A stretch of 57,081 nt of DNA, from positions 1 to 57,081 of the forward strand of contig JAQUOF010000003.1 of NCBI GenBank assembly GCA_028717225.1. Reading direction: 5' to 3'. The translations under genes were made by a program, and so were the position numbers. Origin of the DNA: Patescibacteria group bacterium. GTDB lineage: Bacteria; Patescibacteriota; Patescibacteriia; UBA2591; JAQUPP01. Below the pieces are notes generated by a model, which saw only the letters and a program-made list of their open reading frames with translations, was not told where the DNA came from and made no database searches. Positions 1 through 57,081 of this stretch are shown here, piece by piece. Each line of letters opens with the position of its first letter. Positions within the stretch are counted from its first letter, which is position 1.

Positions 1-1
1 A

Positions 2-667
2 GAAGAAATTAAAAAAATAGTCGCTTTTCATACGGCCGGCGACGCGGAAGGTCAATGGGATATTAAGGGTATTGCCAATTTAATTAAAAATATTTTCCCG
101 GTTCAGGAAAATTTAGAAGAAGCCTTGAATGATATTTATAATCAAGCCGGAAATCGTTCGCAAGATGTTTATACTCGCGACAGATTGATAAAATATTTGG
201 AAGAATTGGCCCATGAAGCTTATAATAAATTGGAAGCGACAGTTGAAGCATCGGGCAAAGCATTATCAATTCCGGAACCTAATTTATTGGAAAAAATTGA
301 AAAATCAATTTTGCTTCAAAGTATTGACCGTTATTGGATTTATCATTTGGAAATTATCAATAATCTTAAAGATGGTATCGGACTCAGAGCTTATGGCCAG
401 CACGATCCCTTAGTGGAATATAAAAAAGAATCTTTTCAAAAATTCAACCAACTTCTTGACGCGATTGACAAGCAAGTGGTTTATTCCATTTACAAAGTCG
501 GTTTGGTGGAAAGAGCGCCAATGCAGCAATCCAAAAAAATGAGTTTAAGCGGAGCGGAAAAATCAACAAATAATGTAGAACCGATAAATAGCAAACAAAA
601 AGTCGGACGAAATGATCCCTGTCCTTGCGGTTCAGGAAAGAAGTATAAAAAATGCTGTGGGAAATAG
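2..667 (+). CDS. secA: SecA preprotein translocase ATPase, C-terminal part (5' end upstream of window)
   Basis: Frame open from window edge. Ends in the SecA zinc-binding tail [34 protein letters not shown] motif lies upstream. Confidence 0.85.
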
Positions 668-677
668 ACATTAAAAT

Positions 678-1004
678 ATGAGTCAATCTAATAACGTAAA
701 AATTGTAGTATTTGTGCCAGAATCTCATACAGACATAGTTCGTGAAGCTATGGGTAGGGCAGGTGCGGGGAAAATCGGCAATTACACTTATTGCAGTTTT
801 TCATCAAAAGGTATTGGGCGATTTAAACCCGAAGAAGGCGCGCGTCCCAATATTGGAGAAGTGGGTAAATTTGAATCGGTTGCAGAAGAAAGAATAGAAG
901 TTGTATGTGAACGAGATAAGGTAATAGACGTGATAGGGGCAATTAAGAAAGTTCATCCTTATGAAGAAGTTGCGTTGGACATATATCCAATGGAAGAAAT
1001 TTAA
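678..1004 (+). CDS. Small PII-like / NIF3-insert-like protein (YqfO C-terminal-domain type)
   Basis: 108 aa. The VVFVPESHTDIVREAMGRAGAGKIGNYTYCSF...HPYEEVALDIYPME pattern matches stand-alone NIF3-related proteins of about 100 aa, as recalled from memory. Confidence 0.5.
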   Translation: MSQSNNVKIVVFVPESHTDIVREAMGRAGAGKIGNYTYCSFSSKGIGRFKPEEGARPNIGEVGKFESVAEERIEVVCERDKVIDVIGAIKKVHPYEEVALDIYPMEEI

Positions 1005-1192
1005 TTTGTGTAAAATATTATTAATAATTAAAAAATTTATGAAAAAAATGAAAGGGCTAGATTATTTGGGCTTTTTGGGTTTTCTCGGTTTCTTGGGATT
1101 TTTAGGAAAATATAACGGATGGAATTATTTTAATTTCCTCCATTTCCTTAATTTTTTGAGATTTTTTGGGAATAAAAATACTGAAAAATAAA

Positions 1193-1636
1193 ATGAAGAA
1201 AATCGATAAAGTTTTGAAAATAATCTCGGAAAAATTAAAAAGCGTTGACTACGCTTTTATTGGTTCAGTGAATTTATATATCCAGGGTTTAAAAATTCAA
1301 CCAGGGGATATTGATATTTCAACTACTCCCGAAATAATAAAAGAAATTGATGAAATTTTAAAAGAGTACCGGACAAAAGAAATTTATTTTGATAAAAGCG
1401 AGGGGCGGAATTCGTTCAGAAGTTTTTATCAAATTGATGGCATGGAAATTGAGATTCTGGGAAATGTAAATAATATTTCCAGAAAACCGGATAGTTTGAA
1501 AGATAAAATTTATATAGAATTTAATAAAATAAAACTTCCCTGCATGTCTTTAAATGATGAATTGAATGTGTACGAAAAAATAGGCCGCAAAGAAAAAGTT
1601 GAAATGATTAAAAAATTTTTAGAGACTGAGGAATAA
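1193..1636 (+). CDS. Minimal nucleotidyltransferase-fold protein
   Basis: IGSVNLYIQGLKIQPGDIDI resembles the GS...DxD motif of small NTases. Start moved to ATG 1193, just after the stop of the preceding frame. Confidence 0.45.
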   Translation: MKKIDKVLKIISEKLKSVDYAFIGSVNLYIQGLKIQPGDIDISTTPEIIKEIDEILKEYRTKEIYFDKSEGRNSFRSFYQIDGMEIEILGNVNNISRKPDSLKDKIYIEFNKIKLPCMSLNDELNVYEKIGRKEKVEMIKKFLETEE

Positions 1637-1709
1637 AAAACATCCTCATATTCTTGAGAATGTGAGAATGTTATAATGTAGAAAATATAAAGAATAAGAT
1701 TAAAAAATT

Positions 1710-2135
1710 ATGGAGAATAAATTAATAAGAAATACAAAATGCGCCGGAGGTGTTGTTGTCAACAATGACAATAAAATTCTTGTCGTAAGTCAAGGCGGCA
1801 GAACATGGTCCTTACCAAAGGGTCACGTAGATGAAGGAGAAGACGAATTAGATACGGCAAAAAGAGAAATTTATGAAGAATCAGGAATAAAAGATTTGAA
1901 ATTGATAAAAAATTTGGGCAATTATCAACGGTATAGATTGGCAAGAGATAGCGGAGAAGATGAATCAGAATTAAAGACTATCACGATATTTTTATTTAGA
2001 ACTTCGCAAAGCATACTTAAACCGATTGATCCGGAAAATCCGGAAGCAAGATGGGTTGAAAAAGATAAAGTTGCGGATTTATTGACTCACAAAAAAGATA
2101 AAGAATTTTTTTTGAAAATTAAGGAAGAAATATAA
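1710..2135 (+). CDS. NUDIX hydrolase
   Basis: Nudix box GHVDEGEDELDTAKREIYEESGI. Confidence 0.85.
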   Translation: MENKLIRNTKCAGGVVVNNDNKILVVSQGGRTWSLPKGHVDEGEDELDTAKREIYEESGIKDLKLIKNLGNYQRYRLARDSGEDESELKTITIFLFRTSQSILKPIDPENPEARWVEKDKVADLLTHKKDKEFFLKIKEEI

Positions 2136-2139
2136 AAAT

Positions 2140-2646
2140 ATGAAATCAAAAGTTATAATTGTTGATGAAAAAGATAATGTAATTGGTTATAAAGATCGAG
2201 ATATCGTGAAACAAGGGGATATTTATAGAGTGTCGGCATTATGGATTACAAATAGCAAGGGTGAAATTCTTTTAGCAAAAAGAGCTTTAAGTAAATTGCA
2301 TAATCCTGGAAAATGGGGGCCGGCGGTAGCTGGTACTGTTGAGAAAGGAGAAACTTATGATTCAAATATTATTAAAGAGGCAAACGAGGAAATAGGCTTA
2401 AAAAATATTGATTTAAAAAAGGGGCCAAAAGTGAGGATGTCCGGAAAATATAATCGTTTCATCCAATGGTATCTGCTTACAATAGATAAACCATTAAATA
2501 AATTTGTAATTGATCGAAACGAAGTTGAAGAAATAAAGTGGTTTTCCAGAGAGAATTTATTGAAAGAAATACAGAATAATCCAACCAAATTTTTAAAGAC
2601 AATGAAACAATACTGCATGTTATTTAAAAAGCGTTATGAAAAATAA
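2140..2646 (+). CDS. NUDIX hydrolase (Idi-like subgroup possible)
   Basis: Nudix box GTVEKGETYDSNIIKEANEEIGL. N-terminal YRVSALWITN...LLAKRA resembles type-1 IPP isomerase-like Nudix proteins. Confidence 0.75.
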   Translation: MKSKVIIVDEKDNVIGYKDRDIVKQGDIYRVSALWITNSKGEILLAKRALSKLHNPGKWGPAVAGTVEKGETYDSNIIKEANEEIGLKNIDLKKGPKVRMSGKYNRFIQWYLLTIDKPLNKFVIDRNEVEEIKWFSRENLLKEIQNNPTKFLKTMKQYCMLFKKRYEK

Positions 2647-3109
2647 AAATATAAAATTCAAGTCAAAACCGGGACAAATTGACTACACAAAAGCGCACTG
2701 GGCGCCGGTGATAAATTGCGTGATTAAATATAAAAATAAATTTCTTTTGGTTCAGCGAAGCGAGAAATTAAATTTTTATCCCGGATATTGGAATGGAATT
2801 TCCGGATTTTTGGATGACAATAAAACCTTGGCGGAAAAAGTAGAAGAGGAGTTAAGGGAAGAATTAGGCATTAATAAAAAAGATATTTTACAAATTCGGC
2901 TCGGAGAAATTTTTGACCAAGATGAACCAAAATATAAAAAAACCTGGATTGTTCATCCGGTATTGGTAAAAGTGAAAACTGATAAAATAAAACTTGATTG
3001 GGAGGCGAGAAATTATCAATGGGTTGATTTACAAGAGGCGGATAAATTAAAACTATTGCCCGGTTTTGACAAGGTTTTAGAAAATCTATCGCCTTGGCTG
3101 CGTAAATGA
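2636..3109 (+). CDS. NUDIX hydrolase
   Basis: Nudix box GFLDDNKTLAEKVEEELREELGI. Overlaps the previous gene by 11 nt. Confidence 0.75.
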   Translation: MKNKNIKFKSKPGQIDYTKAHWAPVINCVIKYKNKFLLVQRSEKLNFYPGYWNGISGFLDDNKTLAEKVEEELREELGINKKDILQIRLGEIFDQDEPKYKKTWIVHPVLVKVKTDKIKLDWEARNYQWVDLQEADKLKLLPGFDKVLENLSPWLRK

Positions 3110-3205
3110 AATAAGGCAGCTGGGTATAAATAGTTGACTTTTTTTTTGTTAATGTTAGAATAATCATATATTTATTTAAAACTAAATTGTTAGAAAAAAG
3201 ATATT

Positions 3206-4819
3206 ATGACTCGCAATAAACTTTGGACAATTTTTTTAAGCATTATCGTTTTGACTGTTTTATCTCTTTTAATTGATATTCCGCGTCTTCCATCTTGGGT
3301 TCCGGGACATCAATGGTTCACCAAGCAAAAAGTCCATCTAGGACTTGATTTGCAAGGCGGCACTCAATTGATTTATCAAGCCAATACTTCGCAAATTCCC
3401 GACGACCAAAAAGTTTCAGCCGTTGAAGGAGCGCGTGACGTGATTGAACGACGGGTAAATGTTTTTGGCGTTGCCGAACCTTTGATTCAAACCGCTAAAG
3501 TGGGGGAAGATTGGCGCGTAATCGTGGAATTGCCCGGCATTAAAAATGTCAGCGATGCCATTAAAATGATCGGCGAAACTCCAACTTTGGAATTTAAAGA
3601 ACAGGCTCCGCAAACAGGTGCAGGTGATCCGGCGGTAATTGCGCAATATAATCAAACGGCAAAGCAAAAAGCGGAATCAATCTTACAGCAAGCGCTTCAA
3701 CCCAATGCTAATTTTAGTGCTTTAGCCAAACAATATTCTGAAGATCCGGGCTCAAAAGATAAGGGCGGAGATTTAGGTTGGTTTACCAAAGGAACAATGG
3801 TTCCTGAATTTGAAGCAGCTGCTTTTGATCTAAAAAAAGGAGAAACGACAAAAACATTAGTTCAAACATCTTTCGGTTATCATATTATTAAAAAAGTTGA
3901 TGAACGAACAAATGATAAGGGGGAGGCGGAAGTAATGGCCAGCCATATTTTAATTTTAACTCAAGCTCAAACAACGCCGCAAACTGCTAATTGGCAATAT
4001 ACCGGTTTGACCGGCAAGCAATTAAAAAGCGCGACAATGACTTTTGATTCTAATTCCAATGAGCCTCAAGTTTCTTTGGAATTTAATGAAGAAGGAACAA
4101 AACTTTTTGGAGAAATCACCACCAGGAATGTTTCCAAACCAGTGGCGATATTTTTAGATGGCGTTCCTTTAAGTGTTCCAACTGTTAATGAACCGATTAC
4201 CAGTGGCAAGGCAGTGATTACCGGAAAATTTGATTTAAAAGAAGCTAAAGAGTTAGCGACAAGACTTTCTGCCGGCGCTTTGCCAGTACCGATAACATTA
4301 ATCAGTCAGCAAAATATCGGGCCGACTTTGGGTAAGCTTTCAGTGCAAAACAGTTTACTCGCCGGACTATTGGGTATGTTGGCAGTAATGTTATTTATGA
4401 TTATTTTCTATCGCAAGCGCGGATTTTTAGCCAGTATTGCTTTGATCATCTATGCTCTAATAAGTTTGGCTTTATTTAAACTGATTCCGATTACTTTAAC
4501 TTTAGCCGGAGTGGCCGGTTTTATCTTGTCTCTTGGTATGGCGGTTGATGCGAATGTTTTAATTTTTGAACGCATTCAGGATGAAGAGAGACTGGGAAAA
4601 TCTTCAACCAGTGCTATTACTGACGGTTTTTCTCATGCCTGGTCGGCTATTCGCGACAGCAATACAACCACCTTAATCACTTGTTTTATTCTTTATCAAT
4701 TCGGTTCAAGCACGGTAAAGGGTTTTGGTTTAACCTTGGGATTGGGCGTTTTGGTGAGTATATTTACAGCCATTACCGTTACCAGAACTTTATTAAAAAT
4801 AGTAACTAAAAAATCATAA
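3206..4819 (+). CDS. secD: Protein translocase subunit SecD with an internal parvulin (PpiC)-like segment
   Basis: N-terminal [10 protein letters not shown] motif and C-terminal multi-TM block as in SecD. Residues about 160-235 read [24 protein letters not shown]...FGYHIIKK, a parvulin rotamase signature. Confidence 0.85.
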
Positions 4820-4829
4820 TTAAATATAT

Positions 4830-5717
4830 ATGTATAACATTGTTGGTCATCGTAAAATTTTCTTCACTTTTTCCATCGTAGTTTGCGGTCTTTCACTTTT
4901 GGCTGTAATTTTTTGGGGATTAAAACCAGGCATTGATTTTACCGGCGGCACGTTGATGCAAATTAATTATTCAAAAACCAGACCGGCTAATTCAGAGGTT
5001 ATAAATCAATTGTCTTCATTAAATTTAGGAGAAATTAATATTCAGACTATTGGCCAAAATGATTTGATTTTAAGATTTAAACAAATCAATGAAGAAAACC
5101 ATCAAGCTGTTTTGAAAGCGCTGGGGGCGGATGTTACCGAGCAAAGTTTTGAATCAATCGGACCGATTTTAGGCGGAGAGTTTGTAGTAAAATCTTGGTG
5201 GGCGATTGCACTGGCGTTAATTGCCATATTCTTTTATATAGCTTGGGCTTTTAGAAAGTTAGCTAATTTCTCTCGCCAGAGCGAATATTGGCGATATAGC
5301 GGTGGTGCTTTAATTGCTTTATTCCACGATGTTCTAGTGATGTGCGGTTTTTTTGCCGTGATGGGTCATTTTAATGGCACAGAAATCAATGCTTCTTTTA
5401 TTATGGCTATTTTAACCGTGGAAGGTTTTTCAGTACACGACACGATTGTAGTTTTTGATAGAATTAGGGAAAATGTTTTACTTTACGGCAGCCGTAATTT
5501 GGAAGAAACTATTAATAGAAGCATTAATGGAACGATTGTCAGATCTCTAAATACTTCCATTACTACAATTTTTGCTTTAGTGGCAATTTATTTATTCGGC
5601 GGTGCTTCTATTCGAAATTTTGCCACGGCGATGATGGTAGGTATTATTACCGGAACTTACAGTTCTATTGCTATCGCCAGCCCATTTTTAATGGTCTTTA
5701 GAAAACCCGCTAAATAA
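4830..5717 (+). CDS. secF: Protein translocase subunit SecF
   Basis: GIDFTGGT motif, six predicted TMs, directly downstream of secD. Confidence 0.9.
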   Translation: MYNIVGHRKIFFTFSIVVCGLSLLAVIFWGLKPGIDFTGGTLMQINYSKTRPANSEVINQLSSLNLGEINIQTIGQNDLILRFKQINEENHQAVLKALGADVTEQSFESIGPILGGEFVVKSWWAIALALIAIFFYIAWAFRKLANFSRQSEYWRYSGGALIALFHDVLVMCGFFAVMGHFNGTEINASFIMAILTVEGFSVHDTIVVFDRIRENVLLYGSRNLEETINRSINGTIVRSLNTSITTIFALVAIYLFGGASIRNFATAMMVGIITGTYSSIAIASPFLMVFRKPAK

Positions 5718-5735
5718 TTTTTTAAGAATTTTGGT

Positions 5736-6821
5736 ATGCGCGTAGCTTTGATTCATGATTTTTTAACTCAATACGGAGGAGCGGAAAAAGTTTTGGAAGT
5801 ATTCCATGAAATTTGGCCCGAAGCGCCGGTTTTTACTTTGCTCTATGACAAAGATACAATGGGCCAGCATTTTAAAGATTATGATATTAAGGTTTCGCCC
5901 ATTCAAAATTTGCCCTTTGGCGTTAAAAAATACAGATGGTATCTTCCATTAATGCAGGCAGCGATTGAAAGATTTAATTTGAATAATTTTGATTTGGTTA
6001 TTTCCAACACATCGGCTTATTCCAAAGGAGTGATTACAAAGCCTCATACTCGTTTTATCTGTTACTGCTTGACTCCAACTCGTTATTTATGGTCTGATAC
6101 TTATGAATATCTTGAGGGTTTAACCGGAGCGGAAAGATTGGTAAAAAAGTTTTTACCTCCAATGTTGACTGATTTGAGAAAATGGGATTTTATCGCCGCG
6201 CAAAGACCGGATTTTATGATTGCTATTTCCAAATTCGTTGCTCAGCGGATTCAAAAATATTATCGCCGCCAGCCGGAAACGATAATTTATCCGCCGGTTG
6301 ATACGGATAAATTTCATATCTCAAATGAAATAGGCGATTACTTTTTAATGGTTTCGCGATTCAGGCCTTATAAAAAAGTTGATTTGGTTATTCAAACTTT
6401 CAATAAATTAAAAATACCTTTAAAACTTATCGGCATTGGCGAAGATAAAGCAATGAGAAAAATCGCCGGTCCGAATATAGAATTTTTGGGTTTTGTTTCG
6501 GAAAAAGAAAAAGCTCATTATTTGTCGCATTGCAAAGCGTTCATTCATCCGCAAGAAGAAGATTTCGGCATTACGGTTGTTGAAGCAATGGCCAGCGGCC
6601 GGCCGGTGATCGCTTATAAAGCAGGCGGCGCTCTCGAAACCGTGATTGAAGGAGAAACCGGAGAATTTTTTGACGAGCAGAATTGGGAAAATTTGGCCGA
6701 AACAATTATTAAATTCAAACCGGAAAATTATAATCCGGAAAAAATCCGAGCTCACGCTTTGAAATTTAACAAAGAAAGATTTAAAAAAGAATTTTTAGAA
6801 TTTATCAACTCCCATGCTTAA
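5736..6821 (+). CDS. Glycosyltransferase family 4 (GT-B, retaining type)
   Basis: C-terminal EDFGITVVEAMASGRPVIAYKAGGALETVIEGETGEFF (E-x7-E motif). Confidence 0.85.
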   Translation: MRVALIHDFLTQYGGAEKVLEVFHEIWPEAPVFTLLYDKDTMGQHFKDYDIKVSPIQNLPFGVKKYRWYLPLMQAAIERFNLNNFDLVISNTSAYSKGVITKPHTRFICYCLTPTRYLWSDTYEYLEGLTGAERLVKKFLPPMLTDLRKWDFIAAQRPDFMIAISKFVAQRIQKYYRRQPETIIYPPVDTDKFHISNEIGDYFLMVSRFRPYKKVDLVIQTFNKLKIPLKLIGIGEDKAMRKIAGPNIEFLGFVSEKEKAHYLSHCKAFIHPQEEDFGITVVEAMASGRPVIAYKAGGALETVIEGETGEFFDEQNWENLAETIIKFKPENYNPEKIRAHALKFNKERFKKEFLEFINSHA

Positions 6822-8394
6822 AAGATTTTTTAAATTGGAGTCAACCGTTGCCGGCGGAGCAATAATTATTGCTCTTTTTTCTATTTTAAGTCGCTTGCTC
6901 GGGCTTTTGAGAGATCGTTTGTTAAGCGCCAATTTCGGCGCCGGTAAAGTTTTGGATGCTTATTACGCCGCTTTCAGATTGCCGGATTTGGTTTTCAATA
7001 CTTTGGTTTTAGGGGCGCTTTCAGTCGCTTTTATTCCGGTTTTTTTGGAATATTTCGCCAAAGACAAAAAAGAGGCTTTTAAAGTTGCCAATTCTTTATT
7101 AAATGTTTTATTGACAGTCATTTTATTTTTAGTGGTTGTCTTTTTTATTTTTGCTCCAGTTTTGACTAAATTAATGGTGCCGGGGTTTGATTTGGAAACC
7201 AGATTGCTGACCATTAAATTGACGAGAATAATGTTGATCAGTATTTTGTTATTTACAATCAGCAATATCGCCGGCAGTATTTTAAATTCTTTTAAAAAAT
7301 GGCTGGCCTACAGTTTGGCATCCATAATGTATAATTTGGGAATTATTTTCGGCATCGTATTTTTGGTGAAAAAAATGGGATTTACCGGCTTGGCTTGGGG
7401 TGTGGTTTTGGGCGCGTTTTTGCATCTTTTAGTTCAAATTCCAAGTCTTTTAAAAACCGGTTATCGTCCGCAGTTTATTTTCAATTGGCGCCATCCGGCT
7501 GTTAAAAAAATCAGTGTTTTAATGCTGCCTCGCTGTTTCGCTTTGGGAATCAGGCAATTCAATTTGATCGCCACCACTTTTATCGCTTCATCTATTGCCG
7601 TGGGCGCAGTGGCTATTTATAATTTGGCTTTTAATTTGGTCAGTTTTCCGATCGGTATTTTCGGCGTTTCCTTGGCCTTGGCTGTTTTTCCGGTTTTGAG
7701 TCAAAGCTTTATTGACGGAGATAAAGTTCTTTTTAATCATCAAATTTCCAAAACAATTCGACGGATTTTATATTTGATAATTCCCGCCACGGCCTTGTTT
7801 ATTATTTTAAAAACTCAAATAGTCAGATTGATTTTAGGAACCGGCGCTTTTTCTCAGAGAGATATTATTTTAACCGCTCAGGCTTTGGCCTGGTTCTCCA
7901 TTTCTTTATTCTCAGAAAGCTTGATTCCGGTTTTTGCCAGAGCTTTTTACGCTGTTCAGGACACGAAAACTCCGACGATTATCGCCGCGATCAGTTTTGC
8001 AATAAATATCATCGGTTGCGTGATTTTGGGACATTTAATGAAAATCAGCGGTTTGGCTTTGGCTTTTTCAATTTCTTCTGTTATAAATATCGGCTTGCTT
8101 TATTTTTATCTTAATAAAAAAATTGGAGATTTTGAAAAGAAAAAAATATTTTTATCATTTGGACGAATTGTTTTTGTTTCTTTGGCCATGGCGAGCTTTA
8201 TCCAAATCATAAATCATAAAATGGCATTATTGTTGAATCTGCAAACTTTTGCCGGCGTTTTAATTCAAACTATCTGCGCTTTGATTGTCGGAATTTTATT
8301 TTATTTGATTATTACTTTTGTTCTGCAATTTCCGGAAGTGGAAATTATCCATCAATTTATTGTTAGAAAATTTAAATTTCACCCCAAACATTAA
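6814..8394 (+). CDS. murJ: Lipid II flippase MurJ/MviN
   Basis: 526 aa polytopic protein. N-terminal LSRLLGLLRDRLLSANFGAG..DAYYAAFRLPD is typical of MurJ. Confidence 0.85.
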   Translation: MLKRFFKLESTVAGGAIIIALFSILSRLLGLLRDRLLSANFGAGKVLDAYYAAFRLPDLVFNTLVLGALSVAFIPVFLEYFAKDKKEAFKVANSLLNVLLTVILFLVVVFFIFAPVLTKLMVPGFDLETRLLTIKLTRIMLISILLFTISNIAGSILNSFKKWLAYSLASIMYNLGIIFGIVFLVKKMGFTGLAWGVVLGAFLHLLVQIPSLLKTGYRPQFIFNWRHPAVKKISVLMLPRCFALGIRQFNLIATTFIASSIAVGAVAIYNLAFNLVSFPIGIFGVSLALAVFPVLSQSFIDGDKVLFNHQISKTIRRILYLIIPATALFIILKTQIVRLILGTGAFSQRDIILTAQALAWFSISLFSESLIPVFARAFYAVQDTKTPTIIAAISFAINIIGCVILGHLMKISGLALAFSISSVINIGLLYFYLNKKIGDFEKKKIFLSFGRIVFVSLAMASFIQIINHKMALLLNLQTFAGVLIQTICALIVGILFYLIITFVLQFPEVEIIHQFIVRKFKFHPKH

Positions 8395-8395
8395 T

Positions 8396-10213
8396 ATGGA
8401 AACAAAACGGGTGCGCAATTTTTGCATTATCAGCCACGTAGATCACGGCAAATCAACTTTAGCCGATCGTTTTTTAGAATTCACAAATACGATTACCAAA
8501 GACAAAATGAAGCCCCAATATTTGGATCTGATGCCGCTGGAAAGAGAGCGCGGCATAACCATTAAGCTTCAGCCCGTTACCATGAAATACTCTTATCAAG
8601 GTGAAGTTTATACTTTTAATTTGATTGATACGCCGGGTCATGTTGATTTTTCCTATGAAGTTTCGCGTTCTTTGGCCGCAGTTGAAGGAGCAATTTTGTT
8701 GGTTGATATAAGCCAGGGGATTCAGGCTCAAACTTTGGCAAATCTTCATTTGGCCAAAAAACAAGGATTAACCATTATTCCGGTTGTTAATAAAATTGAC
8801 TTGCCCAATTTTGATTTGGAAGCCGTAAAAGAGGAATTGGCCAATCTTTTGAATATTGATAAATCTGAAATTATTTGTATTTCCGCAAAAAAAGGAATTG
8901 GTATAGAAAAAGTTTTGGAAGCGGTGATAAAAAAAGTTCCTGAACCAAAAGACGAATCAAAACAATCTTTTCAAGCTCTTATTTTTGATTCTCATTTTGA
9001 CGAATATAAGGGAGTGCTTTTGCATGTCAGAGTGTTTAAGGGAGTTATCAAAATAGATAATAGAATTAAATTATTGGGCAGCGGAGTAATTTTCCCGACT
9101 TTGGAAGTTGGGATTTTCAGTCCGGGTTTAAAAAAACAAGACAAACTTGAAGCAGGCGATATTGGTTACATAGTGACCGGTCTTAAAGAAATTGAGAAAT
9201 GTCGAGTCGGCGATACGGCCGCTTGTTTTCCGTCTCAGATAACCGCGCTTGAAGGTTATAAAGAACCGCAGCCAATGGTTTTTGCCAGTATTTATCCGAA
9301 AGAAGGAACTAAAAAAGAATTATTGCGCCAAGCTTTAAGCAAATTAAAATTAAATGACGCCAGTTTGACTTTTGAGCCAATTGGTTCAGTGGCTGATCAA
9401 TCTGTTTTTGGCATGGGATTCAGAGTCGGTTTTCTCGGACTCTTGCATTTGGATATTGTCAAAGAAAGATTAAAAAGAGAATATGGTCTTGATTTGGTTA
9501 TCACTTCGCCCAGCGTATCTTATAATATAAAATTCAAAACAGGCAAGAGCAAACTTATTTATTCGCCGACAGAATTTCCGGATCCGAGTCAGGTGGACAA
9601 AATTGAAGAACCATGGGTAAAAATTGATATTGTAACGCCAATCACATATATCGGTTCAATTATGGAATTGTTAAGAGGATATTTGGGAGTTTTCTTGTCA
9701 TTGGAATATATCTCCGGCGAAAAATACGGAAAATTTCAAAGAGCTGTTCTTCACTATGAAATGCCATTAGCCTTGCTTCTGGTTGATTTTTACGACAAAC
9801 TTAAAAGTATAACCAGTGGTTATACTTCTTACAGTTATGATTTTATGGGTTATCGGCCGACTGACGTGGTTAAATTGGATATATTGGTTGCCGGCGACGT
9901 AATAGAGCAACTATCCAGTATTGTTTACAGAGATTGGGCGCTTCGTTCGGGCCGCAGAATTGTCGGATCTTTGAAAGAAATTTTACCGCGCCAGCTTTTT
10001 GAGGTTAAACTTCAAGCCGCGGTTGGCGGAAAAATTTTAGCCTCGGAAAAAATATCACCTCTTCGCAAAGACGTGACGGCAAAATTATACGGAGGCGACG
10101 TGACCAGAAAAAATAAATTATTGGATAAACAAAAAAAGGGAAAACAAAAAATGGCGCGTTTAGGCAAGGTGGATATTCCACCGGAAGCATATTTGGCTAT
10201 CATAAAAAAATAA
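8396..10213 (+). CDS. lepA: Elongation factor 4 (LepA)
   Basis: IRNFCIISHVDHGKSTLADR G1 motif, DTPGHVDF, NKIDL, and LepA-specific C-terminal domain. Start placed at ATG 8396, immediately after the murJ stop. Confidence 0.95.
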   Translation: METKRVRNFCIISHVDHGKSTLADRFLEFTNTITKDKMKPQYLDLMPLERERGITIKLQPVTMKYSYQGEVYTFNLIDTPGHVDFSYEVSRSLAAVEGAILLVDISQGIQAQTLANLHLAKKQGLTIIPVVNKIDLPNFDLEAVKEELANLLNIDKSEIICISAKKGIGIEKVLEAVIKKVPEPKDESKQSFQALIFDSHFDEYKGVLLHVRVFKGVIKIDNRIKLLGSGVIFPTLEVGIFSPGLKKQDKLEAGDIGYIVTGLKEIEKCRVGDTAACFPSQITALEGYKEPQPMVFASIYPKEGTKKELLRQALSKLKLNDASLTFEPIGSVADQSVFGMGFRVGFLGLLHLDIVKERLKREYGLDLVITSPSVSYNIKFKTGKSKLIYSPTEFPDPSQVDKIEEPWVKIDIVTPITYIGSIMELLRGYLGVFLSLEYISGEKYGKFQRAVLHYEMPLALLLVDFYDKLKSITSGYTSYSYDFMGYRPTDVVKLDILVAGDVIEQLSSIVYRDWALRSGRRIVGSLKEILPRQLFEVKLQAAVGGKILASEKISPLRKDVTAKLYGGDVTRKNKLLDKQKKGKQKMARLGKVDIPPEAYLAIIKK

Positions 10214-10218
10214 ATTTT

Positions 10219-10611
10219 ATGATAAAAAAGAAATCAAATTTTAAAAAAATAATTGCTTCCAAGAGTTTATTTTATTTATTGATATTGGTTTTGATTTTCA
10301 GTTTGATAACGGCGATTCAAGAAATAAATCAGCAGATAAAATTAAAAAAAGAACTTTCAAAATTGGAAAATCAAAATTCTTTATTGGAAAAAGAAAATAA
10401 AGAAGCTGCCGATAAAATAGAGAAAATGCAAACTGATTATTTTCAAGAAAAAGTCGCTCGCGAAAAATTGGGCTTGCAAAAACCGGGGGAGCAAGTAGTA
10501 GTCATAACTTCTCAAAATACCCAATCTGATCAAGCAGCGAAATCAATCAGTAAAAGTTTAAATGAAAAAATATCAAATTTAAAAAATTGGTTTTACTATT
10601 TTTTTAAATAA
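10219..10611 (+). CDS. Septum formation initiator family protein (FtsB/DivIC-like)
   Basis: N-terminal TM, coiled coil, and YFQEKVAREKLGLQKPGEQVVVI motif. Confidence 0.6.
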   Translation: MIKKKSNFKKIIASKSLFYLLILVLIFSLITAIQEINQQIKLKKELSKLENQNSLLEKENKEAADKIEKMQTDYFQEKVAREKLGLQKPGEQVVVITSQNTQSDQAAKSISKSLNEKISNLKNWFYYFFK

Positions 10612-10617
10612 AAATTT

Positions 10618-10660
10618 AAAAATCAAAATCGGAAGTTTAACTTCCGATTTTGATTTTTTT
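10618..10660. terminator. Bidirectional intrinsic terminator
   Basis: 16-bp perfect stem AATCAAAATCGGAAGT / ACTTCCGATTTTGATT, flanked by A-run and T-run, between convergent genes. Confidence 0.8.
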
Positions 10661-10662
10661 CT

Positions 10663-10690
10663 AAATTCTATATTCTAAATTCCAAATTCT
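10663..10690. repeat. Heptamer tandem repeat, about 4 units (AAATTCT/ATATTCT/AAATTCC)
   Basis: Read directly. Same repeat family as at 21284 and 24476. Lies just 3' of the purD-like stop codon. Confidence 0.8.
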
Positions 10691-12056
10691 AATATAAATA
10701 TCCCCATGTTTGTAATTTGTCTGAATCTTCTGACCATTTTGATCCGATGTCAACCCGATAAAACATATTGGGCACCATAATATTTTTAATTCTTGAATAA
10801 ACTTGTTCTCTGGCATCATCCATAGTTGTGCCCGAACCGGCAACTACCAATAAACATCCTGAATCACCGGCGACTCGCCAAGTGCCCTCTATTAATTTAA
10901 CATCCTCTATATGAATTCCATCCAAATTATCAGGTTTTTTAAAAAGTATGGGCAAATCTTTATAAGTTTCAACTACCGCTTTATCACTGGTAAAATAGGT
11001 AGGAAGCATGATTCTTGTTCCTACTTGAAATCCTTTTTTTGTTTTCAATTCAAAATTTTCTCCTCTGGCTAATTTTTCCAGCCATTCTCCAATTGGGGTG
11101 GTAATTCCTTCCAATTGAATTTGAAGAATCGGATAACCGAAACGAGAGGTGAATTCAAGGGGATAAATGCCTCGGCCGTTAACAATACAGTTTAAATCAA
11201 TATAACCGCGATAACCGGATTGCGCTAAAGCAGGTTTCATTTTTGCCAAGGTCGCCTCGAAAATAGGATTAGTTTTGGCCCAAAATACAGCCGTGCCCAT
11301 TTCTCCGGTAAAAGGACCCAAGTCGCCCGGGAATAATCTTTTGTGTTCAAAATTAACAATAATCGGTCTGATAAATTCTTGTCCGTTAAAAAATGCTCCC
11401 ACGGCTATTTCTACGCCGGAAACGCATTTTTGGAGTTGGAAAACCGGCGCTTTTTTTTGCCAAACTTCTTTATTTTTTTCAAGCAGAGCTAAAATATCGC
11501 GGCCGTCTTCTTCCTGTCCTAAAAATAATAATCCTTTATTGCCGGAGGGGGTATTGCCGCAAGGTTTAAAAACATAAAGGCCGGGATTGGTTTTAATGAA
11601 ATTAATCGCCTCGTCGTAATTTGAAAAATTATAATGAGGTAAAATATTAATTCCGTATTTTTTCAATTCTATTTGTCCAAATTCGCGATCTATTTCCAAT
11701 TGGTCGGTATAAACAGAACCGCCGATGACAGGTTTTCCGGTTTGGCGTAATTTTTCCGCATCTGATCCGAATTCCACATCATCAAAAATAACAATATCGC
11801 ACCAGTCTACATATTTTTTCCAATCATCAATTTTTTCCACGAAGCCGTCATAAACATCTGCGTCTGATTTCGCCTTAATATAACATTTAACTTCGTGTCC
11901 TTCTTTTTTTAATTGCCAAGCCAAGTCACCGCTTAAACTTTCCAGCGAGACGAAAAGAAATTTTAATTTTTTCTTTTCTTGAAGACCGTTAATATCAGAA
12001 ATTTTTTCCGGTATTTTATCAGAGTCATTATTTTGTTTTTTTATTTCTTCTGCCAT
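10689..12056 (-). CDS. PurD-like ATP-grasp enzyme (phosphoribosylamine--glycine ligase family)
   Basis: 455 aa with ATP-grasp architecture and PurD-like blocks (VIGGS.., YVFKPCG.., FEHKRLFPGDLGPFTGEMGT). No other pur genes in the window. Confidence 0.6.
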   Translation of the reverse strand: MAEEIKKQNNDSDKIPEKISDINGLQEKKKLKFLFVSLESLSGDLAWQLKKEGHEVKCYIKAKSDADVYDGFVEKIDDWKKYVDWCDIVIFDDVEFGSDAEKLRQTGKPVIGGSVYTDQLEIDREFGQIELKKYGINILPHYNFSNYDEAINFIKTNPGLYVFKPCGNTPSGNKGLLFLGQEEDGRDILALLEKNKEVWQKKAPVFQLQKCVSGVEIAVGAFFNGQEFIRPIIVNFEHKRLFPGDLGPFTGEMGTAVFWAKTNPIFEATLAKMKPALAQSGYRGYIDLNCIVNGRGIYPLEFTSRFGYPILQIQLEGITTPIGEWLEKLARGENFELKTKKGFQVGTRIMLPTYFTSDKAVVETYKDLPILFKKPDNLDGIHIEDVKLIEGTWRVAGDSGCLLVVAGSGTTMDDAREQVYSRIKNIMVPNMFYRVDIGSKWSEDSDKLQTWGYLY

Positions 12057-12104
12057 AATGTTTTTAATTGTAAATCTTTTTTAATTATCAGTCAAAATTT
12101 TTTA

Positions 12105-12113
12105 TGTGGATAA
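12105..12113 (-). promoter_or_regulatory. Perfect DnaA-box 9-mer (TGTGGATAA = reverse complement of TTATCCACA)
   Basis: Exact match to the consensus, in a divergent intergenic region. Single copy there. Confidence 0.3.
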
Positions 12114-12227
12114 GTATGAAAAATTTCATTAACTTGGTTCCATTGCATTGGAAATTACGCAAGCTAGTTGTTAATGATAATTAACTTGCTTGCAGATTAA
12201 TTATCTGATATAATAATTTTAATTGAT

Positions 12228-12755
12228 ATGGACTATTTTTTACTGATAAAAATTAATCATTTGGCCGGTAAGTGGATTGCCTTTGATCAATTTGGCATTA
12301 TTTGCGCCGACGGATTGATTTTTCTGATTCCTTTAATTATTCTTTTGGTTTATTTCTTGTCACCAAAAAGAAAAGAAATCAGTTTAATAGTTTTAAAAAT
12401 AATTGGAGCCATTGCCTGCGGTCTCTTGATAAATAATTTTATCGATTTATTCTATCATCGTTTACGCCCATTTGTGGAACATAGAGAAGTTTTTCAGTTA
12501 ATTAAATTTTTGGCCAGTCCAAAAGATTATTCTTTTCCTTCATATCATACGACTATTGGTTTTATCATGGCTTTGACCGTACTTAAAGATTGGAAAAAAT
12601 TCGGTATAATTTTATTGATTTTGGCTTTATTGGTGGGTGTCAGCAGAATTTTTGTCGGTGTTCATTGGCCAAGCGATATTTTAGGAGGCATTGTATCGGC
12701 AATTTTAAGCGTATTTATTGTTAATATTACTGTTAAAAAATTATGGAAACTTTAA
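12228..12755 (+). CDS. PAP2-family phosphatase (undecaprenyl-diphosphatase-like)
   Basis: All three PAP2 motifs are present: HRLRP, PSYHT, SRIFVGVHWPSD. Confidence 0.85.
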   Translation: MDYFLLIKINHLAGKWIAFDQFGIICADGLIFLIPLIILLVYFLSPKRKEISLIVLKIIGAIACGLLINNFIDLFYHRLRPFVEHREVFQLIKFLASPKDYSFPSYHTTIGFIMALTVLKDWKKFGIILLILALLVGVSRIFVGVHWPSDILGGIVSAILSVFIVNITVKKLWKL

Positions 12756-13648
12756 AAGATTTATTAAAAAAACCGGAACATTTTGCGCCCGGTCATCGAA
12801 CTTGTCGCGGATGCGCCATTCCGATTATTGTTCGTTCTGTTTTGAGAGCGACCGACAATCCATTGGTGGTTGTTAATGCTACCGGATGTATGGAAGTTAC
12901 CACCACTCTTTATCCTCAAACTTCTTGGAATATGCCTTATATTCATAATGCTTTTGAAAATGCACCGGCGACAATGAGCGGAATTTTGGCGGTTTACCAG
13001 CACTTAAAAGAAAAAAAACAAATTTCCGAAGATGTTAAGTTTGTTGTTTTTGGCGGCGACGGCTCCACTTATGATATCGGGCTTCAATCGCTTTCAGGAG
13101 CTTGGGAAAGGGGAGATAATTTTTTATATGTTTGTTATGACAATCAGGTTTACAGCAATACCGGCGGGCAAAGATCTTCAGCCACGCCGCTCGGCGCTTC
13201 AACGTCAACCACTCCGGCGGGCAAAATAGAATCCAGAAAAGATATTATGAAAATCGCCGCGGCTCATAATCTTCCTTACTTGGCCCAGGCAGCAATTCAT
13301 AATTGGTTTGATTTGCACCAAAAAGCAAAAAAGGCCTTTAATACCAATGGCCCGACTTTCTTAAATATTTTATGTCCTTGCGTGGCGAATTGGAAATACA
13401 ATTCCGATTTGACTGTGAAAATGTCGCAGCTTGCCACGGAAACTTGCTTTTGGCCGCTTTATGAAATAGAAAACGGCGTTTATAAATTAAATTATCAACC
13501 GAGAGAAAAATTACCGGTTGAAGAATTTTTAAAATTTCAAGGAAGATTTAAAAATTTATTTTCTTCCAAAGATAAAAATAATTTGATTAAAATTCAACAA
13601 GAGATTGATAAAAGGTGGCAAGAGTTAACAGGGAAATGTCCAAGGTAA
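12743..13648 (+). CDS. 2-oxoacid:ferredoxin oxidoreductase beta subunit (TPP-binding, PorB-like)
   Basis: GHRTCRGCA N-terminus and TPP motif GGDGSTYDIGLQSLSGAWERGDNFLYVCYDNQVYSNTGGQ. Confidence 0.85.
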   Translation: METLKDLLKKPEHFAPGHRTCRGCAIPIIVRSVLRATDNPLVVVNATGCMEVTTTLYPQTSWNMPYIHNAFENAPATMSGILAVYQHLKEKKQISEDVKFVVFGGDGSTYDIGLQSLSGAWERGDNFLYVCYDNQVYSNTGGQRSSATPLGASTSTTPAGKIESRKDIMKIAAAHNLPYLAQAAIHNWFDLHQKAKKAFNTNGPTFLNILCPCVANWKYNSDLTVKMSQLATETCFWPLYEIENGVYKLNYQPREKLPVEEFLKFQGRFKNLFSSKDKNNLIKIQQEIDKRWQELTGKCPR

Positions 13649-13651
13649 AAA

Positions 13652-13680
13652 ATATCCGCCAAAAGGCGGATATTTTTTTA
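13652..13680 (+). terminator. Intrinsic terminator (ATATCCGCC-AAAA-GGCGGATAT plus T-run)
   Basis: 9-bp stem plus T7. Same TCCGCC/GGCGGA hairpin core as at 21719, 32896 and 37898. Confidence 0.8.
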
Positions 13681-14142
13681 GAGTTTAACGAGTTTTTGAC
13701 TCGTCTTTTTTTTAAATAAAATAAAAATTAAACAGACCAGAAAAATTATTTGCATGGCGCCCCAAAAAACGGGGTTGTTTATTTTTACCGGACAATGGAC
13801 GATCATGTGAAAATCATAAAAACATTTTAAGAATTTAAAATGTAACTCAGAATAAAAAAAAGTAAATATATCCGGCATGGCTGACCCTAAAATCGCCCAG
13901 TAAATTTTTAAAGGATGAGTAGGCCGGGTAAAACGAAAAAAACAAAAAATAAAAATAGCTGAAAGAAAAATATCTACAGACGCCGCATAGTAAAGATATT
14001 TTTCTATAAAAATTCCCGCATCAATATGAGGGATTGCGTCAAATAAAAAATGGGATAAAAATCCAAACAAAAAAGCAAGAAACGGATTTGACGCGTACTT
14101 GCCAATAAAGATACCAACAGCAGTGTGAGCGGTTAAAGTCAT
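13678..14142 (-). CDS. Membrane-bound metal-dependent hydrolase (YdjM/DUF457-like)
   Basis: Polytopic 154 aa protein, MTLTAHTAVG start, SHFLFDAIPHID histidine/aspartate motif. Confidence 0.5.
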   Translation of the reverse strand: MTLTAHTAVGIFIGKYASNPFLAFLFGFLSHFLFDAIPHIDAGIFIEKYLYYAASVDIFLSAIFIFCFFRFTRPTHPLKIYWAILGSAMPDIFTFFYSELHFKFLKCFYDFHMIVHCPVKINNPVFWGAMQIIFLVCLIFILFKKKTSQKLVKL

Positions 14143-14259
14143 ATGAAATTCATTTTAACATTGTAGTATTTTAACATTATAACATCAAGAATTTTGCTTT
14201 ACATTTTTTTAATCCCAACTTTTGGGATAATGTTGCCATGTTATTATGTTTTCATGATT

Positions 14260-14334
14260 TGGTAGCAGGGGCGGGGATCGAACCCGCGACGGCACGCTTA
14301 TGAAGCGTGTGCTCTACCGCTGAGCTACCCTGCC
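14260..14334 (-). tRNA. tRNA with CAT anticodon (elongator Met or Ile2/lysidine type), CCA encoded
   Basis: Reverse complement GGCAGGGTAGCTCAGCGGTAGAGCACACGCTTCATAAGCGTGCCGTCGCGGGTTCGATCCCCGCCCCTGCTACCA folds as a 75-nt cloverleaf. Confidence 0.9.
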
Positions 14335-14367
14335 ATCATTTTGTTAAGACCTGCTTAAAATTTTTAA

Positions 14368-14440
14368 TTGCGGGGGTTGGATTCGAACCAACGACCTCCA
14401 GGTTATGGGCCTGGCGAGCTGCCAGCTGCTCTACCCCGCG
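14368..14440 (-). tRNA. Initiator tRNA-fMet (CAT), CCA not encoded
   Basis: Reverse complement CGCGGGGTAGAGCAGCTGGCAGCTCGCCAGGCCCATAACCTGGAGGTCGTTGGTTCGAATCCAACCCCCGCAA. C1xA72 mismatch and close resemblance to E. coli tRNA-fMet. Confidence 0.9.
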
Positions 14441-14505
14441 TCATTAATCTATAATAATACCTTAAATTTGATATTTCAGCAAATTAAATTTATTTTTTAA
14501 AATTC

Positions 14506-14593
14506 TGGTGCCGCGGGAGGGAGTCGAACCCTCATGGGCGTAAAGCCCATACGATTTTGAGTCGTACGCGTATACCAATTCCACCACCGCGGC
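14506..14593 (-). tRNA. tRNA-Leu (CAA), long variable arm, CCA encoded
   Basis: Perfect acceptor stem GCCGCGG/CCGCGGC, anticodon loop CTCAAAA, variable arm TGGGCTTTACGCCCATG. Confidence 0.9.
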
Positions 14594-14657
14594 ATTCACA
14601 ATATTTTAACATTTTTTTAAATCTTGTCAAACGTTTTAAAAGTGATAAACTAAACTT

Positions 14658-15419
14658 GTGAAAATTATCAGTGTTGTCAATCAAAAAGGCGGTACGGCGA
14701 AAACCACCACCTTGATCAACTTGTCAGCTTATCTTGCCCGATTCGGCAAGAAAGTTTTGATTATTGATTTGGACCCGCAAGCCAATGCCAGTTCCGGATT
14801 GGGGGTGAGCGCGGAAAACAGAGACAAGGGGATTTATGAAATTCTAAGCGGAAAAATTCCTTTGACCGAAGGTCTAATAGAAGTCAGAAAAAATTTTTGG
14901 CTTATTCCGGCAAATGAAAATTTGGCCGGAGCGAATATTGAAATAGTCAATTTGGAAGATAGAGAATTTCTTTTGACAAAAGCGCTTAAGCCTTTGGCGG
15001 ACGATTTTGATTTTGTATTTTTTGACACCCCTCCTTCATTGGGATTAATGACTATTAACAGTTTGGTTGCTTCAAGCAGCGTTTTAATTCCTGTTCAAGC
15101 AGAATATTTCGCTTTGGAAGGATTGGGTCAGCTTTTAAATACTATTAATTTGATAAAAGAAAATTTAAGACCGGATCTCAGCGTTTTGGGAGCGATACTG
15201 ACAATGTATGACACGCGCGGAAAATTGTCGGCTGACGTCTGGGAAGAATTATATAAATTTTTTCCGCATAAAATTTACAGAACAGTTATTCCTCGCAATG
15301 TTTATTTGGCCGAAGCGCCGAGCTATGGCAAAACAATTTTAGAATATGCGCCTCGATCTCGCGGAGCCAAAGCTTACCATCGCTTAGCCAGAGAGTTTGT
15401 TTTACATAATAATAATTGA
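14658..15419 (+). CDS. parA: Chromosome partitioning ATPase ParA/Soj (GTG start)
   Basis: Deviant Walker A NQKGGTAKTT; DLDPQANAS. Confidence 0.9.
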   Translation: MKIISVVNQKGGTAKTTTLINLSAYLARFGKKVLIIDLDPQANASSGLGVSAENRDKGIYEILSGKIPLTEGLIEVRKNFWLIPANENLAGANIEIVNLEDREFLLTKALKPLADDFDFVFFDTPPSLGLMTINSLVASSSVLIPVQAEYFALEGLGQLLNTINLIKENLRPDLSVLGAILTMYDTRGKLSADVWEELYKFFPHKIYRTVIPRNVYLAEAPSYGKTILEYAPRSRGAKAYHRLAREFVLHNNN

Positions 15420-15457
15420 TTTTGTCTCCGGACGTTAAGTCGGAGCAACAAAATCTT

Positions 15458-15729
15458 TACCGAGCACTCAATTTATTCTTTTTATGTATTACGTATATAT
15501 AATCAAGAATCAGATAAAGAAAAAAATATATATTGGCTACACCGATGATTTAAAAAGAAGAATAAAAGAACATAAAAATAAAGATCCCGAACTTATTTAT
15601 TACGAAGCATACAAGTTAGAAAAAGACGCGAGAAATCGAGAGAGAAAATTGAAACAAAGAGGTCAAGCAATTCGTCATCTCAAAGAACGTCTTAAATCCA
15701 GTCTAGAGGAATAAATTGAGTGCTCGGTA
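15458..15729 (+). mobile_element. GIY-YIG ORF enclosed by a 20-bp perfect inverted repeat (putative selfish insertion between parA and parB)
   Basis: TACCGAGCACTCAATTTATT (15458-15477) is the exact reverse complement of 15710-15729. The same core recurs as a cargo-less hairpin at 19830-19875. Confidence 0.6.
15484..15714 (+). CDS. GIY-YIG nuclease-domain protein (76 aa, YhbQ/UPF0213-like)
   Basis: YYVYIIKN...IYIGYTDDLKRRIKEH is the GIY-YIG motif. The stop codon lies inside the right inverted repeat. Confidence 0.8.
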   Translation: MYYVYIIKNQIKKKIYIGYTDDLKRRIKEHKNKDPELIYYEAYKLEKDARNRERKLKQRGQAIRHLKERLKSSLEE

Positions 15730-15790
15730 CGCAAAATTATAGTTAAATTTCCTTCGTTATAAATAACTCGTAAATTTAAATAATTTTACT

Positions 15791-16639
15791 ATGTCATTAG
15801 GAAGAGGACTGGGGGCGTTAATTCCTCCAAAAACAATTCAAAAAATAACCGAAGAAACGTTAGCCGAAACAGGCGAGCGAGTTTTAGAAATTCCGCTTGA
15901 ACAAATTGAAGCCAATCCTGATCAGCCGAGAAAAAATTTTCCTCATCAAGAAATGGAAGGATTGATTAATTCTCTCCGCGAATACGGAATTATTCAACCT
16001 CTGATTTTAACTTCAATTGGTTGGGGAAAATATCAGATTGTTGCCGGCGAGCGTCGTTTCAGAGCGGCTAAATTTTTGGAATTTAAAACAGTGCCGGCTA
16101 TTGTCAGATCAGTTAAAGACAGCGAAAAATTTGAAATTTCTCTTTTGGAAAATATTCAAAGACAAGATTTGAATCCCATGGAAAGAGCTCGTGCTTACAA
16201 GCGATTGACTGATGAATTTAATTTAACTCAAGAAGATATTGCCAGAAAATTGGGAAAAGCACGAACAAGTGTGGCAAATACTTTGCGCCTTTTAACTCTT
16301 GCCGAACCGATTCAGAGGGCGATTGAAGAAGAACAAATTACCGAAGGCCATGCCAAGGCCTTGCTTTCCACGGAAGATCAGGAAAAACAAAAAATTTTAT
16401 TAAAAAGAGTTTTGGGATTGAATTTAACCGTGCGGGAGACGGAAAAAATTGTTGGCGGAAAAAGAGTCAGGAAAACCGTTGAATTGGATTCCATGCTTTT
16501 GGAAAACGAAAGGGAATTGGCGAAAATTTTGGACGCGAAAATAAAAATTATCAAAAAGAAAAAAGGCGGAAAGATTGTGATTGAAACTTTCAGCCAGGAA
16601 GATTTGGAAGCAATAATTCAAAAATTATTCAAGTGCTAA
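15791..16639 (+). CDS. parB: Chromosome partitioning protein ParB/Spo0J
   Basis: GLGRGLGALI start, ParB box IVAGERRFRAAK, HTH region. Confidence 0.9.
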   Translation: MSLGRGLGALIPPKTIQKITEETLAETGERVLEIPLEQIEANPDQPRKNFPHQEMEGLINSLREYGIIQPLILTSIGWGKYQIVAGERRFRAAKFLEFKTVPAIVRSVKDSEKFEISLLENIQRQDLNPMERARAYKRLTDEFNLTQEDIARKLGKARTSVANTLRLLTLAEPIQRAIEEEQITEGHAKALLSTEDQEKQKILLKRVLGLNLTVRETEKIVGGKRVRKTVELDSMLLENERELAKILDAKIKIIKKKKGGKIVIETFSQEDLEAIIQKLFKC

Positions 16640-16646
16640 AATAAAA

Positions 16647-16688
16647 TAAAAAAATAATCCGTCGATTTTGCGACGGATTATTTTTTTA
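16647..16688. terminator. Bidirectional intrinsic terminator
   Basis: AATAATCCGTCG-ATTTTG-CGACGGATTATT stem flanked by A and T runs, between convergent parB and topA. Confidence 0.8.
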
Positions 16689-16703
16689 TTTTTAAAAATT
16701 TAT

Positions 16704-18926
16704 TTAAGCGACTGGTTTTTTGTGAGGATTATGATTCGGGCAAAGTTTATTTGAACATCTTTCGGGTATTGTTTTAGTCCCTTGCATCATTAAAGATCCG
16801 CAAAGGTCGCAGATTTTTCCGGTGGGACGAGATTTTATTATAAATTTGCATTTGGGATAATTGGAACAGGAAAAAAATGGACCGAATCTTCCGCGGCGTT
16901 CCACGATTTCTCCCTCGCATTTGGGGCATTTTACTCCGGTTTTTGCTTTGGCTTCTTCTTCAGCGCTTCTTTTAATAAATTTGCATTTTGGATAATTGGA
17001 GCAAAAAATAAATTTGCCAAAGCGGCCTTCGCGTTCCACGAGTTTGCCGGTTAAACATTCAGGGCACATTTCACCGGTTTCTTTCGGACCTTCCATTATG
17101 GAGCCGTCTGCTTTTCTGGCGCCAACACATTCAGGAAATTTCGCGCAGCTTAAAAATTTGCCGGTTTTGGATAATTTTATGACCATCGGGCCGTTGCAAA
17201 CCGGGCATTTGAATTTTTCATCAGCATCTCCAAGATTGGTTACTTTGTCTATTTTATCTTTTGATTTAACGTCTTTGGAAAACGGGCCGTAAAAATCTTT
17301 TAAAACTTTTTCATATTTTATTTTTCCCTCGGCTATTTCATCAAGTTCGTTTTCCATTTCCGCGGTAAAAGAATCGCTGATATATTTCGGAAAATTATTT
17401 TCAAGAAAATCGCTGACCACTTCGCCGGTGTCGGTGGGGTGGAGTGTTTTGCCGTCTTTTGTCACATATCCGCGGTCATTGATTGTTTTAATAATATAAG
17501 CATAAGTGCTCGGTCTTCCGATTTCGCGTTTTTCCAATTCTTTCACCAATCCGGCTTCGGTGTAGCGGCCGGGCGGTTCTGTTTGTTTACCTTGGCTTTC
17601 AAGATTTAATAATTCTAATTTTTCGTCTTTGGATAATTTTGGTATTTGGACTTCTTCGCCCTGAGCTTCTGTATCTGCCGCCAGCCATCCGGGAAAAACA
17701 GTAATGCTTCCGACCACAGAAAAATTAGGAATTATTCCTTCTTTATTTATATTGGCGGACACTTTTGTTCTGAGCATTTTTGCGTCAGTCATTTGAGAAG
17801 AAATTGTTCTCGCCCAAATCAGTCCGTATAATCTTTCTTGTTCTTCGTTCGCGCCGGCGTTTTTTAATCCGATGTTTGTCGGACGGATTGCTTCGTGAGC
17901 TTCTTGAGCGCTTTTGCTTTTTGTTTTATAAATTCGCGGTTCCAAATATTTTTTGCCAAAAGTTTTTTCTATTTCTTGATGAATTACAGGCAAGGCTTCC
18001 TTACTGATAATTACGCTGTCAGTTCTCATGTAGGTGATTAAACCTTGTTCATAAAGTTTTTGAGCCACCATCATTGTGCGCGATGGAGAAAATCCGAGCC
18101 GAGAACTGGCTGTTTGCTGAAGCGTTGAAGTGGTAAATGGCGCGCGAGGGGAACGTTTGGCTTCAGTTTGTTTTATTTCAGCGATGTGCCATGGATTGGC
18201 GCGGCCGGCTTCTAAAATTCTATTGGTTTCTTTTTCATCAGCCGGTTCTTTATCGCAAGTCAAAATAATTTTATCTTTTTTGCTTGCCACGTCGGAGCCT
18301 TTGGCGGAGTGCGGGTCTGTTTCAAATTCTCCGGTTAAAACCCAATAATTTTCCGGTATAAACGCTCTGATTTCGCGTTCTCTTTCCATAATTATGCGCA
18401 GCGCCGGCGATTGAACGCGTCCGGCGGAAAGTCCATAGCGGACTTTTTTCCAAATCAAGCCGCTTAAATCATAACCGACGAGACGATCCAAAACTCGGCG
18501 CGCTTCTTGAGCTTGCCGCAAATTTTCGTCAATTTCGCGCGGATGATTTATCGCTTCTTTAATTGCGTTCTCGGTGATTTCATGAAAAACAATTCGTTTT
18601 GGATTTTTCAAACCGCAGGTTTCTTTCAAGTGCCAAGCAATAGATTCTCCTTCGCGGTCAGGATCTGTCGCGAGGAGCACTTCGCTTGCGTTCTTGGCAA
18701 GACTTTTAATTTTAGAAACAACATCTTCTTTTCCTTTGGTGATTTCATAATGAGGAATAAATCCTGCTTTAATATCAATGGCTTTTTTATTGCTTTTCGG
18801 AAGATTGCGAATATGTCCGTAAGAAGATTCAATTAAAAATTCATCTCCCAAAAAATGAGAAATGGTTTTTGATTTTGTCGGCGACTCGACAATGATTAAT
18901 TTTTTTTGATTTTTAGTTTTTGACAT
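16704..18926 (-). CDS. topA: DNA topoisomerase I
   Basis: TOPRIM N-terminus (LIIVESPTK), catalytic YMRTDS, four C-terminal CxxC zinc-ribbon repeats. Confidence 0.95.
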   Translation of the reverse strand: MSKTKNQKKLIIVESPTKSKTISHFLGDEFLIESSYGHIRNLPKSNKKAIDIKAGFIPHYEITKGKEDVVSKIKSLAKNASEVLLATDPDREGESIAWHLKETCGLKNPKRIVFHEITENAIKEAINHPREIDENLRQAQEARRVLDRLVGYDLSGLIWKKVRYGLSAGRVQSPALRIIMEREREIRAFIPENYWVLTGEFETDPHSAKGSDVASKKDKIILTCDKEPADEKETNRILEAGRANPWHIAEIKQTEAKRSPRAPFTTSTLQQTASSRLGFSPSRTMMVAQKLYEQGLITYMRTDSVIISKEALPVIHQEIEKTFGKKYLEPRIYKTKSKSAQEAHEAIRPTNIGLKNAGANEEQERLYGLIWARTISSQMTDAKMLRTKVSANINKEGIIPNFSVVGSITVFPGWLAADTEAQGEEVQIPKLSKDEKLELLNLESQGKQTEPPGRYTEAGLVKELEKREIGRPSTYAYIIKTINDRGYVTKDGKTLHPTDTGEVVSDFLENNFPKYISDSFTAEMENELDEIAEGKIKYEKVLKDFYGPFSKDVKSKDKIDKVTNLGDADEKFKCPVCNGPMVIKLSKTGKFLSCAKFPECVGARKADGSIMEGPKETGEMCPECLTGKLVEREGRFGKFIFCSNYPKCKFIKRSAEEEAKAKTGVKCPKCEGEIVERRGRFGPFFSCSNYPKCKFIIKSRPTGKICDLCGSLMMQGTKTIPERCSNKLCPNHNPHKKPVA

Positions 18927-19770
18927 AATTTCCGCCTCCCAGGTTTTTTACTTTGCCGTTTATTTCCATTAATGTCAAGACGGTAATGGCCTGACTGGTG
19001 CTAAATTTACTTGATTTAATTAATTGGTCAATATGCACGGGCTCATGGCTTAAAAATTTCCATAATATTTTTTCTTCCGGCAAAGTCGGTTCGGGCGTTT
19101 CGGAAATTTTTTCCGACAGTTCCAAATTAAAAGCGTCCAAAATATCTTCGGCTTTGGTAACCGCTTTCGCGCCCATTTTAATCAGTTGATTGCAGCCGGC
19201 TGAATTCGGATTATAAATGCTGCCGGGCACGGCGAAAACTTCCCGTCCTTGATCCAAAGCTGAATGCGCGGTAATCAAAGCTCCGGATTTTTCCGGCGCT
19301 TCTATGACCAAAGTTCCCAATGAAAGTCCGGCGATAATTCTGTTTCTGGCCGGAAATGTCCATCTGGTTGGCGAAGTGGTCGGCTGATATTCCGAAACTA
19401 TTGCCCCGTTATTTTTAATAATATTTTTTGCCAAAGTTCTGTGAAGTGGTGGATAAATAATATCAGGACTTGAACCCAAAACAGCGATTGTTCGGCCGCC
19501 GTTATCAAGAGTTGTTTGATGCGCCAGTCCGTCCACGCCCAAAGCTAAACCGCTAACAATCGTTAATCCGGCTTTGACCAAATCTTTAGTCAAAGAAACG
19601 GTAATTTGCTTGCCATAACTTGAAACTTTTCGTGTTCCGACGATTGCCAAGGGATAATTTTCTTCCGCCTTGATTTCTCCGATGGCGTACAGGTTCTGCG
19701 GCGGGTCGTAAATTTCTTTCAGCAGTTTTGGATAATTTTTATCTTTGAGATTAATTTTTAAAACTTGCAT
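18913..19770 (-). CDS. dprA: DNA processing protein DprA/Smf
   Basis: AIVGTRK.S.YG, GLALGVDG.AH and GALITA blocks. Overlaps the topA start. Confidence 0.85.
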   Translation of the reverse strand: MQVLKINLKDKNYPKLLKEIYDPPQNLYAIGEIKAEENYPLAIVGTRKVSSYGKQITVSLTKDLVKAGLTIVSGLALGVDGLAHQTTLDNGGRTIAVLGSSPDIIYPPLHRTLAKNIIKNNGAIVSEYQPTTSPTRWTFPARNRIIAGLSLGTLVIEAPEKSGALITAHSALDQGREVFAVPGSIYNPNSAGCNQLIKMGAKAVTKAEDILDAFNLELSEKISETPEPTLPEEKILWKFLSHEPVHIDQLIKSSKFSTSQAITVLTLMEINGKVKNLGGGNYVKN

Positions 19771-19782
19771 AATTTGTTAAAA

Positions 19783-19920
19783 TTTTAGAGTCCGAAAGGG
19801 TGAATAGAAATTTTATTACAAATTAGAGCACCGAGCACTCAATTTTTCTTAAGCAAGAAAAATTGAGTGCTCGGTCAAGGTTTTGTTACCAAATTTTTTA
19901 TGTCCTTCGGACTTTAAAAT
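19783..19920. repeat. Long imperfect palindrome with a 21-bp perfect inner stem (cargo-less relative of the GIY-YIG element)
   Basis: Inner stem ACCGAGCACTCAATTTTTCTT (19830-19850) pairs with 19855-19875, loop AAGC. Outer arms TTTTAGAGTCCGAAAGG / CCTTCGGACTTTAAAA also pair. Confidence 0.75.
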
Positions 19921-19934
19921 TTGGACAAAAGCTC

Positions 19935-19963
19935 TTGACATTTTTGAATTTTTATGCTAATAT
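19935..19963 (+). promoter_or_regulatory. Sigma70-type promoter (TTGACA-N17-TAATAT, TGn extended -10)
   Basis: Read directly. About 68 nt upstream of the SD-led ORF at 20031. Confidence 0.6.
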
Positions 19964-20030
19964 TAAATCAGTTAATTTATAACAATAACAAAGAAATAAA
20001 TGATTGTCAATTAATTAGGGGGTGATTAAA

Positions 20031-20183
20031 ATGGAAAAGAAAGAGATTATTGTTATAGGATACAATAATATTGGAAAAGTTTGTTGGAGTAAATTTTCAG
20101 AAGAGGAATATCAAATTAAAGATGTATGGTTTATGGGTCGTAACTATAAGTGGAGAGTTGAATTAGTAAGAAGGATAAGGTAA
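20031..20183 (+). CDS. Hypothetical small protein (50 aa)
   Basis: Below the ORF-track cutoff. GGGGGTGA SD 7 nt upstream of the ATG. MEKKEIIVIGYNNIGKVCW... Confidence 0.45.
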   Translation: MEKKEIIVIGYNNIGKVCWSKFSEEEYQIKDVWFMGRNYKWRVELVRRIR

Positions 20184-20212
20184 ACCATAAAAAAACAAAA
20201 AAAGGAGGGGAA

Positions 20213-20524
20213 ATGTGGTACCAAATAAAAAGACAAGGAGAACGCGCATATCCGGCCGCAAAAGAAAATACCCCTAAATGCGTGATAATCAAAAAGGCAA
20301 GAGGATTGGTTTTACAGGGAGAAAAAAGTTCGTTGATTACAGAGGAAAATTTGAAAGTTAAAGCATTGAAATATGAAGGGAATAATCAGTGGAAGGTCGA
20401 CTTTGTTGATATCAATGTCGGCAATCCAATTGAATCTCCGGGTGCATGGGAAGCAAAAAAGAGAATCGCCTTAGCGAATAATCTCAAGATAACGGATTTG
20501 TTCGCTGAAAAAATCAAAAAATAA
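20213..20524 (+). CDS. Hypothetical protein (103 aa)
   Basis: Strong SD AAGGAGGGG, terminator downstream. No family recognised. Confidence 0.6.
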   Translation: MWYQIKRQGERAYPAAKENTPKCVIIKKARGLVLQGEKSSLITEENLKVKALKYEGNNQWKVDFVDINVGNPIESPGAWEAKKRIALANNLKITDLFAEKIKK

Positions 20525-20537
20525 GATTTATAAATTT

Positions 20538-20570
20538 CGCACTCGTCTAAAAAACGAGTGCGGTTTTTTT
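20538..20570 (+). terminator. Intrinsic terminator
   Basis: CGCACTCGT-loop-ACGAGTGCG followed by T7. Confidence 0.8.
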
Positions 20571-20597
20571 GGACAAATTTATTAAAAATAGTATACT
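20569..20597 (+). promoter_or_regulatory. Promoter TTGGAC-N17-TATACT, apparently leaderless for murG
   Basis: The -10 ends 7 nt before ATG 20605 and no SD is present. Nearly the same architecture occurs at 51068-51096. Confidence 0.5.
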
Positions 20598-20604
20598 GTC
20601 TAAT

Positions 20605-21687
20605 ATGAGAATATTTTTAAGCGGTGGTGGCACAGGCGGTTCAGTAAGTCCGCTTTTAGCCATTAGCCAAGAAATTAAGAAAAAAAACCCGGAAGTAAAA
20701 TTTTTATTTATCGGTACCAAAAAGGGAATTCCCGAGCGCGAATTAGCCCAATCATATAATATTCCTTATCAACCGATTTTTTCCGGCAAATTGAGCCGTT
20801 ATTTTTGTTGGCAAAATTTTTTGTCACCATTTTTAATTATCGCAGGTTTTTTACAATCTGTTTTTTTAATTTTAAAATATAGACCAAAAGCCATTGTTTC
20901 AGCCGGGGGATTTGTCGCCGTGCCTTTGGTTTGGGCCGGCTGGTTTTTTAGAACGCCGATTTTTATTCATCAGCAAGATGTTATTCCCGGTTTAGCCAAT
21001 AAATTAATGGCTCCTTTTGCAAAAATTATCACCGTCAGTTTGGATAAATCACTTAATGATTTTTCCAAAGAAAAAACCATTTTGACCGGCAATCCGGTTA
21101 GACCGGATGTAAAAAATTATTCCCAAGAAAGAGCGATTAAAAGATTTGATTTGGAAAATAATTTGCCAACATTATTAGTTGTCGGCGGCGGTACAGGGGC
21201 TCAACAATTAAATAATTTAATTAATAAAATTATTCCTGAACTAGTTAAATTTTGTCAGATAATTCACATAACAGGAAAAAGAAATATTCTAAATTCTAAA
21301 TTCCAAATTCCAAATTCCAATCACTATCATCAATACGAATTTTTAAATGAAGCAATGCCGGACGCTTTAACGATTGCCGATTTGGTTATCAGCCGAGCCG
21401 GAATGGGATTTTTGACAGAATTGTCAATTTTGGGAAAACCGGCGATTATAATTCCGATGCCGAATTCACATCAGGAAATCAACGCTCAATATTTTGCCGA
21501 GCAAAAAGCAATTGTTTTAATGGATCAAAAAAATATCACCACTGAAATTTTATCAGATAAAATTCATCAATTGATTTTTTCCACCAGCGAACGTTCCGTT
21601 TTAAGTTTGAATATTTCCAAATTGGCCAAACCGGATGCCGCTTCCAAAATCGCGGAAATTATTTTAAATAATATTGACAAAAAATAA
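20605..21687 (+). CDS. murG: UDP-GlcNAc:lipid I GlcNAc transferase MurG
   Basis: GGGTGGSVSPLLAI G-loop, RAGMG..E C-terminal motif. Start set at MRIFLSGGG. Confidence 0.9.
   Translation: MRIFLSGGGTGGSVSPLLAISQEIKKKNPEVKFLFIGTKKGIPERELAQSYNIPYQPIFSGKLSRYFCWQNFLSPFLIIAGFLQSVFLILKYRPKAIVSAGGFVAVPLVWAGWFFRTPIFIHQQDVIPGLANKLMAPFAKIITVSLDKSLNDFSKEKTILTGNPVRPDVKNYSQERAIKRFDLENNLPTLLVVGGGTGAQQLNNLINKIIPELVKFCQIIHITGKRNILNSKFQIPNSNHYHQYEFLNEAMPDALTIADLVISRAGMGFLTELSILGKPAIIIPMPNSHQEINAQYFAEQKAIVLMDQKNITTEILSDKIHQLIFSTSERSVLSLNISKLAKPDAASKIAEIILNNIDKK
21284..21318 (+). repeat. Heptamer tandem repeat, about 5 units (ATATTCT AAATTCT AAATTCC x3), inside murG
   Basis: Read directly. Translated in frame as NILNSKFQIPNS. 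Confidence 0.85.
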
Positions 21688-21701
21688 AGATATAATATAA
21701 T
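21674..21701 (+). promoter_or_regulatory. Promoter TTGACA-N16-TATAAT overlapping the murG stop
   Basis: Read directly. Precedes the hairpin leader and the ORF at 21798. Confidence 0.55.
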
Positions 21702-21714
21702 AGACAATAAATTG

Positions 21715-21747
21715 AATAATCCGCCAGTGGGCGGATGCTCCAATTTA
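21715..21747 (+). repeat. Conserved 33-nt hairpin module (ATCCGCC-AGTG-GGCGGAT core)
   Basis: AATAATCCGCCAGTGGGCGGATGCTCCAATTTA is nearly identical to AATAAATCCGCCCAAGGCGGATGCTTTAATTTA at 32891-32923. Confidence 0.7.
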
Positions 21748-21797
21748 TTGCAAAATTTCAATAAGAAATTTTGACAAATTTGGCAAAAGGGGGGACA

Positions 21798-22292
21798 ATG
21801 GAAAAAAGAATTGTTTTTGTAGAAAGTATTAAGGTAAAAGTACCCGAGGATTACAATCACAAAGAACGGTTAAAAGAATTCAACCAAAAGTATAGACAAG
21901 AATTCAGTTTTTATGATGATTTAATCACGGACAAAAACCAGAGAAAGGTATCATATGAACTTAAACCGGAAGAAGAATGCATTGCCAAGCTTTATACAAT
22001 CAAGCACAGTATAAGCTCGGAAGATTTGATTTCTTTTTTAGAGAAGCAGAAAAATGTGATTTTTCCTGCGAGTCATGGATTGACTGTTTTGTATGAAAAT
22101 GAGAGAAAAAGATTACCGCAAGGATTAATAGTATCATTTGATAGAAAAGAGAATCTTTGGGTACATCCCGGGGGAAGTCATGGAGTGGCAGTTCTCAAAA
22201 ATCAAGGAAGCAGTAGTGAATTTTTCCTGGGGTTTTTTGAAGATCCATGGAATGTGAATACAAGCGTAATTGGTTTTTATAAGAACAATTGA
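21798..22292 (+). CDS. Hypothetical protein (164 aa)
   Basis: SD AAGGGGGG upstream of ATG 21798, terminator downstream. No family recognised. Confidence 0.6.
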   Translation: MEKRIVFVESIKVKVPEDYNHKERLKEFNQKYRQEFSFYDDLITDKNQRKVSYELKPEEECIAKLYTIKHSISSEDLISFLEKQKNVIFPASHGLTVLYENERKRLPQGLIVSFDRKENLWVHPGGSHGVAVLKNQGSSSEFFLGFFEDPWNVNTSVIGFYKNN

Positions 22293-22305
22293 AAGTAGAT
22301 AAGTT

Positions 22306-22341
22306 TAGGCCTCTGTTTTGTTTAACAGAGGCCTATTTTTT
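22306..22341 (+). terminator. Intrinsic terminator
   Basis: TAGGCCTCTGTT-loop-AACAGAGGCCTA plus T-run. Confidence 0.8.
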
Positions 22342-22372
22342 ATGCTTTAAATTAGCGTTTTAGGGGAGGGGG

Positions 22373-22401
22373 TTGACAAAAACCAAAAAATGTGCTTAAA
22401 T
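22373..22401 (+). promoter_or_regulatory. Promoter GGGGTTGACA-N17-TTAAAT
   Basis: Read directly. The G-run before the -35 is as in the 49.5-52.7 kb elements, but no left partner was found. Confidence 0.5.
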
Positions 22402-22443
22402 AATAGCAATCCAGACAATGAAGTTTGGAAATAGGAGGAGATA

Positions 22444-23109
22444 ATGGTTCTTTTAAATACAATAATATTCTTTATTATTTTATTCGGAGCCGGTGCAGCA
22501 TTTGTAGGACTAGCCTATTTTTTGACTTTTAGCGTATTAATTCCATTCTGTCATAAGGTTTTATTTCGATTGATTCATCCTTATCAGAACAGGAGATTAT
22601 TATACGACTTAAAAAAATCGCCGGTTTTTTCCAGATTTTTGGCTTATACTGAATCTGAGGGAATAACCATAGAAAAGGGCTTGCCTGATGCATTTGGTAG
22701 TAATAGGGCACTTCATTTCAATCGTAACAAGACGGTTTGTGAACACGATGTGGTTGAAATTAGGAATATTAAAGAAATTTATATCCCATGGCTGCGGTGG
22801 AGAGGAGTTAATAGTTTAGCACATGAAATAGGCCATGTTTTGCAATACCGCCGTAAAAAGTTTATGACTTGCGCTATGGAATTAAAAGACAAAGATAATT
22901 ATGTTAGTTGTATTTGGTCAGAGTGGATAGCTTGGATAGATGGAGAAATTGTTCTTAGAAAATTAAAAATACCGGTAAATAAAAAAAGGTATTGGGAAAA
23001 TGCCCTTCATTCTATCTATACGCATGAATGTTTGCGATATCCGGAACAATGTCCGCAAGCGACATTTATACGGATTTTGGAAAATGAAACCAAAGAAGAA
23101 TTAAAATAA
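22444..23109 (+). CDS. Membrane-anchored putative zinc metallopeptidase (HEXXH)
   Basis: N-terminal TM, LAHEIGHVLQY motif, strong SD AGGAGG. Confidence 0.5.
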   Translation: MVLLNTIIFFIILFGAGAAFVGLAYFLTFSVLIPFCHKVLFRLIHPYQNRRLLYDLKKSPVFSRFLAYTESEGITIEKGLPDAFGSNRALHFNRNKTVCEHDVVEIRNIKEIYIPWLRWRGVNSLAHEIGHVLQYRRKKFMTCAMELKDKDNYVSCIWSEWIAWIDGEIVLRKLKIPVNKKRYWENALHSIYTHECLRYPEQCPQATFIRILENETKEELK

Positions 23110-23110
23110 A

Positions 23111-23149
23111 CAGCCCCCTAATTTAAATTAAAAGAGGGCTGTTTTTTTT
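23111..23149 (+). terminator. Intrinsic terminator
   Basis: CAGCCCCCT...AGAGGGCTG plus T8. Confidence 0.75.
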
Positions 23150-23175
23150 ATAAAAAAAGTGTAGAATAAATTGGT

Positions 23176-24639
23176 ATGAATTTACAAAAAGTGGAAAAAA
23201 TACATTTTATCGGTTTGGGCGGAATTGGGGTTAGCGCTTTGGCGAAAATGATGGTTCAACAGGGCAAAAAAGTTTTTGGCTCTGATTTGAATTCTTCGGA
23301 AATAATCAAGAAACTGGAAAAAATGGGAGTTAAATTTTATCAAGGCCATAAAGCGGAAAATTTGTCAGTTGATACTGATTTGGTTATTTATTCTCCGGCT
23401 GTGGAAAAAAATAATCCGGAAAGAATAAAAGCGAAAAAATTATCAATTCCCCAGCTTTCTTATCCTGAATTTTTGGGAGAATTAAGCAAAGAAAAATTTA
23501 CCATTGCTGTCAGCGGCACGCACGGTAAAAGCACCACCACGGCGATTTTGGGTTTGATTTTGGAACAAGCCGAATTGGATCCATTAGTGATTGTCGGAAG
23601 CAAGGTGCCTCAATGGAATGGAAATCTACGCATGACACAGACCGACACAGACGGAACACGGACTGGCACGGAATGTCAGTGTAGGTCAGTGTCCGGTCCG
23701 TGTAAGTCTGTGTTTGTGGTGGAATCCTGCGAATGGCGTGCGCATATGTTGAATTTATCGCCCAAAATGATTATTTTGAATAATTTAGAATTGGATCACA
23801 CAGATTATTATAAAGACATTAATCATTTAATCAGGACTTTTAAAACATATATTAAAAAATTACCCAAAGACGGAATTATAATTTTAAACTCCGACGATTC
23901 TAATTTAAAAAAACTCCATTCAAAAAGCAAGACAATAACTTTTGGCGTTAAAAATCAAGCCGAAGTAATGGCAAAAAATATTATTACCAAATCGGGCGAA
24001 CAAATTTTTGATTTATGTCTTCATGGAAAAATTTACAATTTTCGGTTAAAAGTTCCGGGAATTTTTAATGTTTACAATGTTTTAGCCGCAACTGCCGGCG
24101 CTTTGGCATTAGGCGTTAAACCTGAAATAATTAAAAAATCCGTAGAAAATTTTTACGGAATTTGGCGAAGATTTGAAAAAGTGGGGGAATATAAAAAAGC
24201 GATTATTATTTCTGATTACGCTCATCATCCGACTGCTGTTTCCGGCACTATTCAGGCGGCTAAAGAATTTTATCCCGAAAAAAGAATTATGGCCGTTTTT
24301 CAGCCCCATCATCACAACCGAACCAAAAAATTATTTAAGGAATTTATCAAATGTTTCAAAGGCGCTGATTTAACGATTATTTCGGAAATTTACGATGTGG
24401 CGGGTCGAGAAGAAGAAAAAGACCAAGATGTCAGTTCAAAAGATTTAGTCAAAGCAATTCGCGCTAGATATAAAAAAATTCCAAATTCCAAATTCCAAAT
24501 TCCAAATTCCAAAAATGTTTTATATGCTAAAAATTTAGTAGAAGTCAAAAAACTAATATTAAAGAACATAAAGCCAGGCGACATAGTCCTTATCATGGGA
24601 GCAGGGGATATTTTTGAAGTTGCCAATGATTTAGTTTAA
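23176..24639 (+). CDS. murC: UDP-N-acetylmuramate--L-alanine ligase MurC
   Basis: IHFIGLGGIGVSALA, GTHGKSTTT P-loop, NLELDHTDYY, C-terminal MGAGDI. Confidence 0.9.
   Translation: MNLQKVEKIHFIGLGGIGVSALAKMMVQQGKKVFGSDLNSSEIIKKLEKMGVKFYQGHKAENLSVDTDLVIYSPAVEKNNPERIKAKKLSIPQLSYPEFLGELSKEKFTIAVSGTHGKSTTTAILGLILEQAELDPLVIVGSKVPQWNGNLRMTQTDTDGTRTGTECQCRSVSGPCKSVFVVESCEWRAHMLNLSPKMIILNNLELDHTDYYKDINHLIRTFKTYIKKLPKDGIIILNSDDSNLKKLHSKSKTITFGVKNQAEVMAKNIITKSGEQIFDLCLHGKIYNFRLKVPGIFNVYNVLAATAGALALGVKPEIIKKSVENFYGIWRRFEKVGEYKKAIIISDYAHHPTAVSGTIQAAKEFYPEKRIMAVFQPHHHNRTKKLFKEFIKCFKGADLTIISEIYDVAGREEEKDQDVSSKDLVKAIRARYKKIPNSKFQIPNSKNVLYAKNLVEVKKLILKNIKPGDIVLIMGAGDIFEVANDLV
23634..23719 (+). repeat. GC-rich imperfect palindrome translated in frame within murC
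   Basis: Arms ACACAGACGGAACACGGACTGG / CCGGTCCGTGTAAGTCTGTGT. Encodes MTQTDTDGTRTGTECQCRSVSGPCKS between conserved MurC blocks. Confidence 0.7.
24476..24510 (+). repeat. (AAATTCC)x5 perfect tandem heptamer inside murC
   Basis: Read directly. Translated as IPNSKFQIPNSK. Confidence 0.9.
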
Positions 24640-24645
24640 ATTGAC

Positions 24646-24654
24646 TTATCCACA
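24646..24654 (+). promoter_or_regulatory. Perfect DnaA-box 9-mer TTATCCACA
   Basis: Exact consensus, 6 nt upstream of CIRCE. Confidence 0.3.
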
Positions 24655-24659
24655 GATTA

Positions 24660-24686
24660 TTAGCACTCTCTCTTGACGAGTGCTAA
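24660..24686 (+). promoter_or_regulatory. CIRCE operator (HrcA binding site)
   Basis: TTAGCACTC-N9-GAGTGCTAA, a perfect match to the CIRCE consensus, directly upstream of hrcA-grpE-dnaK. Confidence 0.9.
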
Positions 24687-24701
24687 TCTTTGTTTTATAA
24701 T
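24673..24701 (+). promoter_or_regulatory. hrcA operon promoter TTGACG-N17-TATAAT, overlapping CIRCE
   Basis: The -35 lies in the CIRCE spacer. The -10 ends 9 nt before ATG 24711 (near-leaderless). Confidence 0.65.
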
Positions 24702-24710
24702 AAAACCAAT

Positions 24711-25412
24711 ATGACTCAAAGGCAAAATCAATTGCTTAAAACTATTATCTCTCAATATATCAAAACCGCAGAGCCGATCGGGTCTGAATATTTGGCGGAA
24801 AAATTTGAGTCGAAAATAAGTTCAGCCACTATTCGCAATGAGATGGCAGAATTAACTACAAATGGTTTTTTGGCTCAGCCGCATACTTCGGCCGGCCGCA
24901 TTCCCACTGAAAAAGCTTATCATTATTATATTGAAAATTTTTTACAGCAAGAAGAAGTCAGTCAAATTGAAAAAAGAAAATTAAACAGCGTTAAAAAAGA
25001 AAATCAATCTTTGGAAATTTCAGCCAAGAAAATCGGCGAGAAAATAGCGGAGTTGACCAACGGACTGGTCATTCTGGCTTTTGATAAAAATAATTTTTAT
25101 TATACCGGACTTTCTTCTTTATTCAGCCAGCCGGAATTCAATCAAATGGATGTGGTTTATAATGTTTCGCAAATCATAGATCATCTGGATCAAACCGTTG
25201 CCAAAATTTTTGACGAGATAGAAAGCAATCACCGCGTTTTTTTGGGACAAAGCAATCCTTTCGGTGATTTTTGCGGAACAATTTTAATCAAATATCATAC
25301 GCCAAATCAAAAAAGAGGCGTAGTATTGGGTCTTTTGGGGCCGATGAGAATGGATTATAATAGAAATATCGCTTTAATAGAATACGCCAAAGAAATATTG
25401 GACAAAGTTTAA
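24711..25412 (+). CDS. hrcA: Heat-inducible repressor HrcA (short, 233 aa)
   Basis: RQNQLLKTIISQYIKTAEPIGSEYLAEK wHTH, IRNEMAELT..GFL.QPHTSAGRIPT. Sits at the head of grpE-dnaK with CIRCE upstream. Confidence 0.85.
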   Translation: MTQRQNQLLKTIISQYIKTAEPIGSEYLAEKFESKISSATIRNEMAELTTNGFLAQPHTSAGRIPTEKAYHYYIENFLQQEEVSQIEKRKLNSVKKENQSLEISAKKIGEKIAELTNGLVILAFDKNNFYYTGLSSLFSQPEFNQMDVVYNVSQIIDHLDQTVAKIFDEIESNHRVFLGQSNPFGDFCGTILIKYHTPNQKRGVVLGLLGPMRMDYNRNIALIEYAKEILDKV

Positions 25413-25416
25413 ATTT

Positions 25417-25923
25417 ATGTCAGACGAAGAAATTAAAAAATTACAAGACGAGCTTGAATTAGCCAAACAACAATCAGAAGAATATTTAAACGGCTGGAAA
25501 AGAACCAAAGCCGATTATCTTAATCGCGAAAGAGAGATTGATAAAGAAAAAATTGAATGGATAAAATTCGCCAATTTGGAATTAATTTTGAATTTTTTGC
25601 CGATTATGGACAGCTTTGATCATTCGGTAAAAAATTTATCGGAAATAGAAGACAATGATTCGACCCCTTCGACAGACTCAGGGCAAGTGGGCTCACCACG
25701 AAGCGAGTGGACAAACGGTATTTTAAAAATTAAAGACCAATTTGAAAGTTTTTTAAAAGCGCAAGGTATTGAAAAAATAAAAACTTTGGGAAAAAAATTT
25801 GATCCCATGTTTCATGAAGCGATTGACAAACAAGGTGAAGAAAATGAAATTGTTGAAGAAATTCAAAGCGGATACACAATGCACGGTCGGGTTATCAGAC
25901 CGGCAAAAGTTGTTGTGAAATAA
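25417..25923 (+). CDS. grpE: Nucleotide exchange factor GrpE
   Basis: Coiled-coil N-terminus, LLPIMDSFD, FDPMFHEAI, and GrpE C-terminal motifs. Confidence 0.9.
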   Translation: MSDEEIKKLQDELELAKQQSEEYLNGWKRTKADYLNREREIDKEKIEWIKFANLELILNFLPIMDSFDHSVKNLSEIEDNDSTPSTDSGQVGSPRSEWTNGILKIKDQFESFLKAQGIEKIKTLGKKFDPMFHEAIDKQGEENEIVEEIQSGYTMHGRVIRPAKVVVK

Positions 25924-25924
25924 A

Positions 25925-26075
25925 GGGCTCGAAGCAATCACCAAAAAAAGACACGGTCAATTCGCCCAGCGTGCGAATTGCCGTTTGGCGCTCGTCCTCA
26001 CTCCTCCGACGTTCGTCGGAGACCCTGCCCGTTCGGACTGCGCGACACTTTTTTTGGCGATTACTTCTCGCCGAT
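25925..26075 (+). other. GC-rich structured intergenic element between grpE and dnaK
   Basis: Outer imperfect inverted repeat GAAGCAATCACCAAAAAAAGACAC / GACACTTTTTTTGGCGATTACTTC. Inner hairpins CAATTCGC/GCGAATTG and CTCCGAC/GTCGGAG. Confidence 0.6.
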
Positions 26076-26118
26076 TAATCAATTAATTAATTATTAAATA
26101 TAAAATGAGGTAAAATTT

Positions 26119-27978
26119 ATGAGCAAAATTATAGGAATTGACTTAGGAACATCTAACTCGGCTGCTTCTTATATGGAAGCGGGCAAATCAAAAATAATTC
26201 CCTCAGCCGAAGGGACAACTTTAGTTGGCGGAAAAGCTTTTCCGTCATACGTTGCTTTTACCAAAGAAGGCGAACTTTTAGTCGGTGAACCGGCTCGCCG
26301 CCAAGCAGTGGCTAATCCGGAAGGCACGATTTTGGCCGCAAAAAGAAAAATGGGCACTGACTTTAAATATAATATTTTCGGCAAAGAATATACGCCTCAG
26401 CAAATTTCCGCTTTTATTTTGCAAAAAATAAAAAAAGACGCGGAAATGTATTTGGGCGATAAAGTGGAAAAAGCGGTTGTGACCGTGCCGGCTTATTTTA
26501 ATGACGCGCAAAGACAGGCAACCAAAGATGCTGGAGCGATTGCCGGACTTGAAATAGTTCGTTTGGTTAATGAACCGACCGCGGCCAGCTTGGCTTACGG
26601 TTTAGATAAAGTTCAGGAAAAAGATCAGCAAGTTTTGGTTTTTGATCTTGGCGGCGGAACATTGGATGTGACGATTATGAATTTCGGACAAGGCGTTTTT
26701 GAAGTTCGTTCCACTTCCGGCGACACCAAACTCGGCGGCACGGATATGGATGAAGCTTTGATAAATTATATCATTGATGAATTTAAAAAAGAGCAGGGCG
26801 TTGATTTGAAAGCTGACAAAATGGTAACTCAGAGAGTCAAAGAAGCGGCTGAAAAAGCGAAAATTGAATTGTCCTCGGCTTTGGAAACGGAAATTAATTT
26901 GCCGTTTATTACCGCCACCAACGAAGGCCCGAAACATTTATTGATGAAAATTACTCGGGCAAAATTGGAAGAATTGGTTAAGCCGATTGTTGATCGTTGC
27001 CGTGTTTCAATTGAGCAGGCGATTTCAGACGCCAAACTTACACCGGCTAATATTGAAAAAGTTATTTTAGTCGGCGGTCCGACCAGAATGCCGATTGTTC
27101 AAAAATTTATTGAAAATATTTTTGGCCCGAAAATCGCTCGAGGCGTTGACCCGATGGAATGCGTGGCCATGGGCGCGGCAATTCAAGGTGCGATTTTGGC
27201 CGGCGAAACAGAAGTTAAAGACGTTTTACTTTTGGACGTTACGCCGCTTACTTTGGGAATTGAAACTTTGGGCGGAGTGATGACGCCGATTATTGACCGC
27301 AACGCGACTATTCCTACCACAAAATCTCAAGTTTTCTCTACTGCGGCTGATAATCAGACCTCGGTGGAAATTCATGTTTTGCAAGGTGAAAGACCAATGG
27401 CCGGCGACAACCGGACTTTGGGCAGATTTATTTTAGACGGCATTCCACCGTCTCCAAGAGGCATTCCTCAAGTTGAAGTCGGTTTTGATTTGGACGCAAA
27501 CGGCATTTTAACTGTCACCGCAAAAGATAAAGCCACCTCAAAATCTCAACATATTACCATTAAAGATACTTCCGCGCTTTCCAAAGAAGAAATTGAAAAA
27601 ATGAAAAAAGCGGCTGAGCAATTTGCCGCTGAAGACAGGAATAAAAAAGAAATAATTGATTTGCGTAATCAGTCTGACACTTTAATTTATACTTGCGAAA
27701 AAAGTTTGAAAGACGGCGGTGATAAAATTCCGGCTGATGTCAAAAAGCAAGTTGAAGATAAAGTTGCTGAATTGAAAAAAGTTAAAGACGCGAATGACAT
27801 TGAAGTAATTAAAAAAGCGATTCAAGATTTAGGCGACACGGTTCAAAAAATCGGCGCAGCAATGTACCAACAAGCGCCGGGCGCACAATCTGGTCAGCCC
27901 GGTCAAGAACAGCCGCAGGAAGAAAAACCAAAAACAGATGAAGGACCGATTGAAGGGGAATATACAGAGCAGAAATAA
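26119..27978 (+). CDS. dnaK: Chaperone DnaK (Hsp70)
   Basis: [30 protein letters not shown] and C-terminal lid. GAGG SD. Confidence 0.97.
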
Positions 27979-28117
27979 AATACAATAGAGATAATGGGGT
28001 ATTTTGAGTGGTTTAAATCTCTTTACCACTTTCAATACTATTTTCTATCGCGCAAACGTGAGTGGCTATGAGCAAGCTGTAACCCGATGCCTCAAAATAT
28101 TTGTATAATAAATTAAT

Positions 28118-28150
28118 AAAATAGCGACTATATTATCGCTATTTTATTAT
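28118..28150 (+). terminator. Intrinsic terminator after dnaK
   Basis: AAAATAGCGA-loop-TCGCTATTTT. Confidence 0.6.
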
Positions 28151-28200
28151 ATAATTATTTTTTTATATTCTTGCAATAAGATAATTAATGGGGTAAATTA

Positions 28201-29139
28201 GTGTATATGGAAACAAAAGAACAAAAAATCAAAAGATTCAATAAACATCTAAATAGTATTCCGCTTGAAGTACTTCTGACTAAAAATGAAGAGCAGGCAG
28301 TACAGAACGAGAAAGATTTTCAAAACTTAAAAGAAGCACTGGCTCACGATAAGTGCAGCTTTTGTGGAAATCTGCTTTCGCATTTTTCGGTTTACAAACC
28401 CTGCTTCCATTGGCTATTATGGAAAGCAAAAGGACTTAGAAAAAAACATTTTAGTATTTTATTTAAACAAAAAGGTTTCCATGAAATTGAAGCATATCTA
28501 CGCTGGGTGGCAAACTGTGATGTACCAATAAAAAATATTAATGATTTGGTGGAGGAAAAATCATCTAATAAGTTTATTGAAACAACTATACGATATAAAA
28601 ATATCGAATGGTCATTTTCTTGTTCATACGGCGATTTCCATGGCCATAAAGATAAACACGAAGGAATTATGCCTCACTATCATTTTCAAATGAAAATCAG
28701 TAGCAATGTGGTTATAAATTATAACGGCTTTCATATTCCATTTAATGACTATGATGAATTTTGTTTTAATGTTGAGGACGGAGAATTTGATCGTTTAAGG
28801 GCTGGTCATATTCATGGAGCTGGAATGCAAACACTATTTGAAAATCTAAGTCCAGAAGAGTTAATTAATGGTATGAGAAAATCGGACGATGAATCTAATG
28901 CTCAATTCGATGTAAGTACACTAATTGAAGCAGACGAAGGAACCACTATTTCAGGCGATGACATAGCTAGTATGTTTCAGGAAAGTAAAAAAACAGGTAT
29001 CCCAATGTCAAAACTTATACAGAAATTAAAAAACGTAAAAACGCAAACATTTATTTCCCCAGGTCCGGGAGTGCCTGAAATAGCAGCAAGAAAGAAAAAC
29101 AGAAGAAATAAAATAGTTGCTAATTCAAAAGTAGGGTAA
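28201..29139 (+). CDS. Hypothetical Cys/His-rich protein (312 aa)
   Basis: CSFCGN...KPCFHW and HGHKDKHEGIMPHYHF clusters suggest metal binding. No family recognised. GTG 28201 or ATG 28207 start. Confidence 0.55.
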   Translation: MYMETKEQKIKRFNKHLNSIPLEVLLTKNEEQAVQNEKDFQNLKEALAHDKCSFCGNLLSHFSVYKPCFHWLLWKAKGLRKKHFSILFKQKGFHEIEAYLRWVANCDVPIKNINDLVEEKSSNKFIETTIRYKNIEWSFSCSYGDFHGHKDKHEGIMPHYHFQMKISSNVVINYNGFHIPFNDYDEFCFNVEDGEFDRLRAGHIHGAGMQTLFENLSPEELINGMRKSDDESNAQFDVSTLIEADEGTTISGDDIASMFQESKKTGIPMSKLIQKLKNVKTQTFISPGPGVPEIAARKKNRRNKIVANSKVG

Positions 29140-29256
29140 GTGTTTTATTTTTGTAAACAATTCTTGATCTTGAATTATTTAATAGTTATTTTTTTCTGAC
29201 GCTAACCATTCTTTCAAAATATATTTCGTCCTAAAAAACGATTTTAATCTCAGTTT

Positions 29257-29284
29257 TTGATTTTATTTTAAAATTTGTTATAAT
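29257..29284 (+). promoter_or_regulatory. Promoter TTGATT-N16-TATAAT, apparently leaderless
   Basis: The -10 ends 6 nt before ATG 29291. Confidence 0.5.
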
Positions 29285-29290
29285 ATATCT

Positions 29291-29998
29291 ATGGCAAAAG
29301 TTTTTGGTCAAAAAAGTAAATATTTGATTTTTGGAGATATTAAAGAATTTGTGGTAGCCTTTTTATGTATGGTGGTAATTTTGGTTGGTTCTTTATCAAT
29401 GTTGAAAATTACTAAATCGTTTGGCACGTTTGGTATAGCTATTTTATTTATCTTTTTTCTGTTCATGAGAAAAGAATTTGATAAACATGATGAACGTTCC
29501 CACCAATTTTATCGCGGCAGATGGGGCGAATATGATGTTTTGGACGAGCTTAAAAAATTGTCTGACGAATACACTATTTTTCAAGACGTTCAATTTCCTG
29601 AGAGTAAGTGGAATATAGATTTTGTTTTAATCGGCCCGGCTGGTATTTTTACCATTGAAGTCAAAAGTCATCGAGGCGGGTTTATTGATTTTAATGGTCG
29701 AGAATTAACCATGAGAGGACAAGTTTTTGAAAAAAATATTTTAAGACAAGCCAAATCCGGGGCTTTTAAAATTCACGATTACATATTATCTAAAACAGGC
29801 AAAGATATTTTTGTTAATGCTGTTTTGGTTTTTTCTCACCACTTGGTCAAAATGCGTTTTGGTTTCAGGCCAGTTGATAATGTTTTTGTGGTGCAAAAAG
29901 AATTTTTATTGCCGCTTATCACCCAACAACCGCCGAGACTTGATTCGCGAACCATTTCAATTCTTGAAGAAAATCTCAAATTATTGGTAAAAATTTAA
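29291..29998 (+). CDS. Membrane-anchored NERD-domain protein (nuclease-related domain)
   Basis: Two N-terminal TMs, then GEYDVLDELKKL...IFQDV...IDFVLIGPAGIFTIEVKSHRG, typical of NERD. Confidence 0.7.
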   Translation: MAKVFGQKSKYLIFGDIKEFVVAFLCMVVILVGSLSMLKITKSFGTFGIAILFIFFLFMRKEFDKHDERSHQFYRGRWGEYDVLDELKKLSDEYTIFQDVQFPESKWNIDFVLIGPAGIFTIEVKSHRGGFIDFNGRELTMRGQVFEKNILRQAKSGAFKIHDYILSKTGKDIFVNAVLVFSHHLVKMRFGFRPVDNVFVVQKEFLLPLITQQPPRLDSRTISILEENLKLLVKI

Positions 29999-30016
29999 GA
30001 AATTATTTTATCGCTC

Positions 30017-30045
30017 TTGACATTTTAGTAAAAATTTGGTAAATT
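30017..30045 (+). promoter_or_regulatory. Promoter CTCTTGACA-N17-TAAATT
   Basis: Read directly, upstream of the SD-led small ORF. Confidence 0.5.
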
Positions 30046-30085
30046 TAAAATAATTAAAAAAGCCCACAGGGCAAAAGGAGGAAAA

Positions 30086-30331
30086 ATGAGAAAGGCAATA
30101 GTACTGTTTATAGTTCTTTGTATTTGTTTGGGAATCGGCTGGTCAGAAGGTTATTTCGGTTTTATTGACGCTAATCAGTTGGTGAATCAGGGATGTTTTT
30201 CTTACGCTTTTTCTGCCTATTTTGTTTGCGGCGGATTAACAGTGGTTGGAATTATAACTCTGTTTTTTATAGGTGTCGGTCTTCTCGGTTGGTTTTGCGC
30301 GCTTATGAATGGTACTATAGACGACTATTGA
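30086..30331 (+). CDS. Small membrane protein (81 aa)
   Basis: SD AAGGAGG, three hydrophobic segments, hairpin terminator downstream. Confidence 0.55.
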   Translation: MRKAIVLFIVLCICLGIGWSEGYFGFIDANQLVNQGCFSYAFSAYFVCGGLTVVGIITLFFIGVGLLGWFCALMNGTIDDY

Positions 30332-30393
30332 CGAAGAATAAAATTAAAAATGACCTTGCTTTAATTCGCGGGGTCATTTTTCGTTAGAAGGGA

Positions 30394-30421
30394 TTGACAT
30401 TCTGTACAGACAAAATATAAT
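30394..30421 (+). promoter_or_regulatory. Promoter TTGACA-N16-TATAAT for the ABC-2 operon
   Basis: Read directly. Confidence 0.55.
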
Positions 30422-30433
30422 TATATAAATCCT

Positions 30434-31222
30434 ATGATGATTCAAGTTAAGAATCTGACGAAAAAATTTAACGGTTTGACCGCAGTTGATAATATCTCTT
30501 TTCAAGTTGAGAAAGGAGAAATTTTTGGTTTTTTGGGGCCGAACGGAGCCGGTAAATCCACGACAATTAAAATGCTGACTACGCTTTTAAATCCGACCAG
30601 CGGCGAAATTCAGATAGACGGCCATGATCCGGTAAAAAATCAATATGAAGCGCGCTGTTCTTTCGGCATTGTTTTTCAGGATCCGAGTTTGGACGACGAA
30701 CTTACGGCTTATGAAAATTTGGAACTTCACGGCGTTCTTTACAGCATGCCTAAAAAAATCCGCCAAACGAGAATTGAAGAATTATTGAAATTGGTTGATC
30801 TCTGGGACAGAAAAAATGATTTGGTAAAAAAATATTCCGGCGGAATGAAAAGAAGATTGGAAATCGCCCGCGGCTTGATTCATCATCCCAAAATTTTATT
30901 CTTGGACGAACCGACGCTCGGACTTGATCCGCAAACCAGAAATAATATTTGGACTTATATTCAAAACTTGAATCAGACGGAAAAAATCACCATCTTTTTT
31001 ACCACGCATTATATGGCCGAAGCGGAAAAAGTGGCCACCAATTTGGCGATTATTGATCATGGTAAAATTATTGCCAAAGGCACGGCGGAAGATTTAAAAA
31101 ATCAAACGAAAACTTTAAATCTTGAAGACGCATTTTTAAATTTAACCGGCCGAGAAATTCGCGACGAAGATGCTAACGGAATGGATAATATGAGAATGCG
31201 CCACAGAGCGTTTCACAGATAG
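30434..31222 (+). CDS. ABC transporter ATP-binding protein (ABC-2/DrrA-like)
   Basis: Walker A GPNGAGKST, signature YSGGMKRRL, Walker B ILFLDEPT. Confidence 0.95.
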   Translation: MMIQVKNLTKKFNGLTAVDNISFQVEKGEIFGFLGPNGAGKSTTIKMLTTLLNPTSGEIQIDGHDPVKNQYEARCSFGIVFQDPSLDDELTAYENLELHGVLYSMPKKIRQTRIEELLKLVDLWDRKNDLVKKYSGGMKRRLEIARGLIHHPKILFLDEPTLGLDPQTRNNIWTYIQNLNQTEKITIFFTTHYMAEAEKVATNLAIIDHGKIIAKGTAEDLKNQTKTLNLEDAFLNLTGREIRDEDANGMDNMRMRHRAFHR

Positions 31223-31290
31223 GAGAAAAAGCTAACTAAGTAGATAAGTTAATAAGTAAATAAACTAATAAGTTAATTAATAATATTTTT

Positions 31291-32052
31291 ATGGAAACAA
31301 CAACAAACGTGAAATTCACTCCCCAGCCGCCAAAATTCGTTTTTTGGATTTGCGGCATTTTAGCTCTTTTCTGGATCGTTTTGTCAGTCGGCAAAATCGT
31401 AGACATTAAAAATGGATTTGAAACCAACTCCATCACTGTCAGCGGCGAAGGCAAAGTTGTCAGCATTCCTGATGTGGCTTCTATTAATTTTTCGGTCATT
31501 TCCGATAAAATGAGCGCCAAAGAAGCGATGAGCGACAATTCTAAAAAAATGAACGCAGTCATTAAATCTGTTAAAGATTTAGGCGTTGAAAGCAAGGACT
31601 TACAAACCACGGGTTATAATTTGGCCCCGCTTTATGATTATGTAAAAGGTCAAAGAATTTTTAAGGGTTATGAATTAACTTCCACTTTAGCCGTTAAAAT
31701 CAGAAATTTTGATAAAATCAGCGACATTATTGACGGCGCGATTATGCAAGGAGCAAATCAAGCTGGCGATATTCAATTTGTAGTTGATAAACCTGAAAAA
31801 TTACAAGCTGAAGCGAGAGACAAAGCCATTCAACAAGCTAAAGACAAGGCCGCGGCAATTGCTAAAGCCTCCGGTTTTAAACTTGGCAAGGTTGTTTCTT
31901 TTTCAGAATCCGGCAATGCATATTATCCGCAACCAATGTATGCGGAAAAAAGTTATGGCGCAGGGGATTCTGCAATGGTTCAGGCTCCGGCAATTGAAAG
32001 CGGCAGTCAAGAAATTCAAACCACAGTTTCTTTGGTTTTCAGAATCAGATAA
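31291..32052 (+). CDS. SIMPL/DUF541-domain protein with N-terminal TM
   Basis: ITVSGEGKVVSIPDVASINFSV..., YxL..., ...A.AKA. pattern of the YggE/SIMPL family. Confidence 0.7.
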   Translation: METTTNVKFTPQPPKFVFWICGILALFWIVLSVGKIVDIKNGFETNSITVSGEGKVVSIPDVASINFSVISDKMSAKEAMSDNSKKMNAVIKSVKDLGVESKDLQTTGYNLAPLYDYVKGQRIFKGYELTSTLAVKIRNFDKISDIIDGAIMQGANQAGDIQFVVDKPEKLQAEARDKAIQQAKDKAAAIAKASGFKLGKVVSFSESGNAYYPQPMYAEKSYGAGDSAMVQAPAIESGSQEIQTTVSLVFRIR

Positions 32053-32080
32053 AATAAATTACTAAAAAATTTAGGCGGGT

Positions 32081-32830
32081 ATGAATGTTATTTATATTCT
32101 TTGGCTTAGACAATTAAAACGATACGGACGGTCAAAATCGAGAATAATCGGTTCGCTCGGCCAGCCTTTGCTTTTCTTATTGGCTTTGGGTTTTGGATTC
32201 GGGCCGATTTATGATAGAGCCGGCGGCGGCAATTATATTCAATTTCTCGTGCCGGGAATAATTTCAATGAGCATTTTATTCACTGCTCTTTTCTCCGGAA
32301 TTGAAATTATTTGGGACAGGCAATTCGGGTTTTTAAAAGAAACATTGGTGGCGCCGGTTTCCCGTTTGAAAATTATGATTGGCCGGACTTTGGGCGGGGC
32401 GACCGTGGCGACAATTCAAGGCATAATTGTTTTGATGATTTCTTTTTTGGTTAATTTCAGAATAGAAAGTTTTAAATTGTTGCCAATGGTTTTTGTGACC
32501 ATGTTTCTAATTGCTCTGCTTTTTGCCGCTTTGGGTACGACTCTCGGTTCGGTTTTGGCGGATATGCAAGGTTTCCAATTGATTATGAATTTTTTGGTAA
32601 TGCCGATTTTCTTTTTGTCCGGAGCATTGTTTCCGCTTCAAGGATTGCCTAAAATAATCGATACGATTGTTACATTTAATCCTCTTTCTTACGGTGTTGA
32701 CGCTTTGCGCGGCACGTTGATAGTTGGCGGAGCTCATATCGGCCTTTTGACTGATTTTATTGTTTTGGGCTTGGTAACATCTATTTTATTAGCTTTGGGC
32801 AGCTATTTTTTCTCAAAAATTCAGGTCTAA
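32081..32830 (+). CDS. ABC-2 type transporter permease
   Basis: Six TMs, ABC-2 style FxxxDRQFGFLKE..VAPVSR motif. Confidence 0.8.
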   Translation: MNVIYILWLRQLKRYGRSKSRIIGSLGQPLLFLLALGFGFGPIYDRAGGGNYIQFLVPGIISMSILFTALFSGIEIIWDRQFGFLKETLVAPVSRLKIMIGRTLGGATVATIQGIIVLMISFLVNFRIESFKLLPMVFVTMFLIALLFAALGTTLGSVLADMQGFQLIMNFLVMPIFFLSGALFPLQGLPKIIDTIVTFNPLSYGVDALRGTLIVGGAHIGLLTDFIVLGLVTSILLALGSYFFSKIQV

Positions 32831-32838
32831 AATTTACT

Positions 32839-32868
32839 CTTGACAAAAATTAAAAAAATTGCTTTAAT
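32839..32868 (+). promoter_or_regulatory. Promoter CTCTTGACA-N18-TTTAAT
   Basis: Read directly. The -10 is weaker than at other sites. Confidence 0.4.
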
Positions 32869-32890
32869 AATAATGGTTATTTACATTTTA

Positions 32891-32923
32891 AATAAATCCG
32901 CCCAAGGCGGATGCTTTAATTTA
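32891..32923 (+). repeat. Conserved 33-nt hairpin module (ATCCGCC-CAA-GGCGGAT core), second copy
   Basis: See 21715-21747. Same position relative to promoter and SD-led ORF. Confidence 0.7.
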
Positions 32924-32966
32924 TATTCCGCTAAATTGGAAACAAATTAAGCAAAAGGAGGAAATC

Positions 32967-33407
32967 ATGAAATTTATTTTGCCTTTGGAAATAAAAGAAA
33001 TTAAGAAGGTTGTTCCGCACGCAATAGTTTTAGAAAAGGTTCTTGAAATTTTACCCGGGAAAAGCGGGATGGGCACGGTTTGTTTTAAAAAAGAAAAGTT
33101 ACATTTTTTAAACAACCCAAGAGTAAGGGCCAGTCTACTCATTCAAGCAGCCCTTGAGTTGGCAGAATTTGTGCGTAAAAGTATTCCGGGAACAAAAGAA
33201 AAAGAATTTTTAGGTGCGAAATATGAATTCACAACCAGGAAAGAAGGCGTTTCTCCATTGAAAATTGTTTATTTCAAAGTTGAAATAGGTGCTCATGGTA
33301 CTGCCATGGTTACCGGTGATAATGATAAAAATTGTGTAGAACCAGCATTTCAGGGAAAAGTTATTTTTCTTTTGAAAAAGATGTCCAATAAAGGTGTTTC
33401 GGTTTAA
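32967..33407 (+). CDS. Hotdog-fold protein (FabZ/FabA-like N-terminal pattern)
   Basis: VVPHAIVLEKVLEILPGKSGMG resembles the LPHRYPFLLVDRV..PGK start of FabZ. SD AAGGAGG. Confidence 0.4.
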   Translation: MKFILPLEIKEIKKVVPHAIVLEKVLEILPGKSGMGTVCFKKEKLHFLNNPRVRASLLIQAALELAEFVRKSIPGTKEKEFLGAKYEFTTRKEGVSPLKIVYFKVEIGAHGTAMVTGDNDKNCVEPAFQGKVIFLLKKMSNKGVSV

Positions 33408-33420
33408 GGGGGTGAGAAAT

Positions 33421-33609
33421 ATGAATTCAAGCTTAACGGTTTGGTGTTTTTGGGTAGGAGGACTGATGGTAGCATGCGTTGGCACTTTGTTTATTTTAGG
33501 ACCTGAGGGTGCCAGTAATGTTCCCAAGAATAGCTTTCGGGAAAAATTTGGTAAAATTCTAGTCGGGATTGGCGTAGGAATGGTTATAACAGGAACTTTC
33601 ATTTTTTAA
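33421..33609 (+). CDS. Small membrane protein (62 aa)
   Basis: SD AAGGGGGTGA 8 nt upstream of ATG 33421; two TMs. Confidence 0.5.
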   Translation: MNSSLTVWCFWVGGLMVACVGTLFILGPEGASNVPKNSFREKFGKILVGIGVGMVITGTFIF

Positions 33610-33620
33610 AGGAGGAAAAT

Positions 33621-33803
33621 ATGAATGTACTTGTGGTGACTGGTCTATTCATTAGCTTGGGAATGATCGTTGTTGGCGGGACGCTAAACAGCGAAGACTG
33701 CAACAAAAATCCCAAAATGCGAAAAATTGGAAAACCGCTGTTAGTTAGCGGGGTGATAATTTTTTTCAGTTTAGAGGTTTTGGGGGTTTGGAGGTTTCCA
33801 TGA
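33621..33803 (+). CDS. Small membrane protein (60 aa)
   Basis: SD AAGGAGG; two TMs. Confidence 0.5.
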   Translation: MNVLVVTGLFISLGMIVVGGTLNSEDCNKNPKMRKIGKPLLVSGVIIFFSLEVLGVWRFP

Positions 33804-33917
33804 AAAATATAAGCCGGGAGATTTTGAATAAAGATCTTCCGGCAGTTTGTTTTTACAGTTGGTAAATTTCAAATAATATGATAGAATTAGTTTAATCTAT
33901 CATATTTTTATTTTTTT

Positions 33918-34592
33918 ATGACTGTTAAAGAAATTGTCACTTATTTAAAAAAACATTCTTGCCTTCGCGATAAAGAGGGAATGGCGCGATTCGGCATTAA
34001 TCCTAAATATGCCATGGGAGTGCGAATCCCGGTTTTAAGAAGTTTGGCCAAGAAAATCGGTAAAAATCATAAACTGGCCATTGATTTGTGGAAAACAAAA
34101 ATTCATGAAGCAAGAATTTTTGCCACCATGATTGATGATCCCAGATCGGTAACAGAAAAACAAATGGAACAATGGGTAAAAGGATTTAATTCCTGGGATT
34201 TGTGCGATCAATGCTGTTCTAATTTATTTTGCAGAATACCCGTTGCTTGGGAAAAAACAGAGGAGTGGGCCGACAAAAAAGAAGAATTCGTAAGAAGGGC
34301 CGGATTTGCTTTAATGGCATATTTGGCGTGCCATGATAAAAAAGCGAAAAATAAAGATTTTGAAAATTTTTTTCCGCTTATCAAAAAATATTCCACTGAT
34401 AAAAGAAATTTTGTCAGAAAAGCGGTTAATTGGGCGTTAAGGCAAATTGGAAAAAGAAATTTAAATTTGAATAAAAAGGCGATTATTGTTGCCAAAGAAA
34501 TTAAAAAAATAAATTCTCCGATTGCGCATTGGATTGCGATTGACGCAATCAGGGAATTAACCGATAAAAAAATTCAAAAGAGATTACGGTAA
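33918..34592 (+). CDS. DNA alkylation repair protein (AlkD-like HEAT-repeat family)
   Basis: RFGINPKYAMGVRIPVLRSLAKK...WDLCDQCC...VRKAVNWALRQIGKRN pattern. Confidence 0.75.
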   Translation: MTVKEIVTYLKKHSCLRDKEGMARFGINPKYAMGVRIPVLRSLAKKIGKNHKLAIDLWKTKIHEARIFATMIDDPRSVTEKQMEQWVKGFNSWDLCDQCCSNLFCRIPVAWEKTEEWADKKEEFVRRAGFALMAYLACHDKKAKNKDFENFFPLIKKYSTDKRNFVRKAVNWALRQIGKRNLNLNKKAIIVAKEIKKINSPIAHWIAIDAIRELTDKKIQKRLR

Positions 34593-34638
34593 GAAGGGTA
34601 TTTTAATTGTATTGCTTTTGGCTTAAAATTATCGTATA

Positions 34639-35514
34639 ATGACTTATATGTCCGAACCGTTATATATCATCAATTTAACCGGAGAAAAGGAATTATTTTC
34701 TCCTAAAAAAGTTTATCGCAGCGCCCAGCGATCCGGTGCTTCAAATTTTTTGGCTGAAAAAATCGCTAAAATTATTACCAATGAAGTTTATCCGGACATG
34801 CCGACCAGGCGTATTTTCAGTCGGATTAAATCTTTACTTAAACAAGAAGATCCGCAAGCAGCTCTGAAATTCAGCTTAAAAGAAGCTTTGAGAAAATTAG
34901 GACCGAGCGGTTTTCCTTTTGAAAAATATATTGCCTCAATTTTGATCCGAAACGGCTATGAAGTAAAAATTGATCAAATTATCGGCGGACGATGCGTAAA
35001 CTATGAAATTGATTTTTTGGCCAAAAAAGACGGGATAATTTTCATCGGCGAATGCAAATATCATCATTTGCCGGGCACGACACTGGATTTAAAAGTGGCT
35101 TTGGCCAATTACGCCAGATTTTTAGATTTATCAGCCGGCAGTTTTTTTAAGAAAAAAGAATATCAAAATTTTAAACTTCAAAGTATCTTGGTGACCAATA
35201 CGAAATTCACCAGTCAAGCCATCCAATATTCCGAATGCGTCGGCGTTGACTTGCTGGGCTGGCATTATCCTTTGAAAAAAGGACTTGAATATTTTATTGA
35301 AAATCAAAAATTATATCCCATTACCATTTTGCCGTCCATGAAAGATTATTTACTGCAAATTTTTGTCTCAAAAGGCTTGATGCTGGTGGAAGATATTTTA
35401 AATTTAGATTTGGCGAAATTTACTGAACGCACGGGCGTGAAACCAAATCAAATTTCAACTTTAATTAAAGAAGCTGAACTTTTATTTGCGAATAATTCAT
35501 TAACAAAAAATTAA
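34639..35514 (+). CDS. ATP-cone domain fused to restriction-endonuclease-like (Mrr-type) domain
   Basis: N-terminal ATP-cone-like segment, then FEKYIASILIRNGYEV...EIDFLAKKDG..FIGECKYH (D-x-D...ExK-like core). Confidence 0.55.
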   Translation: MTYMSEPLYIINLTGEKELFSPKKVYRSAQRSGASNFLAEKIAKIITNEVYPDMPTRRIFSRIKSLLKQEDPQAALKFSLKEALRKLGPSGFPFEKYIASILIRNGYEVKIDQIIGGRCVNYEIDFLAKKDGIIFIGECKYHHLPGTTLDLKVALANYARFLDLSAGSFFKKKEYQNFKLQSILVTNTKFTSQAIQYSECVGVDLLGWHYPLKKGLEYFIENQKLYPITILPSMKDYLLQIFVSKGLMLVEDILNLDLAKFTERTGVKPNQISTLIKEAELLFANNSLTKN

Positions 35515-35521
35515 TTATTAT

Positions 35522-36589
35522 ATGAAAATTGAAAAAAAACAAATTAAACTCTTGATTTTCGCTCTTTTAGTGTTTGTTGCCGCTATTCTTTTTTGGCAGC
35601 AATTATTTTTGTTATTTTCCAATAATAATATTAAGCCCCACCATTTCCTCAGTTTAGGAATATTTTCCGTTATTTTTATTTCCTTTTTATTATTATTTTT
35701 CATTCTGATTAAAGATCGAAAAATTATTTATTTAACAATACTTATTTCTTCGGGATTTTTCTTTATCTTTCCAAAATTTAATTATATTTATTTGTTTGGG
35801 ATTTTATTTTTTATTTTATTTTTAATTTCCGCTTATGAAAGAATAAGAGCCGAGAAAGAAGATCGGCTCAAACTTTCACTCAGGATGATTTTGTCCAGGG
35901 GCTTGTGTTTTATCGTCATTGGCATAGCTTTAATAACTTCAATAACTTATTATTTTAATCCGTGGCTTAAATTCGGCCAAAATGAAACAATTATAGATCC
36001 TAAAATAATCCAATCTTTGATAAAACCATTTACCGGTATTTTTGCCAAATCCATACCTTTTTATAGTCCGGAGATGACAATCGATCAAATAATAACCGTT
36101 CAAGTAATGATTTCTGATCCGTCCTTAAAATCATTAAATTTACCGCAAGATTTGATGGCAAATTTAAAATCAAAAATAAAAGTTGATGAAAACGGGAAAA
36201 CAGATATTAATACATTGATTAAAGATCCGGACGCAAGTTCTTTAATGAAAGAGATATTTAACAGTCAGAAGATTAATCCAAAATTACTCATTCAACAAAG
36301 AACGGCAATGGCTAAAACATTTGGCGGAGTTGAATTAAAAGGAGATGAAACTTTAGATACAATTTTTGTTAAATTGATAAATTCCAAACTTAGTCAATTT
36401 ATCGGTCCTTATGTCGAACAAATTTCCATCGCGATTGCCGTGAGTTTATTTTTCTTTTTATGGTTTATAGAATATGTTCTTGCTTTTGTGGCCTTAATTT
36501 TATCTCAAATTATTTTCATTATTCTTAAACTTTGCAAGGTGGTCATTATTGAGAAGGTGATGAAAGAAGGACAAGAGGTTGCGTTTTAG
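35522..36589 (+). CDS. Hypothetical polytopic membrane protein
   Basis: Multiple TMs at both ends with a soluble middle. No family recognised. Confidence 0.6.
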   Translation: MKIEKKQIKLLIFALLVFVAAILFWQQLFLLFSNNNIKPHHFLSLGIFSVIFISFLLLFFILIKDRKIIYLTILISSGFFFIFPKFNYIYLFGILFFILFLISAYERIRAEKEDRLKLSLRMILSRGLCFIVIGIALITSITYYFNPWLKFGQNETIIDPKIIQSLIKPFTGIFAKSIPFYSPEMTIDQIITVQVMISDPSLKSLNLPQDLMANLKSKIKVDENGKTDINTLIKDPDASSLMKEIFNSQKINPKLLIQQRTAMAKTFGGVELKGDETLDTIFVKLINSKLSQFIGPYVEQISIAIAVSLFFFLWFIEYVLAFVALILSQIIFIILKLCKVVIIEKVMKEGQEVAF

Positions 36590-36701
36590 GAATTGACAAA
36601 TTTTTTAAACTTGTTAAAATAATCATTACTTAATTAATTTTATATTTCAAGCCCCGAGATAGAGTTTCTACTTCCTATCAAGGGTATTTATCAATTTTTT
36701 T

Positions 36702-37271
36702 ATGCCAATTAAAACAAAAACAACGCCAAAGAAAGAAAAAGTTATCGGTGAAAAACCAAAAAAGAAAGTTATTAAAAAAGTTGCCGCATCTCATAAAAAA
36801 GAGGCGATTCAAGAGGTGATTCCGGAAATTATCAAAGAGCCGGTTAAAATTCACAAAGCAATAGAGCACAAACCTGTTAAAGACGCAGGTATTTGGTCAA
36901 CCGGAAAACGCAAAACCGCTATTGCCAGAATACAGCTTTTCAAAAACGGCAATGGAGAAATAACCGTTAATAACAAAAAATTTAAAGATTATTTTCCGTA
37001 TTTTGAATTGCAGAATATAGTTTTGTCTCCGCTTTGTTTAACAAATCAGGAAAAAAGTTTTAATTTCAGAATAATGATTAAGGGAGGCGGATTTAAAAGC
37101 CAGGCCGAAGCGGTCAGACTCGGAATTTCTCAGGCATTGGTTGCATTGGATCCGGAATGCCGCAAAACTTTAAAAACAGTTAAATTTTTAACTCGCGATT
37201 CCAGAGTGAAAGAAAGAAAGAAACCTGGTCTAAAGAGAGCTCGCCGGGCCCCGCAATGGAATAAGAGATAG
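36702..37271 (+). CDS. rpsI: 30S ribosomal protein S9 with Lys-rich N-terminal extension
   Basis: GKRKTAIARIQL..., C-terminal RDSRVKERKKPGLKRARRAPQWNKR. About 60-aa K-rich extension. Confidence 0.9.
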   Translation: MPIKTKTTPKKEKVIGEKPKKKVIKKVAASHKKEAIQEVIPEIIKEPVKIHKAIEHKPVKDAGIWSTGKRKTAIARIQLFKNGNGEITVNNKKFKDYFPYFELQNIVLSPLCLTNQEKSFNFRIMIKGGGFKSQAEAVRLGISQALVALDPECRKTLKTVKFLTRDSRVKERKKPGLKRARRAPQWNKR

Positions 37272-37303
37272 TTTTTGATTAAAAAAATAACAGTTCGTTC
37301 TGT

Positions 37304-37380
37304 CCGAAAAATATGCCAGAGCAAAGCTTATCTTTGAGAAATTAGATTTTTCGGTATGTTTTGCTCTGGCATATTTGTTT
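37304..37380 (+). terminator. Large hairpin terminator after rpsI, with an alternative inner pairing
   Basis: 17-bp stem AAATATGCCAGAGCAAA / TTTGCTCTGGCATATTT plus GTTTT. CCGAAAAAT/ATTTTTCGG offers a competing pairing. Confidence 0.6.
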
Positions 37381-37394
37381 TAGAGAATTAAAAT

Positions 37395-38720
37395 ATGGAT
37401 ACAAAATCATTGGAAATTGTAATGTTCAATATGTCCAGCTTTTCCGAATGGGAGGGCGGCATTGTGAATCGCAATTATCATATTTTCAATAAATTATCGC
37501 AAGATGAAAAAGTAAAACGAATTATTGCCGTTGATTTTTTGCCTTTTACTTTCAAGAGAGCCTTGAGGAATTATTTGGAAAATATTTTAAAAACCAAAAA
37601 TTACAAATCTAATGCAGATATAAAAGTTACAAATATTTATCGGGATTTTACCACTAAATGCGTGAAAATTGTTGGATTGGCGCCGGCCGAAATTTATGTT
37701 TTTTCCAGTATTGATTCTATATTTACCCGCCCAAATTTTTTGAAGAAAAATTTAGGCGGTTTTTCTTCTCATCAAATAGTGATAAAAAAATTAAACAAGA
37801 TATTGGTAAAAATCAACAAAAATCAACCGGAAAAAACCAAGAGAGTCATTTGGTCGTACTTTCCGATGTTTGTTGATTATTTTTCGGCCCAAGGCCGATC
37901 CGCCTCGGGCGGAAATGGTATACCGGCGGATTTGACGGTTTTTGACGCCGTGGATAATTGGATTGAACATCCTTCTTTCGCGCGTTATAAAAAATTATTG
38001 GAGAAAAATTATGAAATAATCGCCCAAAAAAGTGATTTAATTTTTACCGTAGCGGATAATTTGGTGGAATTTTTTAAAAATTTAGGCAGGAAAAAAGATG
38101 TTTATTGGATCGCCAATGGGGTTGAACCAAAACATTTCGCCAAGGAACAATCCGTGCTTAAAAATGATCCCATTCTGATGATTCCGCGCCCGATTATCGG
38201 TTACATAGGGACAATTCAAAACAGGGTGGATTTTAATCTTTTGGAATACTTGGCTCAGCAAAATCCTGAAAAATCCTTTGTTTTAATTGGTCCGCTTTGG
38301 CCTGTTTTTTTAAGAAAATTCCGCCGGCCGACCACGGAAATAAGAAAATTAAAGAAGTATAAAAATATTCATTTATTGGGACGCCGACCGTATGATTTAA
38401 CACCGGCTTATATTAAATTTTTTGATGTGGCGATTAATCCTCATAAACTTGATGAATTTATAAAATACACGGACTCCTTGAAGGTTTTGGAATATTTGGC
38501 TTGCGGTATGCCGGTAGTGACTACGCCACCTTCGGGCGTGGAGAAATTTTCTCACCTTCTTTATATTGCCGCAGATTACCAAGATTTTAATAAAAACATT
38601 GAGACAGCTCTTGCCGAAAATCAAGCGGAATTAAAAGAGAAAAGAATCCAAAGAATAAAAGAAGAGGATTGGGACAATAAACTTTTGGAAATGATGAATA
38701 TTTTAAAAACTAAAATTTAA
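37395..38720 (+). CDS. Glycosyltransferase (GT-B, GT4-like C-terminal domain)
   Basis: C-terminal KVLEYLACGMPVVTTP block. Contains an in-frame GC hairpin insert. Confidence 0.6.
   Translation: MDTKSLEIVMFNMSSFSEWEGGIVNRNYHIFNKLSQDEKVKRIIAVDFLPFTFKRALRNYLENILKTKNYKSNADIKVTNIYRDFTTKCVKIVGLAPAEIYVFSSIDSIFTRPNFLKKNLGGFSSHQIVIKKLNKILVKINKNQPEKTKRVIWSYFPMFVDYFSAQGRSASGGNGIPADLTVFDAVDNWIEHPSFARYKKLLEKNYEIIAQKSDLIFTVADNLVEFFKNLGRKKDVYWIANGVEPKHFAKEQSVLKNDPILMIPRPIIGYIGTIQNRVDFNLLEYLAQQNPEKSFVLIGPLWPVFLRKFRRPTTEIRKLKKYKNIHLLGRRPYDLTPAYIKFFDVAINPHKLDEFIKYTDSLKVLEYLACGMPVVTTPPSGVEKFSHLLYIAADYQDFNKNIETALAENQAELKEKRIQRIKEEDWDNKLLEMMNILKTKI
37886..37913 (+). repeat. GC-rich double hairpin inside CDS (GGCC-CAA-GGCC, ATCCGCC-TCG-GGCGGA)
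   Basis: Same TCCGCC/GGCGGA core as the intergenic copies. Translated as AQGRSASGGNG. Confidence 0.7.
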
Positions 38721-38726
38721 TTATTA

Positions 38727-39605
38727 TTGGGTATGATACTTTCTATTATTATTGTCAATTGGAATGTTAAAAAATTATTGGAAAAATGTTTGAACTCCAT
38801 TTTTAAAAATGTTGACGGATTGGATTATGAAGTTTGGGTGGTTGATAATAATTCAGCAGACGGCTCGAGAGAATATTTGAAAAGTTTAATCAGTCAGAAT
38901 GAAAATTTAAAAGTGATTTTAAACGAACAGAATATCGGTTTTGCCAAAGCCAATAATCAAGCGCTTAAAGAAGCCACAGGAGAATTTGTTTTGCTTTTAA
39001 ATCCGGACACGGAAATTATCGGCAATACTTTGCAAACAACTGTTCAATTTATGCAGTATAATCAAGATTGCGGCGTTTTGGGGGGCAAATTAATCGGTCG
39101 AGACGATAAAATACAAAAGTCAGTCAGAAGTTTTCCGACAATTCTTTCGCAAGCGATGGTTTTTTTAAAATTTCATCGTTTTTTCTATAAAGTGAAAATT
39201 CTAAAAGATTATTTTCAAACTGATTTTGATTACGAAAAAATAAGCGAAGTTGACCAAGTAATGGGCGCTTTTTTAATGACCAAAAAAGAAGTTTTGGAAA
39301 AAGTCGGTTTATTGGATGAGAAATTCTGGTTATGGTTTGAAGAAGTTGATTTTTGCAAAAGAGTGAAAGAAGCGGGCTATAAGGTGATTTATTATCCAAA
39401 TGCCGCGATATTTCATTACGGCGCGCAAAGTTTTCGCCAGATGTTATCTTGCCCGAAACAGCGCACCTACAACCGGAGCACCATTTATTATTTTAAAAAA
39501 CATTCCCGCTTTGTTTCATATTGGCCGCTTTTGATTTTAAATCCAATCAGTTTATTTTTAGCTTGTTTAGTTCAAATTTTTTCTTTCCGCCATGAAAGCC
39601 ATTAA
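38727..39605 (+). CDS. Glycosyltransferase family 2
   Basis: SIIIVNWN...VVDNNSADGS...LLNPD and DEKFWLWFEEVDFC motifs. Confidence 0.85.
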   Translation: MGMILSIIIVNWNVKKLLEKCLNSIFKNVDGLDYEVWVVDNNSADGSREYLKSLISQNENLKVILNEQNIGFAKANNQALKEATGEFVLLLNPDTEIIGNTLQTTVQFMQYNQDCGVLGGKLIGRDDKIQKSVRSFPTILSQAMVFLKFHRFFYKVKILKDYFQTDFDYEKISEVDQVMGAFLMTKKEVLEKVGLLDEKFWLWFEEVDFCKRVKEAGYKVIYYPNAAIFHYGAQSFRQMLSCPKQRTYNRSTIYYFKKHSRFVSYWPLLILNPISLFLACLVQIFSFRHESH

Positions 39606-41043
39606 TTTAGACAAAAAAATACCTCTTATTGTTTTAGGTTTTTTTCTTTTTCAGATTTTGTCGTTTTTAGGTTATCTGCAGCCAATTTTGGCGAATGTTA
39701 TTTTTATATTGATTGTTTTGTCGGCAATTTTTTTATCCGTATATAAAATAGAATACGGTTTTTTGATTCTTATTTTTGAATTTTTATCAGGTCATGGAGG
39801 ACTTTTGTTTGAATTTAAAGGAATCTCTTTGCGGCTTACATTGTTTGCGATTGTAATGCTTGTTTGGGCGGTCAAGAAATTTTTTTCGGAAAAATGGAAA
39901 AATTTGTTTTCTCAAAAAAAATCACCGTTTTATATTTTATTTTTAGTTTTTTTAATTTTAATTTTATTCGGTTTAATTCAGGGAATAATCAGAAATCATG
40001 GTATTTTGGCTGTTAAAGATTTTATTAATTATTCTTATTTTCTTTTACTTTTTCCTTTGATAGATGTTTTGAAAAAAGAAAAATTTGACCAAAATGTTTT
40101 CAGCTTGGCTCAGGGCGCAACTATTGGTATTGGAATTTCAACCATTATTGTTTTGATTTTATTCGGTTCGGGCTTGGTTCAAGTTCATAACAGTTTTTAT
40201 TGGTGGTGGCGCAGTATAGCAGTAGGCAAGGCCACTTATATGAACGGAAATTTTTTCCGCATTGTCACGCCGGCTCATTTATTAATTTTGCCTTTATTTT
40301 TGATTTATTTAAGCTTGTTATTTGAAACAAAATTAAAATTAAAAAAACAGCTCTTTTTTTTCTGGCTGGCGTCATTAAGCGGTTTGACAATTTTAATTAA
40401 TTTTTCACGCGCTTATTTTTTGGGATTTTTTGCCGGTTTGATATTTTTAGCCAAAGAATTAAATCGCAAGAAATGGATGCTTTTTTCTTTGTCCGTAATT
40501 TTAATTTTAATTTTTGAATTCTGTTTTATTTACACTCTTTTCGGAGGCATGACGATTTTTAAAGGATTAGATTTTTTTAAAGATCGCTTAGGGACAATAA
40601 TTTCACCCCAAGAAGAAACCAGTTCTCTGACGCGAATGGTGATTTTGCCGCTTTTAGCGGAAAAAATTAAGGCAGATCCGATTTTTGGTTCAGGCCTGGG
40701 GGCGACTGTTTCTTATTTGGATCCGGCTACAAATCAAATGCAAAGCACTTTTCATTTAGACTGGGGATATTTTGAAATTTGGATGGAACTTGGATTAATC
40801 GGCCTTTTAGCCTTTTTGTCATTACTCGGATCGATCTTTTATCAGGGTTTCCAAACAATAAAAATTATTTCGCAAGATATTTTTAAAAAAAGAATTGTGA
40901 TAGGATTAATGGGGGGTGTGGCCGCTTTAATGGTTGCCAGTTTGACCGGCCCGTTTATTTTTCATCCCTTGGGTATTTTATATCTCACTTTTACGGCCGC
41001 TTATTTAATAAATTTAAATAGAAATGAAAGAACAAATTCCTAA
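39592..41043 (+). CDS. O-antigen ligase/polymerase-like membrane protein (Wzy_C type)
   Basis: At least 10 TMs with a central loop, FSRAYFLGFFAG. Located inside a GT cluster. Confidence 0.55.
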   Translation: MKAINLDKKIPLIVLGFFLFQILSFLGYLQPILANVIFILIVLSAIFLSVYKIEYGFLILIFEFLSGHGGLLFEFKGISLRLTLFAIVMLVWAVKKFFSEKWKNLFSQKKSPFYILFLVFLILILFGLIQGIIRNHGILAVKDFINYSYFLLLFPLIDVLKKEKFDQNVFSLAQGATIGIGISTIIVLILFGSGLVQVHNSFYWWWRSIAVGKATYMNGNFFRIVTPAHLLILPLFLIYLSLLFETKLKLKKQLFFFWLASLSGLTILINFSRAYFLGFFAGLIFLAKELNRKKWMLFSLSVILILIFEFCFIYTLFGGMTIFKGLDFFKDRLGTIISPQEETSSLTRMVILPLLAEKIKADPIFGSGLGATVSYLDPATNQMQSTFHLDWGYFEIWMELGLIGLLAFLSLLGSIFYQGFQTIKIISQDIFKKRIVIGLMGGVAALMVASLTGPFIFHPLGILYLTFTAAYLINLNRNERTNS

Positions 41044-42094
41044 AATCTCCATTCAAATTGTTACTTGGAACAGCAGACGATTTATCAAAGAATGTCTTGA
41101 TTCTATTTTGGCGCAAACTTATAGAAATTTTTCCGTTTTAATCGTTGATAATGCTTCTTGCGACAGTACGGTTGAATTTGTGGAAAAAAATTATCCCAAT
41201 CCAAACAGTTTATTGGCAAAAGCTAAGAAAATATTGAATTCCAGGCCTTCTATTTTTGTTTTTCGCAATATTAAAAATTTGGGATTTTCAGGAGCTCACA
41301 ATTTGGGTTTAACTTTGGGTCAGGCAGATTTTGTTTTGGTAATGAATCCGGATATACTTTTGGAACCGGATTTTTTGGAAAAAATAATAAAAACCGCCCA
41401 AGAGAACGAATCAGCGGCCAGTTTCGGCGGTAAAATACTTAAAATTAAATTTGATCAAGAAGAACTGGCGGAAAAAGTTAAAACAAATATTTTTGACAGC
41501 ACCGGGCTTTTATTTTTGAAAAATAGCCGCATAGTTGACAGGGGAGAAAATGAAGAAGACAGGGGACAATATGATAAAAAAGAAGAAGTTTTCGGCATTT
41601 CCGGCGCTTGTGTTTTATACAGAAAAAGCGCGTTGGAAGAAACTAAAATTAAAACCGATTCTTCAAAAGCGGGAAGCGAATATTTTGACGAACAATTTTT
41701 TGCTTATAAAGAAGACGCGGATTTGGCTTGGCGATTGCGTTTGGCCGGTTTTGGAGCAATTTACGAACCGGAAGCAAAAGCTTATCATTTTCGCCAAGGA
41801 GCGCCAAAAGACAGACGTTTTTATCAATCGCAAACCGTCAATTTTTTCTCATATCGGAATCATCTCTGGATGGTTTTAAAAAATATTTATTGGAAAAATT
41901 TTTTCTCCCGATTTTTATTTATTTTTTGGTATCAGCTTTTAAAAACATTTTATCTTTTTTTCCGCCAGCCCAAGAATTTATTTTTGGCCAAATTGTCTTT
42001 TTTCAGAGGATTGCCGGAAATGTTGCGAAAGCGAAAATATATTCTTAAAATGGCAAAAGTCGGCCCCGAAGAAATTAAAAAATGGACAAAATAA
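41024..42094 (+). CDS. Glycosyltransferase family 2
   Basis: SIQIVTWNS...IVDNASCDST...MNPD...EDADLAWRLRLAG. Confidence 0.85.
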   Translation: MKEQIPKISIQIVTWNSRRFIKECLDSILAQTYRNFSVLIVDNASCDSTVEFVEKNYPNPNSLLAKAKKILNSRPSIFVFRNIKNLGFSGAHNLGLTLGQADFVLVMNPDILLEPDFLEKIIKTAQENESAASFGGKILKIKFDQEELAEKVKTNIFDSTGLLFLKNSRIVDRGENEEDRGQYDKKEEVFGISGACVLYRKSALEETKIKTDSSKAGSEYFDEQFFAYKEDADLAWRLRLAGFGAIYEPEAKAYHFRQGAPKDRRFYQSQTVNFFSYRNHLWMVLKNIYWKNFFSRFLFIFWYQLLKTFYLFFRQPKNLFLAKLSFFRGLPEMLRKRKYILKMAKVGPEEIKKWTK

Positions 42095-42900
42095 TTACTT
42101 ATAGTATGTTATCCATAATCATTATTAATTACAATCATCGAAATTATTTAAAGCAATGCTTAAAAAATATTGTTGAAGCCAATATCAATCTTGATTTTGA
42201 AGTGATTGTCATTGATAATAATTCCAAAGATACAAGCAAGAAATTTTTGTCAGAGCTTAATATTCCGTCTTTAAAACTTAAAGTTATTTTAAATAATAAA
42301 AATTACGGTTTTGCCAAAGCAAATAATCAGGGAATTAAATTGGCTCAAGGAAAATATGTTTTAATTTTAAATCCGGATGTGATTGTTTTGAAAGATTCAG
42401 TGGAAAAACTTTATCAATTTTTAGAAGAAAATTCCGAGGCGGCTATGGTCGGTCCCAAACTTTTAAATCCCAATGGAACAATTCAGTATTCCAGTTGTAA
42501 GCTTCCTTGTTGGTATATGCCGATTCTTCGACGGACTTTTTTAGGCAAACTTCCTTTTTTAAAAAAGGAATTGGGCAAATATTTAATGTCAGATTGGCAG
42601 CACAATGAAACAAGAGAAGTAGATTGGCTTTTGGGCGCGGCCTTGATGATTAGAAAAGAAGTTTTAGAAAAAATTAATTATTTTGATGAAAGATTTTTTC
42701 TCTATTTTGAAGATACTGATTTAGCCCGGCGAATTTGGAAATTCGGCAAAAAAGTTTATTATTTTCCTGAAGCCCAAATGTACCATTTTCATCAGCGGCT
42801 CTCGGCGGAACGCAGCGCCAGTCCGACTATATTGTCTAAAATTACCTGGATTCATATTGCCAGCGGGATTAAATATTTCTGGAAATGGCAAGGAAAATAA
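42082..42900 (+). CDS. Glycosyltransferase family 2
   Basis: SIIIINYN...VIDNNSKDTS...ILNPD...FEDTDLARR. Confidence 0.85.
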   Translation: MDKIITYSMLSIIIINYNHRNYLKQCLKNIVEANINLDFEVIVIDNNSKDTSKKFLSELNIPSLKLKVILNNKNYGFAKANNQGIKLAQGKYVLILNPDVIVLKDSVEKLYQFLEENSEAAMVGPKLLNPNGTIQYSSCKLPCWYMPILRRTFLGKLPFLKKELGKYLMSDWQHNETREVDWLLGAALMIRKEVLEKINYFDERFFLYFEDTDLARRIWKFGKKVYYFPEAQMYHFHQRLSAERSASPTILSKITWIHIASGIKYFWKWQGK

Positions 42901-42940
42901 TTTGCTAAATTTTGAAAATTTGTTATAATAATTTGAATAT

Positions 42941-43011
42941 TGCGGGATCGTCTAATGGTAGGACTCCAGCCTTTGGAGCTGGCTATGATGGTTCGAATCC
43001 ATCTCCCGCAG
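42941..43011 (+). tRNA. tRNA-Gln (TTG), CCA not encoded
   Basis: TGCGGGATCGTCTAATGGTAGGACTCCAGCCTTTGGAGCTGGCTATGATGGTTCGAATCCATCTCCCGCAG. U1-A72, anticodon loop CTTTGGA. Confidence 0.9.
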
Positions 43012-43014
43012 CAA

Positions 43015-43041
43015 AAAGAGCCTTAGTAGGAGGCTCTTTTT
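43015..43041 (+). terminator. Intrinsic terminator after tRNA-Gln
   Basis: AAAGAGCCT-loop-AGGCTCTTT. Confidence 0.75.
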
Positions 43042-43045
43042 GATA

Positions 43046-43074
43046 TTGACATTTTTCTAAAAATCAACTAAAAT
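43046..43074 (+). promoter_or_regulatory. Promoter TTGACA-N17-TAAAAT
   Basis: Read directly. Confidence 0.55.
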
Positions 43075-43146
43075 ATAAATAATAATTTAAGGGAAGGAAT
43101 AGTTGTTCATTGAAAAAAATTAAATTTAACCACAAGGAGGTGGGAG

Positions 43147-44901
43147 ATGGATTTAAGAAAAGCAAAGGAATACTCTGCGGAGTTAATTGAGGTTTTAAAA
43201 GAAAGGCCGAAAGAATTTGTTTTATCAGAAGAACCTACGGTGATATTTGCAGGAGAGATGAGTAGCGTTGATGATTTTCTTATGAATGATGAGAGAATCA
43301 AAAATCAAATTGCAAAAATTATATCTGCGATTGATTTCAATGTGCCGGTTGATTTGGCAGTGGAATACGCTGCTAGAAGAACCAATACGGCAGGCGCTCA
43401 ACTGCCGAAAAATGATGCCGTTAAGTTGTCATTTTTTTATTCGCTGGTTGTCCGTCCATGTCAGGATGCGATTCACGCAGCATTGAAAGATGTTTGCAGG
43501 TCATGTCCTAATATTTTGGCATTTGACGAAGAAGTTTTCATTGCCGAGGCAGGGTACAGAATAGGCGCGTTTTTTGATGATCTTTTCAGCAAGTGGTGGA
43601 AATGGGTTGTTATTCCGTTTCGAACCAGCAAGCTGAGCGCGGATGAATTAAAAAAACTGATTCAAAAATCCGGCAAAACCGATAAATATTCAGTACTTGC
43701 CAAAGGCCCGAATGATCCTTATACCGGATCACTGACGGCGAAGCAAATTGAAAAGGCGAAACAAATTCCACTAGCTAAGATGTTTCCGATTGAAATTAAT
43801 GGAATTGCCAAGATTTTAAAACAACTGGCAAGGAATTTGCCGGATAATACTGATTATCGGGAATATTTTGTAAAACTTCGCAAAGCTTTGATTAATAAAA
43901 ACTTGAAACAAATGGAAGCTCTGTGGATAGAGGTTGATAAAAAATGGATAGAAATCAGCCCTGATCGACGTCTTATCCCGGTTCATATGATGGAATGGGG
44001 TTATGAAGATCCATTTCGCATAGCGCCGGAATTTCGTTTATTGTGGCGAACAGGTTATCGTGCGAAAGAATTGTGTCTTATGCGCAAAGAAATGAGCGAT
44101 CTCGCAAAGAAATTTGACCCAGAAGCAGTTAAAAAAATTGAAAGAACTGATATTGGAGTTTTCGTGACTATTTTAGCCAGCGGTTCAAATATTGATTTTC
44201 GGCTAGCCGGCCAGTCAGTGCCGAATTATCCGGAAGCGCAAGCGCTGGGAATGAAAGTTTTTTTGGATCAAGAATCCATGGAACAGCGCTTTCAACAATT
44301 TCAGAGTCTTATTGAAAAAGTGCTTGACCCGGAAAGTCAAACATGGGTGATGAAATTTTTAAGAGAAAAATACACCTATCTTGACGTTTTTGGCCACGAA
44401 TTCGGACATTGTTTCTGTATTGATAAACATTTGATTGAAGTCTTTGGAGACAACAAATCAAAAGTTGAGGAAATGAAAGCGACCCTGCTTGTTATTGAAG
44501 GAATTCATCAGGCAATTGAAAAAAATTTACTTGGCGATAAAAAAGAAGCTTTTTCAAGTCTTACTGCCATGATTATTCCTGTATTAATCAGAATGTTGGA
44601 ACAGGGTAATTTCAATAATCCGACTGTGGCTCCATACGTCAACGAATGCATGGGAATTTTGAACAAGCTGATGGCCGCAAGTATTATCACGGTCACAGAA
44701 AGTGGCAAAATTCACGTGGATACAAAAAGGACAGACAATGATTTGATAGCAGAACATCTTTTTGTTCTTACTCGGAAACTCATTTCTATTTACAAGAAAT
44801 ACGATCTTAAGGAACTTCACAGTTTTGTCTCCTATCTCTGTAATCGAGAGGGTGGCAATATTCAAAAGGCTTATAAAGCGATAAACGATAATCTTAAATG
44901 A
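43147..44901 (+). CDS. Large putative zinc metallopeptidase (HEXXH, gluzincin-like), family uncertain
   Basis: FGHEFGHCF motif at about residue 420 with Glu residues 10-21 aa downstream. Size and motif are reminiscent of M3-type oligopeptidases. SD AAGGAGG. Confidence 0.5.
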   Translation: MDLRKAKEYSAELIEVLKERPKEFVLSEEPTVIFAGEMSSVDDFLMNDERIKNQIAKIISAIDFNVPVDLAVEYAARRTNTAGAQLPKNDAVKLSFFYSLVVRPCQDAIHAALKDVCRSCPNILAFDEEVFIAEAGYRIGAFFDDLFSKWWKWVVIPFRTSKLSADELKKLIQKSGKTDKYSVLAKGPNDPYTGSLTAKQIEKAKQIPLAKMFPIEINGIAKILKQLARNLPDNTDYREYFVKLRKALINKNLKQMEALWIEVDKKWIEISPDRRLIPVHMMEWGYEDPFRIAPEFRLLWRTGYRAKELCLMRKEMSDLAKKFDPEAVKKIERTDIGVFVTILASGSNIDFRLAGQSVPNYPEAQALGMKVFLDQESMEQRFQQFQSLIEKVLDPESQTWVMKFLREKYTYLDVFGHEFGHCFCIDKHLIEVFGDNKSKVEEMKATLLVIEGIHQAIEKNLLGDKKEAFSSLTAMIIPVLIRMLEQGNFNNPTVAPYVNECMGILNKLMAASIITVTESGKIHVDTKRTDNDLIAEHLFVLTRKLISIYKKYDLKELHSFVSYLCNREGGNIQKAYKAINDNLK

Positions 44902-44918
44902 AAGGAGAGAATTATAAA

Positions 44919-44950
44919 GGGGCGAACTTATGTTCGCCCCTGATTTTTTT
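44919..44950 (+). terminator. Intrinsic terminator
   Basis: GGGGCGAAC-TTAT-GTTCGCCCC plus T-run. Confidence 0.85.
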
Positions 44951-44991
44951 TAAATCTGGTACTTTTGAACAAAAAATGATATTATAAAAAT

Positions 44992-45582
44992 ATGGAAATT
45001 AAAAATACACTTTACGTAACCAATAGGAAAAATTGGCGGAAATGGCTGATAAAAAATCATAAAAACCAAAAAGAAATATGGCTTATATATTATCGCAAAG
45101 AAACCGGAAAACCTCGTATTTCATATGATAATGCGGTCCTGGAAGCTCTTTGTTATGGGTGGATTGACAGCACTATTAAAAAAATTGATAAAGAGCGTTT
45201 TGCGCAACGTTTTTCACCGCGTAGACCGAGAAGCGGACTTTCGCAAATGAATAGAGAACGCATATATGAACTCATAAAAGAAAAAAAGATGACAAAATAT
45301 GGACTTAAAGCTATTGAGCATGCATTTAATCCGAAAATAGATGAAATCGATAAATTCGCAGTTCCCAAAGATATTTATAAGGCGTTGCGGAGAAATAAAA
45401 ATGCTTGGAAATATTTTCAAAAATTTCCGCTCTCATATCGGCGTATTAGAATTGCATACATTGAAGATCGCAAACAACACCATATGGATATGTATAAAAA
45501 AACACTCGCTTACTTTATAAAAATGACAGCACAAAACAAGCGGATAGGATTTGTGAAAGAAAGGAGAGATGCTATGGTATAA
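44992..45582 (+). CDS. YdeI/OmpD-associated family protein
   Basis: WRKWLIKNH...EIWLIYYRK.TGKP.ISY..AVLEALCYGWIDS pattern. Confidence 0.7.
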   Translation: MEIKNTLYVTNRKNWRKWLIKNHKNQKEIWLIYYRKETGKPRISYDNAVLEALCYGWIDSTIKKIDKERFAQRFSPRRPRSGLSQMNRERIYELIKEKKMTKYGLKAIEHAFNPKIDEIDKFAVPKDIYKALRRNKNAWKYFQKFPLSYRRIRIAYIEDRKQHHMDMYKKTLAYFIKMTAQNKRIGFVKERRDAMV

Positions 45583-45590
45583 AATTTTAT

Positions 45591-45632
45591 AAAAAAAAGA
45601 AGGAAGCGGTTTCTCCGCTTCCTTCGTGTTTC
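45591..45632. terminator. Bidirectional terminator
   Basis: GAAGGAAGCGG-TTTCT-CCGCTTCCTTC between convergent genes. Confidence 0.8.
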
Positions 45633-45637
45633 GTGCT

Positions 45638-45877
45638 TTATATGGGACGATTGAGATAGAAATTTTTACATCCCCTTTGAATAGCTTCGATTCCTTCATC
45701 TAAAAAACCCAATTTTAGTGATCGCGCTTCCTCTTCGGTGATTTCCCGATGAGATGAATACGAGTTAGATCCGAATTCAGTACCATTTTGGGTATCTGTC
45801 ATAACATCATTATAACTTGCACCAACAAAGTAATCTTTAGTGCATTTGTCTGACAAAGTGAATTCAATGAATATCAT
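45638..45877 (-). CDS. Hypothetical small protein (79 aa)
   Basis: Strong SD (AAAGGAGG on minus strand) and consensus promoter. No family recognised. Confidence 0.6.
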   Translation of the reverse strand: MIFIEFTLSDKCTKDYFVGASYNDVMTDTQNGTEFGSNSYSSHREITEEEARSLKLGFLDEGIEAIQRGCKNFYLNRPI

Positions 45878-45899
45878 TTTTTTACCTCCTTTGATTTTT

Positions 45900-45928
45900 A
45901 TATTAGCATATTTTTTTGTTTATGTCAA
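45900..45928 (-). promoter_or_regulatory. Promoter TTGACA-N17-TAATAT (minus strand)
   Basis: The reverse complement reads CTCTTGACATAAACAAAAAAATATGCTAATAT. Confidence 0.6.
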
Positions 45929-46014
45929 GAGAAGATGATAAAAATTATTTTTCGATGATTTCATAATATTTTGTTTATGGTATAATAAGGGTATAATTTG
46001 TAATTAAATTAAAT

Positions 46015-46365
46015 ATGAAAACTAAAAAATTAATCTCTCTGATTTTATTATCTATGGTTGTTTTGATCCCGGCGAATAATGTTTTCGCCGCAGATTGTTC
46101 TGTAAACGGGAAAATAGTTCCTTGTTCAGAAATGCCAATTTGGTCTTGGGTTGTGATGATATTATTAACTCTTGTTTTTTTAGTAATAGGCATTTTAAGT
46201 TTATATCGGCCTTTTATTGAGTGGAGCATAAAATTCAGCAATAAATTAAGCGGCATAAAAACGGAAATTACGCCAACGGCGATTATGTGGAGAAAAATTA
46301 CCGGAATAATTTTTATAATTATCTCGGTGATGGTCTTGATTTTAATATTCAGCGTTATTCCTTAA
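46015..46365 (+). CDS. Secreted/membrane hypothetical protein (116 aa)
   Basis: Signal-peptide-like MKTKKLISLILLSMVVLIPANNVFA plus three TMs. Confidence 0.55.
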   Translation: MKTKKLISLILLSMVVLIPANNVFAADCSVNGKIVPCSEMPIWSWVVMILLTLVFLVIGILSLYRPFIEWSIKFSNKLSGIKTEITPTAIMWRKITGIIFIIISVMVLILIFSVIP

Positions 46366-46403
46366 ATTTGCTATACTAAAAATATTATAAACAAAATTAA
46401 ATT

Positions 46404-47150
46404 ATGAAAAATTCAAAAGATATAAAACAAATCGTAAAAAGTAAATATGAAAAATTGGCGAAGAGCGGCTCTCAATGCGGTTGCAGCTGCAGCTGCGGAG
46501 GCAGTGGGAATATTTCAAAAGATATAGGATATTCGGAAAATGATCTCAAAGTAGCAGGAAGCGCGAATCTTGGTCTTGGTTGCGGAAATCCGGTAGCTTT
46601 AAGCAAGATAAAAGAAGGGGATACGGTTTTGGATTTAGGATCAGGTGCGGGCATTGATTGTCTTTTAGCCGCAAAAAAAGTCGGTAAAAACGGCAAGGTT
46701 ATCGGGATAGATATGACTGAGGCAATGGTTGAAAGAGCAAAATTAATCGCCAAAAATAATAATTTAAAAAATTTAGAATTTATTTTAGGAGAAATAGAAA
46801 ATCTGCCGATTAAAGACAATACGGTGGATGTTATAATAACAAACTGCGTCATAAATCTTACTCCGGATAAAGAAAAAACATTTAAAGAAGCTTATAGAGT
46901 TTTAAAAAAGGGAGGCAGAATGTATGTTTCGGATATTGTTTTATTAAAAGAATTGTCAGACGAGCAAAGAAATAATGAAGAGTTGTTATCTGGTTGCGTG
47001 GCAGGAGCGTTATTGAAAGAGGATTATTTGAATAAAATAAAAAAGGCGGGATTTATTGCCAATATTTTATTGGAGAATAAGGAAATAAGCAAAAAGCAAT
47101 ATCAAGGAATTCCTCTTGAAAGTTTGTCTGTTGAATTAGTTAAAAAATAA
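46404..47150 (+). CDS. SAM-dependent methyltransferase, arsenite methyltransferase (ArsM)-like
   Basis: Cys-rich N-terminus CGCSCSCGG, SAM motif VLDLGSGAGIDCLLAA, ArsM-like overall pattern. Confidence 0.7.
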   Translation: MKNSKDIKQIVKSKYEKLAKSGSQCGCSCSCGGSGNISKDIGYSENDLKVAGSANLGLGCGNPVALSKIKEGDTVLDLGSGAGIDCLLAAKKVGKNGKVIGIDMTEAMVERAKLIAKNNNLKNLEFILGEIENLPIKDNTVDVIITNCVINLTPDKEKTFKEAYRVLKKGGRMYVSDIVLLKELSDEQRNNEELLSGCVAGALLKEDYLNKIKKAGFIANILLENKEISKKQYQGIPLESLSVELVKK

Positions 47151-47158
47151 TTTAAATT

Positions 47159-47839
47159 ATGTTTATTTTAATTTTGTGGATTATCGGAATAACGAGTTTT
47201 ACGCTATTGGGCAGCTGGTATGTCAAAAAATATAATAAGCCCGATTTGTTGATCGCGCTTTATGTGACTTTTATTTTAGTCGCCCAGATATTGGCAATAA
47301 AAATTTCCGCTTTTGATTTGGGGTTTAAGACATTTTTCGCGCCGAGCGGAATTCTTGTTTTTTCCATCACTTATCTTCTGACGGATATTGTGAACGAAAA
47401 GTTCGGCAGAAGGGAAGTTCAAAAAATGATTTTAATCGCTTTTATTTCTCAGGTGGCGATGGTATTTTTCTTTTGGCTGGGCGTGATATTTCCGGCCGCG
47501 CCATTTTGGCAGATGCAAGATGTTTGGAAACAGATATTCGGATTAGTGCCGCGGATCGTGGCGGCAAGCTGGATTGCCTTTTTAATCAGCGAAAATGTTG
47601 ATGCAATTATTTTCTCATATTTTAAAACAAAAACAAAAGGCAGATATTTGTGGATGAGAAACGCATTCAGTTCTTTGCCCGCGCTCGCTTTGGATTCGCT
47701 TCTTTTTATCACAATCGCTTTTTTGGGAGTTTCGCCGATTTGGCCATTGATCTTGGGTCAAATTACAATTAAATGGCTGGTGGGATTGATTAACATCCCT
47801 TTTATGTATTTCAATAAATGGGTGATGGGAAATAAATAA
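47159..47839 (+). CDS. Queuosine-precursor transporter (YhhQ/VUT family)
   Basis: Six TMs, ITYLLTDIVNEKFGRRE motif. Confidence 0.75.
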   Translation: MFILILWIIGITSFTLLGSWYVKKYNKPDLLIALYVTFILVAQILAIKISAFDLGFKTFFAPSGILVFSITYLLTDIVNEKFGRREVQKMILIAFISQVAMVFFFWLGVIFPAAPFWQMQDVWKQIFGLVPRIVAASWIAFLISENVDAIIFSYFKTKTKGRYLWMRNAFSSLPALALDSLLFITIAFLGVSPIWPLILGQITIKWLVGLINIPFMYFNKWVMGNK

Positions 47840-47860
47840 AGTATTTTTAGATAAAAAAAC

Positions 47861-47901
47861 GGGCCTTAATCTTACACTATTATGTGTGTAGATTAAGGCC
47901 C
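47861..47901. terminator. Bidirectional terminator
   Basis: GGGCCTTAATCTTACAC / GTGTAGATTAAGGCCC flanked by A and T runs. Confidence 0.8.
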
Positions 47902-47909
47902 TTAAATTT

Positions 47910-48371
47910 TTAAAAAAGGTTGAAATGTCCGTAAAATCCTCCAAGAACTATCCAAGGACAGTTCTGGTAGGTACTATACGGAGTCACCAGTTTTGCTCCT
48001 GGATTTTCTCCTGAGACCTGACGACCTAGTCCTACTTCAATAGACCAGTTGTTAAAGATTTTTGTACCCGCACCAAATGTTATGGCAAAACCTGTTCGAT
48101 TTTCTCCGCCTCCTTTTACTTCGGAGATAAGAGCCCCACCAAAGATATAAGAAATTTCAGAATTTAAGATTCTTATAGCTTCTACCCGATGCATCCATAA
48201 TACTACATCATGATCAGGTCGTGGGAATCCGGTTAGGGAGGTTTGACCACCCCATACATTATTAGTAGCGACAGCCTTTACTCCGAGAAAATTCGGTCCT
48301 CCTTCTAGTCCAAACTGTATACTTAAATTTGAAGGAGAGGCCATTACCAGCATCATCAATAAACTAAACAT
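47910..48371 (-). CDS. Small beta-barrel outer-membrane-protein-like protein
   Basis: Short signal-like N-terminus, alternating hydrophobic beta-strand pattern, Gly-rich turns, C-terminal ...GFYGHFNLF ending in Phe. SD GAGGGGGG before ATG 48371 (GTG 48377 also possible). Confidence 0.5.
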   Translation of the reverse strand: MFSLLMMLVMASPSNLSIQFGLEGGPNFLGVKAVATNNVWGGQTSLTGFPRPDHDVVLWMHRVEAIRILNSEISYIFGGALISEVKGGGENRTGFAITFGAGTKIFNNWSIEVGLGRQVSGENPGAKLVTPYSTYQNCPWIVLGGFYGHFNLF

Positions 48372-48518
48372 ATTCACCCCCTCTTTTTTTACTTTTTTTT
48401 GGTTGTTAAATTACCAACTTATTGTACATATTTAAAATATCACATTTTTCGATTTTTGTCAAGTGGATAAAAATGAGCCTTTATATATCAATAGTTTATT
48501 GATTAATTTCTGATGGAG

Positions 48519-48546
48519 TTGACATTTCTTGATTTTATGCTATAAT
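48519..48546 (+). promoter_or_regulatory. Promoter TTGACA-N16-TATAAT (TGn)
   Basis: Read directly. Confidence 0.65.
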
Positions 48547-48566
48547 TTAAACATAAAGGAGGGAAA

Positions 48567-48764
48567 ATGGACATTTTTGATAATAATCATCCAGGTTATT
48601 GGCAGATTTCTACTAATCCAAATTCTACAATTAAAGCGGATGAAGTTAAAAAAACTTTAAGGAAACTAGGAATTTTGCCCATAGAACCGATTTCTGATTG
48701 TCCAAAGTTGGACAAGCCGGATAAAAGGACTTTTAGAGAAATATTGGAAGCCTGTATGAAATAA
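48567..48764 (+). CDS. Hypothetical small protein (65 aa)
   Basis: SD AAGGAGGG, terminator downstream. Confidence 0.55.
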   Translation: MDIFDNNHPGYWQISTNPNSTIKADEVKKTLRKLGILPIEPISDCPKLDKPDKRTFREILEACMK

Positions 48765-48794
48765 AAAGGCGTTGAGTTAATCCGCGCCTTTTTG
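48765..48794 (+). terminator. Intrinsic terminator
   Basis: AAAGGCG-loop-CGCCTTT plus T-run. Confidence 0.7.
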
Positions 48795-48856
48795 ATATAA
48801 AGGGATTATAGCATTTCATTTAGAATTTATTAAATCGGAAATTATCAAATTATTAC

Positions 48857-48898
48857 TAGTACACTTATTTTACACGGCCGTGTAAAATAAGTGTACTA
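48857..48898. repeat. 42-bp perfect palindrome TAGTACACTTATTTTACACGG|CCGTGTAAAATAAGTGTACTA
   Basis: Read directly. Centre lies about 52 bp upstream of the -35 at 48929. Related copy at 56806-56845. Confidence 0.9.
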
Positions 48899-48928
48899 AT
48901 TTATTTATTATATTTACTAAAAGAAACC

Positions 48929-48956
48929 TTGACATTTTTTGAAAATATGCTATAAT
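48929..48956 (+). promoter_or_regulatory. Promoter TTGACA-N16-TATAAT, bracketed by AACCTTGA/TCAAGGTT
   Basis: Read directly. Confidence 0.65.
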
Positions 48957-49015
48957 TTTTTTTCAAGGTTCATTAATAAATAAAAACAAAATAGAAAAAA
49001 AGAAGGGAGGCAAAC

Positions 49016-49447
49016 ATGGGAACAGCAACAGAAATTATAGTAAAGGATCAGGAAGAAATCCGAGAGGTATTGAGAAGAAATTTTTTGGAGCTCAAAAGAG
49101 TTTTAAAAGATCGGAACATCAAAATAGGTGAGTTAAGGCTCTATGGGGCCGAAGAGATAAAAGAGGATTTTGAACTTCCTGTTTCCGAAATTATAAAAAG
49201 TGAGGGACGCATATTCACTTTTGAGAAAGGAGAGCACAAAGGCTCTGCTTGTAACATAGATTTTATAAAGGAGATGGATAAATTGGAATCCTTTATAACA
49301 GAAGATGTCTGTGCTCTAGTGTGTCCCATATTAAAAGGTGAAGCTATAGTGATTATTATTTCTTGTACTGAGGGCGCGTTTTCGGATTTTCCAGAAGTAG
49401 AAGAATGTCTAAGGGCATGGATGGTTAGCCTAAAGACTGCTAAATAA
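49016..49447 (+). CDS. Hypothetical protein (143 aa)
   Basis: SD AGGGAGG, terminator downstream. No family recognised. Confidence 0.6.
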   Translation: MGTATEIIVKDQEEIREVLRRNFLELKRVLKDRNIKIGELRLYGAEEIKEDFELPVSEIIKSEGRIFTFEKGEHKGSACNIDFIKEMDKLESFITEDVCALVCPILKGEAIVIIISCTEGAFSDFPEVEECLRAWMVSLKTAK

Positions 49448-49469
49448 AATAATGAAAATGAATAAAAAT

Positions 49470-49500
49470 AAGGGGCGACGGCGAAGTCGCCCTTTTATTT
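49470..49500 (+). terminator. Intrinsic terminator
   Basis: AGGGGCGAC-loop-GTCGCCCTT plus T-run. Confidence 0.8.
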
Positions 49501-49517
49501 ATCCCCAAATATAGGGC

Positions 49518-49677
49518 TTGACCCTCTCATAAGGAAAACTATTGTCTTCCTTAGAAATTACAGCTTAATAGGCATAAAGTTAAAAATAAGCATCTAGATA
49601 AGATAAAATCAGTGTATATATAAAAAAATGAAAGATAGTATGCCTTTTATGGTTTTCCACATGTGAGGGGGTTGACA
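49518..49677 (+). repeat. Structured spacer element E1 (TTGACCC...GGGGGTTGACA), 160 bp
   Basis: Subterminal inverted repeat CCCTCTCATAAGGAAAAC / GTTTTCCACATGTGAGGGGG. The 3' TTGACA plus N16 plus TATTAT forms the promoter of the next ORF. Confidence 0.7.
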
Positions 49678-49790
49678 AAATTCAAAAATATGCTATTATA
49701 TATAACACAATATAGTTCTTTATAAATAGCCGAAGCGAATCCGGGCTAAAAAGAAAGGATTCGCAAAACTAATAAGACGGGAGGTCTTAA

Positions 49791-50204
49791 ATGAATAAAT
49801 TTCAAAAAATTCTGTTAATTGTTGTTGTGTTTACTGCCATAGGAGCTTATGCTTCTACTACAAATTTGGAAAACAAATTTACACCGGTTGTAAGCAAGGT
49901 AACAACAATGCCAGAAGTATTGCCGATGAGTATAGAGATAAGTAATAATGATTTATCTACCGTTGCTCAGCCCGTTGAATTAGTTTCGCAGGTTTTAGTA
50001 AAACCGGTAAAAAAAGAGATTGGAAAAATCGAATTCAATATTCCGAAGGTGAATATAGTAAAACCGGTCAATTCTGTTGAGAACTCTTCAACTTTATTTT
50101 TGCATAAGGTTAAAATTGAAGATAGGAACTCCTTAGTTTTTCAAGCGAGAGACACACTAAGAAGACAACAGGAAGAGCTAAATATCCAAATAGCGAGTAT
50201 ATAA
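49791..50204 (+). CDS. Hypothetical secreted/anchored protein (137 aa)
   Basis: N-terminal hydrophobic segment, SD GGGAGG. Confidence 0.6.
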   Translation: MNKFQKILLIVVVFTAIGAYASTTNLENKFTPVVSKVTTMPEVLPMSIEISNNDLSTVAQPVELVSQVLVKPVKKEIGKIEFNIPKVNIVKPVNSVENSSTLFLHKVKIEDRNSLVFQARDTLRRQQEELNIQIASI

Positions 50205-50211
50205 CATATCA

Positions 50212-50253
50212 GGGTGCAGAACTAGTTTGACTAGTCTGCACCCAATTTTTTTT
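50212..50253 (+). terminator. Intrinsic terminator
   Basis: GGGTGCAGAACTAGT / ACTAGTCTGCACCC plus T8. Confidence 0.85.
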
Positions 50254-50254
50254 C

Positions 50255-50397
50255 TTGACCCCACCACCTAGAAATTATATTTTTTAATGCGAAATATAAA
50301 TTAAATTTATGATTTATTAGATCTTTTTATTAAAAAAATATAATTTAATTAAAAACATAAAATTGAGCATTATAATTTCTGGGTGGTGGGGTTGACA
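50255..50397 (+). repeat. Structured spacer element E2 (TTGACCCC...GGGGTTGACA), 143 bp
   Basis: Terminal inverted repeat CCCCACCACCTAGAAATTATA / TATAATTTCTGGGTGGTGGGG. The interior is the reverse complement of E3. The 3' TTGACA plus N16 plus TATAAT forms a promoter. Confidence 0.8.
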
Positions 50398-50481
50398 GAT
50401 TTTATTTTTTTGTTATAATAAAAAAAGATTTAAGGATATAACCTTAAAAAGAGCCCGCCTATCGGCAGGCAGGGAGGAAAG

Positions 50482-50886
50482 ATGAGAAATTTTTTGAAGT
50501 TGGGAATGTCAGTTGCCTTGGGATTTATTCTCTGCAATATTTTTCTGGCCAATCCGGTCAGAGCAGAATTATCGGTTCCTGATGTAATGACCGTAACACA
50601 ATCAAAAGACCTTGATTGTGTTACAAATCCAAGTTATATCATCAATGCTGATTCGGTAATCTTGGATTTAGTGGAATCAAAAATAATTATTGAATGGGGT
50701 TCTTTAATAGTTATTGATTCTACGGGGCAAAAAACTGTGGAAATACAAATGAAACGAGGAATTGTTTTTTTAGATAGTACGTGGAATACTATCTATCTGG
50801 TAAAAAATTTGAATGATTTTGTTATATTTGCTGCGAATAATGGTAAATACAATAAAATTAAGGAGGGGAAAATAGAGAAATATTAA
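50482..50886 (+). CDS. Hypothetical secreted protein (134 aa)
   Basis: Signal peptide MRNFLKLGMSVALGFILCNIFLANPVRA, SD GGGAGG. Confidence 0.6.
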   Translation: MRNFLKLGMSVALGFILCNIFLANPVRAELSVPDVMTVTQSKDLDCVTNPSYIINADSVILDLVESKIIIEWGSLIVIDSTGQKTVEIQMKRGIVFLDSTWNTIYLVKNLNDFVIFAANNGKYNKIKEGKIEKY

Positions 50887-50892
50887 TAAAAA

Positions 50893-50928
50893 TTAGGCCG
50901 AGATGAACTCTCGGTCTAATCATTTTTT
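50893..50928 (+). terminator. Intrinsic terminator
   Basis: TTAGGCCGAGA-TGAAC-TCTCGGTCTAA plus T-run. Confidence 0.8.
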
Positions 50929-51073
50929 TTGACCCCACCACCAAGAAATTATAATGCTCAATTTTATGTTTTTAGTTAAATTATATTTTTTTAATAAAAA
51001 ATTCTAATAAATCATAAATTCAATTTTATACTTCGCATTAAAAAAATATAATTTCTAGGTGGTGGGGTGGACA
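50929..51073 (+). repeat. Structured spacer element E3 (TTGACCCC...GGGGTGGACA), 145 bp, inverted copy of E2
   Basis: The interior reverse complement aligns with E2 along its full length, with about 8 differences by eye. The 3' TGGACA plus N17 plus TATACT forms a leaderless promoter. Confidence 0.8.
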
Positions 51074-51102
51074 TAATTTTTAAAAAATATTATACTGATA
51101 AT

Positions 51103-51501
51103 ATGAAAATTGCGATTTGTGGCAGCATTGCCTTCTCAAAAGAAATATTGGAAACTCAAAAAATCCTTGAAGCAAAAGGATTTGTTGTGATTGTGCCCAA
51201 GGATATTTTAAAATACGCCGAAGGCGAAGTTAGTCATGAAGATAAATGGGCGAAAATTGAAGGAGATGTTTTTAAAGAATATTTTGAAGAAATAAAAAAA
51301 TGCGATGCAGTATTGGTTATCAATAAAGATAAAAATAACATTGAAAATTATATCGGAGGCAACAGCTTGATAGAGATGGCTTTTGCGCATATTTTAAATA
51401 AAAAAATATTTTTGTTAAATCCGATTCCTAAAATTAATTATACTGACGAAATAGAGGCAATGAAACCGATTATTCTCAATGGCGATTTGGATAAAATTTA
51501 A
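51103..51501 (+). CDS. Nucleoside 2-deoxyribosyltransferase-like (flavodoxin-fold) protein
   Basis: MKIAICGSIAF...CDAVLVIN...GGNSLIEMAFA pattern recalled from the NDT-like/DUF4406 family. ATG lies 6 nt after the -10. Confidence 0.4.
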   Translation: MKIAICGSIAFSKEILETQKILEAKGFVVIVPKDILKYAEGEVSHEDKWAKIEGDVFKEYFEEIKKCDAVLVINKDKNNIENYIGGNSLIEMAFAHILNKKIFLLNPIPKINYTDEIEAMKPIILNGDLDKI

Positions 51502-51508
51502 TAAGGGG

Positions 51509-51629
51509 TTGACCCTATTAGAGATTCATAATAGATTTTATTTTTTTATAAAGATTATAAGGCAAAGCCACTTCGTTCTTGATTTAATTTAATAGATAGC
51601 CCTACTTTAAATCTTTAACGGGGTTGACA
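51509..51629 (+). repeat. Structured spacer element E4 (GGGGTTGACCC...GGGGTTGACA), 121 bp
   Basis: Inverted repeat CCCTATTAGAGATT / AAATCTTTAACGGGG. The 3' TTGACA plus N17 plus TTAAAT forms a promoter. Confidence 0.65.
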
Positions 51630-51699
51630 AAAATAATTTTTTCTGATTAAATTAAAATAAGATATTAATATAACTTAGGTTCTTTGAAAGGAGGCTTTG

Positions 51700-52317
51700 A
51701 TGAAAAAAAATTTTGAGCCCAAATATGTCTATCTGCCCGTAGCATGCGCAATTATGGGTAGAAATATTTTTGGCATAGAAGAAGCAAGAAAGCATCTTGG
51801 CATTTACCCAACTGAAGAACAGTTTGGGATTTTGTCTCAAATACCATACTCCGAAACAGTGTTAAGGAATCTTAAAGATAAGTATGTTTTGGTTGTTAAT
51901 TATGGCGAACCAATCCTTACTCAAAAAGCCATGAAGCCAAGTTTTTTTTATGGCAGTAAAAATTCAGAGTATAATAACGAAGAATTTGCCAAAAAGGCGG
52001 GGAAGATAGAGTGGAATTTAATAAGGAAAACAGAAATTCCGGGCTCTGTCAATAAATCTTATCGCGATCAGATGTTATTACTTCGGAAAAATGAATCTGT
52101 ACCAACAGCACAGCAACTCGTGAATGCCATGGTTGCTTTTAGTCTGTTAGGGGAGCGGCTATTCAGGCATTGGTTTGTGAGGGTCTATGATATAGACGGA
52201 TACGGCAATTGTATTTATTTGGGCAACCCCAAGTCAACAAACATCCGGATATATAAATATAATAAGGATGTTCGTTTGGAGAGAGTGGGATTGTCCAGCC
52301 AGATAATACCAATGTAA
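51700..52317 (+). CDS. Hypothetical protein (205 aa)
   Basis: SD AAGGAGG 5 nt upstream of ATG 51700. No family recognised. Confidence 0.6.
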   Translation: MKKNFEPKYVYLPVACAIMGRNIFGIEEARKHLGIYPTEEQFGILSQIPYSETVLRNLKDKYVLVVNYGEPILTQKAMKPSFFYGSKNSEYNNEEFAKKAGKIEWNLIRKTEIPGSVNKSYRDQMLLLRKNESVPTAQQLVNAMVAFSLLGERLFRHWFVRVYDIDGYGNCIYLGNPKSTNIRIYKYNKDVRLERVGLSSQIIPM

Positions 52318-52325
52318 TTTAATTC

Positions 52326-52363
52326 AGAGTCCTTGTTTTATTGTAAGCAAGGACTCTTTTTTT
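52326..52363 (+). terminator. Intrinsic terminator
   Basis: AGAGTCCTTG-loop-CAAGGACTCT plus T-run. Confidence 0.85.
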
Positions 52364-52388
52364 ATTCACAATAACTTTTCAACTCCAG

Positions 52389-52417
52389 TTGACAAGATTT
52401 TAAAAATATATTATATT
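52389..52417 (+). promoter_or_regulatory. Promoter TTGACA-N17-TATATT
   Basis: Read directly. Drives the 8-codon ORF unit. Confidence 0.55.
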
Positions 52418-52440
52418 TTATATAATTAAAGGAGGTGATC

Positions 52441-52467
52441 ATGCTTCTAAAAGGAATTCCGCCTTGA
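52441..52467 (+). CDS. 8-codon mini-ORF (MLLKGIPP) with perfect SD; micropeptide, leader or decayed cassette
   Basis: AAAGGAGGTGATC-ATG, stop after 8 codons, terminator 40 nt downstream. Confidence 0.25.
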   Translation: MLLKGIPP

Positions 52468-52507
52468 TGATAATTAATCACTTTAAACCACTTATTTAGG
52501 GGTTAGG

Positions 52508-52546
52508 GGTTGGGAGAAGATCGAAATTCTCCCAACCTGTTTTATT
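52508..52546 (+). terminator. Intrinsic terminator
   Basis: GGTTGGGAGAA-loop-TTCTCCCAACC plus TGTTTTATTT. Confidence 0.8.
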
Positions 52547-52576
52547 TCATTGGAATTTATTTATACACCGACGGAA

Positions 52577-52701
52577 TTGACCCCCACACCATAACTCAAC
52601 GTAAGGCTTTTTTAATATGAAGAGATAAGAGCGAAGCGGCTTCCGCCTTACGACTTTTATAATATGTAAATCAAGTGCTAAGTTTGGTGTGGGGGTTGAC
52701 A
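52577..52701 (+). repeat. Structured spacer element E5 (TTGACCCCC...GGGGGTTGACA), 125 bp
   Basis: Inverted repeat CCCCCACACCATAACT / AGTTTGGTGTGGGGG, inner stem CGTAAGGC/GCCTTACG. The 3' TTGACA plus N16 plus TATAAT forms a promoter. Confidence 0.75.
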
Positions 52702-52773
52702 AGGATTATAGATAAGTTATAATATGATTTGTATGACATTTCATATAAATCATATTATTTAATATAAAAATTT

Positions 52774-53010
52774 ATGAAAAAAGATTTTTTTGAAAGCATA
52801 GTTTGTTTTGACACTGCCACGGTCGGCGAGCGGGGACAAATAGTAGTTCCGGCCGAAATTCGCAAAAAATTAAAAATAAAAAGCGGCGATAAGATGGTGG
52901 CTTTTTTAACTCCGGCAGAAACAATAATTCTTATCCCGAGCAATAAATTCGGGAAGATTGTTTCCGTATTCCATAAAAAACTTGATAAATTAACAGAATT
53001 AATTAAATAA
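52774..53010 (+). CDS. AbrB/SpoVT-family DNA-binding protein
   Basis: GERGQIVVPAEIRKKLKIKSGDKMVAF swapped-hairpin motif. Confidence 0.75.
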   Translation: MKKDFFESIVCFDTATVGERGQIVVPAEIRKKLKIKSGDKMVAFLTPAETIILIPSNKFGKIVSVFHKKLDKLTELIK

Positions 53011-53027
53011 TTAACAAAAAATAAAAT

Positions 53028-54662
53028 ATGCGTTTACCTAAATTAAACAAAAAATTAATCATTTTAATAGTCATTATTATTTTGGCAATCGGCGGATTTA
53101 TTATTTCGCGCCGGCCGCAAAAATTGCAATTTGAGTCTATGGCTGTGAGCAAACAAAACATTATTCAAGAAGTTAGTGTTACGGGCCATATTAAGCCCGT
53201 GGAAACGGTTGATTTGGCTTTTGAGAAAAATGGCAAAGTAATTGAAGCTAATGTAAAAATCGGCGATAAAATAGAAAAAGGGAAGATACTGGTTAAACTT
53301 GATAATACGGAAGTTTTAACCGAACTTCGTCAAAACCAAGCCAATTTAGAAAGCGCCCAAGCCCAGCTTAATCAATATCAAGCCGCGCTTGACTCGCAAA
53401 AATCAAAATTGACCGAAATGGAAAGCGGCACCAGAATAGAAGAAATTCAAGTTCAAGAAATTAAAGTGGCCAATGCCAAAATATCTTTGGCAAACGCCAA
53501 AAACGATTTGATTGATAAATTAAAAGACGCTTACACCAAATCAGATGATTCAATAAAAAATAAAATTGATCAGATGTTTGACAAGCCGACCTCTGCGGAT
53601 CCGCAATTTAATTTTTCATTGAATAATTTCAGTTTGGAAATAAATCTTGAACAAGACAGAATTTCAATTGAAAATATGCTGACTGATTGGGATGATTCTT
53701 TGGGAGAAATTTCCGCGTCAAGTGATTTTGATATTTATTTATCTCAGGCTGAAAAAAATTTAGACCAAATTAATTCTTTTTTGGAACAAATCGCCAATGT
53801 GGTTAACGGTTTAACGCCGGCGATGTCGGGCCTTTCACAGACAACAATTGATACTCATAAATCCAATACTTCAATTGCCAGAACAAACATGAATACGGCG
53901 GTTGTTAATTTAAGCGCTGCGAAAGAAGGATTTGAAGCTGCTCAGTCGAGCCTTAATTTGGCAGAACAAGAACTTATTTTAAGCAAGGCGGGAACAGTTA
54001 AAGAACAAATTGATTCTCAAAAATTTCAAGTAAAACAAGCCGAGGCCAATGTTGTTTCACAGCAAGCGAAAATTAATCAAGCCGAAGCAAGTGTGGAAAA
54101 TACCAGAGTTCAAATGGAAAAACTGATTTTACGTTCGCCGATTGCAGGTATTGTTACCAAACAAGAGGCCAAAGTTGGAGAATTTGTTACTGCCAATACA
54201 GTGATGGTCGGAATAATGAGCGATAAAAATTTTGAAATTGAAACAAATATTCCCGAAGCGGATATTGCCAAAGTTAAAATTGGAAATTTGGCGAACGTAA
54301 CTCTTGATGCTTATGGTTCAAGCGTTGTTTGGCAAGCTGAATTGGTGAAAATTGATCCATCGGAAACCATGATTGAAGGAGTTTCAACTTATAAAACTAA
54401 TTTTCAATTTAAAAATGAAGACGAAAGAATTAAGCCCGGAATGACGGCTAATATTGATATTATTGCCGCTCAGCATGAAAATGTAATTACTATTCCTCAA
54501 AGATCGATTACCGACAAAGACGGCAAGAAAATAGTTAAAATTATTGACGGCAACGGATTTAAAGAAGTGGAAGTGGAAACCGGAATGCGCGGTTCGGAAG
54601 GAGAAATAGAAATTCTCAAAGGACTTAATGAAGGAGATAAAATTATTACTTCTATAAAGTAA
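53028..54662 (+). CDS. HlyD/MacA-type periplasmic adaptor with long coiled coil
   Basis: N-terminal TM, biotinyl-lipoyl-like GKILVKLD and LRSPIAGIV, long coiled-coil hairpin, C-terminal beta domain. Confidence 0.8.
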   Translation: MRLPKLNKKLIILIVIIILAIGGFIISRRPQKLQFESMAVSKQNIIQEVSVTGHIKPVETVDLAFEKNGKVIEANVKIGDKIEKGKILVKLDNTEVLTELRQNQANLESAQAQLNQYQAALDSQKSKLTEMESGTRIEEIQVQEIKVANAKISLANAKNDLIDKLKDAYTKSDDSIKNKIDQMFDKPTSADPQFNFSLNNFSLEINLEQDRISIENMLTDWDDSLGEISASSDFDIYLSQAEKNLDQINSFLEQIANVVNGLTPAMSGLSQTTIDTHKSNTSIARTNMNTAVVNLSAAKEGFEAAQSSLNLAEQELILSKAGTVKEQIDSQKFQVKQAEANVVSQQAKINQAEASVENTRVQMEKLILRSPIAGIVTKQEAKVGEFVTANTVMVGIMSDKNFEIETNIPEADIAKVKIGNLANVTLDAYGSSVVWQAELVKIDPSETMIEGVSTYKTNFQFKNEDERIKPGMTANIDIIAAQHENVITIPQRSITDKDGKKIVKIIDGNGFKEVEVETGMRGSEGEIEILKGLNEGDKIITSIK

Positions 54663-54779
54663 TAACAAATTCTAATTTATAGTTTATGGTTTTTAGTTGA
54701 TGGTTATAGTTATTCAGTTATTGGTTCTAAACTTGGAAACTATCAAACTAAAACTAAAAACTAATAACTCAAAACCAGT

Positions 54780-55499
54780 ATGGCTTTAATTGAAGTTAAA
54801 AATTTGGAAAAAATTTATCATACGGACAGCGTGGAAACGCCGGCCTTGATTGATACTTCTTTTAAAATAGAAGAAGGCGAATTTGTGGCGATCATGGGTC
54901 CGTCGGGTTCTGGAAAATCAACCTTGCTTCATATTTTGGGATTTTTAGATGAACCGACCGGCGGCGAATATTATTTTAACGGAAAACCATTCAGCGGTTA
55001 TTCGCAAAAAGAAATAGCCATGGTTAGAAATAAAAAAATGGGATTTATTTTTCAGACTTTTAATTTGCTCAGCCGAACTACTGTTTTGGAAAATGTAAAA
55101 TTACCGCTTCTTTATTCTGATGTTAAAGAATCACTTTGGAATGAAATGGCGAAAAAGGCGATTGAATCAGTCGGACTTTCACATAGAATCAATCATTTGC
55201 CTTCACAGCTTTCCGGCGGAGAAAAACAAAGAGTGGCTATTGCCAGAGCTTTAATTAATAATCCGCAAGTTATTTTTGCCGATGAACCGACCGGCAATCT
55301 TGATTCAAAATCAGGACAAATTATTATGGAAATCATTCAGCGATTAAACGAGAAAGAAGGCAAGACAATTATTTTAATCACTCACGAAACTAATACGGCC
55401 GAGCATGCTCAAAGAATTATTCATATGTTGGACGGTCAAATTGACAGCGATAAAACAGTTGGTACGCGTCGCAAGGCGACCGATTCTTTTACGAAATAG
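54780..55499 (+). CDS. MacB/LolD-type ABC ATP-binding protein
   Basis: [34 protein letters not shown]. Confidence 0.95.
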
Positions 55500-55503
55500 A
55501 AAT

Positions 55504-56745
55504 ATGAACATAAAATACAGCATTAAAACATCTTTAACCGGATTGAAAACAAATAAATCAAGATCATTTTTGACTATTTTAGGTATTGTTATCGGCATTA
55601 CGGCTATTATTTTGGTAATGTCTTTGGGCAAGGGAGCGCAAAATTTAATTTTGGGACAAATTCAGAGCATGGGTTCAAAAACAATTGCTGTTGTTCCCGG
55701 CCGCCAGCCAAGCGGCATGAGTGATTCGCTTAATACTTTTACCGATTCGTTGAAAAATAAAGATGTGGAAGATTTGCAAAAAAAATCCAATGTGCCGCAT
55801 TTGGCCGGAATTATGCCCATAGTTTTCGGTTCGGAATCGGCCACTCGGGAAAATAAAATCCATCAAACTACGATTTTCGGCGTTAATAATTTTTTCGCCC
55901 AAATTTATGACATTTATCCGGAAGAAGGGCGCCTTTTTACTGAAGAAGAAATCGCTTCCAAATCAGCTGTGGTAATTATCGGTTCAAAAATTAAAGAAAA
56001 ATTATTTGAAAGCGATGAAGAGGTTATAGGCCAAAAAATAAAAGTTAAAAATCAGAATTTGCGCATTATCGGCATTCTTCCAAAAAAAGGACAATTTTCT
56101 TTTATCAGTTTTGATGATGCTCTAATTGTTCCTTATACAACCGCTCAGCAATATATTTTCGGCATTAAATATTATAATCGTCTTGTTGTGGAAGTTGATG
56201 AAGAAAAAAATGTTGATCAGACGATAGAAGATATTAAAATAACTTTGCGCAATAATCACAATATTACCGATACGGACAAAGACGATTTTTTTGTTGAAAC
56301 ACAAGCTCAAGTAATGGAAATGGTTGGAACAGTAATGAATACTTTGACTCTTTTCTTGACGGCCATGGCCGCTATTTCTCTGATTGTCGGTGGGGTTGGT
56401 ATTATGAATATAATGTTGGTTTCAGTCACTGAAAGAACTCACGAAATCGGTTTGCGAAAAGCATTGGGCGCGACCAATCAGGATATTTTGAGCCAGTTTT
56501 TAATAGAATCAATGATGCTGACCATTATTGGCGGAATCATCGGTATTCTTTTGGGCGCTGGTTTTTCGTTTTTGATTTCATTGATTTTGTCAAAAATTAT
56601 GGCTTTGAATTGGACTTTTGCTTTTCCTGTTTCCGGCGCTTTGCTCGGTCTGGGAGTGTCGGCTTTTGTCGGTTTAGTTTTTGGAATTTATCCGGCTCGG
56701 CGTGCGTCTTTGAAAAATCCGATTGAAGCCTTGCGCTACGAATAA
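55504..56745 (+). CDS. MacB/FtsX-type ABC permease
   Basis: MacB_PCD-like extracytoplasmic domain between TM1 and TM2, and a C-terminal FtsX block (ERTHEIGLRKALGA). Start at ATG 55504, after the ATPase stop. Confidence 0.9.
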   Translation: MNIKYSIKTSLTGLKTNKSRSFLTILGIVIGITAIILVMSLGKGAQNLILGQIQSMGSKTIAVVPGRQPSGMSDSLNTFTDSLKNKDVEDLQKKSNVPHLAGIMPIVFGSESATRENKIHQTTIFGVNNFFAQIYDIYPEEGRLFTEEEIASKSAVVIIGSKIKEKLFESDEEVIGQKIKVKNQNLRIIGILPKKGQFSFISFDDALIVPYTTAQQYIFGIKYYNRLVVEVDEEKNVDQTIEDIKITLRNNHNITDTDKDDFFVETQAQVMEMVGTVMNTLTLFLTAMAAISLIVGGVGIMNIMLVSVTERTHEIGLRKALGATNQDILSQFLIESMMLTIIGGIIGILLGAGFSFLISLILSKIMALNWTFAFPVSGALLGLGVSAFVGLVFGIYPARRASLKNPIEALRYE

Positions 56746-56768
56746 ATTTAAGTGTTTTTTATATTTTA

Positions 56769-56800
56769 AAGGGTAGGTTTTGCCTACCCTTTTGATTTTT
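56769..56800 (+). terminator. Intrinsic terminator
   Basis: AAGGGTAGG-TTTTG-CCTACCCTT plus T-run. Confidence 0.8.
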
Positions 56801-56805
56801 CTAAA

Positions 56806-56845
56806 TATACACTTATTTTTCACGGCCGTGAAAAATAAGTGTATA
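56806..56845. repeat. 40-bp perfect palindrome TATACACTTATTTTTCACGG|CCGTGAAAAATAAGTGTATA
   Basis: Differs from the 48857 copy at two positions per arm, mirrored in both arms. Centre lies about 52 bp upstream of the -35 at 56878. Confidence 0.9.
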
Positions 56846-56877
56846 AATATAAAGAAGAAAAGATGTTAATAACTTTT

Positions 56878-56905
56878 TTGACAATTATCCAAAAAGGTAT
56901 ATATT
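56878..56905 (+). promoter_or_regulatory. Promoter TTGACA-N16-TATATT
   Basis: Read directly. About 140-nt leader before the RRM ORF. Confidence 0.5.
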
Positions 56906-57046
56906 AAAAAAGTAGCCCTGTAGTTAATATAATTTAATATTACGCATCTATATATATGATGCGCGGTCGAGTTCAGGGAAAATTAATTTAAAAGAGTTGC
57001 GCTCATAAGTGTTAAAACTTACCCGCGCATAAAATGTTAGAGTTAT

Positions 57047-57081
57047 ATGGAAAAGAAACTTTACATCGGAAATTTATCATA
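57047..57081 (+). CDS. RRM-type RNA-binding protein, N-terminal fragment (continues beyond window)
   Basis: MEKKLYIGNLS matches the RNP-2 motif (LYVGNL) at the start of bacterial RRM proteins. Only 11 codons are visible. Confidence 0.45.
   Translation, partial: MEKKLYIGNLS

Follow-up and report, generated by a model that had tools for sequence, protein, structure and literature searches.

A stand-alone GIY-YIG nuclease gene in a three-hairpin insertion between parA and parB of a Patescibacteria genome, and its dispersed gene-less relatives

Insertions between parA and parB and ahead of dprA

The window analyzed here is a 57,081-nt stretch (contig JAQUOF010000003.1) of the 864-kb, 35% GC genome of a Patescibacteria group bacterium, designated G000, which was compared with the genomes of two other species of the same genus, G001 and G002. 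A gap of 371 bp separates parA from parB, and it holds, as the initial annotation had described, an ORF for a 76-aa GIY-YIG protein bracketed by an inverted repeat (Table 1). The repeat is indeed perfect, and its length, first given as 20 bp, is 21 bp; the left arm reads TACCGAGCACTCAATTTATTC and the right arm is its exact complement, with the stop codon of the ORF (TAA, 15712-15714) lying inside the right arm as had been reported. A gene-less second copy had been recognized as a hairpin with a 4-nt loop, and this reading held, the arms being the same as those of the first copy and forming a perfect 21-bp stem around the loop AAGC. Its extent did not hold, since the element ahead of dprA covers 19765-19933 (169 bp) rather than 19783-19920. 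The parA-parB element is referred to below as W1 and the dprA element as W2. Both share the flanking sequence AACAAAA(C/T)CTT(G/T)ACCGAGC, on the opposite strand at W2. The 14-nt core of the repeat has four exact matches in the window against 0.22 expected by chance, and six at up to two mismatches, a number reached in none of 100 shuffles. In the whole 864-kb genome the exact core is confined to the four arms of W1 and W2. A promoter scan placed a promoter-like TTGAGT-16-TATAGT at 15716-15743, spanning the right arm of W1 and its terminal hairpin, which may drive the downstream host gene.

Comparison with the two congeners was possible at high similarity, with about 93-96% DNA identity in both flanks of each of the two sites, ParB 99-100% identical to that of the window, and ParA likewise over the aligned residues. 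Both relatives have parA and parB adjacent without the insert, 9-20 nt apart: the site in G002 consists of just TAA-AGAGTTTTT-ATG, and that in G001 of TAA and a 20-nt spacer equal to the last 20 nt of the terminal hairpin of W1, which is probably a deletion remnant. At the W2 site both species have AGGG in place of the element. W2 brings with it a new ATG for dprA, such that the first four codons are replaced by ATG CAA and the protein start MSSPVLKINLK becomes MQVLKINLK. The results showed that W1 and W2 are insertions, and they supported the initial proposal that the nuclease gene is cargo in the loop of a palindromic, MITE-like element, both forms being missing at the orthologous sites of the congeners. 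That proposal had taken the repeat and its cargo as the inserted unit, and in this respect it fell short: the stretches missing from the congeners (15414-15790 and 19765-19933) span more than the arms, so the inserted units exceed the repeat. The unit adds two further hairpins, designated H and T, and fills the space from stop to start codon; thus the 21-bp perfect inverted repeat lies near the ends of the insert, yet H and T outside it belong to the insert as well. Relatives carrying the same ORF at this site without the repeats, or hairpins explained as ordinary terminators, would have spoken for another origin; the relatives were found to have no ORF at the site, and the hairpins are not terminators (see below).

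Some other features of the window are recorded here. A perfect 22-bp hairpin with the look of a bidirectional terminator lies between the convergent parB and topA (16643-16692), a position where the DNA is longer by ~1.2 kb in G001 and by ~0.5 kb in G002. At 48857-48898 lies a perfect palindrome of 42 bp, formed by TAGTACACTTATTTTACACGG and its complement, with a slightly different second copy at 56789-56862, and this palindrome family is unrelated to the GIY-YIG repeats. Lastly, a 95-nt inverted repeat, 95% complementary (50298-50392 and 50932-51026), surrounds a 134-aa ORF (50482-50886) with a hydrophobic N-terminus.

Table 1. Coordinates of the elements, their parts and related loci (window positions unless a contig or locus is named)
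Feature	Position	Strand	Basis or remark
parA	14658-15419		
parB	15791-16639		
W1, whole inserted unit (H, repeat with ORF, T), parA stop to parB start	15414-15790	+	absent in G001 and G002
W1 hairpin H, GATTTTGT-CTCCGGACGTTAAGTCGGAG-CAACAAAATC	15418-15455	+	DNA fold; overlaps parA stop codon
W1 left arm of inverted repeat	15458-15478	+	repeat search; contains CGAGCAC box
W1 gene for 76-aa stand-alone GIY-YIG nuclease	15484-15714	+	PF01541, E=4e-12
W1 right arm of inverted repeat	15709-15729	+	repeat search; contains ORF stop codon
W1 hairpin T	15733-15787	+	DNA fold; ends 3 nt 5' of parB ATG
W2, gene-less element ahead of dprA, 169 bp	19765-19933	-	absent in G001 and G002; three-hairpin fold
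W2 hairpin H	19931-19878	-	
W2 repeat, 4-nt loop	19875-19830	-	stem arms 19830-19850 and 19855-19875
W2 hairpin T	19826-19771	-	
Gene-less copy C1	C1:57950-58190		relaxed core search; middle module differs from G001 C1:156623-156891
Gene-less copy C2	C2:31385-31625		relaxed core search
Gene-less copy C21	C21:10240-10440		relaxed core search; middle module differs from G002 L091
Gene-less copy C25	C25:4900-5110		relaxed core search
Gene-less copy C32	C32:1200-1440		relaxed core search
tRNA-type GIY-YIG loci, G000	C7:24470-25135; C34:3906-4589; C28:6395-7093; C1:61311-61961		
tRNA-type GIY-YIG loci, G001	L076; L078; L081		
tRNA-type GIY-YIG locus, G008	L064		

A dispersed three-hairpin family, its nuclease and its repeat

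When the search for the core was relaxed, five further copies were found in G000, giving seven in all, of which W1 alone carries the ORF and six are gene-less; the coexistence of gene-bearing and empty forms in one genome was thus borne out. The five additional copies have 1-3 changed bases in the core (ACCGAGCACTCAGTAT type), and their arms, which begin ACCGAGCACTCAG, stand ~65 nt apart with no ORF between them, the spacer being unrelated to the ORF. In one orientation, a single strand of each of the seven copies folds into three consecutive hairpins, namely H, the repeat and T. The outer stem of H (TTTTGT/ACAAAA) is kept in all family copies and in elements of other CPR lineages, its inner hairpin varies, and the stop codon of the gene upstream adjoins H or overlaps with it. 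The middle hairpin has a long stem, and its loop is formed by the 75-76-aa GIY-YIG gene, by the ~65-nt spacer or by 4 nt; compact hairpins like that of W2 (19830-19875) also adjoin gene-bearing copies in other lineages. T is AT-rich and is followed directly by the host ATG in six of the seven G000 copies, the C21 copy having 6 nt in between. This succession of T and start codon was also seen in the G001 copy and in five elements of other lineages, and at all of these loci, the ones examined for which a host ORF was identifiable, that ORF is co-directional with the element. The only ORF of the element is that of the GIY-YIG nuclease, with no transposase of a known class (DDE, HUH, serine or tyrosine recombinase) in it and no other candidate mobility gene associated with the elements. 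A search of Rfam matched no family to either element, its matches in the window being three tRNAs at 14263-14593. A search of metagenomes with the pattern CCGAGCAC-N(232-260)-GTGCTCGG returned 80 loci, all of them high-GC chance matches (mean GC 68%) without a GIY-YIG gene.

The presence of the copies varies among the three species. C2 is missing in G001 and G002, with the first 11 nt only retained in G001; C25 is missing in G002, and in G001 the start codon concerned carries another hairpin insert, of 122 bp; C32 is missing in G001, and G002 retains H and the last 20 nt of T; at the C1 locus all three species have a copy. G001 in addition carries an element 93% identical to W1, with identical arms, at another locus where the G000 site is empty (C14:20574-20601), a finding that backs the mobile-element reading of the initial annotation. 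The ORF of this element has an in-frame internal deletion (MYYVYIIKNQIKKKIYIGYTDDLKRRLKERLKSSLEE), which shows a way in which gene-less forms can originate. Together, these data showed that the elements insert, vary between sister species, occupy different loci and decay by internal ORF deletion. No target-site duplication was found at W1, W2, C2, C25, C32 or the G001 copy, and instead 4-25 host bases, including first codons, are replaced, so that a simple cut-and-paste transposon fits poorly; the partial remnants of elements that persist in congeners weaken such a model as well. At two orthologous loci (Table 1) the left end of H and T are the same in two species and the middle module is different, being of the CGAGCAC type in one and either CCCCTCCTTTT plus an ORF or ACCCGCCCAGATTTTTGG in the other. 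This suggests that middle modules are exchanged between elements, and it too counts against a simple transposon. Since the middle differs where the outer hairpins are kept, the repeat module and the H/T scaffold may move or recombine separately.

The encoded 76-aa protein matched Pfam family PF01541 over residues 1-62 with E=4.1e-12 and 46.7 bits (cut-off 22.6), and stayed below the cut-off of TIGR01453 (27.4 bits against 56). It belongs to a subfamily of 75-76 aa with more than 1000 homologs, of which the best 120 listed are 67-93% identical to it, and those among the listed homologs that are named by source come from Patescibacteria, e.g., Sungbacteria, Falkowbacteria, Nealsonbacteria and Microgenomates. 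In 30 members of the subfamily Y3, Y5, Y16-I17-G18, R26, H30 and E53 are invariant, as is the basic C-terminal helix. Judged from this conservation, the catalytic set (two Tyr, Arg and the metal-binding Glu) and hence the predicted enzyme are intact, and the protein is under strong purifying selection. The beta-beta-alpha-beta-alpha fold of GIY-YIG nucleases was recovered in an AlphaFold (AF2) model (pLDDT 92), whose strands span residues 2-9, 14-20 and 35-43 and whose helices span 23-29 and 46-75. The best PDB neighbors by Foldseek are 1zg2 and 1ywl (UPF0213), followed by Slx1 and I-TevI, with weak E-values of 0.013 and above, and I-TevI is the best PDB match by sequence. Given the conserved 75-76-aa subfamily, its invariant residues and the GIY-YIG fold, the shortness of the protein is a conserved feature and not a sign of decay. 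Small GIY-YIG genes number from 0 to 17 per genome among 41 relatives. The identical proteins P0027, P0082 and P0088 were considered as cases of multiple insertion sites and were set aside, each being one locus across many samples.

The arms of the repeat were compared across 11 independent gene-bearing elements of other lineages with the same layout. Positions 3-8 of the arm are invariant in the 11 elements, and position 9 has a single exception, in one arm of one of them; together these positions make up a CGAGCAC box. Positions 10, 11 and 14 vary between elements and match between the two arms in all 11 (covariation), and at positions 16-19 the two arms match in 9 of the 11. A bracketing-repeat score of at least 13, which is reached at 0.7% of random genome positions, was attained by 17 of the 62 GIY-YIG loci of relatives and by 29 of the 73 GTDB-wide relatives, nearly all of the latter with at least 44% identity among them. 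Other clades of the protein have other repeat cores (e.g., CCCAGCACCT, ACCCCCACACC, ACCCCGCCC and CCCCCTCTTTT), and protein identity correlated with similarity of the repeat core (Mantel r=0.43, a value reached in 0 of 2000 permutations). At the level of sequence, these comparisons showed conservation of the repeat to go hand in hand with the protein subfamily. Every one of the 13 transition mismatches between arms reads as G.T in the sense strand, an asymmetry that is confounded by base composition, with a T-rich leader standing opposite the purine-rich last codons; it hints that the stem may form in one strand, be it DNA or RNA. As to which strand folds better, a preference for the sense strand was seen for the middle stem in all 11 gene-bearing elements and one for the antisense strand for T in 12 of 16, with none for H, and the fold energies are inconsistent across the hairpins.

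Small GIY-YIG genes also occur in the genus in other settings. Four places in the window (25411-25416, 38725-38727, 23169-23187 and 42925-42952) are empty sites where G001 and/or G002 hold GIY-YIG insertions, these being mini-elements of ~290-330 bp with the repeats CCAGGTAGTGAAACTTTGA, CCCAGTAnnnCAACTTCCAG or GCCCGCCnAAATTTTTTATT, or an insertion in a tRNA D-loop. In three of them the insertion coincides with a start codon and has TATG at either end, the ORF using the host ATG. TATG or AATTATG repeats at the target do occur in GIY-YIG elements of the genus outside the CGAGCAC family. In G000, C15:17783-18031 is a degenerate GIY-YIG ORF (YIG changed to HIG, the RR and EH motifs gone) without a bracketing repeat, located on a start codon with an AATTATG duplication, missing in G001 and present in G002. 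In another GIY-YIG element of that genome, at C38:2880-3300, H resembles the H hairpin of W2 and the repeat (ACCCTGTTAAATAA) is 14 bp long; the corresponding site in G002 has the left half of H only, and in G000 the host gene downstream is longer by nine codons at its N-terminal end, which include the palindrome-like TCCGCCATCTAGCGGA. A further lifestyle is tied to tRNA genes (Table 1), where a duplicated tRNA 5' fragment, its D-arm broken by GC-rich palindromes (e.g., TCCGCCAGCTGGCGGA), is followed by the ORF and then by the intact tRNA. The three tRNA genes upstream of parA in the window (14263-14593) are without such ORFs, and the G001 cluster (L068, 1632-2164) holds two in tandem. Repeat-bracketed GIY-YIG genes of other clades were found inside 16S/23S rRNA-like sequence (L146, L147, L150, L151, L153, L154 and L166), including those of the cultivated Deferribacter thermophilus and of Bacillota MAGs.

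Proposed mechanism and alternative explanations

We consider it reasonably probable that W1 is the sole gene-bearing member in G000 of a very small, three-hairpin mobile family whose copies are moved through recognition of the hairpin by the nuclease. The nuclease would recognize the hairpin with the CGAGCAC box that marks its family, probably in single-stranded DNA like the related Ssn nucleases, and, following the Ssn precedent, would cleave at the hairpin base. The copying or excision would then be completed, and the joining carried out, by replication or repair functions of the host, and the gene-less copies, including the one at 19765-19933, would have been moved in trans. In tightly packed genomes, the survivors would be only those insertions that rebuild the start codon of a host gene. 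To our knowledge, a hydrolytic GIY-YIG enzyme performs no strand transfer by itself, and we know of no DNA-joining route for a hydrolytic nuclease of 76 residues. If the nuclease moves the elements, the mechanism would lie outside the known transposase chemistries and would set a new lower size limit for autonomous mobile DNA. A stronger form of the proposal, which we offer tentatively and regard as doubtful, is that the ~370-bp units are autonomous transposons with the 76-residue hydrolytic nuclease, acting on single-strand hairpins, as their sole enzyme; if true, they would be the smallest self-mobilizing elements known, and GIY-YIG would be a new class of prokaryotic mobility enzyme. In this stronger form, the three-hairpin fold would juxtapose the upstream stop codon and the downstream start codon, such that the element could occupy tightly coupled operons and leave them unbroken.

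The nuclease gene might have a more limited part in the spread of the family. The ORF would then be a parasite resembling a homing endonuclease in the loop of a pre-existing hairpin repeat, the H-repeat-T family would spread by other means, and the nuclease would merely promote the copying of its own gene into gene-less copies, with H and T serving as homology arms. The 6:1 excess of gene-less over gene-bearing copies and the 65-nt spacer unrelated to the ORF are in keeping with this, as are the C21 and C1 loci with their retained H and T and different middle modules, an outcome that gene conversion between dispersed copies would yield. We nevertheless hold this explanation to be unlikely, because the CGAGCAC box, H and T go with the 75-76-aa subfamily even in distant CPR lineages, repeat families follow the clades of the protein, the empty parA-parB site misses the whole H-ORF-T unit, and no other candidate mobility gene accompanies the elements.

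A domesticated system of the Ssn type, in which the nuclease works for the host, for example on incoming or replicating single-stranded DNA that it would cut at dispersed hairpins, and the repeats are its recognition sites, appears quite improbable. The strong purifying selection on the protein would suit such a role, and Ssn nucleases modulate natural transformation in Neisseria via dispersed NTS hairpins (PMC11893778). The gene is, on the other hand, missing in congeners and decaying in G001, its copy number runs from 0 to 17 among close relatives, the genome offers just seven sites, the elements change the start codons of host genes, and the genome contains no match to the published SRM motif.

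Still less probable, in our view, is that the hairpins are not sites of mobility and work chiefly at the RNA level, being terminators, RNase III sites or devices of translational coupling that insulate the inserted gene. All 13 transition mismatches are compatible with G.U pairing on the sense strand, the ends of the elements are flush with the upstream stop and downstream start codons, the W2 stem scores terminator-like, and relatives with other repeat types lie inside rRNA genes, where a long stem could permit excision from the transcript. Against this, structure alone leaves the invariant 7-nt box across lineages unexplained, as it does the scatter of gene-less copies, Rfam had no match, and the mismatch asymmetry is confounded by the base composition of leader and last codons. 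W2 moreover sits in the leader of dprA facing a divergent promoter and so terminates no gene. Intrinsic terminators were rejected for both elements, for W2 on its position between the dprA start and the divergent promoter, its weak T tail and the congener comparison, and for W1 on the 230 nt that separate its arms.

Apart from mechanism, core genes such as parB and dprA in ultra-small CPR genomes have had their start codons and N-termini, and possibly their promoters, rewritten by the insertions, and the annotation and comparison of CPR genes need to allow for these elements. The natural pairs of nuclease and hairpin with a clear CGAGCAC box also constitute material for biochemistry.

Comparison with known systems

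A full-text literature search found a single paper of relevance (Chenal et al., 2025; PMC11893778). Its subject is the Ssn family, single-domain GIY-YIG nucleases 94 aa long (SsnA of Neisseria meningitidis is an example), which bind the NTS/SRM hairpin repeat when it is in single-stranded form and cleave next to it. Such hairpins frequently stand on either side of the ssn genes, a likeness to insertion sequences on which the authors remarked, mobility not having been demonstrated (PMC11893778). The elements described here likewise encode a single-domain GIY-YIG protein of fewer than 100 aa, have cognate hairpin repeats both at the gene and dispersed, and show covariation of nuclease and repeat. 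They differ in that two arms of one repeat span the gene, whereas ssn genes have a complete hairpin on each side, and in the extra H and T hairpins, the length of 76 aa without a loop after the EH motif, the seven copies as against hundreds, and the insertion polymorphism, which is shown here and not for Ssn. The SRM motif (HGTCWY-N(0-2)-YYVSBRH-N(0-5)-WNVSBRG-N(0-2)-RNCYNB) had no match on either strand of the 864-kb genome, shuffled genomes giving 0-3. With this paper in view, the initial statement that such genes were undescribed holds for the architecture, the protein subfamily and the evidence of mobility, but not for small GIY-YIG genes flanked by hairpins, which Chenal et al. (2025) had reported. 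For Ssn-type single-strand nucleases, a selfish role is likely to be the ancestral state.

Similarity to REP/REPIN-RAYT and IS200/IS605 systems lies in the single small gene within inverted palindromic repeats, the many gene-less hairpin derivatives and the probable recognition of single-strand hairpins. Those systems use an HUH Y1 enzyme with a covalent tyrosine intermediate, whereas the enzyme here is a hydrolytic GIY-YIG nuclease that forms no such intermediate, so that strand transfer cannot work as it does in HUH; nor was a fixed target tetranucleotide seen for the CGAGCAC family. With bacterial MITEs such as the Correia elements of Neisseria and the Rickettsia palindromic elements, they have in common a dispersed occurrence as 150-240-bp units with inverted repeats, near or inside genes, where they sometimes rebuild host coding ends or promoters. 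Such MITEs have no known gene-bearing master copy of comparable size, in contrast to the 370-bp form with its nuclease, and the TA-type target duplication is lacking here. Homing endonucleases (I-TevI, Seg) are also selfish genes with a GIY-YIG core whose presence varies between genomes, but they exceed 200 aa, possess a DNA-binding domain and home into one cognate allele without inverted repeats, whereas the present protein is a single domain of 76 aa whose gene is bracketed by the repeat and found at several loci. The UPF0213 and Slx1-like proteins (BH0048, 1zg2; EF2693, 1ywl) are the closest in fold and similar in size, yet their sequence identity is ~25% and no link to repeats has been reported for them. 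The parA-parB insertion is one well-resolved case from an almost undescribed class of hairpin-bounded mini-elements with a GIY-YIG nuclease as their sole product, and Ssn/NTS is their closest published relative.

Follow-up and report, generated by a model that had tools for sequence, protein, structure and literature searches.

Probable MITEs at the −35 boxes of consecutive promoters in an accessory gene island of a Patescibacteria genome

Organization of the locus

The window, by which we mean the entire stretch of 57,081 nt analyzed here, comes from a Patescibacteria group bacterium and contains five elements (E1–E5) of 121–160 bp, at the coordinates and with the termini that an earlier note on this DNA had given them. 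All five share one layout, TTGA-CCC...GGG-T(T/G)GACA followed by a −10 box, with cores of 111–150 bp whose interiors are AT-rich. No credible coding ORF was found within them; the sole ORF of at least 40 aa overlapping any of the five encodes 51 aa from a TTG start on the reverse strand (52547–52702), across E5. The putative MITE cores, to which no strand is assigned, occupy 49522–49671 (E1; terminal-repeat class CCCCCTCAC; flanked by TTGA at 49518–49521 and 49672–49675), 50259–50391 (E2; TTGA at 50255–50258 and 50392–50395), 50933–51067 (E3, the E2 element inverted; TTGA at 50929–50932 and TGGA at 51068–51071), 51513–51623 (E4, a decayed member of the CCCCGTTAGAGATT subfamily; TTGA at 51509–51512 and 51624–51627) and 52581–52695 (E5; class CCCCCACACCA(T)AAC; TTGA at 52577–52580 and 52696–52699). 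The flanks are TTGA/TTGA in four of the five and TTGA/TGGA in one, the right flank of E3 reading TGGACA in the window and in the related loci L001 and L004 alike.

Every gene unit of this array has its own consensus promoter, all on the forward strand, and the −35/−10 geometry described in the earlier note holds, with spacers of 16 (E1, E2, E5), 17 (E3) and 18 nt (E4). TTGACA-16-TATTAT (49672–49699), whose −35 box holds the right-hand target duplication of E1, precedes the ORF at 49791–50204. The promoter to the right of E2 (50392–50419, −10 TATAAT), probably rebuilt by the E2 duplication, matches the consensus at 12/12 positions and precedes a forward-strand orphan ORF of secreted type (50482–50886, 134 aa) bracketed by the inverted pair E2/E3. 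Right of E3, TGGACA-17-TATACT (51068–51096) precedes the ORF at 51103–51501; right of E4, TTGACA-18-TAAATT (51624–51653) precedes a forward-strand orphan ORF of 205 aa (51700–52317); and right of E5 the promoter at 52696–52723 (−10 TATAAT) precedes an AbrB/MazE-like gene (52774–53010) and the efflux operon downstream of it. Terminator-like hairpins lie upstream of E1, E3 and E5, with another upstream of E2 at 50212–50243, and none was seen upstream of E4, just as had been reported.

In the window, GGGGTTGACA at no more than one mismatch occurs 10 times against 1.74 expected (10 or more in 0 of 100 shuffles), and the joint pattern TTGACCCYNNYA-N95-125-TRNNRGGGTTGACA gives three matches against none in 100 shuffles; TTGACCC by itself is not significantly enriched (9 observed, 5.5 expected). 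An inverted-repeat scan of the 57 kb recovered TTGA-flanked CCC...GGG inverted repeats at the E1–E5 sites only. All five copies are packed into 3.2 kb and the remaining 54 kb has none, although promoter sites of consensus type number about 20 besides these, a clustering for which random transposition by itself is not a sufficient explanation.

Ends, stems and orientation

The elements had been thought to combine a few conserved terminal bases with a conserved structure of variable stem sequence. In fact, an 8-bp terminal consensus, CCCYNNYA / TRNNRGGG, is common to all five, and their ends are therefore conserved in sequence and not in structure alone. E2 and E3 are indeed copies of each other, but inverted rather than direct ones, being complementary over 95 nt at 95% and over 28 nt at 100%; the terminal inverted repeats of E2 are 21 bp long (CCCCACCACCTAGAAATTATA). 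Since the T(T/G)GA flanks of this inverted pair nevertheless face the same way round, TTGA is flanking target DNA that lies outside the element. Nor does the strand-specific TTGA/TTGA pairing proposed earlier constitute an independent signal, because a 4-bp direct repeat gives such pairing on one strand automatically.

A terminal stem was claimed for every element: as single strands E2, E3 and E5 do fold better than shuffles (z of −6.1, −6.3 and −4.0), whereas E1 (z −1.3) and E4 (z −1.0) do not, and the terminal repeat of E4 is missing from its minimum-energy fold. The left arm of E1 is decayed in the window (CCCTCTCATAAGG, against CCCCCTCACAAGG in siblings) while its right arm is unaltered, and the L001 copy of E4 keeps an intact consensus left end (CCCCGTTAGAGATT). 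No compensating changes were found in the decayed arms of E1 and E4, which goes against the stem covariation expected of structure-conserved sites. Further, siblings keep the right TTGACA of E1 but have TTGG or TTACAT in place of its left TTGA.

A family of related elements in CPR genomes

A metagenome scan with the TTGA...TTGACA flank pattern returned at least 120 loci. Among the matches listed, 113 of 120 carry terminal inverted repeats that are 12 bp or longer (median 15) and fall into a few classes, which match E4 (CCCCGTTAGAAG), E5 and E2/E3 (CCCCCACACC) and E1 (CCCCCTCAC). TAnnnT lies 16–18 nt past TTGACA in 102 of the 120 matches listed, against a background of 5.8%, in a sample that, being selected by its flanks, is no measure of the true fraction of copies in −35 boxes. 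The general build of the family is CCC(C)...(G)GGG with terminal inverted repeats of 12–22 bp, in the classes CCCCGTTAGARR, CCCCCACACC / CCCCACCACC and CCCCCTCAC. Another 54 family elements in the fetched loci lay outside the flank-pattern selection, and in 32 of these the two 4-bp flanks are identical, with a sequence that differs among copies: TTGA/TCAA (12), TGAA/TTCA (8), CATA (3), TAAA (3), with TCCA, CCCG, TCTG, CTGG, CCTG and CAAA once each.

On the L067 contig, which has three family copies, one (2429–2561, duplication TCTG) is nested within another (duplication TGAA); the nested copy is 94% identical to the third, 6 kb away, with different flanks, and the outer element is found uninterrupted on five other contigs. 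An occupied site in L075 (653–762), TCAA-(110 bp, CCCC...GGGG)-TCAA, is matched by an empty site in L078, GTTG-TCAA-CAAAAG; read on the opposite strand, the insertion has hit a TTGACA hexamer and duplicated its TTGA. No empty-site counterpart of any of E1–E5 was found in the siblings. Subfamily clusters extend across contigs, with mixed orientations relative to the downstream promoter (3:3, 3:2, 3:1), and some members form tandem arrays with GGGG-TTGA-CCCC junctions.

E4 is 71–73% identical from end to end to an element in the unrelated contig L057, the flanks being unrelated. E1, E2/E3 and E5 resemble other copies by terminal-repeat class only, and the E2/E3 terminal repeat occurs at a single CPR site among 185,579 species-representative genomes and is not multicopy. 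Two of the host contigs belong to the Patescibacteria group and to candidate division Kazan, and the family is widespread in Candidate Phyla Radiation (CPR)/Patescibacteria genomes and common in CPR metagenomes. The elements gave no Rfam match, and the family seems to be undescribed, though it is of a known kind and does not amount to a new recombination system.

Gene-content variation between siblings

Alignment with siblings, suggested earlier as a check, reveals that whole units do vary between genomes, but with breakpoints away from the TTGA termini. Sibling L004 is devoid of the 134-aa and 205-aa units, and of E4. Where L004 has lost the ORF that E2 and E3 bracket, the breakpoints lie inside the two elements, at the microhomology (A)TATAA, and the junction retains 39 nt of the left part of E2 and 19 nt of the right part of E3; these remnants mark it as a deletion and not a clean empty site, and it fits a microhomology deletion. 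The ORF at 49791–50204 displays an allele swap with breakpoints in the 5' UTR and right after the stop codon, and in an ENA contig (ERZ1426843) a 143-aa ORF is directly followed by a homologue of the 134-aa ORF.

The island is a mosaic of recombined segments, whose identities range from 55 to 100%. When the window is compared with L004, E5 is 97.5% identical (3 differences in 119 nt; it is 100% identical to L001) and E1 93%, whereas the surrounding DNA is lower, at 55–90%: around E5, the promoter/UTR and the HlyD-like gene are each at 89.7% and the upstream spacer at 55%, and the interior of E1 is conserved at about 95–100% against 65% at the end of the neighbouring ORF. This high conservation of E5 and E1 could stem from an acquired function or from recent exchange.

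Origin of the elements

With their observed terminal repeats, target duplications, membership in a mobile family and promoter context, E1–E5 are very probably MITEs of a CPR-wide family, inserted in successive promoters at the TTGA of the −35 box. They are small and non-coding, their conserved terminal inverted repeats fall into the family classes, and the target-site duplication has a fixed length of 4 bp. Copies occupy non-homologous loci (E4 against L057, L067, the subfamily clusters), and occupied/empty polymorphism is furnished by L075/L078 and the nested L067 copy, not by the window copies. The earlier note had entertained MITEs with a TTGA duplication in −35 boxes as its alternative, and it is this alternative that the inverted E2/E3, the varied flanks, the nested copy and L075/L078 support.

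Its favored proposal, that the elements are structure-recognised, attC-like recombination sites bounding mobile single-gene cassettes or some new cassette-boundary or insulator element, draws on the imperfect palindromes of attC-like size between single-gene units and on an island gene content that differs among siblings (L004 and the gene order of the ENA contig). We consider it very improbable: RYYYAAC/GTTRRRY cores are absent, as the note itself had stated, the ends being TTGA-CCCYNNYA and TRNNRGGG-TTGACA; no integrase or recombinase was found in 20 window ORFs (Pfam), in the rest of them (translations by eye) or in the sibling flanks; each unit has its own promoter; the end sequences are conserved family-wide with flanks that vary like target duplications; gene-content breakpoints lie away from the element ends; and the stems of E1 and E4 have decayed with no compensating change.

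Two other scenarios take the elements to be MITEs in origin. E5 and E1 might have been taken over by the host as an insulator, read-through barrier, RNA processing hairpin or small RNA, given that E5 diverges less from L004 than do its promoter/UTR, the HlyD-like gene and the upstream spacer, that the E1 interior is better conserved than the neighbouring ORF end, that the inner stem of E5 differs at one position only, a C to T change after which the + strand can still form a G-U pair, and that E5 stands on a possible read-through path from a leader-peptide unit to the efflux operon. However, because the island is a mosaic the high identity may mean recent exchange rather than constraint, the comparison covers only three lineages, Rfam has no match, family copies face promoters in both orientations, and E1 and E4 fold no better than shuffles; hence, we deem such a takeover unlikely. 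Quite unlikely, too, is a composite transposon in which the inverted pair mobilised the promoter-gene-terminator unit of the ORF at 50482–50886. The roughly 95% identical inverted copies, whose outer flanks are TTGA and TGGA, do enclose an entire unit, that unit is missing from L004, and the only other homologue of the 134-aa ORF sits in a different gene order; but the outer flanks differ, the L004 junction retains parts of E2 and E3 and points to a deletion, and no second site was found where the 134-aa ORF is flanked by E2/E3-type MITEs.

Proposed mechanism of insertion

Returning to MITE insertion at −35 boxes, we propose the following mechanism. A transposase encoded elsewhere would bind the terminal repeats and cut the target with a 4-bp stagger, preferably at TTGA, presumably by DDE-type cut-and-paste chemistry. 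Upon insertion in the TTGA of a TTGACA hexamer, a duplicated TTGA would be left on the left side of the element, and the right-hand TTGA together with the original CA would rebuild TTGACA at an unchanged distance to the −10 box, allowing the promoter to survive. The notion that the element supplies the −35 box is thereby reversed, in that the host −35 would have been the target and the duplication would have rebuilt it. Placed downstream of the preceding terminator and ahead of the promoter, the element would be harmless; this position and the survival of the promoter would account for the resemblance of the copies to promoter-bearing boundary elements. Five insertions would have hit successive promoters in an accessory island whose genes are small orphans, and the element repeats may later have promoted rearrangements, such as the ORF loss between E2 and E3 in the sibling. 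The −35 bias would arise either from enzyme preference or from the survival of harmless insertions. No autonomous copy or transposase was found in the window, nor in the stretches that separate paired repeats across about 790 kb of fetched loci.

A broader picture, which we advance with considerable doubt, is of a CPR-wide transposon family, described here for the first time, whose transposase homes to sigma-70 −35 hexamers (TTGA|CA) and whose copies, in pairs (E2/E3) or in tandem (the GGGG-TTGA-CCCC junctions), cause promoter-gene-terminator units to be gained and lost and their alleles to be exchanged. If true, this would represent a promoter-sparing insertion strategy, and streamlined CPR genomes would obtain a cassette-like accessory island without integron machinery.

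Relationship to known elements

Bacterial MITEs such as Correia (CREE/NEMIS) of Neisseria and RUP of Streptococcus pneumoniae are, like E1–E5, non-coding, about 100–160 bp long and bounded by terminal inverted repeats. As here, they have a short fixed-length target-site duplication with a preferred sequence, are intergenic and close to promoters or terminators, form hairpins, fall into many subfamilies and can be nested or arranged in tandem. The present family differs in its 4-bp duplication with TTGA, not TA, preferred, in its CCCC...GGGG ends, in its CPR/Patescibacteria hosts, and in that insertion restores an existing −35 hexamer and brings in no promoter parts.

The CC(C) termini and the duplication of 4–5 bp recall the IS1380 family and the eukaryotic piggyBac superfamily. 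ISEcp1 has the ends CCTAGATTCTACGT...ACGTGGAATTTAGG and a 5-bp duplication; piggyBac has TTAA duplications, in contrast to the TTGA preference seen here, and the ends CCCTAGAAAGATA, which share a TAGAA-like stretch with CCCCGTTAGAAG. piggyBac is related to IS1380 (PMC5718144). A tblastn search of the window and loci with the ISEcp1 transposase as query gave no match with E below 0.3, and since no IS1380-type transposase was found next to any repeat pair or between its members, membership in IS1380/piggyBac from this resemblance is only a lead.

In integron cassette arrays, too, single genes are separated by imperfect palindromes of comparable size, and gene content differs from strain to strain. 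Such arrays have R''/R' cores, IntI, attI and Pc, and mostly promoterless cassettes, whereas the E1–E5 array has neither cores nor IntI, a promoter in each unit, conserved end sequences, target duplications and breakpoints off the element ends. IS200/IS605-derived PATEs and REP/REPIN-RAYT elements are also short repeats found between genes, form hairpins and have a conserved tetranucleotide adjoining one end. No Y1 transposase was found among the window ORFs (Pfam scan of 20 and reading of the translations). PATEs and REPINs have no terminal inverted repeats or target duplication and insert strand-specifically, on one side only and 3' of a fixed motif of four or five nucleotides, unlike this family, whose members have two-sided identical 4-bp flanks of varied sequence and occur in both orientations.

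The five elements and their TTGA flanks

Direct reading of the window bears out the positions and termini given in the earlier note for the five intergenic elements E1–E5 (49518–49677, 50255–50397, 50929–51073, 51509–51629 and 52577–52701; 121–160 bp each), whose common ends are CCCYNNYA / TRNNRGGG. An inverted-repeat scan of the 57 kb returned TTGA-flanked CCC...GGG inverted repeats at these sites only. The motif GGGGTTGACA (≤1 mismatch) was observed 10 times in the window against 1.74 expected, and the joint pattern TTGACCCYNNYA-N95-125-TRNNRGGGTTGACA three times against none in 100 shuffles; TTGACCC by itself is not enriched. Scored against shuffles, the single-strand folds of E2 (z −6.1), E3 (z −6.3) and E5 (z −4.0) are significant, and those of E1 (z −1.3) and E4 (z −1.0) are not. 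Rfam searches at gathering and permissive thresholds returned tRNAs and noise only. The window is a chromosomal Patescibacteria stretch, with a gene set including SecDF, LepA, ParAB, TopA, MurC/G and DnaK; the nearest named relatives of its proteins are Patescibacteria, and no exact-protein matches for its own genes are on record.

E2 and E3 are indeed copies, as had been noted, but inverted ones rather than direct: each is the reverse complement of its partner (95 nt at 95% plus 28 nt at 100%). Despite their opposite orientation, both have TTGA at the left and T(T/G)GACA at the right, and their homology ends precisely at CCCC/GGGG, bar one A/T inherent to any TTGA repeat. Hence, the TTGA, keeping one orientation around an inverted pair, is flanking DNA repeated on both sides of the element. 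Judged from the sequence, TTGA on both sides of an element that may lie in either orientation looks like a 4-bp target-site duplication. The stem extension by U-A, U.G, G.U and A-U pairs, once taken for a strand-specific signature, is merely the arithmetic consequence of a TTGA direct repeat.

The element family in CPR metagenomes

A metagenome scan for CCCYNNYA / TRNNRGGG ends flanked by TTGA / TTGACA yielded at least 120 loci (denoted by L-numbers, as are the sibling loci below). Among the matches listed, which were chosen by these flanks, 113 of 120 carry terminal inverted repeats that reach 12 bp or more (median 15), well in excess of the 8 positions per arm that the pattern itself fixes. 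The terminal-repeat classes among them are few: CCCCGTTAGA(A/G)(A/G) dominates, accompanied by CCCCCACACC, CCCCCTCACC and CCCTGTTAAA. The window elements match such classes (E4, CCCCGTTAGAGATT; E5 and E2/E3, CCCCCACACC / CCCCACCACC; E1, CCCCCTCAC). Further, E4 is 71–73% identical over its full length to an element in L057, a locus whose flanks are unrelated to the window. A TAnnnT lies 16–18 nt past TTGACA in 102 of the 120 matches listed, against a background of 5.8%, an excess which indicates that these TTGACA sites are real promoters; both orientations relative to the promoter occur within subfamilies.

The samples behind the contigs are from groundwater, aquifers and sediments, and the two nameable hosts are a Patescibacteria group member and candidate division Kazan. 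In species-representative genomes, the exact E2/E3 terminal repeat was found only in the parent contig of L004, a sibling-lineage locus, and in two matches from Krumholzibacteriia and Limnohabitans, which look like chance hits in unrelated phyla; thus, E2/E3 do not form a multicopy family in that set. Viral contigs held no match to the E2 repeat or the CCCCGTTAGAA pair.

Evidence for transposition

Mobility was assessed on 54 family members in the fetched loci that lay outside the flank-pattern selection. Identical 4-bp flanks bound 32 of these, namely TTGA/TCAA (12), TGAA/TTCA (8), CATA (3), TAAA (3) and single cases of TCCA, CCCG, TCTG, CTGG, CCTG and CAAA. TTGA makes up about 1.4% of tetramers but 12 of these 32 unselected duplications, a preference for this target. 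Among duplications of other sequence (TGAA/TTCA, TATG), many coincide in part with start-codon contexts of the ATGAA(A) type (e.g., L067 8574, L073 6467, L090 7814, L042 334, L119 5178 and L122 3120); either TGA may be the core of the preferred target, or insertions may also be tolerated at gene starts.

In L067, a copy with a TCTG duplication is nested in a copy with a TGAA duplication; a third copy, 6 kb off and with other flanks, matches the nested one at 94% identity, and uninterrupted versions of the outer element occur on five other contigs. Likewise, L075 and L078, 96% identical across a single site, provide an occupied and an empty target: L078 reads GTTG-TCAA-CAAAAG, and L075 reads TCAA[110-bp CCCCACACC...GGTGCGGGG]TCAA, the target being, on the opposite strand, the TTGA of a TTGACA hexamer. 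In L017, L021, L041 and L106, two to four elements with a common 4-bp spacer form tandem arrays; L011 carries a tandem pair at a place where its homologue L031 carries a single copy. GGGG-TTGA-CCCC junctions occur in array members, in the window at 51505–51515 (by E4) and in L004 at ~9541–9552 (by E5). Such arrays could stem either from repeated insertion into the regenerated target or from unequal crossing-over. Taken together, the varied 4-bp flanks, the nesting, the arrays and the L075/L078 pair are the standard proofs of a transposable element with a 4-bp duplication.

Insertion into the −35 box

The right-hand T(T/G)GACA of every one of E1–E5 is followed by a −10 hexamer, as noted earlier, at a spacing of 16–18 nt rather than the claimed 16–17 bp. 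Terminator-like hairpins lie upstream of E1, E3 and E5, and E2 is preceded by one at 50212–50243. A second promoter, built on the left TTGACC and directed into the element, was considered and rejected, its −10 matches being weak and inconsistent (best 9/12, none for E5).

These elements, then, combine terminal inverted repeats with a 4-bp duplication and a TTGA preference, and occupy bona fide promoters. Briefly, we propose that a transposase encoded elsewhere would bind the terminal repeats and that insertion would proceed via staggered cuts. When the TTGA of a TTGACA is hit, the right-hand copy and the original CA would together restore the −35 at its original spacing, which would render the insertion harmless. 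The claim that the element supplies the −35 box is thereby reversed: the host promoter would be the source of the target, and the element brought no −35 of its own. The −35 bias might reflect either an enzyme preference or the survival of harmless insertions where other neutral TTGA sites are scarce, two options that the large sample, being flank-selected, does not separate. Of ~21 consensus-type promoter sites in the window, 5 carry an element, and these 5 belong to a single run of six; the clustering may mean that insertions are tolerated in this accessory island of orphan genes. Elsewhere, a promoter is preceded at 22346–22378 by GGGGAGGGGG-TTGACA with no left partner, perhaps a lone right end left by an E1-class element, perhaps a chance match.

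Sibling genomes and the mosaic island

The HlyD-like protein has homologues in two sibling lineages, L001 (plus fragments L002 and L003; 98% protein identity, 256-kb contig) and L004 (with L005; 91% protein identity, 137-kb contig). Across the window, L001 and L004 the island is a mosaic, with adjacent segments ranging from 55% to 100% identity. The 137-aa secreted ORF (window 49769–50207; L004 8289–8702) is 97% identical to that of the more distant sibling, L004, whereas the closer L001 has a very divergent 148-aa allele in its place (6687–7162). The surrounding non-coding DNA, including the terminator and E2, is 96–100% identical in all three, and the allele breakpoints fall in the 5' UTR and just past the stop codon, not at element ends. 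The pattern resembles allele exchange, with conserved flanks serving homologous recombination, or else a surface protein under diversifying selection.

L004 has no 134-aa unit; at its site a single 58-nt hairpin stands between TTGA and TGGACA. A TATAA microhomology marks the point at which 39 nt from the left part of E2 meet 19 nt from the right part of E3, a junction consistent with slippage that deleted the DNA between the inverted copies and not with excision of a cassette. E4 and the 205-aa unit are also missing from L004, both together. Only two homologues of the 134-aa ORF exist. The other one (67% identity), on the 2222-bp ENA contig ERZ1426843, directly follows a 143-aa ORF after a 125 bp gap; that contig appears to lack both the 137-aa unit and a full-length element, which makes it a third arrangement of the island's genes.

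The left TTGA of E1 is variable (TTGG in L004, TTACAT in L001), with an invariant right GGGGGTTGACA. For the E1 left arm, the siblings have CCCCCTCACAAGG and the window a drifted CCCTCTCATAAGG that nothing in the right arm compensates, and E4 is likewise uncompensated (CCCTATTAGAGATT in the window vs CCCCGTTAGAGATT in L001). E5 is 97.5% identical between lineages, its adjacent genes ~90%; that E5 and E1 have gained a host function is, in our estimate, improbable. Within E5 (52600–52653) lies an inner hairpin, CGTAAGGC...GCCTTACG, where the sole L004 change is C to T, keeping a G-U pair on the + strand only; a terminator-like hairpin lies on the minus strand at 52647–52630.

Relationship to known systems

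The principal earlier reading was of an attC-like or new cassette boundary. Whole units do differ in presence between siblings, but the breaks are not at the TTGA termini, and the stem covariation it looked for is absent from the drifted E1 and E4 arms. These breakpoints, the variable left TTGA of E1, the uncompensated drift and the unfolded E1 and E4 do not fit a site maintained for its structure; with the 4-bp duplication and mobility, the decayed stems and sibling breakpoints show that reading to be wrong. The defining features tested for integron attC sites, IS200/IS605-type elements and REPINs likewise do not hold here. Functionally and structurally, E1–E5 and their family are MITEs, and the fallback of the earlier note, MITEs with a TTGA duplication in −35 boxes, was right. 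Their nearest analogues are bacterial MITEs that lie next to promoters, the Correia elements among them.

ORF translations, with Pfam on unassigned ORFs, revealed no integrase or transposase in the window. Repeat pairs ≤4 kb apart were considered as bounding an autonomous element, but the genes between them belong to the host: a membrane protein resembling polysaccharide flippases (by eye), an Fae/OMP-decarboxylase fusion and an Ig-domain protein. The CC(C) ends and 4-bp duplication resemble the IS1380 / piggyBac superfamily; the ends of ISEcp1 read CCTAGATTCTACGT...AATTTAGG, and beyond these the comparison uses general IS1380 features. A tblastn search of the window and the fetched loci with the ISEcp1 transposase gave no match. 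A piggyBac–IS1380 link is stated in PMC5718144. Since a matching transposase was not found, membership in this superfamily stays a lead.

In a limited full-text literature set on Candidate Phyla Radiation (CPR)/Patescibacteria transposons, MITEs and insertion sequences, neither these elements nor any other MITEs of CPR bacteria are described. This seems to be a widespread but so far undescribed family of CPR MITEs, unusual in landing where the promoter is preserved. The usual picture of CPR/Patescibacteria genomes is one of very small size and streamlining. That a MITE family is both varied and abundant in them, at no fewer than 120 loci, shows that transposons remain active there, and insertion with a rebuilt −35 offers a simple route to persistence where spare intergenic DNA is nearly nil. 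The hairpins may pass for attC sites, for RNAs like riboswitches or for palindromes with a regulatory role, and the elements are repeats that reshape accessory gene islands and probably break metagenome assemblies.

Neighbouring units

Just upstream of E5, an AbrB/MazE-like gene and an HlyD/ABC/MacB-type efflux operon, a stand-alone unit (52389–52538) comprises a consensus promoter, a Shine-Dalgarno, an 8-codon ORF (52441–52467; MLLKGIPP*) and a strong terminator. Its counterparts are at L001 9414 and L004 9403; the L004 peptide, MSHYRGIPP*, differs in sequence with the same C-terminus, and L004 also has a second mini-ORF (MKAMA*). The conserved GIPP-stop suggests that the unit is a putative ribosome-stalling leader, which would govern how far transcription continues into the efflux operon by read-through.

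A 42-nt near-perfect palindrome, TAGTACACTTATTTTACACGGCCGTGTAAAATAAGTGTACTA, lies at 48857–48898 in the window, at 5784–5825 and 13781–13824 in L001, and at 14185–14227 in L004, the siblings having it at a second, non-homologous intergenic site past the MacB-like gene. Unrelated to the MITEs, it represents a short repeat or terminator family of its own.
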